This document shows positions 1 through 64,000 of a stretch of 64,000 bases of DNA, in pieces (position 1 is the stretch's first letter; each line of letters starts with the position of its first letter). The DNA comes from Rebecca billardiae RCC1528 (Eukaryota; Protista; Haptophyta). Under the pieces are notes generated by a model. The model did not search any database. It saw only the letters and a program-made list of their open reading frames with translations, and was not told the DNA's origin. The translations under genes were made by a program, and so were the position numbers. The stretch covers positions 186,001 through 250,000 of the forward strand of contig OZ251245.1 of NCBI GenBank assembly GCA_965240325.2, in the 5' to 3' direction.

Positions 1-1
1 G

Positions 2-3000
2 CTGTGCGCGCTGCCGTGGCCCACGCTGCTGCGTCGGCTGCACGAGGCAGCGTCGCGGCGGACACCGGCCGCGCGCCGCGCGACCGGCAGCGGCGGCGGC
101 GGCGGCTCAGCGGGCGCGGCGGCAGACTCAAGCGCAGACCCGCCGTACCCGACGAGTGGTGCGGGCGCGGCGGCAGCGGGTGGCGGCGGCGGGGAGACCG
201 CCAAGGCGGACGCGCCGCTGGAGGTGGTGTCGCTGCTGGCGGCCATCGAGACGCGGTCGCGCACTGGGCCGGGCGCGCGGCGCGCGGCCGCCGACGCCGG
301 CGCCGTCCGCGCCGTCGTCGGCACGCTGACACTCACTACTAGCAACGCGAGCGCGCAGGCGGCGGGGCTGCACGCGCTGTGCTCTCTGTGCTCGCGGCAG
401 CGCGCGGCGGAGGCGGCCGCGGGTGGTTCGAGCGCCGGCGGCAGCGGCGGGGCCGCGCAGGGTGCGCGCTCGCCGCCCGGCGCCGCCGCCGGTCCGCCAC
501 GACCGTTTGCAGACGATGGCGGCGGCGGCGGCTCGGGCGACGAGGGTGCCAGCGAGCGTCAGCGCGCGGCGCGGGCGGTGGGCGCGCCAGCCGTGTGCCT
601 CGCGGCCCTGATGCTGCACGCGGACGCGCCGGAGACCGCCGCCCTCGGCTGCCTGTGCGCAAGCATCGTGATCTCCGGCCCAGGCGCCGCGCCCGACTCG
701 CAGCCGACAGCCGCCGCCGGTGCCGCCGCCGCGCACGGCGGCGCGCCCAGCGGCGGCGCGCACGATGGCGGCGGCGCTGAGGAGGCCGCCCACGAGGCGC
801 TCGGGCTGATCAGCCAGGCGCTGGCGCGGCACAGCGAGCACGCGCGCGTGTGCGCGTGCGCGTGCGCTGCCGTCGCGCGGCTGCTCGGCGCGCGTACACC
901 CGCGGCTTCACTTGAGCTGCGCGCGGCGCGGCTCCGGCGAGCTGAGGCGCTTCGGATTGCTCCGCTGTGCGTCCAGGCCATGCGCGCGCACAGCGGCGAC
1001 AGCGCGGTGCTGGGTGCCGGCGCGAGGGCGCTGCGGCCTCTGCTCGAGCCGTGGCCGGCGTGCACGCCCGTGCTGTGTGCGCCGGGAAGCTGCGCGCTGC
1101 TGCCAACCGCGCCGGGCGCGGCGCCCGCGGGCGGACGCGCGGCGGTGGCGCCCGCGCTCGTCGCGTGGCCGCCTGACACGACCGCCGCTGCCTTCGAGGC
1201 CGCGTGTGCGGCGCTCGGGCGGCGGCGGGCGCACGCGGCGCGCGTGCTGCCCCTGCTGCTGAGCACGCTCGACGCCGCGACGGCGACGACGACGACGGCG
1301 CCGCCGGGGACAGACGCAGACGCTGACATCAGAGCGCTCGGCGCCGCAGACGCGCGCCCGGCGCCCGCGCCGCCCGCCCACGTGGTTGAGGCTTGCGCGC
1401 ACGCGCTCGCGGCGTTGCTGTGCCAGGAGCTGGGTGACAGCCGCGCCGAGGCGGGCGTGCCGGCCCCGCCCGCGGCGAGTGGGCCTGGCGGGACCCGGCG
1501 GGACGAGCCGAGCGGCGGCGGCGGCGCGCGGCCCGGCACGGCAGCGCCCGCAGTCAAGCGCGGCGCGCCAACACCGCCGGCCGCGGGCACGCCTCCGGCC
1601 GCGGCCGCGGATCACGCGCGCTCGAGCGCGCGCGCGCGGGCGCTCGCCGCTCTGGACGGCGGCGCGGCGCGGCTGCTCGTCGCGCTGTGCTGGCAGCACC
1701 TGGGCTCAGGCGCGGTGCTTGAGCCGTGCGCGCGCGCGCTCGCGTGCGCGTGCGGCGCGGATGAGCCGCTGCCGGCACGCCCACTGGACACCGAGTCGCA
1801 GCCGCCGCCGCCGGTGGTGCCAGGCCGGCCGAGCACGTCGCACGGTGGCAAGCACGGCTCGGCGGCGTCGGCGCCGCGGGCGCACGCGCTGCGCCGCGCG
1901 GCCACGGGCAGCAGCGCAGCCATGGCGAGCGCGCGCGCCGCCGCGCCCGCAGGCGCGCTGCGGCGTGCCGGCAGCGGCGCGGGCGGCGGCATGGGCGGCG
2001 CGCGCCAGCCGCCCTCCGCGCTGCCGGCGGCCCCGGGCTCACCTGCCGCGCGCGCGGCGGCGGCAGCAGCAGCGGGCTCCAAGGCCACGCGCGCAGTCGC
2101 TCGCGGGCCGCCCGCGAGCAGCCGCGCCGTCGCGCACGGCGGCACGCCGCCGCACGCCGCCGCAGCGGCCGGCGCCGCGCCGGCCCCACTCGCGGGTCTG
2201 GAGTTGGAGGGCGACCATCAAGCCGGTAGCATGGCCCAGGGAGATGCAATCTCCCTGGGCGTGGCGGAGCAGTGGCGCGAAGCCGCGGCCGAGGCGGGAG
2301 CGCTCCGCGCGCTGTGCGCCGCGCTGGACCACCACTGGGCGCACGCGGGCGTGCACGAGTGGTGCCTCGCCGCCATCGCCGCCGTGTGCTCTGGCACCGG
2401 CGCCGGCTGCCGCGCGAGGCGCGAGCTCGCCGCCATCGCCGGCGTGGTCCGGGCGGCCACGTCCGCGCTCGGCAGCGTGAGTGCGGCGGTGAGCGAGGCG
2501 GGCTGCCGCGTGCTGTGCGCAATGCTCTGCGCCGACCCGGCGGTGCACGACGCCGACCCGCCGTCCGCCGCCATGGGCGCTGCCGCCGACGCCGACGCGG
2601 GCGCAACCGCCGCGCGGCGGCGCGAGGCTGCGCAGGCAGGCGCGCTGCCTGCCCTTGTGTCGCTGATTCAGTCGAGCACAGCCCGTGGCGCGGACGCGGC
2701 AGCCGGCGGCGGTGCCGCCGGCGAGGAGGCGGCGTCGCCGGGCGGCGTGGCGGAGACGGAGCGGCGCGTGGCCCTGGCCACCGCCATCGCCCTGCAGGAA
2801 GCGGCGTGCGCCGCCCTCGGCGCACTCGTGGGCGCGGCCGACCCGGAAGACATGGCGGCGAGCGCGCAGGACAGCACAGACGGCGTGTTGGCGCAGGCGT
2901 CGGCGCAGAGCGCGGCGCAGGCCGAGGCCACGCTCGCGCGTCAGCTGGAGGAGATCGAGATCTCGCGCACCGCCGCCGGGCGCGGCCAGCTGCAGCGCAG

Positions 3001-3250
3001 GCTGCGCGCCGAGGCGATGCGCGCGGGCGCTCACGACGCGCTCATACATCTCCTGCGCACGCACCAGGGGATGGCTCAGAGCGGCGGCATGGCGGCGGGC
3101 GCTGGCACGGCGGACGGCGCGCGTGGGAGCCATTCCATTCGGTGGGCGCGGTGGGAGCAGGAGCTGGCCGTGCGCGAGCGCACCGCCGCACTGGCCGAGG
3201 CCATCTTGCTGGCGCTCAGGCCGCGCTCGCCCGTCCGGCTGCAGGGCTAG
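2..3250 (+). CDS. Ala/Gly-rich armadillo/HEAT-like repeat protein, 5'-truncated
   Basis: The frame is open from nt 2 to TAG at 3250. ARM-like helical units (VHEWCLAAIAAVC, VSEAGCRVLCAML, AAQAGALPALVSLI, LQEAACAALGAL) are separated by low-complexity linkers. Confidence 0.55.
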   Translation: MCALPWPTLLRRLHEAASRRTPAARRATGSGGGGGSAGAAADSSADPPYPTSGAGAAAAGGGGGETAKADAPLEVVSLLAAIETRSRTGPGARRAAADAGAVRAVVGTLTLTTSNASAQAAGLHALCSLCSRQRAAEAAAGGSSAGGSGGAAQGARSPPGAAAGPPRPFADDGGGGGSGDEGASERQRAARAVGAPAVCLAALMLHADAPETAALGCLCASIVISGPGAAPDSQPTAAAGAAAAHGGAPSGGAHDGGGAEEAAHEALGLISQALARHSEHARVCACACAAVARLLGARTPAASLELRAARLRRAEALRIAPLCVQAMRAHSGDSAVLGAGARALRPLLEPWPACTPVLCAPGSCALLPTAPGAAPAGGRAAVAPALVAWPPDTTAAAFEAACAALGRRRAHAARVLPLLLSTLDAATATTTTAPPGTDADADIRALGAADARPAPAPPAHVVEACAHALAALLCQELGDSRAEAGVPAPPAASGPGGTRRDEPSGGGGARPGTAAPAVKRGAPTPPAAGTPPAAAADHARSSARARALAALDGGAARLLVALCWQHLGSGAVLEPCARALACACGADEPLPARPLDTESQPPPPVVPGRPSTSHGGKHGSAASAPRAHALRRAATGSSAAMASARAAAPAGALRRAGSGAGGGMGGARQPPSALPAAPGSPAARAAAAAAAGSKATRAVARGPPASSRAVAHGGTPPHAAAAAGAAPAPLAGLELEGDHQAGSMAQGDAISLGVAEQWREAAAEAGALRALCAALDHHWAHAGVHEWCLAAIAAVCSGTGAGCRARRELAAIAGVVRAATSALGSVSAAVSEAGCRVLCAMLCADPAVHDADPPSAAMGAAADADAGATAARRREAAQAGALPALVSLIQSSTARGADAAAGGGAAGEEAASPGGVAETERRVALATAIALQEAACAALGALVGAADPEDMAASAQDSTDGVLAQASAQSAAQAEATLARQLEEIEISRTAAGRGQLQRRLRAEAMRAGAHDALIHLLRTHQGMAQSGGMAAGAGTADGARGSHSIRWARWEQELAVRERTAALAEAILLALRPRSPVRLQG

Positions 3251-4330
3251 CCGCTGGCAGCTGGGCCGCGGGTGCTGCGCATGCAGCTGCACCCGTCAGA
3301 GACGAGCGCCTGACCCAGTGAGTAGGCCCATGCCACGCCGTCACTATCACCGAGTCACCAAGACTCGGCCCGGCCGCGCGCGTCGTCAGGAGGAGCACGG
3401 AATCGGGACTGGGCCGCGCGGTAAAATATCTACCGTCGGCCCCGGGTTATAGAGCCGCATAATGCGGCATCGGCAGGAGCCAGGCTTCGGGCAGCACTTG
3501 ACGGCCCTGGAGCCGGTCTGCCAGCGCGGCTCGGGCTGGATGCATCTACAACAGGTGCGCAGGTGTACACACTCGCGAGTACGGAAGCAAACACTAGCCG
3601 TTGTCACGCTGCTACCCGCCGAGCAAGTACGAGGCTGCGCATGCGCCGCAGTGCGCCCAAGGGCCAAGCCGCCTGCATGGCACGTGGGCTACTGTCGCGC
3701 GAGGTGCAGCCTGTCGAGCACGTGGTGAGCCTGAACGCGCACCGCGCCGCTGTCTGCGCAATCTGTCTGAAGCTTGCTCCGAGTCCGACGCGTGCAGCAT
3801 GCGCGGACCAACGCCCTTCCCGCCACGCATCACGCAGCCATGGCTGAGCACCCTGCTGGTGAACAGCGAGCACCCCGGCGGCGGAGCACCAGCAGGCCGG
3901 CCGGGGCCGGGCCTGCGACTCAGAAAGGCATCACGGTAATCAGTAACATCACTATGTCGAGATTCCTGCACCGCAGCACATCAAGTCGGGATTATGTTGA
4001 TTGGTGGACTCAGCGCCGCTGGTGATGTGTGAGCGCACATTCGGTGATGTTCTTACCCCGAAGTTGGGAGCTCGACATCACTACAACTTAGGCTGGTTTT
4101 TAGCGTTTCGTAAAGTTCAGTACTGTGTTGGCCGCCGACACTCCCTCGAAAGATGCGGGGGATCGCGAGCGCGCCGAGCTGCGTAATTACGAATCCAACC
4201 TCCTCGCCGGTCAATACCGGTAGCTCGAGAGCGCCCCGTTTGCACCTTGGACCTGAGTCGCTGTGCGTCCCACGACCGGCCGGCCGAGCAGCTTGGTGCA
4301 TCGTACGCGCGTGCTTGCGTCCTCACCGCC

Positions 4331-6461
4331 ATGTCGACATTCAACGCGAGCGGCGACATGCCCTACAACGACGCGGTGGACGACAACCGGCGCAACAACA
4401 ACATCCCGGTCGGCGACCACATGCCGCCGCCTGAGGCCACGCCCAAGAACGGCCGCTCGCGCGCCACGTCGGGAAAGAACTCGCCAAAGCGCAAGCCTGC
4501 CGCGAACGCCGGCATGAACATCGCCCCGACGCCGACCGCTGTCGTGGCGGACATTGAGGCGGCCACGAAGAAGGCCGCCGTGATTGACCCGTGGGAGGGC
4601 GACGGCATGCCCGGCCCGCTCGAGTGGTCGGGCAAGTGGGTGTTCGGCGGCCTCATGATCGACATCAAGCGGCGGCTCAACCCGAAGACGTACATCTCGG
4701 ACTGGACGGACGCGTTCAAGCACGGCAACTTCGCGATGGTCGCGCCGGCGTCGATCTTCCTCTTCTTCGCGTGCTACGCGCCCGCGCTCGCGTTCGGCGC
4801 GCTCTTCGACGTCGCGACCGAGGGCCAGGTGGGCATCATCGAGACGGTGCTCTCGACGGCGATCTGCGGCGTGATCTACGCGCTCTTCTCGGGGCAGCCG
4901 CTCACGATCATGGGCGCGACCGGCCCCGAGCTCGCGTACACCATCGTCTTCTACCAGCTGTGCCAGCAGCTCGGCATCGAGTTCCTGCCCGCGCGCTGGT
5001 GGCAGGGCATGTTCACCGCGCTGATGACCGTCCTGTGCGCCGTGCTCGACTGGTGCGCGCTGATGAAGTACGTGACGCAGTTCACGGAGGAGATCTTCTC
5101 GTCGATCGTCTCGGTGCTCGAGATCGCCGCCGCGCTCACCGCCATCATCCGCATCTTCCTCTCCGACCGCACGCTCGGCACGCAGCTCTTCTCGGCCATC
5201 CTGACCGTGTGCACGTACATCTCGTGCGTCAAGTTCCGCGACCTGCGCGCGTCGGACTGGTTCAACAAGACGTGGCGCAAGCACATCTCGAACTACGGCG
5301 TGGTGATCGTGATCTTCCTGGGCACGCTCATCACCAACCTCGTCATCCCCGCGATGGGCATCACCGACCTGCAGTTCCTCAACGTGCCTGACTCGGTCCG
5401 CCCGACGCTCACGCTCAGCAACGGCCAGCCGCGCCCGTGGATGGTCGACCCGTCGGGCATCGAGAAGCCGTTCCCGGTGCGTGCCACGCCCGCGGCGTGG
5501 CATGCGAGCGGTGGCCGCTGCGTGCCGCCGCCTGCCTCCGCGCACGTCGCCTCGCCCGCTCACACGACCCCTCTCTCCGCCCGCGGCCGCGCGCGCTCGC
5601 CCTGCTCCGCAGTTCTGGGGCGTGTTCCTCACCATCCCGTTCGCTGCCGGCCTGACGATCCTCGGCTACCTCGACCAGAACCTGACGGAGGTGATCGTGA
5701 ACAAGCGCGAGCGCCTCTGGAAGAAGTCGCCCGGTACGCGCACGGTCATTGCGCTGGGGTCGCCGCCCACGCACTCAGCGGCTGCCGCGCAGCGACGGCC
5801 GCACCGCGCGGCACGCGCTGCCCCAACGAGTGCTCACCGCCGTGCCGCCTCGCGCGCCGTGCCCCGACCGCCCGCAGGCTACCACCTCGACCTGTTCGTG
5901 TGCGGCGCGGGCATGTACCCGCTGCTCTCGCTCATCGGCCTGCCCTTCACGCACGCGGCGACCGTGCGCTCGCTCGCGCACGTGTTTGCGCTCACGATCT
6001 ACGAGACGGTCACGGACGAGGAGGGCAACCGCGAGACGCGCATCGTCGGCATGGTCGAGCAGCGCTTCACGCACCTGATTGTGCACCTCTTCATGTTCGT
6101 CTCGCTCGCGCTCACGCCGCTGCTCAAGCTCGTGCCGCAGTACCTGATCATCGGCATCTTCCTCTACCTCGGCATGTCGTCGATCCGCGGCAACAACATG
6201 TTCACGCGCATGTTCCTCTTCGCCACGTGGGAGATGGAAAGGTGGCCGGACGAGGAGTGGGTGGAGCAGCTCGAGGTGCCGACGATCCACAAGTTCACGC
6301 TGCTGCAGCTCGCGTGCTTCGTGGTGATCGTCGTGCTGAGATACGTCGGCGCGGGCGGCGCGATGCCGTTCCTCATCGCCGCGCTCGTGCCCGTGCGGCT
6401 GTACATCGTGCCGCGGCTCTTCGACGAGAAGGACATCGCCGTCCTCGACCCGCGCAAGTAG
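4331..6461 (+). CDS. SLC4: SLC4/HCO3- transporter family protein, copy A (~616 aa)
   Basis: Exons 4331-5476, 5613-5733, 5878-6461 (GT-AG, frame-consistent). Motifs: FGGLMIDIKRR, YISDWTDA, FLFFACYAPALAFG, FSGQPLTIMGATGP, KYVTQFTEEIF, YLDQN, GYHLDL, AATVRSLAH, EQRFT, GIFLYLG. Confidence 0.95.
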
Positions 6462-6719
6462 GCGGCGCGCTCGGTGTTGTTGTGTGGGCGGCGCTGGCCA
6501 GTCGTGCTCCACGGACGTTGATGCCGTGCGGCGTGCGCTCGCCACCCACGAGTTCGGACATCGCGCGTGCTTCCTCGCTCATCAGATCCTTTTGACAGCA
6601 TCAGCGCCATCGCGAGGCGGATTGCGACGGCGCGACTACGACGCAAGCGTGCGCCGACTCGATTGTACATAACGACTACTGCGCTTCAGTCCCGGAAAGC
6701 ACCCTACTATCTATCTATC

Positions 6720-8719
6720 TGTCAAAGGAATCGCCAATCTACAGTGATTTCCGATTTCCAATCCAACATTTTACTCGCAGTCACACAGTGGCGGCGCGAC
6801 CGCTGCGGCGGCGCTCGCACAAAATCCTCCAAAATCAACGACCTGAACCTCATCCTAAAATACAGCAGGACAGCATGGCTGGCGGCGACCTGGCGGCGAC
6901 ATCTCGAAGCATTCCAGATGCTTCTTAGAAATGAACGAAACATGAGCCGATCACACAAAACACGCTGAGCTCACCACCGCAAACAAGAGCCGAAGCTCGT
7001 CGACCGCGACTCGACCGTCAAGCTCAAGACGCGTTCCCTGACATGCTAGCACGGTGCTGGGAGAACTTGGGCAAGGATGGAGACGATGAGAACAGCGGCA
7101 AGGACGTGAACGGCCATCAGCCCGCCCCAGTTGCTCCCCTCATTGGGTTGAAGCCAGGCGTGGCCGAGCGCGCGGCAATGCCGCGCGGCTCATCGGCGGT
7201 TGCGCGCAAGTGCACGCCAGACTACCTCGCCGCTGCCCTGAGGGGCATGCAGGCTGAGAAGAACCGGCAAGGCGAGAAGCTCACGCTTCTCCGCAAGCCC
7301 ATCTCCAGCGCCTCCGGGCCTGGCAACATCGCTGACCTGAACTCAGGCAGCATCGTGTCGTATGCGCGCAATGCTGCATCGCACGCAAGGCCTCGAGCCG
7401 ACATCAAGGATCACCTTGAGGAGGAGGTTCGCGCACAGCGCGGTGAGGAGGAGCGTTGCCGCTCGCATCCCCCGCCATCGCGCCACTCCATCCGCACACA
7501 CGTCGTTGCGCAGGGGATCTCAACAACTACCGCCCGGGACTCTGCGCCCGCGAGCGCGGTTCAAGAGCGCGCGGCTGAGAGCCCGCAGCTCAAGGAGTGC
7601 CTTGCGGCCTCCGAGTCATCGAACGAGGTCACCGAGCGTTCCGGGGCAGATGCAGCGCTCGACGCTGCTGCCGCCGATGCCGCTTTGACCGTCGAGGCCC
7701 TCGAGCCTGCCGACGCTGCTCGGCGTGCTGGCCTTCTGGCCGCCGCCAATGACAGCGCGGTCGTGACCGCAGTCAGTCTGCAGCCTCGCGCGCATGACAC
7801 TGTGTCTGAGTCTGACCGATCGAACGATGACATTAGCGCCGATGAGTGCGACTCTAACGACCCGTATGGTCTGGCAGAGCAAACTATGCTCCAAGATGCT
7901 ACGACGCGTGACTCTGTCACAGCGCCAGCTCAAGCATTAAGTCAGCGGCCGCATTTATTGTTGATGCGCCTGATGACCCAAACAAATACGTTTACCCCAA
8001 AACTACAAGCCTCACGATGGCTTCCGAAGCCGAGCTGCTCGCCACGAGCGACACAAGCAGCCGCGAGATGACCGCCGCAGAGACGGCAGAGTCCTCGTCT
8101 GGCACGTATCGACTCGCGTCGAACGTAGGAAGCGCATACGATGCAGGGGGGGCATCATACATCTGCTTGACGGCAAAGCCGCAGCAAAACCAAGTTGGCG
8201 AGCGCGACGCGCGTGCGCATGCATCAGCTGCGTCAGCCATCACAACGCCACACTCTTGCAAGGAAGAGTATTCCGCCGAAGCTGCCGCGGATGCACATGC
8301 ATCACCGCAGGACAGAACGAGCGTGAAGAAGCCCAAAATCACTCATAATCCAAGCTTAGTCCTCACAGACGAGCGCATATTGGATTGAGGGGGGGTGTCA
8401 AAGGAATCGCCAATCTACAGTGATTTCCGATTTCCAATCCAACATTTTACTCGCAGTCACACAGTGGCGGCGCGACCGCTGCGGCGGCGCTCGCACAAAA
8501 TCCTCCAAAATCAACGACCTGAACCTCATCCTAAAATACAGCAGGACAGCATGGCTGGCGGCGACCTGGCGGCGACATCTCGAAGCATTCCAGATGCTTC
8601 TTAGAAATGAACGAAACATGAGCCGATCACACAAAACACGCTGATCTCACCACCGCAAACAAGAGCCGAAGCTCGTCGACCGCGACTCGACCGTCAAGCT
8701 CAAGACGCGTTCCCTGACA
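6720..8719 (+). mobile_element. Non-autonomous LTR retroelement (TRIM/LARD-like), 2000 bp
   Basis: 324-bp direct repeats at 6720-7043 and 8396-8719 with TGTCA..TGACA termini (one mismatch found by eye). 5-bp TSD CTATC on both sides. PPT GAGGGGGGG precedes the 3' LTR. PBS-like TGCTAGCA follows the 5' LTR. No gag/pol motifs seen. Confidence 0.93.
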
Positions 8720-8786
8720 CTATCTATCACTATCTATCTATCGTCTATCTATTTATAATAATCTATCTCTATCTATCTATCTATAT
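8720..8786. repeat. Imperfect (CTAT)n microsatellite, target of the LTR element
   Basis: CTAT repeats here and at 6707-6719, split by the element. Confidence 0.85.
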
Positions 8787-10588
8787 GTGCGCATAAGCCA
8801 TAACTGTCACACTATAGTCGTTCGGATGGGCTAGTGTCATCTAGCATACACGTACTTAGTAGTTGGCGACGCGCCTCTGCGCATGCGTGCAGTTATTGGG
8901 CCCGCGCCATTATTGCTGAGAGCTGCACAGTGGCCAATGGCGATGCGACTTGTCCCCTCGATGCATGCCCACGGCCACTACAGTACAGTACGCTTTTAAT
9001 GAGTGCACCCATGGATCCGCGAGCAGCTCATGCGCCAACCGGCAACTTACGCTATCATCACGCTGCGAGCGGACGACGTAGAAGCAGTAGCAGTTGACAC
9101 GCGTGACCGCCGCTGAGTCAGCTGCTACAGCGCGTGGTACTTCGCGCTGTCGTCCGTCGTGCTGTCGCGTTACGACGATGACTTCGTCGTCTGACGACGA
9201 GCGAGACTGTCGTCACTTGCGCGTGATGGCGGCAGCCGACTAGCGCTTCGCGGCGCAATCCCGCGCCCGAGCCCGGTGTGCCGCCGTTGCGGTCCGCGCG
9301 TCCGAGATGATCTTTGGATCTCATCCAACGACAATATGCTCTGCGCAACAGTAGCGCGCAGGCGATGAGGAACGACCATCTCGGAGTCGCCACCCACGAG
9401 CTGCTTCTCGTTACGTCGGGATGCTGCGCGCCGCTGTTGCGCCGATGCGGCGTCACTGCCTCGTCGGCTCGGCGACGAGTAGCACCAGCCAGTAGTGCAT
9501 GATGTCTCCGTGGTGATGCATTGCGCGTGCCCGTACTGGCGGGTGCCGTCGTCGGGTTGACGATGACGATGCTGACGACGACGATAGCGCGCGAGCGGCA
9601 GGCGCAGGCAGTGCAGCCCCCGTAGTCGGCTGCAGACGAGCTAGGTGGCGCGACGTGCCATGGCGGCTTGGCAGCAAGCGCAGCGTCCAATCGTGATCAA
9701 CTAGCTCGCCGCAGCTACTACGGCGTTGCAATGCCGATAGGTCCACAGCCACACACTACGCGCCGCGGGGGTGCACCAACACTCCGCGCTCACCGCCGAC
9801 CGTCCATGCATCAAGAGCAGATCTCAACGCGAACGGTCGCGAGCGTGGGGGCCGACGCGCGCTCCTGGCAGCTGTGAGATCGGGGCGTGCCCCATTCCCT
9901 GCGGTGATGCTTGTACACCCCATGTCCCCAGCGCCCATGCGGCGGCCATGGACGCGGTTTGGACGGGTCGCAAGTCGCCGGAGCGGGTTTGGAGGCGCTC
10001 CAGAGATGGCGTGCACCGCACTCCTTAAAAAATGCAGTGACTCCTCATGCTAAACGTTGTAATCCCATCGGTGCCGATGGGCGATTGCAGGGATCCCAGA
10101 CTTGAACCTTCCGAAGCTCGTCGTAGTAGTGTTCCACCCTCAAACCATGCTCGGCTCGCACCGAAGCTTGGCACTCAGAACCATCGGTGATGTTTTACCC
10201 GAGTGATGTGATTGCTGGTATCGCACTCCTAATTGACGGGATGCCGCTACTGATGTCGGTTGGACTAGGGGAATCCTTGCACGCTCTCAACAACCTGTGC
10301 TGCCTCACCGGCCACGGTACGAACACGTCAACAAACTCCAGGTCGAGTGGAGCATCCGAGGTGCGCGCGTCCGTCCTCGCATGCGCGCCCGCACACCCAC
10401 TGCACGCGCGTGCGCACGCGCACCAATCGCGACGGCACCGTGCACAGCACACTCTGCACCCGTTGGTTGTGCTCGCCGTGCACCGTCGACCCGCACTCAC
10501 CTGACTCCCGCCCCACCAACCACGCGCGCAACGCGCGCGCGCGCGCCCATCGACGCATCAGGCCGCGAGCGCACAACCACCTCTCGAA

Positions 10589-12755
10589 ATGTCGACCTTC
10601 AACGCGAGCGGCGACATGCCCTACAACGACCAGATCGATGACCACCGCCGCAACATGGGCATCCCCGTCGGCGACCACCTCCCGCCGCCCGAGGCCTCGC
10701 CCGCCTACGGCCGCTCGCGTGAGCGCTCCCGCGCGGGCTCACGCGGCAAGACGCCCGTCAACAACCGCTCGCGGCGTGGCTCGGGGGAGAAGACGCCGCA
10801 GATGCCGCCCGTGGCGCCAACGCCGCCGGTGAAGACGACGACGGACCCCGAGTCGGGCGCCAAGAAGCAGACCATCGTCGACCCGTGGGAGGGCGACGGC
10901 ATGCCCGGCCCGCTCGAGTGGTCGGGCAAGTGGGCGTTCGGCGGCCTCATGATCGACATCAAGCGGCGGCTCAACCCGAAGACGTACATCTCGGACTGGA
11001 CGGACGCGTTCACCGGCGGCAACTTCGCGATGGTCGCGCCGGCGTCGATCTTCCTCTTCTTCGCGTGCTACGCGCCCGCGCTCGCGTTCGGCGCGCTCTT
11101 CGACGTCGCGACCGAGGGCCAGGTGGGCATCATCGAGACGGTGCTCTCGACGGCGATCTGCGGCGTGATCTACGCGCTCTTCTCGGGGCAGCCGCTCACG
11201 ATCATGGGCGCGACCGGCCCCGAGCTCGCGTACACCATCGTCTTCTACCAGCTGTGCCAGCAGCTCGGCATCGAGTTCCTGCCCGCGCGCTGGTGGCAGG
11301 GCATGTTCACCGCGCTGATGACCGTCCTGTGCGCCGTGCTCGACTGGTGCGCGCTGATGAAGTACGTCACGCAGTTCACGGAGGAGATCTTCTCGTCGAT
11401 CGTCTCGGTGCTCGAGATCGCCGCCGCGCTCACCGCCATCATCCGCATCTTCCTCTCCGACCGCACGCTCGGCACGCAGCTCTTCTCGGCCATCCTGACC
11501 GCGTGCACGTACATCTCGTGCGTCAAGTTCCGCGACCTGCGCGCGTCGGACTGGTTCAACAAGACGTGGCGCAAGCACATCTCGAACTACGGCGTGGTGA
11601 TCGTGATCTTCCTGGGCACGCTCATCACCAACCTCGTCATCCCCGCGATGGGCATCACCGACCTGCAGTTCCTCAACGTGCCGGACTCGGTCCGCCCGAC
11701 GCTCACGCTCAGCAACGGCCAGCCGCGCCCGTGGATGGTCGACCCGTCGGGCATCGAGAAGCCGTTCCCGGTGCGTGCCACGCCCGCGGCGTGGCATGCG
11801 AGCGGTGGCCGCTGCGTGCCGCCGCCTGCCTCCGCGCACGTCGCCTCGCCCGCTCACACGACCCCTCTCTCCGCCCGCGGCCGCGCGCGCTCGCCCTGCT
11901 CCGCAGTTCTGGGGCGTGTTCCTCACCATCCCGTTCGCTGCCGGCCTGACGATCCTCGGCTACCTCGACCAGAACCTGACGGAGGTGATCGTGAACAAGC
12001 GCGAGCGCCTCTGGAAGAAGTCGCCCGGTACGCGCACGGTCATTGCGCCGGGGTCGCCGCCCACGCACGCAGCGGCTGCCGCGCGGCGACGGCCGCACCG
12101 CGCGGCACGCGCTGCCCCAACGAGTGCTCACCGCCGTGCCGCCTCCCGCGCCGTGCCCCGACCGCCCGCAGGCTACCACCTCGACCTGTTCGTGTGCGGC
12201 GCGGGCATGTACCCGCTGCTCTCGCTCATCGGCCTGCCCTTCACGCACGCGGCGACCGTGCGCTCGCTCGCGCACGTGTTTGCGCTCACGATCTACGAGA
12301 CGGTCACGGACGAGGAGGGCAACCGCGAGACGCGCATCGTCGGCATGGTCGAGCAGCGCTTCACGCACCTGATCGTGCACCTCTTCATGTTCGTCTCGCT
12401 CGCGCTCACGCCGCTGCTCAAGCTCGTGCCGCAGTACCTGATCATCGGCATCTTCCTCTACCTCGGCATGTCGTCGATCCGCGGCAACAACATGTTCACG
12501 CGCATGTTCCTCTTCGCCACGTGGGAGATGGACCGGTGGCCGGACGAGGACTGGGTGGAGCAGCTCGAGGTGCCGACGATCCACAAGTTCACGCTGCTGC
12601 AGCTCGCGTGCTTCGTGGTGATCGTCGTGCTGCGATACGTCGGCGCGGGCGGCGCGATGCCGTTCCTCATCGCCGCGCTCGTGCCGGTGCGGCTGTACAT
12701 CGTGCCGCGGCTCTTCGACGAGAAGGACATCGCCGTCCTCGACCCGCGCAAGTAG
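10589..12755 (+). CDS. SLC4: SLC4/HCO3- transporter family protein, copy B (~628 aa)
   Basis: Exons 10589-11770, 11907-12027, 12172-12755. Same motifs and intron positions as copy A, at an offset of 6294 nt. Confidence 0.95.
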
Positions 12756-13633
12756 GCGCTGGCCGATTTCGATCCTTGTCGCCGGCGCGCGCGCGGCGCC
12801 CGCTCGCGCAGTCGTCGTTGTACAGCATCTGTTTTTTTGAGGCTCGCTGCACCACCGGGCTGCGGTCGGCCTGGCCCATCCGCCATGCTGAATTTTGCGC
12901 CCCCTGCCCGTCATTATTTTTTATTGTACTAAATGTCGTCGTCGTACGGAGCGTTGCGCCAGCTGGACAAACGCGAGGACGCTAGCTTTCGTAGATCACG
13001 AAGCTACGGAGGGCCTCTGACGAGAGTCGCCTTCGGATCGGGGCCCTCTCCCGCTGTGCCGCATCGGCGCACGCTCGGTGGGCTACGTTTGCGCACGCCG
13101 TGCAGCTCGCGGTGCGTGCGCGTCGGCTAGCTGGCACACTGCTCCTGACGCACAAGTCGAATGACCGCAGCTGGGATGCCCTTTCGCGCGGCAAGGACGC
13201 GTGCGAGGCCGGTCGCTGCGGCCGAGCGGCGTGACCGTGCCGCCTGCACGCTGGGCGCCCATGGACGTGGCTTCGCCGCGCGCGCTGAGGCTGGCGAGCG
13301 TCGCGACCGAGTTCCACGACGCGTGCGACGCGCCATCTGCCCGCTTCCGTGCCTCCGACGCACGTTTTATGCGGGCAAAGGCGATCGCCCGCCCATGCGG
13401 CGGCGAAGCCGCCATCCGCCGCGCTTTGCCGTTGGACAGAGCGCAGAACATTTCGTTTTGAAAAGCGCAGATCTGAAAAGACCGGAAGGCGTTTGTCCAG
13501 CTGGCGCAACGCCCCTGAGCAGTCGCGTATATATATATATATATTATATTATTCGTCGATCGAACAAATAAAAAATAGAACGGCGTCATATTATAGCATG
13601 GCGGCCGATTCATCCTTATTGTCACACCGTGGG

Positions 13634-16600
13634 TCAGTCGAAGCCGTCGCCGACCAGAAGCTCGTCAATGTCGTCGCCCGCCCCACCCACGGCCAGCTCT
13701 GACTCCTGCGCGCCGCCCAGCTCGTCGAGCGCGTCGTCGAGCAGGTCGGGCTCGGCTGGCGCGGCGGGCGGCGCGGCCGGCGGCGTCGATGGCGGCGACG
13801 GCGCCGGCTTGGCGGCCGCCCGCGGCGCCGGCTCGGTGGCGGCGGACGCGCCGGCCGGCGACACGGCCGAGCTCTCGGCGCTGAGGAACGAGGCCTGCTG
13901 GCTGGCGGGCTGGCTGGCCTCGCGCGAGGTCGGGCGCGAGCCGGGCCTCGAGTCGGGCCGTCGCGAGCTGGCCGAGCGGCGCCGCTCGCTGCCGCCGCCG
14001 GCCTCGCCCGCCACGGACGGGCGTCTCGAGGAGTGGCGGCTGCCGGGCGCGTCGAGCGAGGCGCGGCGGGAGGCCCCGCTCGCGGAGGGCCGGCGGGAGG
14101 ATCGGCGCGAGGACATGCGGCTCCCGCCCGCCGCGCCACCCGCCGCCGCGGCGGCTGCGGCGGCCGCGGCGATCTGCGCCTCCGAATACGCAAGACTACC
14201 GTCGTCTTGAAAAGGCACATACCCCTCGTCTTCGGGGAAGGACTCTTCGGAGAGCCACGAGTCCTCCTCGCCCTCGGACTCGCCCTCGTCGCTGCCCGGG
14301 ATGTAGCGGGAGTCGTCGTCCGACTCGGCGAGCGCCGGCTGCGCCGCGGAGGGCTGCTCCGCCTCGGAGAGCACCGAGCCCTGCGCAGGCAGCTCGGCTG
14401 CGCCGCCCGCAGCGTCACCCGTCGGCGCGGCTGGCGCGCCGCCGTCCGCCGCCGCGCCAGCCGGTTCGCCGTCGGCCGAAGGGCGGCGAGGCGGGGGCGA
14501 CAGCTCGCTCACGCTCGCGCTGGCCGTGCGTGAGTCCAACGGCGACGACGCCGCCGTCGCGTGCGTCGGCGAGGGCGCGGACGGGTCAAGCTCGCCCGGT
14601 GTGGGCCTGGGTGATAGCCGCAGCCCAGCGACCAACGTTGCCACCGCGCCATCACCGCCCGCTGCCGCCTGCTGCAGCTCACGCGGCGCCGCGGCGCCGC
14701 CGGCTGCGCCGGCGGCGGCCGGCGCCGCCGCCGCGGGCGCGCGGTCGGCGGAGTCGACGTTGGCGCGGGGAGGCGAGGCCGCGCCGCTGCGCGCCGCCTC
14801 GGCGGCCTCGGCCTCGGCGGCGGGCAGCTGCGCACTGCTGCCAGGCGGCGCGGCCGCCGCCTCGTCCGCCCCAGCCCGCTGCTCTGTGGCAGCGGCCGCA
14901 GCGGCGGCCGCTGCCGCCGGCGCCTCAGGCGGCGGCACCGCGCCGCCGGCGCCGCCGGCCGCTTCGGCCTGGCCCTCGGTGGCGGCCGTGGGCTCGGCGG
15001 CGGGGGCGGCACGCTCGGCGGGCGGAGTGCCCGCCGCGGCTGATGCCGGCGCGCCGGCGGCCCGCGTGGCCTCAGCCGGTGCCACGGGCGGCGCCGACGC
15101 CGCGGGCGCTGCGCCGGCGGGCGCGGCGAGCGTCGCCGGCGCTGCTGGCGCCACGGCGCTCGGGTCGGCCGAGGCGGGCTCGACGGCCGGCGCCGCGGGC
15201 GCGCTCGCCGGCGGCGCAGGCGGCACGGACGCCGCCTCGGCGGCGCCCGGCGGCGCGGCGCCGTCTGCGGGCGCGGCGGCGCCAGCTGCCAGCTGCACAT
15301 CTGAGTCCGGAAGCGCCGCCACGGCTGCAGCCGCCGGAGCCTCGGCCGAATCAGCATGGCTGCCCGCGGCGTGCGCGTCGTCGTCGAGGTAGCTGCCACC
15401 GGCGTCGCCGTCGACGTACGAGGCGAGCGCGGCGTCGAGCGGGTCGGGCTCGTCCGCCGCCGCGGCAGGGGACGCCGCGCTCGCACCGGCCGCGCCGTCG
15501 TCCACTCCGCCACCGTCGCCGTCGCCGCCGCCGTCCGCGCCGCCGCCGTCCGAGCGCGGCGTGATGGTCGCGGCCGTGTCGTGCGTGTGCGTGTCGTCCC
15601 ACGACGTGTTGTCGTCGTCGGTGGCGGGCGCGTCGTCCGCCGCGGCCGCGGCCGCCGCCGCCGCCTCCGCCGCCGCCGCCGCCTCCGCCGCCGCCGCCGC
15701 CGCCTTTTCCTTCAGATCTTGCGCGGCGGCGCGCGCGGCGGCCGCGCGCGCTTGCGCCTCCGCGCGCGCGGCGGCCGCGGCGGCGGCCTCGGCGGCGGCG
15801 GCCTCCTCGGCGACGACGAGCGGTCCGAGCACGTCCGCCGCGATCGCCATCGCCTCCTCGCGCACCGTCCCGCTCACGAGCAGCGCCAGCGCGTCCGCCA
15901 CCAGCTCGGCGCGCTTCTGAAGCGCCTCCATCCGCAGCCGAGCGTTCTCCTTGCGGCGCGCCGCCTCGGCCGCGGCCGCCGCGCGCCGCCGCCTCTCGGC
16001 GCGCGCCTCGGCGGCGGCCTCGCGCGCGGCGCGGCCGCGGAGCCCGGCCTGCACGATCACCGCCGCCTCGCGCCGCTGCCGCTCCGCCGCCGCGCGCTCC
16101 GCCGCCGCGCGCTCCGCCGCGGCCGCGCGCTCCGCCGCCGCCGCCGAGCGGTTGCGATGGTAGCTGTGGCGCGCGCGCCGGCCGCGCGCCGCCGCCTGCA
16201 CTCGCACGGCGGCGGCGCGCGCGGCGGCGCGGTGACGGCGCGCGGCGGCGGCGCGCGCGTCCGACTGCACGCGCACCGCCGCGCGCTCGCGCGCCGCCAG
16301 CCGCCGCGCCGCGCGCCCGCGCGCCAGCGACTGCACGCGCGTCGCCGCGCCCGCGCGCCGCGCCGCGCGCTCGGCGCGCGCGCGAGCCAACGCGTCGCGG
16401 ACGGCGGCGCCGACGGCCTTGTGCGCGGCGAGCCAGCGCGCGCGCGCCTGCAGCTTGATCGCCGCCGCGGCCTCGGCCGCCTCGCGCCGACGCCGCGCGC
16501 CCTCCGCCTGCGACAGCGCCACCGCCGCGCGCCGCTCCTCGCGGCATGCACTTTCGAATCGGCGGGCCGCGCGGCCGCGCGCGTGCCGCGCGATTTCGCT

Positions 16601-19402
16601 CTGCGCCTCGTCGCGCAGGCGGCGGTACCAGCCGAGCTCGCGCTCGACGGCCTCCCTGCGCGCGCGCAAGGGGCACGCGAGCTGGTCGGCGCGTGCCGCG
16701 CGCGCAGCAGCAGCAGCAGCCGGGCGCGCGTGCGCGCGGAGAGGCGCGCGCGCGCGCAAGCGGCGCGCGCTGAATGGCTTTTCCGCGGCACGGCAGAATA
16801 AAAGAACAACCGCCAAAACACAAATAAACAAAAACCCAGGAACACCGCCACAATAAACAAAACGAAAAGCCGCGCGCGCACCACTGGAGGCGCCGCTTGT
16901 TGAGGCGGTAGTCGATCTGTGCAGTATGGCGGCGCCACGCCGCCTGGATCACGACGGCGTGCAGGCCGCTGCGCGAGGCGCGCGGGCGCGGGCGCGGCGA
17001 CGGGCGGGTCGGCGCGTGGCGCGCGGCGCGCGGCGCATGAATCAGCCGCGGCAGCCCGCGCGACCCGCTGGCACGCCGCGCTCGGCGGCGTGCGGGCGGC
17101 AGCGCGGCGCGCTCGCGGCGCGCTCGGGGCGGCGCGCTCGCGCGCGCGCGCGCGGGCGCGGCCACTCACAGGCGTGCCTCGCGCGCATCGCGGCCCGCCC
17201 TCCGCCCGAGCGCGCCACGCGCGACGCGGGTGATGAACCACGGCGCCTGCGCGCGCGCGCACGCACGCCGCGCGCGTGAGCCACGATGCGTCCGGCGCGC
17301 GCGCCAGCCAGCCAAGCGCCGCGCGCGCGCTGCGAGCATGGCGCGGGCGGCGCGCGCAAGTGGCGGCGCGCCGCGCACCTCGTCCTGCGCGCGCTGCACC
17401 GCCTCGCCGATGGCCGCCATCGCGCTCGCGCCGCGCGCCTCGAGCGCCTCGAGCTGCGCCGCGCCGGAGGGACGGGGCGCGCACACGCACACGCACGCGC
17501 ACGCACACACGCACACACGCACACGCACACGCACACGCACGCGCACGCGCACGCGCACACGCACACGCACACGCACACGCACGCGCACACGCACACGCAC
17601 ACGCACACGCACGCGCACACGCACACGCACACACACGCACACGCACACGCACACGCACACGCACACACACGCGCATGCACGCGCGCGGCAGCGGGCGGCG
17701 GGCTTGCGGGTGGGCGGCGGAACGGGGCGCGGCCCGGCGCGCGGTGGCGGTGCACGCGGGTCGCGGGGCCGTGTGCGCGCGCGCGCGCGCGGCGCACACC
17801 CGCTCCTCCACCGCCGCCGTGTCGATCGGCGCGTCCGCCGCCTCCGCCGCCTCCGCCCCGCCGCCCGCCACCTGACTCAGCGCGCGGAGCGGCGGCGGCG
17901 ACACCGGCGCGCCGCGGCGCGCGGCCGCTGTCGCGCGCCTCACAAAGGCTTGCTGCTCCGCCTCGGCCGCGGCGCGCGTGGAGGCGAGAGCGCGCGCGCG
18001 GTCGGAGAGCGCCGTCTCGATCTGGTCGCGCTCCACCCGCGCCGCGTACCCCTCGCCGCGCATGTGCAGCACGTAATGCGCCGTGCCCAAATAGCCGCGG
18101 CCGGCGCGCAGCCGCGAGCGGTTCAGCGCCTCGGCCGCGCCGCGCGCGGCCATCGCGCGCGCGGCCGCGGCGATCCGAGTGGAGCTCGCGCCGCGGCCGC
18201 GGCTGGCGAGCGCGCGCGCGCGCGCGGCGTATGCGCCGGCGGAGCCGTACAGCACGATCTCGAGGCGCAGCGCCCGCTCCGTCGCCGCCGCGACGAAGAG
18301 CGGCTCGTCGCGAATGGCGACGGCGCGCGCGCCGCCGCCGACGCCGAGGGCGGTGGCGCCAGCCGTGGACGGTGCGCCGGGCGGCGCGCGCGCCTGAGGC
18401 CGGATGCGACCGACGCTCACGGTGGCGCCGGCGCCGGCGGAGGTGAGGCGGCTGGAGCGCGGGCGCTGGCGCGGGGGCGAGCCGAACTTGTGCGCGCGCG
18501 AGCCCTCCGCGCCCTCCGCGCTGCCGAGCCCAGCTCGGGAGGCGGCAGAGGAGGCGGCCGCTGACGCGGGCCGCGCCGCGCCGCCGCCGCCGCCGCCGCC
18601 GCTCGCGCCGCGCGGCGCGCGCGCGGGGCCGCCGGAGCGCGGGCGCGCGGCGCCGCCGCGCCGCGCGGGCGGCGGCTCGTCCGCGTGCACGTCGCGCTCG
18701 AGCGCTCGGCGCAGCACGTCCGCCGCCCTGTGCATCCGAGCCAGGTCGTCCTGCCGGTACAGCGCCTCAGGAAGCAGCTCCGGCCCGATCGATTTGAGCC
18801 CGAGCGCGCGGCGCTGCCGCGTGAACCAGCGCAGCCACAGGGGATCTTGCGCGGTGGGCGGAAGTGGGAGCCACGCGCAGTCGGTCGCCATCTTGTGCAG
18901 GTAGTTCCGCCGGTACGCCTCCACCGTCTTCGCGTGCGCCGCCGCCGCACCCGCCGAGGCTGGCCCCGCGCCGCCGCCGCACCCGCCGCCGCCGCCGCAC
19001 CCGCCGCCGGTTCCTGTCAGCGTCGCTGCCGGCGAGCCCCAGGCAATGGGAACGGCGCCGCCGGCCGCGCCGGGCGGCGCGGGCTCGGCGTCGTCGGGCA
19101 GCGCGGCGAGCTCGTCGAGCGCCTCGACCGCGATCAGCGTCGCGCAGCGCAGCGTGCTCAGCAGCCGCGCCAGCCGCTTCCGCAGCCGGCGGCGCAGCGG
19201 ATGCGCGTCGGGCGCGGACAGTGCGCGCGGCGGAAGCAATCCATCCGCGAACGCAACAAGTGCCGAGTGCGCGGCCTCGCGGCGCTCGACGGCGGTGACG
19301 GCGCGGCGCATGAGCTCGACGCGCGTGCGCGCCTCGACGTGCGCACGCGGGCCCACCTCGAGCACGCCGCCTGCCGCCGTGCCCAGCGGCGCCGGCTCGG
19401 CC

Positions 19403-19434
<32 letters not shown>

Positions 19435-19666
19435 CTCGTCAGTGCCGACGCCGGCGCCGCCGAGCCCGCCGCCGCCGCCATAGCCGTCGGAGCCGCGTCG
19501 GTAGCTGAAGCTGTCGCCGCCGTCGAGCAGGCTCGCGTCGTGCACGTCCGACGTCGGCCCGGGCACCGTCGCGCCCAGCCCGCGGATCGGACCCGCGCTC
19601 GCCGCGCGCAGAGACACGCTTGGGGCTGGGAGGCGGCCGCCGCCGCCGCCGCCGCCGCCACCGCCG

Positions 19667-19697
<31 letters not shown>

Positions 19698-20823
19698 TCT
19701 CTGCGCCGCCGTGCGTGGCGTGTGCGCGGGACGAGCCGATGGCGGTCGACGGGCGCGGCGGGAGCGCGTGCGTCGGCGGCGAGTCGAGCGACGTGCCCTC
19801 GCCCTCCGCCTCCGCCCACGCGCCCTCCGCGTGCAAGCCGGCGCCGCCGAGATCGCCATCTCCGCCGAGATCGCGATCTCCGCCGAGATCGCGATCTCCG
19901 GAGGCGTCGCTGCCGCCCTCGACGCGCCAGGGGTGCACGTCGTAGGGCGCGCCGTCGGCCTGCGCGCGAGGCGGCCCGTACGCCTCCCCCCACGCCCCGC
20001 CGTGCGCGCCGCCGCCGACGCCGCCGTAGGCGGCGCCGCCGACGCCGCCGCCGTAGGCAGCGCCGCCGACGCCGCCGCCGTCGCGCGAGCCGCCGCCATC
20101 GAGGAGCGCTGACGGCACGGGCGCGGCGCCGAGCGTGCCGGAGGCGGAGGGCGCGGCGGGGCGCACGCGCCCCGCGCGGCCCAGCACGCGAGGCGGCCGC
20201 CGCCCGGCGCGCGGCGCCGGCGCCGCCGACGGCGGCGGCAGCCCAACCGCGCGCGCGCGCTCGGCGGCGGGCGGCAGCGGCGGCGGCGGAATGTACGCGC
20301 GCGATGGCCGCAGCGGCTCCGGCCCCGCGGTGGTCCAGCCCTTCTCGCGCTTGATCGTCGCGGGGTCGTGGTGCGTGCGTCGGCGGCGGTACTCTCGCCG
20401 CGCCGCCGACGGCTCCTCCTCCGCCGTCACCTCCTCCAGCGTCGGCTGCGCGGTCGCGCGCGCGCGCGGCAGGCTGCTGCCGCGCGCGTCGCCGTCGCCG
20501 CCCGCGCCGCCGCGCCGCGTGCCGTGGCCGATGGGCGGGAGCTGCTGCCCCGGCGCGGCGGAGGCCTCCGTCGCCACGCTCTTCTCCGCGCGGGCCAGCC
20601 GCTCGTCCACGAAGCCCGCGAGCGCGGCGTAACCCTCCGAATCGAGCGAGCCCAGGTCAATTCGAAATTCGGCCGAAGCCTCGCGCCACGCGCCGGCGCG
20701 CAGCGCCTTGCAGATGTCGCGCAGCGCGGGGAGGTCGTGCGGGGGGAGCTGGAGCGCGCGCTGGAACAGCCGCCGGCGCATGTCCGTCGTCACCACGCCC
20801 GCCGTCGCGCCGGCCACCACCAT
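13634..20823 (-). CDS. Large low-complexity protein (~2090 aa) with N-terminal ET-like domain and about 6 IQ motifs
   Basis: Exons 20823-17800, 17453-17379, 17246-17170, 16968-16882, 16655-13634 (all GT-AG, total 6285 nt, in frame). IQ motifs: VVIQAAWRR, IKLQARARW, RVQSLARG, RVQSDARA, RVQAAARG, IVQAGLRG. Confidence 0.75.
17479..17672. repeat. (CACACG)n intronic microsatellite
   Basis: Tandem CACACG/CACGCG units inside intron 17454-17799. Confidence 0.9.
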
Positions 20824-21048
20824 CGTGCTGGCGGCCGAACGTCGCGCGCTTGGCGACACCACCGCCCTGCTCACTACTCCCGACCACTGAAGCCGGTAAC
20901 TGCAGCGTCGAGCGGCGGCAGCCATTGTGAAACAGACCCGTGGATTTCTCCGCGCCAGCGATGAGCGAGTTTGCATTTTCTCCAGCGGCCCGCGGAAAAA
21001 AGGCGGCGCACCGGCCCGCCTGGCCACCGAGGGCGGCCGCCCGGAGCG

Positions 21049-22432
21049 ATGGCAGCCGGCCTACTCACGCTCGTGCTCGCTGTCGGCGGGCTGTGCGCAT
21101 CGCCGTCCGCCCCGGCAGGAGGCGCATGCCGCGCCGCCCTCCCGAACGGGCGCCAAGCCCCCGCGCACATCGCCGCGTCGCCCGCGCCGCGCCGCGCCGC
21201 GCCGCTGTGCACGGCCTCGGCCGCGCGCGCGCGCACGGACGACGCATCGGCCGGCGACGCGGACGAGCGCCAGCCTCTCGGCTTCTCCTTCTCGGTGGGC
21301 GGGCTGCTCTTCGCGTACCAGCTGGGCGTGGGGCGAGCGCTGGTCGACGAGGGCTTCATCGTCCCGGGCGTCACCCCGCTGTCCGGCGCGAGCTCCGGGG
21401 TGCGCGCGCTGCTCACGGCGCGGCGCGCAGCGGCGCGCGCGCGCGCGAGCGCGCGGCGCGCTCACCGGCACGCGCCCGTCGGCGCGCTCGCGCGCGTCTC
21501 TGCGCGCAGTCACTCGTCGCGGCGGTGCTCGCGCTCGACCTACCCCTCGAGCTCGTCCTCGACCGGCTGCGCGCCATCCTCGCCGACTGCCGCCAGAACG
21601 GCACCTCCGGCCGACTCGGCGCACTCCTGAGGCAGCAGATGCTTTCCGCTCTGCCGGAGGACGCACACGCGCGCCTGCGCGCCGGCGCGCTCTCCGTGCC
21701 GTACGTGCGCGTGCTGCCGATACCGACGGCGTTCACGGTGAGCTCGTTCACCTCGCGTGACGATCTCTTCGACGTGCGCGCCGCGCGAGCCGCCCCGCGC
21801 GCCTCCCGAGCCGCCGAGCACGCGCGCGCGCCGCGCCGCGCCGCGCCGCGAGCCACGCTTGCTAGCGGCGCGACACGCTTGAACACACACACACACACAC
21901 ACACTCGTGGCGAGGGAGTGAGGGACGCGGAGTCGCGCGCGCGGCCACCGCGCGGCGCCGCCGTGCCGCGGGCGCGGCGTGCACACCGCCCCTCTCTGCC
22001 CCGGCGCCGCCGCCCGCCCCGCAGGTGCTGCACGCCAGCTGCAACTGGCCGTTTTTCCTGGCCCGCTCACCACTCGTCGTCTGCCGCGGCGGGCTGGCAC
22101 TTGACGGGTATTTCGTGGCGCCGCGCACGCTCGGCTGCGTGCACCCGCTGCCGAACGCGAGGCGGACGGTGGCGGTGTCGGCGTTCCCGGGCTTCGCGGT
22201 CCCCTCGCTCGCGGCCGCGCTCGCCGAGCCCGCGCGCGACCTCATCGAGCCGGCGATCGACGGCCGCTTCCCGCGCGCCGAGGCGGACCCCGACGCGTTG
22301 CGCCGCTGGCTGTCGAGCGCGCTGAGCGCGTACGACGAGGCGCGGCTGCAGGAGCTGCTCGCGCTGGGCGAGGCGCACGGGCGGCTGTGGGCCGCGCGCG
22401 AGCGCGACCCCGACACCGCGGCGGGCATCTGA
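21049..22432 (+). CDS. Patatin-like phospholipase (~340 aa) with signal peptide
   Basis: Exons 21049-21399, 21510-21773, 22025-22432. Oxyanion loop GFSFSVGGLLFAYQLGV, nucleophile GASSG, ASCNWPF, catalytic LDGYF. Hydrophobic N-terminus MAAGLLTLVLAVGGLCA. Confidence 0.85.
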
Positions 22433-23280
22433 GCCGCCACGCTCAAGCAAACAAGCAACCCGAGACGTTTGGCGGCCGCCATTGGACTTGGAGAGAGAGT
22501 GTGGATGACCACCGCGCGGTTTGTGGGGTGGGTGGCACCGCGGGAAGCGCATCGTCAACATGGATGCCGAAATCTCACAGAACTCGCGATCTACTCGGCG
22601 TACGTTCGTTAATTGGTAGAGTAGTATGTCCGGGACAGACTGACAGATTCCAAGGGGCACCAAAGCCGCCTGGACGGCGCTCAGAATTGCCTCCCCGCCT
22701 ATTTAACGAGCTTCGGGCAACACTTCGGCGAACTGCATGCCATCTGACGAAGTTCGGCTTAAGACGGCAATCGATGAATTCGTTGATCGAGTGAGCAACC
22801 GGACGGCGGCGGACGCCAATCACCTCGCGCTAAATTGATGAATTTGGACTCAGCAATTAGTCGCGGTGAGGAATCTCGCACGTTCTGATCGTCGCATTCA
22901 AAGGCGTTGTGTGTGTGCATATGTGCTGTACGAAACAGGGTATGCGCGCGAGTGCATCTACACCCAGACTTCAGATTGCTGAGTGCTACACTGAGTTACC
23001 CACGCGCTATCTGTTCGTTAAAAGGCGCACTCTCGTCGCCATCAGTGATACCAAACTGGCGCGGTTAGCTGTGGGACAACCAAGACGCACCTCGCGCCGC
23101 ACGTGTGTGGACGACCGTGCAAGGCAAAGCACATCCGGCCTCGCGCCGTCGCGCATCCAGCACCACCGAGCGCGGCACCAGCGCGGCACGAGCCCACGAG
23201 CCATCGCCCACGACCACCGCACAGCCTGACCGAGCCCAGCCCCGCACGCACGCCCGGTTGCCCTCGGCCCTCGCCCCGCC

Positions 23281-25585
23281 ATGGTCACCATGAGCACATT
23301 CAACCCGCTCGCGGCCGCCAACTGGCTCACGTCCGCCGCCGCGTCGGCTGTGGGGAGCAGCTCGCCGGCGTCGTCGCCGCCGCTGCGCGTGACGGCGGGC
23401 GCGGTGGTCGACGTCTCGACCACGCCCACGGCCGCCTCGTCGCCCGGCGTCGACGCCCCCGAAGCCTTCTACTCGCCGCACAGCGGCCTCTCGCCCGCGC
23501 CGATCTCGCCGGTCGGCGCCGCGCTGCGCTCCGCGCGGCACTCGGCGACGACCGAGCCCTCCTCGGCCGCCGGTCCGTCGTGCACGCACACGAGTACGTC
23601 GCACGCGCCCGTCCGGCGCGACGACCTCGCCGAGGCCGTGACGAGCTCCCTCGAGCGCGGGGGCGGGCCGGGCGGCGGCTCGGACGCTCACGGCAGCCGT
23701 CACGCCGAGCTGATGCGCGATGAGGAGGAGGAGACGACGCCGCCGGTCGAGCTGCGGTACTCGCCGCCGTTGGCCTCGCGTGGCAAGGCGGACGTGCCGA
23801 GCACCGCCGTCCACGTGCCGCTCGGCGTCGGCGGGCCGGACTCGCCACAGCACCAGCGCTCACCGTTCGCGCCGCAGCGGCTGCGCGCGAGCGCCGGCTC
23901 GAGCGGCAGACTCTCTGCACTGGCGCCCAACTCGCCTCGCTCCGCGGGCGAGGTGTCGGGCGTGACGAGCAGCGTCCGCCGCCGCCTCGTCGGCCCGCCC
24001 GACGCCGCCGCGCCGCGCGCCAACAGCGCCAGCCCGCAGTTCGCCCCGCGCACGCCGCCGCCGTCGCCCAAGCCCCTGCCGCTCCCGTGCGAGCGGCCGG
24101 CGCGCGGGCGCGTGCCAGTGACTCTGCAGTGGGGGCACGGCGGGCACGCCGTCTCGGTCGTCGGCTCGTTCACCGGCTGGTCGACGCAGCTGCCCATGCG
24201 CGCCGAGGCCGCCACGCCCGCCGCCACCTCCTTGGGCGCTCGGCTGCGCTCGCTCGGCGGCGGCGGCGGAGGGGCGCCCACAGAGCATTGGCTCACACTC
24301 TACCTCTGCCCTGGGCGGTGCGCATTCGCGCGCGCCGCTCGCGACTGCGCGCGCGCGCGCACGACGCCCGCGCGCGCGCGGCGCGCTCACGCGCCCCGGT
24401 GCGCACGCGCGCGCGCGCGCAGCCACGAGTTTCTCTTCATCGTCGACGGCACGGCGCCCAAGGCGTCGGCGGCGCAGCCGTCGCAACCGACGGAGTCGTC
24501 CGCGCCGCGCGCGCCCGCCGACGCGGCGCACGCAGCCGGCGGCGGCGGCGCGAGCCGCGCGATCCCGGCCTCCTCGCCGCCGGCCGACCCCGACCGCCTG
24601 GGCGCGAGCAAGGCGGGGGCCGGCGGCGGCGGCACCGCCACCGCGCAGAGCGGCCCGCCGCCGCATCAGAAGCCTCTCGTTGTGAACTACATCGACGTGG
24701 ACGACGGCGCGGCCTTTGAGGCGGCGGGCGCGGCCCATCCGATCGATTCGGAGACGCTGCGGCTGCCGCGCGCGCCCGTCGTGCTCCCGGCGCGGCGCGG
24801 CGCGGAGGCCAGCCCGGCGGGCTCGGGGCCGGACTCGCCGCTGCCCCTCGCGCCGCCGCCGTGGCGCGGCGGCGCGGCGGGCGGCGCGGCGCACGGCCCG
24901 CAGGCTGACGCCGCCGCCGACGCCGCCGACGCCGACGGAGGCTTCTCTCAGAAGCTTCCGCCGTTCGCCGAGCTCACCTCCTCCGCGCCGCCTCGCCTCC
25001 CCGCCAGCCTGGGCCAGCTCGTCCGGCCGCACGTGTACGCGGCCGCGGCCGCGGCCGCGCGACGCTACGGCGCCGCTGAGGGCGCGGCCGTGCTTGCCGA
25101 GGTGGGCGCGATGCGGCCGCCTCCGCTCCCACTGCCTGAGGCCGAGGCCGCGCGCGGCGCGCCGGGCGCGCCTCACGTCGACCTGGGCCACTGCGTGCTC
25201 GCGCGGCCGTTCATGCTGCAGCCGGACTCGTACGAGGACGAGCCGGCGGTCGACATGGCGCCGCCCAGCTCGCACGCCGCCGCCGCCGCCGCCCAGAAGC
25301 TTCCGCCGAACCTTCCGGGCAGCGCCTCGCTGCCGGCGCCGAGCACGGCGGCGGCCGAGGGCGGCGGCGGGGCGCGCGCCGACCTCGCGCGGCGCGCGAG
25401 CGGCGGCGAGGAGCCCATCGTGCTCTTCACCCCGTCCCGCTGGCGCACCAAGCGGGTCGTCTCCTATCTGTACAAGCCGCTACCCACTGTACCCACGCTA
25501 CCCACTTTACCCACCTCGGCGGCCGGGCTCGCGCCGCGCTCGCACACGGAGCCACCGGGTGCGGCGGCTGGTGGCGGCGACGCGC

Positions 25586-25622
<37 letters not shown>

Positions 25623-26412
25623 TGACGCCGCGATGCCGCTGCCTCCACGCGTGCCGCACTCGCGCTCGACCCCGCCCATCGCCGTGCCGCTCAGCTCCGC
25701 CGCGTCGCAACTCCCCGCCGCGCCCGCCAGCCAGTTCGGAGCCGGCGCCACCGCCGGCAGCGCAGGCTGCCACGCGCATGCACGCTCACTGCCATCCGCG
25801 CAGCCACGGATGGCAGCAGGCTCTCCCGCGTCCCTCGCGCCGCCGCACGGGGGCGCGCCGCCGATCCCGGCCAGGTCCACCGGCGACCTGCCGCCGTCGC
25901 CCTTTGTCGCGCCGCTAGGCCCAGTCGCGGTCGACGCTGCCCGCCACCGTCCCCACGCGTGGGGCGGCGGCGGCGGCTACTCCCCCCCACCCAAGCAGGC
26001 GGCGGCGGTGCCCGCGGGCGCGGCGCTCGGGGCGGGCGAGCCCGCCATCATGCGCGGCGCGGATGGCTCGATGGACTCGCTCGGCGAGCTCGAGCTCGAG
26101 TACGACCTCGAGGCGTGCGACCTGCCCATGCCGCCCGCGCCCACGTCGGGGGCCACGCCCGGCGGCGCGCGCGTGCGCTCGCCGCGCTTCGCGCCCGGCA
26201 CGGCCTGCGCAGCCGACGGCGGCCCGGCCGTTCCCGCCGCCGTGAGCTGCGAGTTTGCGCCGATGGCGATCAGCCGCGACGCGTCGATGGACGGCCTGTC
26301 GGGCGGCGCAGCAGGCCCGCAGTCGGCCAACGCGGCGGACGGCGAGGACAGCAAGGCGCCGCCCACACTCGACGAGGACGCGACGTTGTGGCACATGGAC
26401 CTCAGCGTTTAG
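23281..26412 (+). CDS. AMPK/SNF1 beta-subunit-like protein (CBM48 + ASC domain) with long extensions
   Basis: CBM48: VTLQWGHGGHAVSVVGSFTGWS...LCPGRHEFLFIVDG after removing the in-frame intron 24318-24422. ASC: PPRLPASL..PHVDLGH..SRWRTKRVVSYLYKP. Confidence 0.8.
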
Positions 26413-27180
26413 TCCGGTACGTGAGTCGCGGACTCCAGCGGGTCGGCGTGCTGCTGCGGCAGTCCGCTGGCCCGCGATGCCCGGTACGGCGAACGGCGTT
26501 GGCGGCATCATCTAATGTCGGCATATTCGGCGGTTGGCGCACGGGGTGCCGGCGCGACTCGCCTCCCGGACCCGCGGACCACCGGACTTGCGACGCCGAC
26601 TTGGCTGTCTGGCTCCGGTAGTTGACCCCTGCCAGTCCGCGGTCATAGAAACCGGGCGTACCGAAAATGATCTTCGCATTCCTGCGGCCGAATGAACGCC
26701 CGACGAAGTGTCGTCCCACAGGGCCCCAAGTAGGGTTGCTATGCATGGATATATGGCCGCCCGTAGTGCGACGAATACGGTGATCCGCACTGACCGGATG
26801 ACTCGGCTGTCTGAGTGACTCGGCCGTGACGGCCGTCGGCGGTCCGTCCGGCGGACTCCGCGGACGTCACCGCCCGGTCCCGGACGACATTCTGATCGTC
26901 GCGCTGCTATATATATATCTATCGAACATATATTCGTGCATGCGCGCATCGCCGCTATAATGCTCGGTCCTCCGCCGACGCGCGGCGGTAAGTAGTCTGC
27001 TGATGATGATGGCATACGTGTCACGTCGGCCGGGCCGCCCGCTCGCACGGGCGGCCGAGGCACGCGGCAGTGGCACCATTGGCGCGGCCGTCTGGATCGG
27101 GCCTGCCTCGCGCGATCGGGGCGCGTCTCCGTCGCGGCACATGGCGACGTGATGCAAGAGCACGCCTGGCGATCGCCGAC

Positions 27181-27418
27181 TCATCGTCCCGGCGCAGCTG
27201 CGCGCACGAACGCCGCGGATGGGCGAGTCGTGGCTGACGGCCTGCCGCCGCCCCGCGCGCCGCCCGCCGCCGCCGCGCTCGGCGAGCCTGAGGTGTGCGT
27301 GGCTGGCGAGGAACCGGGCGCGGGAGGGGCGCCGGCGATGCGCATCACGGAGCGCTCGTGCCTGCGCTCGAGCGCGGTGAGTGCGCGCGTCGGCGAGGGC
27401 GTGTGCGCCACCGCGGCA

Positions 27419-27449
<31 letters not shown>

Positions 27450-28256
27450 CGGCTACGGCCGCCTCGGCGGCGCCGAGGGGCGCGGGCGGCGACGCGCGCC
27501 CGCCCGAGAAGGAGCCTGCCGGTGAGAGGCTGGCTGCCGAGAGCGCGCCGCCGCCGTTGGGCGCGGCGGGGCGGGGCCCCTGCGAGGCGGCCAGCTTGCC
27601 CTGCAGGTCCCGCACGCGCGTCTCGAGAATCGAGATGGAAGCCTCCTCGTGCATAAGCATGCGCGCCGCCTGCTCTTCCGTGTGGAGGCGCGCCTGCTGC
27701 TCTGCCTTGAGCTGAGAGGCGAGCGTCGCGACGACGTCGTCGTCGGGGGACGCGGCGAGGAGGGCGGAGGAGCCGCCGTTCGCGCCGGCGCACGGCGAAG
27801 CCCCGTCCCCCGCGCCTGCCGCGCATCCGGGCCCCGCGCCCGCCAGCCCGTCGGAAGTGGCCGCGCCGCCGCCGAGCGGCTCGCGCGGCGACGGCGGCGT
27901 GAGCTGCAACTGCAGCTGGACGCCGCCGCTGGCCGTCGGCGAGGTGGTCACGTGCAGAGTGGTCCGCTCGGCGCCCTCGTGCTCGGCGCTGCTGGCCTGC
28001 GCCGCCCCGCCGCCGCCCGCCGCGCCGGCACCGGCACCACCGCCGCCAATGCCCGCACTGCCCGTGAGTGCACGAGCCGGGTTGGCCGCGGCCGTCGCGG
28101 GCGTCTCCGGTGGCACGCCAGCGCCGCCCTTGCCAGGCGCACTGCCGCGCTCGGCCGAGCCCACCAGCTCGGCGCCGGCGCCGTCCCCGGAGCGCAGTGC
28201 CCCCGGCACGGCCGCCGCCGCGCCCACGCTGCCGCCCAGGGCCGGAGGCGTGCCCA

Positions 28257-28290
<34 letters not shown>

Positions 28291-29671
28291 CCTCGCGCCC
28301 GTGTGTGCCTCAAGCCGAACCAACTGCGCGTCGAGCGCCGCCTCCGCCGCCGCGAGCTCCGAGGCGCTGACGCCACCGCGCGCGGCATCCGCGGCCATGC
28401 TGCGCACGTCCATATTCAACGAGCCCGATGCCGACGGCGCCGACGGCGCGTCCGGGAGATTGCGCGCAGATTGCATCTCCGACGAGATCTCCGAGTCCAG
28501 CGCGTCGACCTCGGAGCGCAGCGCGGCGAGGCGCGGCGAGCGCGACGCCGCACCGCCGCGCGTGCGCGGCATGGACGGCCTCGAGGTCCTTGAGAGCTGC
28601 GCGGAGCGAGGCGCGCATGCGGCGCGCGGCATGGGGCGCGCCAGCTGGTGAGCGCCACCGCCGTGGCGACCGGCGTGGGGGACGCAAGGCGCCTGGTGTG
28701 CCGCCGTGGTGCCGCCGGCGCGACCACCAACAGACACAGACAGAGTGCCCGGCGGTGCGTGGGCTTGCCGGGTGTGGCCACCGCGCGGGGCGCGCGCGCC
28801 GCGCGGCGGCGGGCGCGGGCGCACGCACCGAGGAGAGCTCCGAGCCGCTGCCCACGTGCACCGGCGGCGGCCGCGCGCCGCCCTCGACCCCGTCCGGCGT
28901 GCACATGCCTGTCGCCTCCGCGCCGCCACCCGGCATTGTCGCCCCCGCCGCGCGCAGCCCAACGGCGCCGGGCGCCGCAAGCGCGCCCGCGGGCGAGAGC
29001 GCGCGAGGCGCTTCGGGGGAGCCGCTCAGCCCGCCGGACGCGACCTCAAGCAGCTGGTTCAGCGGCCGGCTTGGCGCCGAGAGCCGTTCGAACTCCGCCG
29101 CGAGCCTCGCCGCGTCTGCCGCCGTGCTTGCAGCGTTTTCTGGCAGAAGCGCTCGCCCGAGCACGCCGCGCACGCGCGCGCGGAACTCGGCGAGGTGCGC
29201 GGCCTCGTCGTCGAGCAGCGCGCACAGCTGCTTGCGCGCGTGCGCCAGCCGGCCGAGCCGCCCCTGCGCCGCGCGCTCCAGGTGCTCGCACTCGCCGACG
29301 CCGCCCGCTGCATGCACCTCCTCGGCCATGTCGGCCGCTGCGGCCGCGATGCCCTGCGCCATGGGGACGTGCTGCTCGGCGAGCGGCGTCACGGCGTCTG
29401 CGGGTAGCCTGATGGAAGGCGCATACACGCCCGCCGTGGGGCTCGTGCCGCCCCCCGCGCCCGCGTCCTCGCACTCGCGTGCCGGCTCGGCGCAGCTGCT
29501 CGGGCCAACCGTGTTCGCGACGGGTGGCGATAGGGCGGCGCCGCCGCTCAGAGCCGCAGGGCCATCGGGCTTGTCCGGGGGCGCGTCCAGACGAGAGCGC
29601 GCGAGCAGCAGCTCGATGCGCTTCGCGCGCTCCTCCTTGGGTATGAGCGCGTGGGCCGTGCGCAGGGGCAT
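27181..29671 (-). CDS. Hypothetical coiled-coil/low-complexity protein (~750 aa)
   Basis: Exons 29671-28829 and 28596-27181 joined by a GTGCGT..CAG intron, in frame. Heptad segments (LRSEVDALDSEI; LKAEQQARLHTEEQAAR..LETRVRDLQGKL). Confidence 0.65.
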
Positions 29672-29934
29672 GGGTGCTCAGCTCGAAAGCTCCTTGCGCA
29701 CCCGACTCGGCGCCGCCGAGGACGATGGGCAATGGCGACGGAGGGGTCAGCAAATGACTCAGTAAGCGGGTACCGCTGTAGACTATCATGCGGGTAGAAC
29801 TCGCGCAATCGGCTGGGAAAGCTGTGAGTATGATAATCATCATTCATCGGCTGCCACGGAACGCCGACGACGATTGACGAGCCCCCACGAGCGGCTGGTT
29901 CAAACGCTCGTGTGGCCGCACAGCCGCGACGGCG

Positions 29935-30390
29935 ATGGCCACATCGCCGACCACGCTCGCGCGAAGAGCCGCGCGCTTCCAGCGCGAGGCCATGTCGGGT
30001 CCCCCGCCCATCCCCCAGCGCAAGATGGCCTGGGCTGGAGGCAAGATCGCCTCGAACAAGGACGCGGCACTCAAAAAGTTTGTCGAGCGCAAGGGCGGCG
30101 AGGAGAACTTCTCCGCCGTCCACCTGGACGCGGCCAAGGCGGCGCCGCCCGCGGCACAGCGTGCGCGCGTGCTGCAACGCGCGTCTGGCAACGCCGAAGC
30201 GAAGGCCTCTGAGCACTCCGAGAAGACTGTCTCGAAAAGTACCAAGGTCGAGATGCGCCTCCGCTCGAAGCTCGAGCAGATTGAAGCGCTCGAGGCCAAG
30301 CAAGCGGCGGGGCACGAGCTCGAGCTCAACCAGATCGAGAAGATCGGGCGGAAGCAGCTGCTTCTGGCGCAGCTCGCGGCAGTGCACTAG
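29935..30390 (+). CDS. Small protein with eIF2A/PYM-type C-terminal helical hairpin
   Basis: C-terminus RLRSKLEQIEALEAKQAAGHELELNQIEKIGRKQLLLAQL matches the K-L-x-Q-I-E-x-L...G-x-x-L-x-x-N-Q-x-E-K pattern. Coding-like codon use. Confidence 0.7.
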   Translation: MATSPTTLARRAARFQREAMSGPPPIPQRKMAWAGGKIASNKDAALKKFVERKGGEENFSAVHLDAAKAAPPAAQRARVLQRASGNAEAKASEHSEKTVSKSTKVEMRLRSKLEQIEALEAKQAAGHELELNQIEKIGRKQLLLAQLAAVH

Positions 30391-33139
30391 GGGCTGCCAC
30401 GTGCGTCGGCATCGATGGCCGCGTGTACACTATGTCCAGCTGCCCGCGGGCGCCGGATCCCGGGCGGATCCGCGCAGTCCGAGGACAGCGCCGGATGACG
30501 GCTCGGAAGGAAATCAGGAATAACTACCGCTCGGATCCGCGGGCACGACCATCACGGGCATCGACAGTCACTTGATGATCCGCTGAGGCGTGACACTGTG
30601 GCCATGGAAAATGTATACCGCCTGGCTCTGGTCACTGTCCGGGACGTCCAGCACTGGGCCTGGGGTGCATTTCTATTTTCTATGTGCGAATCAAGGCCTA
30701 TATGGCCGGCCATGACCGATGATATTGGCCGCTAGGCGGCCATGGCCGATGGTTAGCGGTCGACCAGCCATCTCTGGCCGATGGGTATTGGCCGATGGCC
30801 CGGTCCGGCGGCCGGACCGCCGAGGCCGCGCCGGACGGCACGGCCACGGCGCCGGAGCGTGGCCGCGCGTGCGCACGCCGCGCGGGCTGCAGCACTGTCC
30901 TACTCTGCACGGTCGTAGTCCGAGAGGGCTGCCCCGGGGCTCGGCCGACCCAACTGGTGGACTTGATGAGCCCCATCAGCGGCGGTCTCGACCGAGCTTG
31001 GCAGGTGTGTGTGTGTGTGAGTGTGATGTGTCGGTTAATCTGATGATATCATCAATTAAGCTACAGACGACTATGTCTATATTGTATTCTGCGCGCCGGC
31101 CCGGAGAGTGAAGGACGCGAGATGCAGGCGGCGAGCCCGGCGCCGACTCCGACGAGGGCGAGTCAGCGGCCGCACCCGCGCCCGCGACCGCGCCCACGCC
31201 CGCGCCCACGACCCCAGTACTTCTGCCACGGCTCGCGCTTGCACTGCCGGCAGCAGCGCTGCTGCATCGTCTGCCGACGCTGCGACTGCTGCAGCCTCTC
31301 AGCGGCGAGCGGAAGAGCGGTGGCTGCCGCAGCGCAGTAGTCGGCTGCAAGCAGCTTATTCTGCGACGAGATCATGCCCAGACAGAGTCAAGCCGACCTC
31401 GCCGGGGTACTACCATACGTTCTGCCTTATTCGGAGTGGTGAATAATATATATATATATGACCGCGTTCCGCGGTCCTTCCGTAGAACCAACGTAGTTAG
31501 GGGCCCGCGGTGCACCCTCCGTCGGCTGCTGTCTCAGTCTGGTCAACATGGCGGGCCGATGAGGACTGTCGCCGCGGGCCCGCGCGAAGAAGTACGGACG
31601 GCGGCCGGGGCAGCGGCGCGCGCGCGCAGGGCGAGCCTGCCTTGAGGTGCTCGCGCTGCGCCACGCGCTCGACGACGGGCCGCTGGTCGCTCAGCCGGCG
31701 CGCCTCGTGCCGGCAGAGCGAGAGCGCGCACCACTCTGCTGGCCCCACCCCCAGCGGCCCCAGCCTGCGCTCACGGCGCTGCGCAGCCGCGCACCGAGAG
31801 GCGAGACCGAGCGGAGCTCGGGGTGGAACGAGGCGAGCGGCGGGTCGCGCCTGCCGCCGCGCGTGCGCGCCTGCTCCACCGCGCCACCGTGCTCGCCCGC
31901 CGCCTCCTCCGCCGCGTCGGCCTCGAAGCCACGGCGGCGGCCAGCCAGCCTCCGACCGAGGCGCCGGAGCCCGTGCGTGCTCACTCACCCGGCGCGGTGG
32001 CGCCCTCGAGTCGACGGCCGTCTACTCCACAGCTGGCTGCTCGAGCTGCTGCACGGGGCGTCGCGACGAGGGCGCCGCGCGCGCCCAGCGCGTCCGTCGC
32101 CGCGTCGCGCAGCGCGTCGAGCTCGGCGCCGCGCTTCGCCAGCTCGGCGCCCAGCGCCTCCGTGCGCACTCGTGTCTCATTCGATTGTCGTCATCGCGCT
32201 CGTCGGCTCCGTGGCGAGCCCGCGGGGCGGACGAGCGGACTACTGCGCGCCGCAGCAGGAGCAGCGCGCGGCGCGCAGCGCTCCGCGCGCAGCAGGGCCG
32301 TCTCCTCATCCACCGAGTGCACGGCCTGCGCGGCGGCGACGGCGGCGCGCGCCGCCGCGGGGGGACGCAAGCGCTGCGGGCCGAGATGAGTCCGGCCGCC
32401 GAGCCGCGGTGGCGGCGTCGGCGTGCGCGCCGGGCGAGGTGGGCGAGCTCACGCGGCCCGGGCTCAGCACGCCCGTGCACAGCGCCGGCCGCGGTGGCGA
32501 GCGCGCACCGCTCGGCCGCGGTGGCAACCGGCTCAGCGGTTGATGTTTGATTGTTTGAAGCCGCGAGGTCAGCGACGTCTCCGATGACTCGGCCATGATT
32601 GTGGTCCTCCTTCGCCCACGGGTGCTTTGTCGACCATCCGCTGGAGGCGCGCCAACGTCGGTACGGACAGCGCCTGCTTGAGCGTCGTGATGTGCATCAG
32701 CTCGAGCCGGCCGAAGATGGGCCCGCCGACGGCGATGATCATGATGTGCGCGCTTGCCGCTTGGGCACCCGTCCTCGTCGCGAGACGCTGGCGGGCGGGT
32801 AACCCGTTTTTCTTTCATATCAATATGACCCCCGCGTGCGCAAAATAATGCAAACCGGCAAACAGCGCGCTCGGTACGCCGACATGCAGTTTGAAACAGT
32901 CGTAGTATATGACCCATGCACATGCACTTTGTCAAAACAATACGGCCCTTGGACCGGCGACCAAGTTTTCAATAGCGTCGATGACACGATGACTAAACTT
33001 TACTGACAAAGTGACGGCCTTCGATCTTCGACCCCACGGCCGTCCAACGACATACGCGGAATGACCTTGGGCGCGGCCTTTTAAGCTGTGATGGACAGCA
33101 ATACCCCCCTCAAAAAATCGAAAACTCACCCTCCAACAG

Positions 33140-35077
33140 TAGCCTGGTCCAAACGCACTGGAGCACTTTCGGGGATTTTATCGCCAAATGAACGCGGGCC
33201 CCTAGGCACGCGCTCACACCCGGAAACAGCGTAACAAATGGGCCCAGCCCGGGCGCAGCAAAAGTTTCGGCCTAAAAATCGCATCCGTGGCCCGTCGTGA
33301 GCGTGCGCGCGCGCGCCGCGGACAACTACGGACACATAGAGAATCGTCAGTCTGAATGTGGGTAAGTAATTAGCCGAAATGAGCCCAAACGCACGAACTT
33401 ACTTATTGGCGTACGTCGAGGCGAGCATGAACCTTGGTACAGGCCATTAGGATGGGCTCTGGTCTGTGCGCAAGTGGCCGTACTCAACTACTGCAAGATC
33501 GACTATATTACCCACGTGTACCCGCATATTATGGGAAATGTACCCGCATAAATATGCTTTCTGAGTCTTTATAATTAAATGCCACTATGTCGTTACATAT
33601 TCGCCATAGGTGGGTAGCTGTCCCAGGCTGCACGATTAGTGCGGCGCTCTGGGTGCAGTGGTCGGACGAGGCTCCGCCTGGCCTTCCGCGCACTCCTGCA
33701 GACAAGAAGAGGGCCGGACTCCCACCCGGCCAGGCGTGCGGCAGTCGGTCAGGTGCTGGACCTGGTCTGGAGACCATCTCCTGCGTGGCGACTGGCCGAT
33801 ATGCGGCACAACGCGCGCCGCCGTGAGCCACACGGCAGGTTCGCAACGGATCCGGTTCGCGTGTCCATGGCGGCGTGCATCGAGTCATTCAAGCTGTCAA
33901 GTCGCGTGCCACGCCCGCCCTTTCACTTGGGGCATCAGCACTGCCTACAACGACGACATGTGCGTCCTTAGACGAGGCATAATCGCGGTTCTAGCTGCTC
34001 GTCCAAGGGTCAGATCGCACGTCTTTGCTCGCCCGACAGCCTCAACGGCGGACTGATGTGATCCGCGGGTGACGATGCGACCGCTTCGAGTGCGCCTACG
34101 GCCACCACCGGGGTGGGGATCGTTCATGGGCACCCTCCGCGTGCCATGACATGCTCTGGCCGTGCGTGGTGACTTGACCCACCGCGCGTAAACGGGGACG
34201 ACACCCGAGCACGTGCTTCCGAGCCACCCGAATGGCACAATGTGCCACCCATGGACACCAAACACCTGCCAGAGCGCGAGCCTTGCGTGCTGGAGTAGCC
34301 GTACGACACCATGGAAGACGTATGAGCGCTCTCAACCATCTTCAAGCGACGACTCCGTCGACTCTGCCTCGCAGACCGCGGTACGATCCTCGACCTTGTG
34401 CTCGCAGCAAAGGCCATGACGGTAAAGCAGCACCCAGGGGATGGGAGTCAGCCGGCAGCCACTACAATGTAACTGTACATACCCAGCCCCGCAAGGCGAG
34501 CCATCCTGATCGCCCCCAGCCCGTCATACAGCTCCACGAGAAGCACAAATCGACTGCCGCCGCTCTGGACCGGACCCATGCGCAAACGTGACGGGACTGG
34601 CCGGATGAAGCGTTGGCGATGCGCAGCGCGCCCAACGCTGGTGGTGGCATCGAGTACATGCTAGGGGTAGGCGGTGCCCCATGCGAGCCGTCGCGTGCCG
34701 CGCATATTCCCGGAGGTGCCCCTTCTCGAAGGCGCAGCGCAACCCAGCAGCTGAGCGTTCGACGCGCGCCGTCGGGCGAGAAGTCGACCTGGCGACGGAC
34801 CGCGGGCGGCGGAAGCAACGCAGACATGTCGCTCAAGATGTGCACGCACACCGCCGGGGCACCCGAACGATGTGTCCAGCACTACACCTGACACGAGGCG
34901 GCGCAGTCGTCCAGTCGAGGCTCTCGAGCCCCTTCGACCTTCGTCGCGGCGAGCCGTCGGACGGCCGGTGGCGATTTTTGACGAGCGCGAGGAGAGACGA
35001 GAAAAATCGGGAGAAATGAGGCGCCCAAAATCCGAAAAAGGCTTTTTCAGTGGCGAAAATCGGGATGGACCAGGCTA
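33140..35077. mobile_element. 1.9-kb TIR element with probable 9-bp TSD
   Basis: Perfect 12-bp TIR TAGCCTGGTCCA/TGGACCAGGCTA. Flanks CTCCAACAG / CGGCAACAG. A version of the site lacking the element is present at 35441-35470. Confidence 0.85.
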
Positions 35078-35227
35078 CGGCAACAGCCCTAAACATCGTC
35101 CCCCGTCCCCTTTTCTTTGATCAAAAGATCTTTTTGACAACGTAGTGAGGGCCCCCGGCGGGGCTCCACGCTACGCGCTCCGCCCTGCACCGCGGGCCAT
35201 TATTGCGCCGAAAATGAAAATAAATTA

Positions 35228-35270
<43 letters not shown>

Positions 35271-35382
35271 TCCTTTATTAATTTATTCGTCGTAGTCGGC
35301 CACTGGCCGATGAACGGGCGAAAGTGGGCATCCTGTGGCCGACGGGTTGGCCGACGCCCGTCGAGGCTTGATTCGCACACAG

Positions 35383-35734
35383 CCTTGGGCGCGGCCTTTT
35401 AAGCTGTGATGGACAGCAATACCCCCCTCAAAAAATCGAAAACTCACCCTACTCCAACAGCCCTAAACATCGTCCCCCGTCCCCTTTTCTTTGATCAAAA
35501 GATCTTTTTGACAACGTAGTGAGGGCCCCCGGCGGGGCTCCACGCTACGCGCTCCGCCCTGCACCGCGGGCCATTATTGCGCCGAAAATGAAAATAAATT
35601 ATGAATATATATATATATATCGTCCTTTATTAATTTATTCGTCGTAGTCGGCCACTGGCCGATGAACGGGCGAAAGTGGGCATCCTGTGGCCGACGGGTT
35701 GGCCGACGCCCGTCGAGGCTTGATTCGCACACAG
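35383..35734 (+). repeat. Tandem duplication of the right end of the hAT-like element
   Basis: Copies 33066-33139 plus 35087-35382, including the (TA)n tract and a second right TIR. Confidence 0.9.
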
Positions 35735-36096
35735 GTGCATTTAACCATTTGGGCCTTGGGGGGGTCTGGGGGGGCTCCCCCCAGCCCATCGAAGGACCAA
35801 ATACGCCTCAATAGGGGCCCAACTCGCCAGATTTGCATGGGCGCAGACTGCCGCAAATGCTGCGCTGAGCCTGAGGGCCGGAGCCGTGCAGCGGCGTCGA
35901 TTGACTTATTAGTTATTTGACAGCGTCAGCTGTCTGCTGTGCGCCGCCTCGCGACGACCACGCGACGCCTCGCACAAAGCCCTGATCTCGGCGTCTCCCT
36001 CGCTAGTCAAGACGTAGCGTAGTGCTGGATCGAGCGACGCATTGACCGCCGCCGCGGCCGCCGCACCTCGGCGCGCTCGCGAACTCGCTCGGAGCC

Positions 36097-37072
36097 CTAT
36101 GTGCGAATCAAGGCCTATAAGGCTATATGGCCGGCCATGACCGATGATCGATTGGCCGCTAGGCGGCCATGGCCGATGGTTAGCGGTCGACCATCCATCT
36201 CTGGCCGATGGGTATTGGCCGATGGCCGTCCGGCGGCCGGACCGCCGTACTCGTAGGCCGCGCCGGACGGCACGGCCACGGCGCCGGCGCGTGATGGCCG
36301 CGTGAGCACGCCGCGCGGGCTGCAGCACTGTCCGACTCTGCACGGTCGTAGTTCGAGAGGGCGGCCCCGGGGCTCGGCCGACCCAACTGGTGGACTTGTT
36401 GAGCCCCAGTGGCGGTCTCGACCGAGCTTGGCAGGTGTGTGTGTGTGCCTGTGTGTGTTAATCTGATATACTATATATATATATCAGTTACTGCAGGCGA
36501 CTATGTCTATTGCGATGTATTTGCCGATTCTGCGCGCCGGCCCGGCGAGTGAAGGACGCGAGGTGCAGCAGGCGGCGAGCCCGGCGAGACTCCGAGGGCG
36601 AGTCAGCGGCCGCACCCGCGCCCGCGACCGCGCCCACGCCCGCGCCCACGACCCCTACTTCTGCCACAGCTCGCGCTTGCACTGCCAGCAGCGCTGCGGC
36701 ATCGTCTCACGCAGACCACGTCTGCCGACGCGGCGACTGCGGCAGCCTCGCGGCGAGCGGACCGGAGCGGTGGCTGCCGCAGCACAGTAGTCGGCTGCAA
36801 GCAGCTTCTGCGACGAGATCATGCCCGCCAGACAGAGTCAAGCCGACCTCGTTGGGGTACCATACGTTGACGTTCTGCAATCTGCCCGAGTGGTGAATAA
36901 TCTTTTGCCGAAAAAGAAAAAGGGGTGAATGAATACATATATATATATATATGTATGTATTAATTTATTCATTTATTCGTCGTAGTCGGCCACTGGCCGA
37001 TGAACGGGCAAAAGTGGGCATCCTGTGGCCGACGGGTTGGCCGACGCCCGTCGAGGCTTGATTCGCACACAG
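36097..37072. mobile_element. 976-bp MITE, deletion derivative of the same hAT-like family
   Basis: Same TIRs. Perfect 8-bp TSD TCGGAGCC (36089-36096, 37073-37080). The first ~800 bp resemble 30680-31445 and the last ~110 bp resemble 35270-35382. Confidence 0.93.
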
Positions 37073-37622
37073 TCGGAGCCGTCAGCCAAGCGCGAGCTCG
37101 TGCGCACGCCCGCGCCTCCGCGAGCTGACGGCACGGCCCGGGGCGCGAGCAGCTCGACGCCGACAGCGCGCAGCTCGCTCGAGTTGACGCGCAGCTTCTC
37201 GCCCGGCGGCGACTCCCAGTGGCGGCAACCATGACGTGCTTCGGGCAACGGCAATCCGTATGGCCAGGGCAAGCCAGGGTCACCGTGTACCTGCGCTCGT
37301 TGGGAGATGCGCGCGCATTGTCCCACCCACGCGAGCGCGTCAGCGAGCCCGTCGTCATCGGATGGTCCTCTATCTGCTTGGCCAGCTGACGTCCTCCGCG
37401 CGCCGGGCGCGGCTGCGACACCCGACATGGCCGCAGCTCACCGTTGGAGTCCGGGAACTTGAAAAAAAAAAGTTCAGCACGATGGAGTCCTCCGTGTTCG
37501 ACGTGACGACGCCTTCGAACACGTCGAGGCGTGAGAAGACGTCGATTACTTCGATGAGGACTACGTTACTTCGTCCGCCGCCCCGGAGATCTTTCGATTG
37601 GTACCCTCATCGCTCCCTGGCT

Positions 37623-38727
37623 CCCAGCGGATATCCCACTGCAACAGATAGGATCTGATCCTATGGCATAGGATGAGTTCACCAGAGCGCCAGCGGCTCA
37701 GTTTTGCGCATACGATCATCGGTGTTGCTATATCGTACACACACAACTCCACCGGCTGTCGACACACACCATCTCCGCCTGCCGCCACTGCCACGGCGGT
37801 CGCGCGCGCGCGCGCGCGACCGCGCGCGCGCGCGCGATCCTATGCCATAGGATCCGCGCCAGGGACGGCTACATAGGATCGGCATGACAGCGTCAGTTGC
37901 TCGCCCCTGGCAGCCGAGCGGCGACCCTGGGCACGGACGGCGCCGGCGGGTGCTCGCACCGGATGCCCGCGCTGCCGCCCGCACCGCCGCCCACGCCGCC
38001 AGGCGCGTTGCTGCCCGTGGCACACCGATTCTGGGGCGGGGCGAAGAGAGGGCAACCGCCATCGTGCGTGCGGCCACGGACCTTCCACGATGGTGGCGGC
38101 CGTCCTTGTGGACCACAGCCCACGAATCCAAGAGCGTGCGGGTCGAGCGTCGCGTAAATCGACTGCGGCATACGCATGGCGTGTCTACAGGTGCGATACC
38201 ATCCACGCACGCGGCATGGCAAGATGTTCCGGCTACCTCCGAGGCTTGCTCAACATGCGCGCCGATGCTCGATCGCAACCACCTGACGACGCGAGCGACC
38301 CGCAGCGGCTTGCGCACGCAGCCCCGGCGTGACGTACAATGCCATGCTTGGCGAGGACCAAAACGCATTGTGGATGAACCTCGTACGGCTCCGGTCGAAC
38401 ACAGTGAACCGCGATGTGTGAGCATCAATCTGGGTGTCATCTACAAGTGCCACATGTCGGTCGGCGTTGCCGCCGTGGAGTCGCAAGGCGGCAGCGACCG
38501 CGACGGCTTCACGCGCTCCATCCGTGGAGCCCAAAACATGCGGTGGTGGTCGAAAATCACAACAAGCTCGCTCTGGCGGATGGTGGCGACACTGCTACCG
38601 ACCCCTAGGTGCAGTCGTACCATTCGGCAACATGAGAAAATGTCGTCTGCTGAGTCGTCCCTGGGGCCATCCTATGCCATAGGATTGAATCCTATGGGAT
38701 AGGATCGCAGTGGGATATCCGCCAGGG
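37623..38727. mobile_element. ~1.1-kb TIR element with palindromic subterminal repeats
   Basis: CCC(A/TG)GCGGATATCCCACTGC is inverted at the two ends. ATCCTATG-N-CATAGGAT-type palindromes near 37658, 37837, 38669 and 38689. No TSD found. Confidence 0.7.
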
Positions 38728-39140
38728 GTTCGACTAAATGCACCCCCCCCATAGGGTCAGTGGACGTCCCTGACTGTGGCTGGAGCCGCCTGCTGCCCAT
38801 TATTTTGCAACAGCACGCCTCGGAGCAGACTACAATTACATCAGTCATCACTACATTGATTATTTATATATATAAATAAATCAAATATGATTAATGTGAG
38901 TCCTAAGAAACTGAGACTGCGTAGACGCTCGGGCTACCGAACGGCTAAGAACCGAGGCTAGCGCCGTGAGATCTCTGACTTCTTATTGCCCGCGATTGCC
39001 GCGCCTGTATACATGTCGGATCATGCCGGGCAGCCGGCGGGCGCCGCAGACCTGGGAGTGCCCGCGACGGAGTCCGCCGACCGTGCGAGCCGGCTCGGAC
39101 CGTCAGATCTGATCACTGCTGTCGTCTGCTAAGGTCTATA

Positions 39141-39843
39141 TATGTGGCTGAGTCAGTTTAAAATCCCCTTTTTAGTGCAGGGGTCGCGATCCGAGTTAGC
39201 TAGCCTACCCGAAGCGCCTCGTCGAGAGGAGCACGTAGAGCCCAAGAACGTCGACGAAGGACGAAAAATGGGCGAGAAAATCCATTTTTTTGAATTTCTG
39301 AGAAGTTTGAGTCAGATTGGATCTGAGACGGCTCCAGCCTGAGCCGCGCAGCGCGCGGCAGCGCGCGCGCGCTGGGCCGGGGCGCCGGGGCGGCCAGCGC
39401 GTCAAGAGGTCACGGCGCAGCTAGAGACGCATGTCGCTGCCGCACCCACTGGCGCAGCTTGCTCAGTGCATCCTGTCAGGCCTGTAGGCAGCGTGTCTGG
39501 CGCTTGTCGAGGCCGGCATCACTCGACGCCGATCACGTGAGCCGCTCCGTGCCGCGAGCCGAGCTGCTGCATGACTCACCTCGTCCAACATGCCGCATGT
39601 CGGCGGTGCTGCTCGCTACGATCACCTCCCTGCTGACTCGGCTGCGACCGAGCCCATCCAGTTGGCTCCGATCACCGCAGCTCGCCCACCGGGACGGCCG
39701 ACCGCAGGCATGCTGGCAACCGCACGGGCCACTCTGAGCTTTGCAGATGAGTCAGCGGGTTTCGACTTTCTTTGGCCGGGCTTTGCGCGGAAAAAGTTTC
39801 CCTTCGCCGAAGGGGAATTTAAACTGAATGACTCAGCCACATA
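39141..39843. mobile_element. ~700-bp MITE flanked by TA (Tc1/mariner-like target)
   Basis: ~30-bp imperfect TIR TATGTGGCTGAGTCAGTTTAAAATCCCCTT / AAGGGGAATTTAAACTGAATGACTCAGCCACATA, with TATA on both sides. Confidence 0.8.
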
Positions 39844-40081
39844 TATATCGGAGTCTAATCCGAGTGAGAGAGACAGAGTCCGTCGTCTTCGGTAGTCCGA
39901 CAGGGCGGCGACAGGCCGCCGTGCCGCCAGGCGTGCGCCGGCGCGGCCGGCACTGGTAGGGCGCCGTTCTGCCTGCGCCTGGTTAGTGGTTGCGGGCCGT
40001 AGCTAGTGCGCGATTGGGGCGCACTGCCGTGCGCGCGCACTCCGCCCGCCGCCCGCGTAAGGCGCGTTGCCCGCCTGCCCG

Positions 40082-40918
40082 TCAGTCCACGACGGGCACC
40101 ACGCCGCGCGCCTCCCATGCATAGTCCGGCCCGTAGTCGAAGCACAGCTCCTCACCCGCACGGACGGCGCGCGTCGTGTAGAAGGCGACGCGTGAGACTG
40201 CGCCGAATGGCCACCACGGCGCGTGGAGCACGTCGCGGCGCACGTTGGCGCGGCGCGCGGGCGCGTGGTTCATCTTGTGCACCGCTCCCGAGCTCGCCCG
40301 CCGCTCCGCCTCGCCGCCTGGCTCCGTGTAATAGCGCGGGTCTGCGTCCAAATACTCGTCAGAGCTGAGCGCAAACACATACTCGGTCAACCCGTCTGGG
40401 TAACGGCGGAGCAGCGCGCGCTCGTCGAGCCGCTCGCCGGGGTAGATGCCAACGAGTGCGTCACGCTCGATGTCGCCCGTGGCGAACAGCCCGTCGCCCT
40501 TCCCGCTGCCCGCTGCCCGGACCGCCGTCAGCCCACGCCCGTACGCGTTGGACCGCTCGGGCGCGTCATCGGCTGCGATCCGGCCGCCGAGCCACGCGCC
40601 GTAGCCAAGCGCCGGGGCGGCGGCAGCGGCGGCGATCTGAGGTCCATGCTCGATCAGCGTGCGCCCCAGCGCGCCGTCGAACACGTCGGGACTCGCTTCG
40701 CCCGCAACGAGCGCGCCGCTGACAGCGAGCGCGCCGACCGCGAGGCCCGCTGAGCGCACGCGACGGCGCGCGTCGACCTCAGCGATGTCGATGAGCGGCG
40801 GACGGGGCGAGGGCGGCGTGGTGGGCCGATTTGGTGCGAGCGCGTCCGCCGCACGCGGCGCGAGCGTCGCCGCCGTCGCGGCAAGCAGGAGGGCGTGCCA
40901 GCGCAGCGGAGCCGCCAT
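40082..40918 (-). CDS. SET-domain lysine methyltransferase with signal-like N-terminus
   Basis: GKGDGLFA, HKMNHA and VRAGEELCFDYG SET motifs. Start taken at MAAPLRWHALLLAATAA. Confidence 0.9.
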   Translation of the reverse strand: MAAPLRWHALLLAATAATLAPRAADALAPNRPTTPPSPRPPLIDIAEVDARRRVRSAGLAVGALAVSGALVAGEASPDVFDGALGRTLIEHGPQIAAAAAAPALGYGAWLGGRIAADDAPERSNAYGRGLTAVRAAGSGKGDGLFATGDIERDALVGIYPGERLDERALLRRYPDGLTEYVFALSSDEYLDADPRYYTEPGGEAERRASSGAVHKMNHAPARRANVRRDVLHAPWWPFGAVSRVAFYTTRAVRAGEELCFDYGPDYAWEARGVVPVVD

Positions 40919-41020
40919 CGTCATCTGCAGTTTGCCAGTCAGCTCTCCAGAGTGCAAAACCAAGTGTGCACGTTCTGTAGTCATAATTATGACCCGCGTC
41001 AAAGATTCATCACGACAACC

Positions 41021-42175
41021 ATGGAGACGGTGCCGTTGGCAGTGGCGCGGAGGCGTGCACTGCGCCGTGATTCGACGCCCATTGGCCTCACCGTAATGGT
41101 GCTCGTCGTCCAATCACTCGCCCCCTGTGTATTCGCTGCGTCGCATGCCGGCTGCAACACGTCAGCGACGAGGACGGCATGGCGCGACGTACAGATTGAT
41201 ATCGCCGTTGTCGGTATGCCCAAAGCCGGCACCACCTATGTGCGGAATGTCTTGGCAAGGCATCCATGGGTTGCGTGCCCGAACATGGTGCTTGGCGAGA
41301 GCGACATTTGCTCGGAAGAGACGGCTGGTCTACCACTAAGGTATTCCTCCCACCCGCCCAACGACTTTGTGAGCCGCATGTGCGCGACAGCCGCAACGGC
41401 CAAGGCTTCTGGCAGTGCAAGGAGGCGCGTGGTGATCGGCGACCCGCTGTATCTGAACGCTGTTCAGCATATGAAGCCGTACGGCAGCCTTGCGCAGATA
41501 CCCTCGGCTCGCGCCATCGCGTGCATACGCGAGCCGATCGCGTGGCTGGAGTCGGCCCGCAACCACGTGGCCAAGCAATACTTTGCCGGAAAGATTCATC
41601 GTGTTGAGAGGAGGGCACTGCTGCCGGCAGGCTGTCCAGCGAATCACACGCCCTCGATCCCTCCGTCGCTCGCCGGCTTCGCGCTCGGCTGCAGGTGGGC
41701 CTGGCTCGGCCGCCAGATGTACTTCGACCTGCCACGCCAGCTGCAGCACGTGATGCTTGGAAAAGACATGGACGCAGCGGAGGCGCTCCAGCGCGTGATT
41801 GTGGTCAGCCTAGAGGCGACCACGCACGACCGCGTGGGCACGTGGCTGGGGCTCACGAGGTGGCTCGGCCTTAAGGACGCGCCCTCCGTTGCGGAGCGGC
41901 CACGTGACATCCCGAGCAACCGACGCCCGAGCGGAGCCCGCTGGTTGCAGTCTTGGTGCGAGGACGTGAGCGCGGACGTGCGCGCTGCTGTGCACGGCGA
42001 CTTCCAGCGCGCGTACAGCGCAGCATTGGGCTTCATCAACAGCCGCATGCCACACAGCCTTCTTTCGCCGAGCCAGGCGGCCGGCGAGGCTCGTATGATG
42101 GCATGCGCGGTATTACCATCAGGGGAATTGACGGAGCACCCAGGAGCAGTCTCCGACCAGTCCGTGTCATATTGA
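41021..42175 (+). CDS. PAPS-dependent sulfotransferase, probable type II membrane
   Basis: 5'-PSB VGMPKAGTT..LARHP; 3'-PB IREPIAWLES; N-terminal hydrophobic anchor PIGLTVMVLVVQSL; intronless. Confidence 0.85.
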   Translation: METVPLAVARRRALRRDSTPIGLTVMVLVVQSLAPCVFAASHAGCNTSATRTAWRDVQIDIAVVGMPKAGTTYVRNVLARHPWVACPNMVLGESDICSEETAGLPLRYSSHPPNDFVSRMCATAATAKASGSARRRVVIGDPLYLNAVQHMKPYGSLAQIPSARAIACIREPIAWLESARNHVAKQYFAGKIHRVERRALLPAGCPANHTPSIPPSLAGFALGCRWAWLGRQMYFDLPRQLQHVMLGKDMDAAEALQRVIVVSLEATTHDRVGTWLGLTRWLGLKDAPSVAERPRDIPSNRRPSGARWLQSWCEDVSADVRAAVHGDFQRAYSAALGFINSRMPHSLLSPSQAAGEARMMACAVLPSGELTEHPGAVSDQSVSY

Positions 42176-42514
42176 CAGTGGCTTCCCGCCCGTGATGAGC
42201 ACCTCGACCTCGTTGAGTCGTCGTGTCCGGCCGTGGACGAGGGCCCTTCAGCAGACGACTACTAGTAGTACTACTGCTTATTACTACAGTCGTATATATA
42301 TATTTACGCGTACTGCGCGGCGGATCGAGGTCGACGCGCGGCGGTGGGTCACGTGAGGTCGTGACGGGCACATGCCATCGGGCAGGCTCGCTAGCCGGCT
42401 AACTAGCTCAGATCGTCGCGACCACTGCAGCACCAAAAAGTGCTGCGTTTCTAACTGACTCAGCCACATATATCGCATCAGGCGCAGCAGTGGCGGTGCC
42501 TCAGCGCGACGTGC

Positions 42515-45500
42515 TCAGTCCAAGGCGACGGACGACACGTGCGGCAGGCCGGTCACGCGGGCTGCGCGACGGGGCGCCGTACCGGCGCGGTCGGCCGCAT
42601 CGAGCAGCGGAGCGCGCCTCTCGTCATCTGCCATCTCGTCTGCGGACGCGTCCGCGGCGCCTGCAGCCGCCCCTTCGGCGCGGCGTCGCTCTCGCAGCAG
42701 CCAGTCGCAGCGCCACCCGCCGAGCTCGAGAGCAGACGAGGCGAGTAGCGGCAGCGTGCACGCCGCAAGCAGCAGGTTCACACTCGAGAAGCCGCGCGAC
42801 ACGGCGAGCGCGCCGAGCGGGTACTGCAGCGAGCCGACGGCCGCGACGAGCAGGTTCACCGTCGCCGAGAGCTTGCCGTAGTTGAGGAAGCCGAACTGCT
42901 TCGCCACCGCCGCAAAGTAGGTCGAGTAGAGGAACTGCTGCGAGAGGGCGACCAGTGAGAACGCGAATCTGAGCGCGCCCACGGAGCGAGTGCAGAGCAG
43001 CACGCCGTAGGCGACGCCTACCACGTCCACGAGGACGTACGACGCCGCGGTCGGCCGCGCGTCGAGCAGCCAGCCAATCAGCGGCAGCCCCAAGAACCCG
43101 AACGGCAGCAGCGCCATGAACTCCGAGCCCAGCCGCGCCGCGCGCGCGCGCTCCGCGGGCGCGCCGTGGCCAAATTTGCGATCGAGCTGCTGCACAACTG
43201 TGCCAAGCACGAAGTTCAGGCTGGCAGCGCGCACGCGGGAGCGGGGACGGGGGCGGGCGGGCGGGCGGGCAGCGCCGGTGCCGAGCGTGCCGCGCGGGAG
43301 GGCGGGCGTGCGCGGTGGCGGCGTGTGAGACTCGCGGGCAGACGCGCTCGGCGCGCCGCCGCGCGCGGTGCGCACGCACAGGCGCGCGCAGGCACGCGGC
43401 GCGCATTCACACCGGAGCGCATGGAGTGAGGTAAAGGCTGCGAGGTGGGCGAATTGGCGCGTGCGGAGCTGGCGGCGGAAGGGCAGCGCCTGCAGCCGCG
43501 TCACCATGCGCCGCGCCGCGCCGCCGTCCTCGTCGTCGCTGCCCGCCGTCGGGTCCGCCAGCTCGTGCCCAGCCATGTCGCCGCACTCCGCGGCAGCATG
43601 GCCGCCGCTGCAAGCGGCAGCATGGCCGCCGCTGCAATCATCGCCGGCGCCGAGCGCATGTGCCTCGCTGCCGGCGCCGACCGCTTGGTTCGGCTGGTGG
43701 GCCGCGGCGCCTCCGCCGTCCTCCTCGGCTGAGCGCGGGACGGGGCGGAGAGCGTCGCGGCCTCGGCCGCCTTCGCCGCCTTCGCCACCGCTGCCGCCAC
43801 GGCTGATGGGAGAAGGCGGCTCGCGCGGCGGCGCGGCCGAGCCTGCCTCCTCGGCCGCGCCGCCGCCCCCGCCCACTGCCTCCGGTGAACGGCCAGCGCC
43901 GTCGCCGGCGCTGCCGTCGGCTGCGTGAGCTCCGGGCGGCAGCAGCGGCGGCGGCAGCCTGGCGCTCCACGGCAGCGTCGGCTGCGTCTCCGCCCGCCGC
44001 GGCCCAGCGTGCGCCGCGCCCTCGCCGCCCTCCATGCCCTCAGCTCGGTCCAAGCGCCGCGCGCTGTCCGGGCCAAAGGGCGAGGCCTGAGCACTGCCTG
44101 GCATGGGCAGGCTGTTGGACATGGGTACGATGGGGAGGGCGGGGAGCGTGGCGCGCTGCGCGCGCGCCAGCCGAGGCCCTGACGTGCGGCGCGCGGGGAG
44201 CCCGCCCCTGGAGAGCGCCAGGGCCGACGCCCACTCTGGCAGTGTGGCCAGCTCAGCTAAGTGCCGTCGCGCAAGTCGGCGCGCGAGCGCGTCTGCCGCG
44301 GCGGTGCCGTGTGTGCCCGGACCGTGGAAGGGCGCGGTGCCGCTGCGCTGTCGGCGCACGCCCGGGCGCCGCGCGCCGCGCGCGCCCGGCTGCGGCCCAT
44401 ACTCCGACTCCGAGTGCGAGCGATGGATCCGAAGCGGCGGGCGGTCGCCTTGCCTGCTCTCGCCGTCGCCGGCTGTGACTCGCCGTGCGCCGAGCTCAGA
44501 ACCGAACTCTCCGCCGTCCCCGGACTCGCCAAAGGCGTCTCCCGCCTCCGAGGAGGTCGGCGTGGGCGGCGGCAGGAGCGGCTGCTCCAGGTCCAGCCCC
44601 GGCTCGTCGTGCGCGCGCGCGAGCACACGGCTCACGCCCTCCTGGCGCGCTGCGGCCCCAACGCTCGCACCGCCCGCACCCTGCGCGGTGGCGCCGCGCG
44701 GCGGAGCAGTCTGAGCAGCGGACGCAGCGGGCGAATGCGCCGAGCGCGGCGGCGGCGTGCACGATGGCCCTGTGCTCAGGCCGGCGAGGCCGTCGGCGCC
44801 ACGGCCGGTAGCCGCCTCGCCGCCGGCCGGCGCCCATCCCACCGCTCGCGCCAGCCAGCGCCGGAGCCCAGCCGCTCGGCCGCCGCCGCCCGCCGCCGTC
44901 GCCGCCTCAGCACTGCCCGCAGGCCGCGCGTGCGCCGAGCCGTCCTCGCCCTCGCCCTCCTCCTCGCCCTCCTCCTCCTCCTCGTCGTCGTCCGCCCGCA
45001 GCGCGCAGTCCGGCCACAGCGCCTGCCCGCTCCCCAGGATCGCCGCGCCCACGAGCGCGTACGCAGCGAAGAGCAGGGCGAGCGGCGCGCCGCGCGCGTG
45101 CGCGGCAGCAAACGCGCTGAAGACGCATTCTGACACGTTGAAGAGGGCGGCGAAGAGCGAGAGCACGCCGGCGGACGCGCGCGGCACGAGCGCCGCGAGC
45201 TGGTACGCCGGCATCTGGATGCCCGGGCCGCCCACGCCGAGGAGCAGGTACCCGCCCAGCAGCGCGTAACCGCCGAAGTAACGGTCGACCACGCCCAGCC
45301 AGCCGCTCGGCGCGGGCGCGGCCGGCGCCGCGCGTGGCGCGTACGCGGCTGGCAGCAGCCCCAGTGCGAGCAGCAGCGCGCCGCCGATCAGCAGCAGCGC
45401 CGCCAGCCGGTTGCACGCGCGCGGGCCGTGCCGGTCGAGCAGCGCGCCGAACAGGCAATTCGACACGTTGTTCCCGAACGTGCCCACGGTGAACATCAGG

Positions 45501-46879
45501 TTGAGCCGCAGCGCGCGGGCGTCGCACATCCTGCCCCGCCTGCTGCCCGCGGCGCCGCCCGCCAGCGCGCCGGCCCACGCCGAGCCCGGCCCCGTGCCGC
45601 TCGGCCCCGCGCCGAGCGGGTGGTCGGCATGCCCCGCCGGCGCCCCGTCCGGGCACAGCGCGGCGAACGCGCCCTCCCGGACCAGCAGCGGCTCGAGCGC
45701 CGCCCACCCAAACACAAGCCCGGCGGACAGCGCGACGTGAGCGCAGGCCACGCTGAGCAATAGCGCGACGCGCGTGCGCGAGGGCTTCTCGCACTCGTCC
45801 TCGGCCGCGCCCGCGCCGCCGTCCAGGGCCTCCACCTCCGCCGCCGTCCGATGCACCGCCGCCGACGCCTTGAGCGCGCCGCTCACCGCCGACGCCGCGC
45901 CGATCGACGTGTGCAGCGGCGTGGACGGCAGTGTCTGCAACATAGCCTCCAACCGCGACGCGGCGCGCGCGCGATACAACGACGAGCCCGCGGTCGAGCT
46001 CGGCGAGCGCTCGCGGTGCAGCCGCGGTGGGGCTCGCGCGAGGCCCTCGCTGACCGCCGCCGCCGCCGCCGCCGCCGTCGCCGCGAGCGTGCGCGGCGTG
46101 AGAGGTGCCACGGTCGTCGGCACGGCTGCCGACGTGAACCCAGTGAGCACACGCAGCGAGGCGGTGGAGGCGTGCTCGAGCGCGGGCGACATGCCCTCCG
46201 AGCGCGGCGAGCCGTGCTCGTCCGGCGTGGCGCCCAGCGAGAGCTCGTCGAGCGAGCGCGAGCCGCGAGAGCGAGCGCCCGCGGCAGCCGCCGCAGCAGC
46301 AGCAGCCGCGGCGGTGGTGGCAGCCGGAGCAGTGCCGCCGTTCGAGGGAAGGGCTCGGGCGGCGGCGTCGGCGGCGCTCGGCGCCGCCTCGCACGAGGCA
46401 CGCCGCTCGCTCGGAGGCGAGTCGATCTGGGCCGCCGCGCGCCACGCCAGCGCGTCCACGTCCACAGCGCTCAGGTACACGACGGACTCGCCGGCACCGC
46501 CGTGCGTGGCGGCGCATTCGACAGCGCTCCAAAGCGTGCGCCTCCACAATGCCTCCTCCGCCGCGCTCGATGCGATGAAGGTGTACGTGCGCCGCTCGCT
46601 GCGAGTGCCTCGGGGCGACGACGGCGCCCCACGGGGCGAGGACGGCCTCGTCGGGCACAGCACCAGCCGGAGCGAGTGCGCGGGCGCGCCGGCAGTCGCG
46701 CCGAGCACGCACGCGCATTCGCGCAGTGGGATGGCGGTGCCGACGTCGTCTACGCGGCCGGCGGTGGTGTGCGAGCGGTAGTAGGTCAGTGTGCCGGCAC
46801 CCGCATCGACCACGACGTACCGCCGCTTGCGCGTGCCGTACGGGTGCGTCGGCTCCTTGTGGAGGTAGCCGCGCAACAT
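42515..46879 (-). CDS. PH domain fused to SLC43/LAT3/FMP42-type MFS transporter (~1390 aa)
   Basis: PH: LRGYLHK..RKRRYVVV..LTYY..IPL..YTFIASSAAEEALWRRTL. MFS: AGLVFGWAALEPLLVREGAF..C..LNLMFTVG..GALLDRHGPR, LRLNFVLG (after intron 43221-43412), GWLLD, FGFLNYGKL. Confidence 0.85.
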   Translation of the reverse strand: MLRGYLHKEPTHPYGTRKRRYVVVDAGAGTLTYYRSHTTAGRVDDVGTAIPLRECACVLGATAGAPAHSLRLVLCPTRPSSPRGAPSSPRGTRSERRTYTFIASSAAEEALWRRTLWSAVECAATHGGAGESVVYLSAVDVDALAWRAAAQIDSPPSERRASCEAAPSAADAAARALPSNGGTAPAATTAAAAAAAAAAAGARSRGSRSLDELSLGATPDEHGSPRSEGMSPALEHASTASLRVLTGFTSAAVPTTVAPLTPRTLAATAAAAAAAVSEGLARAPPRLHRERSPSSTAGSSLYRARAASRLEAMLQTLPSTPLHTSIGAASAVSGALKASAAVHRTAAEVEALDGGAGAAEDECEKPSRTRVALLLSVACAHVALSAGLVFGWAALEPLLVREGAFAALCPDGAPAGHADHPLGAGPSGTGPGSAWAGALAGGAAGSRRGRMCDARALRLNLMFTVGTFGNNVSNCLFGALLDRHGPRACNRLAALLLIGGALLLALGLLPAAYAPRAAPAAPAPSGWLGVVDRYFGGYALLGGYLLLGVGGPGIQMPAYQLAALVPRASAGVLSLFAALFNVSECVFSAFAAAHARGAPLALLFAAYALVGAAILGSGQALWPDCALRADDDEEEEEGEEEGEGEDGSAHARPAGSAEAATAAGGGGRAAGLRRWLARAVGWAPAGGEAATGRGADGLAGLSTGPSCTPPPRSAHSPAASAAQTAPPRGATAQGAGGASVGAAARQEGVSRVLARAHDEPGLDLEQPLLPPPTPTSSEAGDAFGESGDGGEFGSELGARRVTAGDGESRQGDRPPLRIHRSHSESEYGPQPGARGARRPGVRRQRSGTAPFHGPGTHGTAAADALARRLARRHLAELATLPEWASALALSRGGLPARRTSGPRLARAQRATLPALPIVPMSNSLPMPGSAQASPFGPDSARRLDRAEGMEGGEGAAHAGPRRAETQPTLPWSARLPPPLLPPGAHAADGSAGDGAGRSPEAVGGGGGAAEEAGSAAPPREPPSPISRGGSGGEGGEGGRGRDALRPVPRSAEEDGGGAAAHQPNQAVGAGSEAHALGAGDDCSGGHAAACSGGHAAAECGDMAGHELADPTAGSDDEDGGAARRMVTRLQALPFRRQLRTRQFAHLAAFTSLHALRCECAPRACARLCVRTARGGAPSASARESHTPPPRTPALPRGTLGTGAARPPARPRPRSRVRAASLNFVLGTVVQQLDRKFGHGAPAERARAARLGSEFMALLPFGFLGLPLIGWLLDARPTAASYVLVDVVGVAYGVLLCTRSVGALRFAFSLVALSQQFLYSTYFAAVAKQFGFLNYGKLSATVNLLVAAVGSLQYPLGALAVSRGFSSVNLLLAACTLPLLASSALELGGWRCDWLLRERRRAEGAAAGAADASADEMADDERRAPLLDAADRAGTAPRRAARVTGLPHVSSVALD

Positions 46880-46993
46880 CGCGTCGCCGCCATAAGCCGA
46901 GGGTCCAGGGACAAGGTCGGTCGGTGGCACAGTGGGCAGCCCGCTTGCGCTCGCCACTCGCCCAACAGCTCGACCCGCCGCCATTCTGCGATC

Positions 46994-48420
46994 ATGGCGC
47001 GCTCGCAGTGGCTGCCGCTGGCAGCGTTGGCGGCCGCGGCCGTGCTCATGCTCCTCGCCTCGCGGGGAGGCGTCTCCTCGGACCGGACGGTGTGCAACTG
47101 CCCCACTGTCGCCTCCGTGCCCGGCACGGCGTCCGATCCGACGAAGCTGGGCGCCGAGCTCGATTCGTTGCAGAAGCTCGCGCAGCTGCGATCGGAGCTG
47201 ACCGAGGCGCGCGCGACGATCGAGCGGCTGAAAAGCGAGCAGCGCGCGGGCGCGGGCGCGGCGGGCGCGAGCGCGTCCACACCCGCCGCCGCGCCCAGCG
47301 CCGACTGCGTCAAGCTCGGGCCCGTCACCGGCCGGCTGGTCGAGCACTTTGACATCATCGACCCGAAGCAGCTCTGGAAGCCGGGCAATCGGGCGTGGTC
47401 GATGTCGCAGACGGTGCGCAACCACCCGGCGGACGCGGAGCGGTGCAACAAGATGTCCTCCGACGCGCAGTTCTCCAAGCCCAAGCCGCTGCCCGCCGCG
47501 AAGAACAGCACGCTGCGCGCGCTGCCGCTCAACAAACTCTTCGACCCGATTAAAAATCTCGCGGCGTTCGACGAGATGGAGAATCTCAAGTGCGACACGG
47601 CGACGCCCAAGGCGCCGCTGCCGCCGTTCACGCTGTCGCACAAGCACACGCACCACCTCTCGAGGTACACCATGTACTTCAACATCATGTGCTGGCTCAA
47701 CATGGAGCCGCGCTCCGGACATGTCCTGGACGTTTCGGGCTCGGAGCCTTGGCTGCAGCTCTTTGACAAGCAGAACACGAAAATCACGTACGTCAACTTC
47801 CCCAAGACGGACGTGCACGACCTCGCCGAGTTCGCGAACAACACGTTCGACTGGGTGATGGGCGACCAGGTGATGGAGCACCTCCGCTTCCCGCAGCAGG
47901 CCATGGACGAGATCCACCGCGTCCTCAAGCCCGTGCGCGCGCGCGGCGCGCGCGCGCGCGCGGCGCCGGCTGGGGCGAGCGAGCGAGGGCCGTGCGCCCG
48001 AGGGCAGCGCGCGCTGCGCTGCGCTGGGGGCAGCGCCGCGGCCCCGCGCGTGGCCCCGCGCTCACGCGCGCGCGCGCGCGCGGCGCGCCCGTCCTCTCGC
48101 GGCCGCAGGGCGGCCGAGCCATCATGACTTCGTGCGCCGCAAATCCGGTGCACATGTTCCACGACTACTGGCGCTTCACGATGGATGCGTTCAAGTCGCT
48201 CGCGATGCGCTTCGACGCGATGGACATGTGCGGCTCGTGGGGCAACGGGCACGTAAACGCGGCGCGCGCTCTTGGCGGGCAGTTCTCGGGCGAGCCCGGC
48301 TCGATGCTCACAAAGGCGCCCAACGGCTCCGAGGTGTTGGACCCCCTGTCGCTCAAGCTCGCAGGGCAGAACGAAAAGGACCACGCAATGACCGTGTGGA
48401 TGATCGTGCAAAAGACGTGA
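46994..48420 (+). CDS. Class I SAM methyltransferase (Methyltransf_11-like), type II membrane, ~416 aa
   Basis: Exons 46994-47932 and 48109-48420. N-terminal TM plus coiled stem. Motifs VLDVSGS, FANNTFDWV..QVMEHL..EIHRVLKPGG, DYWRFT. Confidence 0.88.
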
Positions 48421-48791
48421 GCGAGGCGCGCGCTGCTCCGCGCCGGGACACTGATGAGCGCCGAGGCCATCATCTGGCGACAGCGCATTGACTAGCTGAT
48501 CTGCCGTGATCAGCGCGCATCGGCGTCGTCAATGACGAAATTGACGAATCACTATAGCTCTTATTTTGCTGGCCCTATGCCATATATATATATATATATT
48601 AATCGTCAGATGATGATGACGACGATTTCATTAATGCGTGTACTATTGCGCTATATATAGCTATAGATGATGAACAATATCGCAATAATAAGACATGCTG
48701 AGGAGGTCAGCGCCACCGCACTGGGTGCTGACAATAGAATGAACTGATGAGCGGTGATTGATGACGACCGCTCGGGGTGCACCCGGGGGGT

Positions 48792-49691
48792 TTAGTTGTC
48801 GCCCTGGAGCTTCGAGAACGCCCATGATGCGCCAACCAGCGTCACAGCCGCACCGCCCGCGAGGACCGCCGAGATTGCCTGCGCCGCGATCAGGCCCGCG
48901 TTGTCGTCCGGGACCGCGCCGATCAGCACAACCTCCGCGCCCAGGATCGCAACGCCGCCAGCAAACAGCACGAACGCCGGGATGTTCGCGAGGGTCTGCA
49001 CGAGCGTGAGCGGCTTGACCTTGTCGACTGCTCGGCGTGACGGCGCGGCGCGGGGACGGGGCGTCAGCTCAGAGGGCGGCAGGTGGGCAGGCGGGCAGGC
49101 AGGGCACGCACGGCTGTGCGCTGCATGCTTCAGAGGCGCGTGTGCGCGCGCATGCCACGTACTGACAGGGAGAAGCTTCTCAACGGTCTCAAACGCACCC
49201 GACTGCTCGAGCGACGAGAAGACGCCAGCGCGCGCGGCCTGCGGGGGCGAGAGCGCCGGGCACAACGAGTCTGCGTCACGCGCTGCTGCTGCGGAGCGGG
49301 CGCGTGCGCGAGGTGCATCGCGTGGGCTGCGCACGGCACGCACCGACGACAGGAGCCCGGCCTCCGCAAGCGCGGTGAGGACCTTGAGCTCGTCGACGCG
49401 CTTCAGCACATCCACCGGCGGCAGCTGCGCGCGCGACGAGTGGGAGCGCGAGAGAGTGGCGCGTGAGCATGTGCGCGGCGCGCGCGCGGTGCATCGCTAA
49501 TGACAACGAATCTTGCAGCCACGCGGTAGCGCGCTCACCTGCGACGACGCCTCACGCGCCTGGAACGTGCCCGTGGTGTCGAACTGCACCAGCTTCTTGT
49601 TCAGAGCCATCGACACCGCGCTGCGCGAGCCCACCGGGCGCGCGAGCTGCGGCGCGCTGAAGGCGAGGGCGGCGGTCACGATCGAGAACAT
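48792..49691 (-). CDS. DUF1118-like plastid membrane protein with bipartite presequence
   Basis: Introns 49425-49538, 49239-49343, 49028-49162. MFSIVTAALA-FSAP signal/transit junction; VLKRVDELKVLTALAEAGLLS; VPDDNAGLIAAQ hairpin. Confidence 0.85.
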
Positions 49692-50829
49692 GATGCTGGC
49701 GAAGACGACGAGATTCACGGACCGCTGCGGGATCGGTCCTTGATTCATCACGCTGGTTCTCGTTGGGCACGACGCAATTTTCAATTTGCGCCCAGCCGGC
49801 GCCTCGCGTCCGCCCCGTGCATCCAGCGCGCTCGAAGAGGACACCGGAGCAAAATCCGAATCAGAAGAGCGGCTCCCCCTGGCCATGCGGTCCTGGACAC
49901 GCGCACTTCGCGCTTATTTTTGTGATTTTCTGTTTGGACGTGGCAGAATAGCTTCTTATTTATTCGTGGTATGCAACGGGCAGGCGTCAGGCTGAGTGCA
50001 GCAGACACATAGATTGCGTCCGCGCCTTCCGACCAGGTCAGGCAGTGCGCCACCCGCAGCCCTGCCCCCCCTACGGGAGCGGCGGGGCCGGGATGGAGCA
50101 CCGTCGCCTCGGCCTGGGCCTGGGGCTGGGGCACGCGGCGGCCGGACGGCAGATGCTGCCGCGGCCCGGAGCGCCGCTTCCGGAGCACTTGGATGAGGGT
50201 GAGGTCGTAGTCGATGTCGCCGCCCGCCGACCTAGCGGCGAGCCGGCTGCGGAAGGCCGGAAGGCGACAGCTGCGGCTGTCGAGTCCCCGGGCGCCCGCG
50301 TGGCCGCCTGGATGGCAGGACGAGGTCGTAGAATACGCATCATCGCCGCGCGCTGGCCTGGCGGCGCGCAGCTGCAGGAGAGGGGCCTTCGTCAGGAGAG
50401 AATGAGTGCGTCGCCTAGTGCGCTCTGGGCGATGAAGCGGATGAGGTTGTAGTCGATGTCGTAGCCCGGCCCGCGGGCGGGCTGCTGCACGGATGCGCAG
50501 TGCTTGATGGAATGATGCTGCCAGGGAACCCGCCCCCCGGGCTCGTCACACCCCGCACCACCTGCTGCCCCGGCCACCTTGTCCTTGACAGTAGCTAATG
50601 TACCGTGTACGACTAGCGTGCTCTCGCGTCTGAGGTCATATGGGCTCATGCAAACCAGTTTCCATCAGGTCTCTCTTCGGAGAGCGTGCGATGAAGGATG
50701 GCGCGGCAAACTGCCAACGTGAGCCTCGATCGCGCACGTTATAACAATAATATACATAATAAACTGTACCTAGGGTGGAGCCTATATATATAGAGAGAGA
50801 GAGAGATAATAAATGTGATTTTAAACCAT

Positions 50830-50831
<2 letters not shown>

Positions 50832-50909
<78 letters not shown>
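50832..50909. repeat. (TA)n microsatellite
   Basis: Pure TA run of about 78 nt. Confidence 0.95.
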
Positions 50910-50911
<2 letters not shown>

Positions 50912-51088
50912 GAGACTAGTAAGGTCAAAGACACTCCGAAAGCATTGACAGGTGCAGTTGCATGCTCTGACGATGACGTTGTCGTCTCGCACTGGCAAGA
51001 CAGCGTCTGGCGTCCTGCTCATCGTCAGTCCGTCAGCTCGCACGATGGGGCCCCATACGTCCAGCATGGTCACTGCCGTCACGGTCCA

Positions 51089-52219
51089 TCAAGGCGCCGT
51101 GAGTGCATCGCGCTTGTCTTTGCATCGTGCGCAGACAAGATTCTCCTCGCCGCTTGCCGGCTGGAGCACGCCATGCGAACGGCAATAGCAAACGCCACAA
51201 TCGCTGCAGATGGCGATGGCGCCCTCGCCGATGTTGCACTCCTCGCATGCAACATGCGAGCACTCTTCGCAGGTGAAGATCTGGGGGGATTCGTCAATGC
51301 AGCCATCGCACCACGACCCACCACACAGAGAGCACTCTTCAGCGTGGCCGTCGTCCCGACACCGGCCGCAGATCATCGTATTGCAGGTGCCGCACTCCAG
51401 CGAGCACCCGTGCGCGCATTCGTTGTCGCAATCGTCGCACCGCATCTCCGCACAGCGCGCGCACTGGATCATCGCGTGGTCGCAGCTGCAGGCCTCGCAG
51501 TGGAGCGCGCCGCACGTGTGGCACTGCAGCGCGCCGTCGGGCACGCACACATTGCACCACGTGGTTTCGCAAAAGCTGCACGCTACCTCCGTGCACTGCG
51601 AGCACATGAACTGCCTGCATGCCGCACACGCGCTGCACACTTCAATCGTGTCGCACTCCGCGCACGCATGCACGTCGAGGTCGCAATGCTCGGGCAAAGC
51701 GGCGCAGAGCGCATCCAAATCCGCCTTGCTCACGGTGCAACCAGCAATGCGCACTCGGTAAAGCCGGCATTCGTCCTTGGGCGGCAGGCAGTCTGCCAGA
51801 TCCCCGGCCGTGAGGAGCTTCGATCTCACGCGCAGGCTGAACAGCTCGCTGCATGCGCTCAGGCCGGCAATGCCGCGCACAGTCAGTGTATCGCCGTGGA
51901 GCACCGCGCTGCGGAGAGACGCGTGCGATCGGCTCAGCACTTGCTGCACGCAGTCATCGTAGCAGCTCTCGTCGCGATGGCGCTGGCTGTGCATCCCCAT
52001 CATCACGATCGTCGTCCAGAGGCGCTTGTCGTCGAGCAGCGCCGCGCGCCACTTTGTCGAGACGCCGGACGCCCTGCAGCGATCCGCGAACGACAGGTGA
52101 GTCATGACGCACTGGATGAGCTCGGGTGGTATCAGCTCGCACGCACTGCCGCACGCGAGCATGCTGCCTTTGCGAGCGCTTGCCGCGCCGTCGTCGCTGT
52201 GCCGCCGGCGATTGACCAT
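51089..52219 (-). CDS. F-box protein with short LRR-like region and CxxC-rich C-terminus
   Basis: F-box LIPPELIQCVMTHLSFADRCRASGVSTKWR..LW; about 17 CxxC motifs in the last ~185 aa; start codon uncertain. Confidence 0.85.
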   Translation of the reverse strand: MVNRRRHSDDGAASARKGSMLACGSACELIPPELIQCVMTHLSFADRCRASGVSTKWRAALLDDKRLWTTIVMMGMHSQRHRDESCYDDCVQQVLSRSHASLRSAVLHGDTLTVRGIAGLSACSELFSLRVRSKLLTAGDLADCLPPKDECRLYRVRIAGCTVSKADLDALCAALPEHCDLDVHACAECDTIEVCSACAACRQFMCSQCTEVACSFCETTWCNVCVPDGALQCHTCGALHCEACSCDHAMIQCARCAEMRCDDCDNECAHGCSLECGTCNTMICGRCRDDGHAEECSLCGGSWCDGCIDESPQIFTCEECSHVACEECNIGEGAIAICSDCGVCYCRSHGVLQPASGEENLVCARCKDKRDALTAP

Positions 52220-52768
52220 CCACCACCTCGATGACCAGTGCACCGGGCGAGCCGCGCGGCGACGGCCGCTTGCGAGCGGCTTGCGCCTTGCGTCTCGTCA
52301 ATACAGTATCGAACGAAGGTCCGGCTCGCACGGCTGGTACATCACTCATCAGTACTTATGCAGGTCCCCTGATTCGTTCGTCGGCGGCAGTGCCCGATCC
52401 GACAAGTCGGCGTTGGCAGTGGCAGCGCACAACCTACACCGCACGCGTCAATATCGAGTGGCTTGAGCGCATAGTCGCCCTCGCGCTTCGGCTCGAACTC
52501 ATTTGCTCCTCATCGGACTCGTCCGGTCAATGGTCTGCTGAAAGCGCGTCACGCTCTCGTCCGAGTGAGGCGAGTGAGTCGTCGGCGTCGCCCGCGCCTG
52601 GCGCCGTCGCGGACTGATCATGAATTCATGATGATCATGATGACTGCGCGCGGTCGGGGCTACGCGTCATCTGCTGGGCTGAGCGCTGGCGACGAGCTCG
52701 TGGTCCCCCGTTTCGTGCGCGGTGTGCCCCGGGCCGGTTGCGGGGCCGCGCTCGTAACTCACATCATC

Positions 52769-54007
52769 CTAAGCCTCAGCCGGGGGCGCGTGGCCGCCGT
52801 CCGCCGCTGACGACGAGTCTGACGACTCCGGCGAAGTCTGTGGCGCGCGCTGGGGAGCTCCGCCCGATGGCAACGCGGCCAGCACGGGCGAATCGGTGAC
52901 CCAGCGGCGCCAGTCGCTCGCATCGTCATGCCTGACGATGGGCACGAACGGCACCGAGCCAGGCTCCGCAGCGCGCCGCTCGCCCGCCTCACCTCGCGCT
53001 GGCGCTAGCGCGGAAGCCGCCGCCAAGTCGGTCGCGCACGCCCCGCGGTCCGTCGGCTTGAGCGCGGTGGCCGCGGCGCGTCGGAAGCGCGCCCCGCTCG
53101 CGCTGCCCTCGGGCGCGAGGTCATCCACGTACACGTACGTCCCGTACTTGGCGTGCGCCTCCATCCCGTCCCGGACGATCTCCGCCATCATCGCCGTCCC
53201 GAGCGTCTCTTCCGGGAACTGTCCGCGCCGCACGCGCGCCTCCGCGGGCCCGTAGCCGAAGACGTCGCGGAGGTACTCGTGCCGCCGCGCGACGTGGGTC
53301 GAGTCGTACCAGAAGGCGAGCGGGGCGATGCGCACGCCGTTCTTCGCCGCGGTCGCGCGCGCCGGCGGCAGCCGGAGCCGGTGTCGGCTCATGAGCGCGC
53401 GCGGGTGCGAATAGGTCGAGTTGGTGGGCAGGCAGACGTACTTGATGGCGCTCGGCTCGGCATCCATCGCGTCGAGCAGCGCGCGCAGGTCGAAGGCGCG
53501 CGCGAAGGGCCGGTCGTGCTGCACGACGAGCGCGTACCGCGACCCCGCGCAGTGCCGGGCCAAGCCCTCACGCACCGCGAACCCAAACCCGACGCGGCTG
53601 GGCAGCTCGACGACACGCGTCGTGCTGCACCACAGGCGGTCGCCGCGTCTGATGAGCGCGCGCAGCCGGCGGATGTACTCGCGGTACCTGCCCTCGAGCT
53701 CGAGCGTGCACATGCCGCGCTTGAGACGGTCCTGCGCTGCCGTCTTGACGCCGTCGCACACGATCGTGATCGGCACGTCGCCGAGCAGGCCGGGCACGAG
53801 GGCGAAGGAGTCCAGCAGCCTCTCGATCAGGATCGTCGACGGGTGCGAACGCGTCGGCGAGGTGACGACGATGACTGCCAGCCGAGGCATGGCGCACGCG
53901 TGTCCTGCCCTGCGCTTGGCGTACGCTCGGGCCAGCAGGTAGCTGGCCACGCCCAGTGCCGCGAGCCCCATGGCATGCATCGAGCGGGGCACGAGGACGA
54001 GCCCCAT
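52769..54007 (-). CDS. GT-A-fold glycosyltransferase-like protein
   Basis: VIVVTSPTRSHPST, IVCDG, GFGFAVREGL and YALVVQHD (DxD-equivalent). N-terminal hydrophobic anchor. Confidence 0.6.
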   Translation of the reverse strand: MGLVLVPRSMHAMGLAALGVASYLLARAYAKRRAGHACAMPRLAVIVVTSPTRSHPSTILIERLLDSFALVPGLLGDVPITIVCDGVKTAAQDRLKRGMCTLELEGRYREYIRRLRALIRRGDRLWCSTTRVVELPSRVGFGFAVREGLARHCAGSRYALVVQHDRPFARAFDLRALLDAMDAEPSAIKYVCLPTNSTYSHPRALMSRHRLRLPPARATAAKNGVRIAPLAFWYDSTHVARRHEYLRDVFGYGPAEARVRRGQFPEETLGTAMMAEIVRDGMEAHAKYGTYVYVDDLAPEGSASGARFRRAAATALKPTDRGACATDLAAASALAPARGEAGERRAAEPGSVPFVPIVRHDDASDWRRWVTDSPVLAALPSGGAPQRAPQTSPESSDSSSAADGGHAPPAEA

Positions 54008-54153
54008 GCTGCGTGCGCCAAGCGCGATTTTCGTCCGTTGGCGCGTCGGAATATCGATCATCGATCGATTTCTTTTGCTGATGATCTTTTTCTCGCTGCC
54101 GTGGTGCCAGCTGGTCAGCAGAGCTCATCGCCGCACAGCGCACGTCGACCGCC

Positions 54154-54735
54154 ATGCTTACGCGCGTCGCGGCGAGGAGGAAGGGCCTCGGGATGGTGCA
54201 GCTGGCCTCGGCGCAATTCGTGCGGTACAAGCAGCGGCGCAAGGCCATGGAGGTCCTGCTCGCCCGCGACGTGCCCGGGCGCGGCAGCCGCGGCGACGTG
54301 ATCCGCGTGTCTCCGGGATTCGCGCGCCACCGCCTCATTCCGGACGGGGACGCCGTCCCGGCGGCGCTGGTCGACGAGGTGCAAGCCGTGCACCATCAGC
54401 TCGAGGAGGACGCGAGCCATGCGCGCGAGCGGCTGCTCGCAGCCTCTGCGGATCTACAGTCCGGGGCAGGCCTGCACTTTCGGCGCGAGCCCTCAGGCAC
54501 GGGCCGCCTGCTGGTGCCGATCACGCTTCAGGACGTGATGGCGGAGATGGGCCAGCTTCAAACGGGCCGCGTCGCCGTCAACGTAGAGAGCATGGAGCCC
54601 GAGGTCGTGGACACGGTGGGTGAGCACACAGTCACGCTGCACCTCGGCCACGGCGTCGGCACACAGGTGCGCGTCACGGTGTCGAGCCGTCGGCCCGTCC
54701 ACGCCGACGCCGACGCTGGCGCGAGCAGCGCCTAG
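54154..54735 (+). CDS. rpl9: Ribosomal protein bL9, probably mitochondrial
   Basis: MEVLLARDVPGRGSRGDVIRVSPGFARHRLIP..A N-domain; GRLLVPIT..TVGEHTVTLHL C-domain; Arg-rich, acid-free presequence. Confidence 0.92.
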   Translation: MLTRVAARRKGLGMVQLASAQFVRYKQRRKAMEVLLARDVPGRGSRGDVIRVSPGFARHRLIPDGDAVPAALVDEVQAVHHQLEEDASHARERLLAASADLQSGAGLHFRREPSGTGRLLVPITLQDVMAEMGQLQTGRVAVNVESMEPEVVDTVGEHTVTLHLGHGVGTQVRVTVSSRRPVHADADAGASSA

Positions 54736-55271
54736 CACCCGCCTCACGGAGAATGCCAGATTCCCAGCATTCCGGTGGCGCGCGACGACGAGCGCGTGTT
54801 CGAGCGCTACTATGCGGCGGTGTGACGCCGTTTGACAGGGCATGGTGCCTCCAGTCAGTGCACCGGACGCGCCTGAGTTTAAGATTGCTGGGCAATCGTC
54901 ACTTTACGAGCCGAGGCTTGGCGCAGGCTAATGGTGCTAACCGCGCACATCGGCACATGATGACTTGGTGGAAGGTGCGCGACATGTGACGGTGCGTGAT
55001 GATGAGGGGTTGCCACGCCTTCAGCCTTCTACCTATAAGTAGGACACTGCGGATGGGACCGTCGGATGGCTCGGATGCGACCAGAGAAAAGCGACACTGG
55101 CCGCGCCGGACGCACGGTTTGGCGGTAAATTGGCGCTTGATGGCAAGTGCTTCCGGACATGGAACAGGAGAGGAGCGACGACGAAGCAGCCGACGGAGCA
55201 GCGCGTCATCGCGCGTCACGCCCGGGCAATAGGACGCCCGCGCCGCAGCGAAGGGCGTGGACGCGGCGGAC

Positions 55272-56138
55272 ATGTGGGCAGGCGTGTTCCCACCGACCCA
55301 CCGGGCGGTGGCAGCTGTGACGGTCATCGCCCTCGCTGCCTTCGCCGGCCCGCGCGCCGGCCGCGCACCAGCCTTGCACAGCGACGGCGCGCTCGTTGTG
55401 GGGGGTGACGCGTACGCGCTCGAGCAGCAGCTGCACGGCGCGGAGCTCGTGGCGAAGGGGCGCACGCACTTCCACGTCTTCATGATCCCCGTGTGCTCCG
55501 CCGTGCTCTACCTCGAGCCGCGCACGCCCAACCAGGCCGTGCTCTCAGACGTGCCGAAGGTCCTCGAGCTCAGCTACCACCGCTCGATCTCGGCGGCGGA
55601 GTTTGCGGGCTCCACGACGGCGACGATTGAGCGCAACGGCCTGCTGAGCGCGCACGTGCGCCCGCTCGTCGAGCGCTTCAACACGCTGTACGCCAACGTG
55701 CGCGCGGGCGACCGTTACCAGCTCTCGTACCACCCGCGACACGGCGTCTCCATCCGGCTCAACGGCGAGCTCCTGGGCAGCGTGGGCTGGCGCGACCCGG
55801 AGTTCGCCAAAGCGCTGTTCTCCGTGTGGTTTGGGGCGCGCGCCTTCCACCCCACGTTTCGGCACGATCTCATGCTGCCGATCCAGGCGCACGGCCACCA
55901 TGCTCGCAGCCGTGACTCGGCGGGTGCGCGCGCACCTGGCAAGCAGCGCAGAGCGGCGGCGGCAGCCGCTGCCACTCGCAGGCGCGACGAGCACGGCGCG
56001 GCGGCCAGCAGCGCACCTCGCCTTCCGGGCACCACTCTGCGCGCACCCGTGACGTGGGCGTCCGCGTTGAGGCAAATCTTCATGGACACCCTGGGATTGG
56101 CTACGCCCGTCGCGGGCCGCGTCCACGCGCCGGTGTGA
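55272..56138 (+). CDS. Chalcone-isomerase-like fold protein (Chalcone_3 type)
   Basis: SAVLYL..LELSYHRSI..VRAGDRYQL..LNGELLGSV..FAKALFSVWFG pattern. Confidence 0.8.
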   Translation: MWAGVFPPTHRAVAAVTVIALAAFAGPRAGRAPALHSDGALVVGGDAYALEQQLHGAELVAKGRTHFHVFMIPVCSAVLYLEPRTPNQAVLSDVPKVLELSYHRSISAAEFAGSTTATIERNGLLSAHVRPLVERFNTLYANVRAGDRYQLSYHPRHGVSIRLNGELLGSVGWRDPEFAKALFSVWFGARAFHPTFRHDLMLPIQAHGHHARSRDSAGARAPGKQRRAAAAAAATRRRDEHGAAASSAPRLPGTTLRAPVTWASALRQIFMDTLGLATPVAGRVHAPV

Positions 56139-56346
56139 CGACGACGGCACGACGTCGACGGCCGACCGGCCGTCGGCGGAACTGCTGCTGATGTGATGCT
56201 GTCCATGCTCGTAGCTAGTCGTCACGCGCGGGCTACTATACACTCGTCAATATATAGATATATAACTACGATTACGTCATGTAACGTCGGTCGGCTCCGG
56301 TTGGCAAATGGCGGTGCCAACGCTACTCTGACGCACTCGAATCAGT

Positions 56347-59300
56347 CTACACGCCCTGCCGCCGCGGCTTCAGCTCCCTGACCGCGCCGACGACGAGCGG
56401 CAGCAGCTCGCGCACCTTGTGATTGAAGGTGCGCACGCTCGCCGCCTCGACCATCGCGAGCAGCACCGAGTTGAGCGCCGCGTCGGGCGGGCGCCGGCCG
56501 ACGGCGAGCGTCACGTGGAAGGCGTCGATCGCCGCGACCACCGACTGCGCCTCGGCGGCGTCGCTGACGGCGAGGTGGACGTCAATGTCCTCGAGCCGAC
56601 CGCCGAGCAGCAGCCAGAGAAAGCAGAGGGTCGCCGCCAGGAAGTCGTCGAAGAGGTTGACGCCGGCGAGCAGCACGAGGCGCTCGCACTTGGCGAGGTG
56701 CACGATCGCGTGCTTGGCGTGCTCGAGCGCCGACGCGTTGGGCGAGCACACCGGCGGCAGGTACACCGTGGACGGCTTGCCGGTGGCGGCGGTGCGCGCG
56801 CGCAGCCACTCGCCCAGCGCGCGCGCCTGCTCGCGCGGGTGGTCGAGCACCGACGTGACGACAAACGCCTCCGCCCTCTGCGCGGGCTCGGGCACGAGCG
56901 ACGGCCGCGCCGGGCTGATCGCGTGGCGCTGCGCGTGCAGCCCGAGCGACGCGCGGTCGGCCAGCGCCGACTGGAGCTCCGCCTGGTCGAGCGTGCGCGC
57001 TTCGAGCGTGAGCGCGCGGAAGGAGCCCATCGCGCTCGCGACGAGCTCGCGCGGGTCCGCCGCGCCGGCGAGCGAGCCGTACCCCGCAAACGGCGCGAGC
57101 GCGGTGTCGAGGCCGGTGGAGCCGGCGAGCGCGCCCAGCCACGCCTGCAGCCGCAGCCGGCTGCCCGGCGCGAGCACGACCGCTGTGAGTGCCACGTTGA
57201 GAATCGTGAGCACGGCGAGGACGGCGAGGAACCAGTCGACGAGCGCGCCGGCGCCGAGCGCGTCCGCGCGCGCCCAGTTCACGAACGACGCGACCCGTTG
57301 GAGCATCGCGAGCGCGATGATCACGGCGGTGATCTGCCACGTGTGCTTGAGCAGCCGCGCGGGCACGCGCCAGTTGCGCGCGATCGAGTAGAAGAATGCG
57401 CAGAGGCACACGGCGCGGATCCCGACAGAGAGGCCGAGCCGGCCGGCGAACCAGCCGACCGCGTCGTCGCCCAGGTGGCTGTACTCGGCTGGGGCTGGAC
57501 GGCTACCGGCCAGCGCCTCGAGCATCTGCAGCAGGTTCAGCACCATCACGATCGTGAAGAGCAGCCCGTACGTGAGCGCGAGCGCGCGGATGCGCACGAT
57601 CTCGGCCGGCGTCGGGTGGAGGGCGAGCAGCAGCACAGCGAGCGCGACGTACACGAGCAGGAGCAGCACCTGCTCGTTCAGCGCGACGATCACGCCGGCC
57701 GAGGCGTCCCCGCCGGCGAGCGAGAAGCCGAAGAGGCCGGTCGCGAGCGAGTACGCGAGCAGCAGGAAGAGCAGCAGCAGCGTGATACTCATGATGTACT
57801 TGCCCACGCGCCGGTGCACGCGGCGCGCGTCGGAGAGAGATTGCTCCATGATCGCGCTGAGCTCCGCGTCGCTCATCGGCTGCAGCGTGAGCTGCCCCGC
57901 GTCGGGCGCGGCGGTGAAGCGGCGCGGGTACGGCTGGAACTGGACGCGCTCCGGCATGCCAAAGTCGCGCTTGGCGAGCGCGCGCGCGCGCCGGCTGCTC
58001 GGGCGCGCGCCCCGCGCGGACGCGGGCGGCGCGGCGGGCTCAGACCGCGCGGCGCTGGCGCGCGCCGTGTGCATGACCACCTGATGGAACGTGTCGCTGC
58101 GCGCGCGCCGGGGGCAGCGCGCGGGCGAGGGGGTAGCGCGCGGCGCGGGGCGCGGCGGCGCGAGGCGTGCGCGTGAGTGAGTGCGCAGCGGCGCGCCCGC
58201 GTGCCACGAGGGGTGCGTGTGCCGAGTGGCGGGCCGAGGGCGCGGCATGCCACAGGCGCAGTGCGCGCGCGCGCTCTTGCGCACGCCGCGCAGAGTGCGC
58301 AGCGCGGCGGTGGGCCCCGGCGGGCCCCTGTGCCGCGCGCCCCGGGGCATGCACGCGCGCGCGCGCAACCAAATAATGGGCAGGCATCCGAAAACAAGGA
58401 GCACTTTTCGCCATTCATTTCCCATGATTCAAAAAGCCGTTTTTGTGGACGCGCGCGCGCGCACCGCAGCAGGTTCACGACGTGAGCAATGTCGATGGCG
58501 TGCTCAGCCTCGAGCAGAAGCAGGTGCTCCGTGCCGCCCACCGGCGTGACCGCCGCGCGCGTGAACAGCGCCTCCGTGCTCGGCAGCGCCGCCATCAGCG
58601 TCACCACGTCATGCGGTTTGACGAACCTGCGCATCACCCGGGCGCGCGGGCGCGCGGCAGCGGGCGCGGGCGGCGGGCACGCCGCGCCGAGCCGGTGGCA
58701 GGGGCAGTGCGCGCATGAGCCGCGCGGCCGCGCGCGCGCGGCGCACCGCCCTCGCTCGCTCCCTCGAGCGTCGCTTCCAAAGTGGCCGCGCGCGTGCGCG
58801 TGCGCCTCGCCGCGCGCGCGGAGGAAGGCGGCGGTGCGCGTGCCCGGCGAGGTGCGGCTTGATGTCGTGCGACGCGCCCAGCTGCTCGAGCCGATGCTTC
58901 TTCACGCCGGCCGCGTCCACACCGCAGTACGTCTCGAAGTACCACTGCTTCGTGTACGGCGCGGGCAGCTCGGCAGCGCACAGCCGCTGCCACAGCCCCT
59001 CCAGCCCGAGGAGCTGCGCGTCCGCCAAGTAGCGCATGATCGGGCAGTCGGTGCGGCGGGCGAAGGAACTCGCCAGCTGCGGCGGCACGGGGGCGGCGCG
59101 CGGGCGTCGTGCGCCGGCAGAGGCGGCGGCGCGGGGGCCGGGCGCGAGAGGGGCGCGACACAGGGAGAGCGTCAGCTGGAGCAGCGGGGCGCGGCGCGCG
59201 CGCGCGGGGGACGGACGCTCGGGCGCGCGGACCGCCCGCGCAGCAGTGCTGCACGCGGCAAGCCCGGCCGGGCTGGCTGGCTGACGGCGCGCAACGCGCC

Positions 59301-60075
59301 GTGGCACAGCACCGCAGGGACACTCGGCCACCCCCAGCGCCAGCCCCACCCCACGCGACGCCCGCACCTGCGTGGGCAGCAGCGGCACGCTTTGGCCGGA
59401 CACGACGATCAGCGGCAGCTCGCGCGAGAAGCAGAAGTCGTACACCGCCGCCGCCGCCTCGCGATCGAGCTCGTTCCGCATCGCCGAGTCCGGCGCCCAG
59501 CCGAACCGCGCCGACACGTCCGCTCGGAGGCCACCGCTCGCGGCGACGAGCGCAACCTTCCGCTGCAGCAGCTCGGCGTGCGCGGCGCAGAGCTCGGCGA
59601 GGTCGCGGAAGGAGGCGAGCACGACGACGCGGAGGCTCTTCGAGCGCGCGGCGCGCAGCGTGCGCAGCAGCACCGCGCCGCCGCTCTCGAACGTGTCGCC
59701 CGCTGTCGCGTCGTAGCCCTCGAGGGCGAACTCGTTCTCGCGCGCGCGCTCGGCGCGCGCCGCGGTCGATCCGACGGCGACGGGCACGTTGTCCACGCCG
59801 ACGTGAGCGAGTAGCGCGCGCGCGAGACGCGCACGCGCCCGCACGTCCTCGCCGCCCGAGCAGATCACCGCGCACAGCCTGATCCGGCGGCGCCGGTGCA
59901 GCGTGGCCGCGATCAGCAGGGCCTGCGCCGCGCCCGCGTCGGGCCCAGGCGCGCAGATGAGCACGAAGGGCGGGCGGGTCGCAGCGCCGTCGTTCTTGAG
60001 GAGGGTGTGGGTCCCCGTGGTCTCCACCATCGACGGGTCCGACGCCGGCAGCATCACGTGCGGGGCGGGGGCCAT
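56347..60075 (-). CDS. Nucleoside-hydrolase-like + 6TM + TIR-like fusion protein (~950 aa)
   Basis: Exons 60075-59368, 59076-58844, 58626-58465, 58096-56347 (2853 nt, in frame; second intron GC-AG). Domain motifs are given in the findings. Confidence 0.7.
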
Positions 60076-60964
60076 TTCGCGCGCGGCAACAAGCGCGGGT
60101 GGTCGCAAAACGTGATCGTGATGATTTCAGATTCGCAAAGGCCTGATGATGAATTGATGATGCGCCAGCGGAACGCCCTGTGATTTCTGTGAAGCGGTAC
60201 GCGCGTATTCACCCGCATCATTTTTAGCCAATCACTCCGCGCCCGCGAGCGATCTTTTTTTCAATCTCAGAGGCCCGGCCTGTGTGGAGGCTCACCATTG
60301 GCTGGATGCGGACGCGTCGGTCGCAAGAAGTTGATGCCCCTCTCGAGAATTCAGAGTTCGGAGCGCGGGAAAACCCATTTAGTTTCTTGATTCTACTAGT
60401 ACTATGATCAATGAAAAGGTACAGTGAACATTCCATGTAAAATACGGTGAAGTGCGACGGCTCAAAGAACCTTCAGGAGTGCATTCTGGTGAGCGATTTT
60501 CTTTTTGAACTGATATTACGACTCAAAAAACCACCCGGCACGAACCTTTCGACGGCTCAAAGAACCTTCAGGAGTGGCATCTTGCTCAGGGGCGTTCCCC
60601 GCATCGGTCATACGCCAAATTGAACCGTCTTCCTATTGGAACGGGCTTCGTCCATTTGAAGCGGGTACATTGAATACGAAAAAAGGCAAAGCCCCCCCAG
60701 GGGGGGCTTTGCTTTTCGGGAGCGTGTGGCAGGATCCCGGGAACGCCCTTGCAAACGCACATTCGCGTTTTGGAAAAGTTTGTGCATCCGATATACCCCC
60801 ATATTGTGTGACAATGACTGATGATGACGAAGATTCCATCATGATGACAGAAATCAGAATCCAGTCGACCCGCGAGACGGTCGGGGAGCCGGGCCGGCTG
60901 CGTCAGTGCGTGGGCGGTAGCACTCAGCGGCACGCCCGCTGTGGTGGGCCCCAGCCCTCACCGC

Positions 60965-63769
60965 TCACGCCGGTGCTCCCGCCTCGCTCTCCGCTTTGGC
61001 GGCCTTGGCCGGCGGCGCGCCCGTGCCCGCCGCGTCCGACGGCCGCTTCGCCGCGCCGGACCGGCCCGACGGGTTCGTGCCGGACACCTCCGCCACCACG
61101 ATCCGGATGAGCAGGTCGACGCGGCGCGCGAGCTCCTGCGGCGTGCGCGACTTGAAGATCCAGTCGAAACGAAACTCGGGGTTGCGACGGATCTCGCGCT
61201 TAAGCTCGTCCCACTGCGGCGCCGCGGGCGGCGGGCGCGGCGGCGGGCGCGGCGCGCGCGTGAGCGGCGCGGCGCGGAGCCAGCCCGCCCTGGAAGCAGC
61301 GCGCTGCGGCGCGCAGGCAGCGCATGCGGCCGGCGCCCCCGCGCGGCCGGCTGGCTGAGCGCGCACACACACGCACACGCACACACGCACACGCGCGCAC
61401 ACACGCACACGCGCGCACACACGCACACGCACACACACACGCGCGCACACACAGGCACACGCGCACACACATGCACACACACAGACACGCACGCACACAG
61501 ACACGCGCGCGCACACACACAGACACACGCACACACACACACACACACGCGCGCGCGCACACACGCACACACACACAGACACGCACACACACACGCACAC
61601 ACGCGCGCGCACACACGCGCACACACACAGACACACGCACACACACAGACACACACGCGCGCGCACACGCACACACACACAGACACGCACACACACCTGG
61701 CCGTAGCCCAGCTTGTCTGTCATGCAGAGCAGGAAGCGGTCCTCCTCCTCGTTGAAGATCTTGCCGCGCGCCGACGAGCCGTACTTGATCTGCAGCTGCT
61801 GCCACGGGTTGTCGTACTTTGCGATCTTGGCGCGCAGGGCCTCCTGCATCTCCTCGCGCTGCGCAAGCTTCTTCTCGCCTGCGAGCGCGCGCGGCGCGCG
61901 GTGCGGTGCAGATGGCGCGCGGGCGCGGCGCGTGGGCGCAGCGCCGCGCGAGGCGAGGGCAGTGGCGTGGCCAGCGGGGCAGGGTGAGCGGCGGCGGTGC
62001 GTGCGCGCACGGCCGCGCGCGTGCGCGACCCCAACCGAGGGCCGCCGCGCACGCAGGCTGCCCGCCCTGCGCGCCGCGCGCCGCCCGCGCACACACGAGG
62101 TGCTCACAGCTCGCGAGCGCACCGCCGCGCGCCGGCACCGCCGCGCCGCCCGCGCAGCCGCGCGGCCGCGCAGCGGCCGCGCAGCCTGGCCGCAGAAGTA
62201 GCTGGGCCTGACCGACGCGGGCGGCTGCTGGCACATGCACGTGGCTTATGCCTGAGACACGTGTATTTGCCACCACCCCTGGGGGAGCCAATGACCGCGC
62301 GGCCGCGCAGCGCGCGCACCATCGGCGATGCGCTTCTCAATCTTCTCCCAGTCGGGCAGCATCGTGGGCCCGCGCTCGAACAGCGCGTCGCGGTACGCGC
62401 GCACCTCCTCCAGCGACTTGCCCTCCACCTGCATACCCACAATAAACATGAACATAGAATCGGCATATCATAAATAGCGGGCACAGGCGCGCGCGCGGTC
62501 GCGGGCGCGGGCGCGGCGCGGCGTGAGGCGGAGGGGACAGGGGCGGCGCGGGCGCGCGCGCGCCAACGGCCAAGCCGGAAGGCGCGCGCGCCGGCCGGCC
62601 AGCGCGCGCGCGCTCGCGCGCCGCCGGCCGCGCGTGGGCGCGCCTTGCGCGCGCCAGCCCGCGGCGAGCCGCGCCGCGATGCGCCGCGCGGCGCCGCGCC
62701 AACGCGCCCACGCGCGCCGGCAACGACCACCGCACCTCCTTAGCGATGCGCTCCACGTCTCGCCTGCCAAATCGCTCGGCCGCGCGGCAGAAGCGGTTGA
62801 AGTCGGTGCGGCTCCAGCCGGGGAAGCCCTCGTCGAGCAGCCGGCGGCGCTCCTCCTCCTCCTCCGGCGGCAGCAGCGGCCCCTGCTCCGCCTCCGCCGC
62901 CGCGTCGGCCGCGCTCGCCGAGCCGCCCGCGGCGCGCTTGGCGCGCGCCGTCTCCAGCTCATGTTCGCGCACGAACAGCGCTTGGATGCGCGGCGCGTCG
63001 TAGAGCTGAAAGTCTCGCATCTCGGGCATCTTGCGCATCTTGGGCAGCTTGGGCGCGGCCGCGAGCGCGGAGAGCTGGCCGAAGTTGCGCGGCTCGCGCT
63101 CGTTGTACACGGCGGTGGTGCGCTCGCGCTTCCCCATCGCGTCGTTCATCGCCGCGACGAACTCGAGGTCCGTCGAGCCGCCGCCGCGCTCGCGCGAGTA
63201 GTCGACGCCGTCAAACTGCGTGTACGCAAACTCGGCTGAGGAGAAGTCGAGCATGCCCTTCTTGTCCTTGTCGGTGAGCTTGGAGCGCTCGGAGGTGAGG
63301 TCCTTGCCGCGCGAGAGGATCGCCTCGATGTCCTCGTCCGTCACCGCGTGGTCGGACGCCTTGAAGATCTTGTCCGCGCCGTACCGGATGGCGTGCAGCG
63401 CGTCCTCCTTGGTCATCGCCTGAGGCCCCCCCAAAAAAATAAATAAATGGAAAGAAAAAGCCCAAACAAGAATCATGAAAGGGCGCGGGCGTGGGGCGCG
63501 TGCTGCGCGTGAGCGGGCGCGCGCGCGGCGGAGCGCGCACGCGCACGGGCCGTCGGCGCACGCGCCGTCCAAGGTGCGCGCGTGCGTGCGCGCGCCTTGG
63601 ATTTGTCCGCGAGCCTGCCCGACTGGATCACGGCCGCGTCCATTCGCAGCTTGAGCTCGGCGCGCTCGATCATCTTCTCCTCGATCGAGTCGGCGACCAT
63701 CAGCCGGTACACGTTGACCTGCCGCTTCTGCCCGATGCGGTGCGCGCGGTCCTGCGCCTGCAGGTCGGC
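60965..63769 (-). CDS. ISWI: ISWI chromatin-remodelling ATPase, 3' part (continues beyond the window)
   Basis: Exons 63769-63596, 63419-62736, 62428-62320, 61878-61697, 61213-60965. [13 protein letters not shown] (helicase motif VI); [19 protein letters not shown]; [30 protein letters not shown]. Confidence 0.96.
61362..61696. repeat. Compound (CA)/(CG) intronic microsatellite
   Basis: CACACG/CACAGA-type repeats in ISWI intron 61214-61696. Confidence 0.9.
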
Positions 63770-64000
63770 CTGTGTGTGCGCGCGCGCGCGCGGCGGAGGG
63801 GCGGAGGAGGAGGGCGCGGCGTGCGCGGGTGTGGGCGGGGCGGCGGCGAAGGCGGGCGCGGCGCGCGGCGCGGCGAGGCGCGGCGCGCCGGCCAGTGCGG
63901 CCCGCGCGCGCGGCCGAGCCGGCAAGCTCGGCATGCCCACGGCACGCACGTCACGCACGGCACGCACGGCGCGGCACGGCACGCCTCGCACGGCGCGGCA

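Follow-up and report, generated by a model that had tools for sequence, protein, structure and literature searches.

At positions 56,347 to 60,075 of the 64,000-nucleotide stretch of haptophyte DNA analysed here (the window), open frames on the minus strand suggested a nucleoside-hydrolase (NH)-like sequence, six hydrophobic helices and a TIR-like module, with most of the expected catalytic residues apparently missing. The locus raises the question of whether these pieces belong to one gene and, if so, what a protein that has lost catalytic residues in both enzyme-like domains may do. As judged by homology and composition, from which splicing was deduced, the locus is a real gene, with four exons that together give 950 codons uninterrupted by stops (708 + 233 + 162 + 1747 = 2850 nt; Table 1). 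The earlier note had joined three open reading frames into a protein of 950 residues; the length holds, and the exon count becomes four, as the first of those frames consists of exons 1 and 2 around the open intron 1. The motifs it had quoted (CAPGPDAGA, CSGG, AMRNELD, KPHDV, AFVVTS, VYLPPVC, LVLLAG and FLAATLCFLW) were all confirmed in place by translation.

Table 1. Predicted features of the locus, in window coordinates.
Feature	Position	Strand	Remarks
Exon 1	59368..60075	-	236 codons, start ATG 60075-60073; N-terminal two thirds of the XopQ/HopQ1-like NH domain
Degenerate metal/catalytic motif CAPGPDAGA	59929..59955	-	family TDPGPDPDD = DxxxDxDD; translation and alignments
Intron 1	59077..59367	-	291 nt, GT..AG; in-frame, open, non-coding
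Exon 2	58844..59076	-	mid NH domain; conserved block LARSFA...MRYLA.AQ..GL.GLW..LC...LP.RCTK.W.FETFCG
Intron 2	58627..58843	-	217 nt, GC..AG donor
Exon 3	58465..58626	-	C-terminal part of NH domain, including KPHDV (family KPYDV)
Intron 3	58097..58464	-	368 nt, GT..AG; lies inside the final conserved NH motif (LLRDTYHEVV in the family)
Exon 4	56350..58096	-	582 codons and a split codon; NH end, Ala/Arg-rich linker, 6-TM bundle, juxtamembrane linker, TIR-like domain
Six transmembrane helices	57172..57786	-	residues ~472-490, 511-529, 539-560, 588-606, 622-640, 658-676
Juxtamembrane linker with family-conserved LAPLLGxG...FRP	56905..57171	-	conservation analysis of family alignment
TIR-like (HET/TIR-like) alpha/beta domain and conserved C-terminal helical extension	56350..56904	-	
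Leu codon, residue 858, at the TIR catalytic Glu position	56626..56628	-	translation, alignment
Stop codon	56349-56347	-	ends the exon 4 frame

The host DNA is very GC-rich (74% GC), and codon periodicity was strong in the exons (GC3 of 0.89-0.96 against GC2 of 0.38-0.55, with GC3 of 0.94, 0.95 and 0.96 in exons 1, 2 and 4, respectively) and absent from all three introns. Over the whole coding sequence GC3 was 0.95 and GC2 0.50. Homologues retrieved with exon 4 alone also held counterparts of exons 1, 2 and 3, contiguous and in the same order, and the lowest E-values against the homologues (from phmmer for exons 2 and 3) were 2.7e-54, 1.6e-27, 3.4e-13 and 2.5e-35 for exons 1 to 4, respectively. 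All three exon junctions matched contiguous homologous proteins, some of them transcript-derived, without gaps; at the intron 2 junction, the homologues have exactly four residues between the segments matching exons 2 and 3, as in our gene model. The proteins that support a single chain include MMETSP transcript-derived proteins marked complete and an intronless ORF of 1235 residues. Intron 1, being open and in frame, was considered as coding or retained sequence and rejected: it has no codon periodicity (GC of 0.88/0.78/0.82 at the three positions, with intron 2 likewise lacking periodicity), about 20 homologues have no insertion there, and the matches to exons 1 and 2 abut exactly. A search for RNA runs with the 4-kb stretch listed none, and RNA matches to exon 4 came from one run, as two short related contigs that contain no exon joints.

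The N-terminal domain had been read as an IU-nucleoside hydrolase. It is NH-like, and the generic label gives way to the XopQ/HopQ1 type: a profile of the family matched XopQ structures 4p5f, 4kl0 and 7jlu_B at E ~3e-41 over ~330 positions, whereas canonical NHs matched at 3e-8 or worse and in the N-terminal half only. On sequence similarity, the domain is specifically XopQ/HopQ1-like, closer over its full length to XopQ/HopQ1 than to canonical NHs. Exon 1 of the window copy matched the NCBIfam XopQ model NF041355 (E = 1.3e-13, 50.5 bits) and the homologues scored 76-107 bits; neither the window copy nor the homologues tested reached the NCBIfam XopQ equivalog cutoff of 500 bits. Against Pfam PF01156, exon 1 scored 26.6 bits (E = 6e-6), below the gathering threshold of 34.2 bits that was passed by six of nine full-length homologues (35.7-48.1 bits). 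The part of exon 1 that the homologues align to spans residues 31-236.

The canonical NH motif DxDxxxDD, which had served as the reference for this domain, was found neither in the family, where the motif is the non-canonical DxxxDxDD, nor in the window copy, where it reads AxxxDxGA. Only one of the four family Asp residues is thus kept in the window copy, the equivalent of XopQ D120 (XopQ numbering is taken from the alignment of the family profile with XopQ). One Asn of the NNxFD block is lost and the second kept, as is the Asp of KPHDV. According to one report, XopQ hydrolyses 2'cADPR, a messenger produced by plant and bacterial TIR domains, to ADPR and does so with high specificity; D120N served there as the catalytically inactive control (bioRxiv 10.64898/2026.06.15.732069). 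At the position of XopQ Y279, most family members have Val and the window copy has Met; since the family differs from XopQ here, its ligand need not be 2'cADPR.

The C-terminal module was modelled from exon 4 and is predicted to have a flavodoxin-like TIR fold. The proteins nearest to it in structure (TM 0.75-0.79) come from haptophytes and dinoflagellates and bear automatic names as HET- or TIR-domain proteins; PDB 4c6t, of the RRS1/RPS4 TIR pair, is also among the structural matches. A profile search against PDB TIR sequences gave sub-threshold matches only (E 0.097-0.34), of which the match to the TLR and SIGIRR TIR domains coincides exactly with the WC..E segment. The Pfam TIR models (PF01582, PF13676 and relatives) did not match the window copy and gave a single TIR_2 hit at E = 0.11, nothing significant, among 60 family members; Pfam HET (PF06985) matched none of the 60, and the HET label comes only from the automatic names of the structural neighbours. 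The TIR-like reading of the earlier note thus stands for modelled fold and motif, the only level at which the assignment is valid, and has no counterpart in Pfam.

In place of the LWCV.ELY.W of the family, the window copy reads FLAATLCFLW, so that all three residues of the TIR motif, W, C and E, are replaced, and the Asp of WLD is also missing. Measured against the family consensus, the suspected loss of the Glu (now Leu858) and of most Asp residues (three of four) was borne out. The near-invariant structural positions of the TIR-like domain are retained, with deviations at ~10 of ~33 strongly conserved positions in this part of the protein. Across the family, conservation of the domain peaks in the C-terminal extension rather than at the Glu site.

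Both hydropathy and the AlphaFold model agree with the six hydrophobic helices proposed earlier (pLDDT 87 and pTM 0.84 for the last 539 residues). The predicted topology is N-in/C-in, and the positive-inside pattern places both soluble domains in the cytosol, as had been expected from the even number of helices. Matches to Pfam ABC2_membrane_3 (E = 0.45), DUF7185 and SH2_2 were weak and were treated as chance.

The XopQ-like NH/6TM/TIR-like architecture was found in at least 24 proteins, all annotated as hypothetical; the named ones are all from Pavlovophyceae (Pavlovales sp. CCMP2436, Diacronema lutheri and Pavlova gyrans), and these nearest relatives suggest the same class for the host. A search with exon 4 gave 133 representative homologues at E<=1e-3, and at least 13 representative homologues, complete transcripts included, carry all modules in one chain. 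The window copy has the three modules that define the family, in this order in one chain and with significant similarity in each, and by these comparisons the protein is no singleton but a divergent representative of a large pavlovophyte family that is as yet uncharacterised. The family was recovered by exhaustive HMMER search; a word-based protein search returned only its own allele for exon 4 and no match for the N-terminal piece, and no close orthologue beyond that allele was found among 5.8 billion clustered proteins. Neither the window pieces nor two full-length homologues matched a PADLOC model, and our literature search found no characterised protein of NH/6TM/TIR-like architecture. The 6TM and TIR-like cassette also occurs behind C-type lectin and HNOB domains in haptophytes, and standalone 6TM and TIR-like proteins were found in other haptophytes.

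Algal paralogues with intact catalytic motifs, which the earlier note had suggested looking for, proved common. The Asp quartet DxxxDxDD is complete in 23 of 24 family members, and the Glu of WCxxE is present in 96 of the 142 scored members (68%). Loss of the Glu is recurrent, with ~8 changes on the tree in several clades, a pattern consistent with non-catalytic members as a standing class within the family. Loss of the NH motif and loss of the Glu coincided in both NH-degenerate members (2/2) compared with 3/17 NH-intact members, a link that is suggestive only (Fisher P=0.058).

The branch leading to the window copy is long (1.16 substitutions per site), and together with the deviations at conserved TIR-like positions it could reflect a past relaxation of constraint. 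A comparison with a second strain, made in exon 4 only and comprising just seven differences, gave six synonymous and one non-synonymous change (pN/pS ~0.06, binomial P=0.0023). The window copy has lost catalytic residues of both enzyme-like domains, yet it is kept by purifying selection.

What such a copy does can be approached through its relatives. The 950-residue product would be a polytopic membrane protein whose XopQ/HopQ1-like NH domain and TIR-like domain both lie in the cytosol, joined through a bundle of six membrane helices. Typical members, in which the putatively Ca-binding DxxxDxDD and WCxxE are kept, may act as a membrane-anchored module that makes an NAD-derived nucleotide signal and then reads or destroys it. 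The window copy would work without catalysis and would contact active paralogues through TIR-TIR interactions, the membrane bundle or both; nucleotide binding may persist. We tentatively favour this reading, which makes the window copy a regulator or adaptor without catalysis of its own and gives it catalytically competent paralogues as partners, and we rate it at slightly less than an even chance. The argument for pairing is one of analogy. The inactive TIR of RRS1 regulates RPS4 by heterodimerisation, and animal TIR adaptors work similarly. The RRS1/RPS4 pair is thus a precedent for an inactive TIR regulating an active partner, although those proteins are soluble plant NLRs from head-to-head genes, and the pairing suggested here is hypothetical.

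A reading that we consider unlikely, although it comes next in order, is that of the earlier note, by which the window copy is a ligand-sensing pseudo-enzyme. The dead NH and/or TIR-like pockets would bind an NAD-derived nucleotide, binding would alter the conformation or oligomeric state of the six-helix bundle, and the bundle would be the effector that perturbs or conducts across the membrane, in the manner of ThsG in type VI Thoeris. The retained D120 equivalent, second Asn of NNxFD and Asp of KPHDV are consistent with such binding, as is the predicted location of both soluble domains on the same side of the membrane. The reuse of the cassette behind C-type lectin and HNOB domains, which are of sensor type, points the same way. 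Type VI Thoeris couples a TIR with a membrane protein activated by 2'cADPR (10.64898/2026.06.15.732069). It has the same three ingredients (a TIR, a protein module specific for 2'cADPR and a membrane component), but these are separate bacterial proteins with no sequence relation to the family by PADLOC, so that the likeness is an analogy only. We found no conserved polar residues and no recognisable channel fold in the helices, and the features looked for in six-TM cation channels and voltage sensors (a re-entrant TM5-TM6 pore loop, conserved charged residues and a significant structural match) were absent.

It is rather improbable that the locus is a decaying paralogue, a redundant and drifting duplicate whose frame stays open by chance in 74% GC DNA. 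The simultaneous loss of motif residues from both domains, the long terminal branch, the absence of RNA matches to the 4-kb stretch and the own allele as sole close relative would all fit decay, and stops are rare in GC-rich DNA, as the long ORFs in other frames illustrate. Drift is, however, hard to square with the low pN/pS of exon 4, with the absence of any frameshift across 2850 nt and four exons, with intact splice sites throughout, or with the gap between GC3 and GC2. The near-invariant structural residues are also kept, and both AlphaFold models of exon 4 are confident.

Less probable again is that one or both domains of the window copy are still enzymes, with substitute residues or another substrate. 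About one third of the family lacks the Glu and is nevertheless conserved, which suggests that the activity of the family may not depend on it, and the placing of the top-conserved positions in the C-terminal extension agrees with this. XopQ-type enzymes were moreover long believed inactive until the right substrate was tried (10.64898/2026.06.15.732069). Against this, XopQ is inactivated by point mutations at conserved Asp residues (10.64898/2026.06.15.732069), three of which are missing from the window copy; the Glu is, as is generally known, required in all characterised NAD-cleaving TIRs (see also PMC12489294), and here the neighbouring W and C and the WLD Asp are gone as well. That the locus holds two genes, one for a soluble NH-like protein (exons 1-3) and another for a TM-TIR protein starting at Met 58074, is very improbable even though a 575-residue ORF from this Met was called automatically (P0001) on a Logan contig and standalone 6TM and TIR-like proteins occur in other haptophytes, since the caller ignores introns, the one-chain homologues include complete transcripts, and intron 3 lies within a conserved NH motif whose remainder is in exon 4, so that exon 4 as an independent gene would truncate the NH domain.

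The window copy is itself a degenerate and less informative member, and the interest of the locus lies chiefly in the family that it revealed. In this family a XopQ-type domain and a TIR-like domain are permanently linked in one chain by a membrane bundle, in dozens of copies within one algal class, and the recurrence of the fusion argues that both activities share one pathway in a free-living eukaryote. The family also opens a direct way to study TIR-type nucleotide signalling beyond plants, animals and bacteria. Its natural catalytic and non-catalytic members, found side by side, should be useful for learning how inactive TIR or hydrolase paralogues regulate active ones, and in haptophytes it adds new candidates to a thin list of antiviral and cell-death genes, although an immune role would be conjectural. 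A bolder proposal, in which we place little confidence, is that pavlovophytes run an endogenous membrane-bound TIR circuit, in which the XopQ-type domain would natively read or terminate a messenger resembling 2'cADPR and made by the fused TIR-like domain. Bacterial XopQ/HopQ1 would then be counterparts of an old eukaryotic module, and doubly dead copies would be dedicated regulators or decoys that, for example, titrate active paralogues or absorb pathogen or viral interference.

Among known proteins, the XopQ/HopQ1 type III effectors of plant-pathogenic bacteria are the closest solved relatives of the whole NH domain and share DxxxDxDD with the family. They are not orthologues: the window protein belongs to a eukaryote, is not secreted and carries its NH domain in one chain with a membrane bundle and a TIR-like domain. 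It also differs from XopQ in lacking three of the four Asp residues, as the family does in having Val at Y279. HopQ1-like proteins (HLPs), NH-like proteins of haptophytes and heterokonts with DxxxDxDD, form a distinct clade (PMC6019455) whose description the NH domain studied here fits; that paper mentions no membrane or TIR fusion. Compared with the NAD-cleaving TIRs (plant RPP1, RUN1 and RPS4, SARM1, AbTir and SPARTA), the module studied here has no Pfam TIR match, an extra C-terminal helical extension and Leu in place of Glu. The best structural neighbours are named after the HET/TIR-like domains of protists and fungi, and HET is viewed as a distant relative of TIR (PMC10197012); fungal HET domains, however, belong to NLRs or soluble proteins and do not follow six TM helices. 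In the haptophyte Gephyrocapsa huxleyi, multi-TM TIR proteins are induced during EhV infection (PMC12489294). These have several N-terminal TM helices followed by TIR and, in contrast to the window copy, retain the Glu and lack a XopQ-like domain. The whole 6TM and TIR-like model is matched by two E. huxleyi proteins, R1DYT9 and R1EBV3.

The three long minus-strand open reading frames described in the earlier note are present, but homologues resolve them into the four exons of the predicted gene model listed in the table. These exons sum to 2850 nt, exactly 950 codons, and their translation contains no internal stop; the single 950-residue frame that had been proposed thus stands, as homologues carry all of its parts in one chain. 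Codon composition typical of this genome (GC3 0.89-0.96, GC2 0.38-0.55) marks the exons and is absent from all three introns, the open intron 1 included (0.70-0.90 at every codon position). The one RNA run compared with the region was uninformative, so the splice model rests on composition and homology. All three introns (58097-59367) are mostly GCGC-type low-complexity sequence; two of them (GC 0.83-0.84) exceed the exons (0.68-0.75), and intron 3 (0.75) is merely level with the GC-richest exon.

Predicted exons and introns of the gene studied (window positions)
Feature	Position	Strand	Basis or description
Exon E1	60075-59368	-	ORF read against homologues
Intron 1	between E1 and E2	-	291 nt, GT..AG, in frame and open
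Exon E2	59076-58844	-	ORF read against homologues
Intron 2	between E2 and E3	-	217 nt, GC..AG (GC donor)
Exon E3	58626-58465	-	ORF read against homologues
Intron 3	between E3 and E4	-	368 nt, GT..AG
Exon E4	58096-56350, stop 56349-56347	-	ORF read against homologues

An exhaustive HMMER search (E<=1e-3) with the transmembrane (TM) and C-terminal part of exon 4 alone matched 133 cluster representatives, many of them 900-1280 residues long. When the exon 1, 2, and 3 pieces were searched separately against these proteins, at least 13 held matches to all three, in order, contiguous, and upstream of the exon-4-like part (best E-values 2.7e-54, 1.6e-27, and 3.4e-13, respectively). Both spacings expected from the model are seen: matches to exons 1 and 2 adjoin directly, and those to exons 2 and 3 lie exactly four residues apart. 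The conserved motif closing the nucleoside-hydrolase (NH) domain (family LLRDTYHEVV) spans the exon 3/exon 4 junction, so exon 4 standing alone would truncate that domain; this and the contiguous homologues make two separate genes at the locus highly improbable. Transcripts are the source of several full-length relatives that are marked as complete (MMETSP entries, Pavlova gyrans among them), and a 1235-residue ORF without introns, on a genomic-type contig, is a further relative. A Logan contig carries the same locus from a second strain; the 575-residue protein called there (P0001) is 99.7% identical and colinear with the genome, and the caller used takes no account of introns.

The N-terminal domain is, by profile comparison, of the XopQ type. 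Pfam IU_nuc_hydro matched exon 1 weakly (26.6 bits; cutoff 34.2), while six of nine full-length relatives passed the cutoff. A profile built from 22 family N-termini matched the XopQ structures 4p5f, 4kl0, and 7jlu_B at E ~3e-41 over ~330 positions, versus 3e-8 to 1e-2 for canonical nucleoside hydrolases, over the N-terminal half only. Exon 1 of the window copy matched the NCBIfam XopQ model (E=1.3e-13) far under the equivalog cutoff, and is thus a homologue, not an orthologue, of XopQ. The NH relationship proposed earlier therefore holds, but the domain is XopQ-type and the family motif (TDPGPDPDD) is the non-canonical DxxxDxDD, which defines HopQ1-like proteins, reported also in algae (PMC6019455). 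XopQ residue numbering was transferred through the alignment of the family profile to the XopQ structures. The window copy reads A(116)-x-x-x-D(120)-x-G(122)-A(123) at this motif; one of four Asp remains, whereas the quartet is complete in 23 of 24 scored relatives. Relative to the family, Arg also replaces the first Asn of NNxFD, and NGG and QGG have each become SGG; the Asp of KP(Y/H)DV is still present. Point mutations in conserved Asp residues of XopQ eliminate its hydrolysis of 2'cADPR, and the D120N mutant is used as a catalytically inactive control (bioRxiv 10.64898/2026.06.15.732069).

Hydropathy identified six hydrophobic segments (residues ~472-676), with basic residues concentrated before TM1, after TM6, and in the TM2-TM3 and TM4-TM5 loops. 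This pattern, together with the lack of a signal peptide on the protein, predicts an N-in/C-in topology with both soluble domains cytosolic, on the same side of the membrane as first suggested. An AlphaFold model covering the final 539 residues (48-sequence alignment; pLDDT 87, pTM 0.84) has six long helices joined to the C-terminal domain by a structured juxtamembrane linker, in agreement with the helix count first suggested.

Pfam returned no family match to the C-terminal domain in the window copy or any of 60 relatives, and a profile search of PDB sequences gave only sub-threshold TIR matches, located exactly on the family LWCV.EL segment. The 185-residue domain was predicted with pLDDT 92, and TIR domains made up 31 of its first 32 Foldseek matches in the PDB, including RPP1, RUN1, RPV1, SNC1, SARM1, MyD88, and SPARTA (probability 0.8-0.99, with weak E-values). 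The nearest structures in AlphaFold DB and ESM Atlas (TM 0.75-0.79) belong to haptophytes and dinoflagellates and carry HET- or TIR-domain names given by automatic annotation. On these matches the domain has a TIR-like fold, of the HET/TIR-like kind seen in protists, plus an extra conserved helical extension; fold and motif position thus bear out the TIR-like module of the earlier note, but Pfam does not. In the family consensus (AD.YVVHS, VWLD.LCD, LLLLAGP, LWCV.ELY.W), a Glu found in 96 of 142 members occupies the position of the catalytic Glu of NAD-cleaving TIRs. The window copy has AFVVTS, VYLPPVCS, and FLAATLCFLW, which puts Leu858 where the Glu would be. Both losses reported earlier, of this Glu and of most Asp residues, were confirmed. 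In family alignments A1 and A3 (56350-57171), conservation peaks not at the putative catalytic Glu (~70%) but at Asn, Arg, Asp, and Phe residues of the helical extension (AFDAFHV...FN..VR) and at the juxtamembrane LAPLLGxG...FRP motif.

All named relatives are Pavlovophyceae proteins annotated as hypothetical, from Pavlovales sp. CCMP2436 (at least five), Diacronema lutheri (at least seven), and Pavlova gyrans. The 6TM and TIR-like cassette is also present in Emiliania, Chrysochromulina, and Symbiodinium, where its N-terminal partner is a C-type lectin, HNOB, or none; this reusable module of haptophytes and dinoflagellates suggests a family of modular membrane receptors. Cassette-bearing relatives include AFDB R1DYT9, A0A0M0JWQ2, and A0A0M0K3D9 plus Atlas clusters. 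Multi-TM TIR proteins of G. huxleyi are induced in virus infection (PMC12489294). Our literature search turned up no account of a nucleoside-hydrolase/TM/TIR fusion; on that basis the architecture appears new, each domain class being already known. We infer by analogy that, in the family, the TIR-like domain would make an NAD-derived nucleotide that the XopQ-like domain would read or destroy at a membrane, because XopQ is reportedly specific for 2'cADPR and because type VI Thoeris couples a TIR to a membrane effector. Y279 of XopQ is Val in the family, so the ligand may differ.

Interest lies mostly in the family, the window copy being a degenerate member that has lost catalytic residues in both its NH and TIR-like domains. 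It is best read, tentatively, as a regulatory or adaptor paralogue that works without catalysis. A ligand-binding sensor acting through the membrane bundle is rather less probable. On a tree of the TM and TIR-like module, Glu loss requires about eight changes, and the window copy forms a long branch inside a mostly Glu-bearing group. Family member P0098 (L002:1609-5316, +, sample SRR30872636), intronless and 1235 residues long, has lost the Asp cluster (LCPGESGDA) as well as the Glu and belongs to a different clade, so the doubly degenerate state arose more than once. Exon 4 differs from the second strain at seven positions, of which six are synonymous and the seventh is a conservative Phe-to-Ile change, giving pN/pS ~0.06 (binomial P = 0.0023; seven differences, exon 4 only); on these differences, the window copy is under purifying selection. 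A decaying duplicate is unlikely: this ratio, though from a small sample of exon 4 only, the near-invariant structural positions kept in the C-terminal domain, and the intact splice sites and reading frame all argue against a drifting pseudogene. Residual or altered catalysis is slightly less likely still.

The gene lies in DNA of 70-78% GC with lower-GC intergenic islands on its flanks. Sharp low-GC islands (0.44-0.57) at 50500-51000 and 60000-61000, in surroundings of 65-80% GC, coincide with intergenic or promoter regions. ISWI/SLIDE-like coding exons occupy 60965-62236 (-), one segment ending ...GYG, and are split by an intron (~61330-61700) that is nearly all GT/CA-type microsatellite. 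A 293-residue ORF at 55257-56138 (+) and the gene studied are convergent; the ORF has a counterpart on the second-strain Logan contig (L001) that carries Pfam PF16036 (Chalcone_3), and three of 11 strain differences fall inside the ORF.
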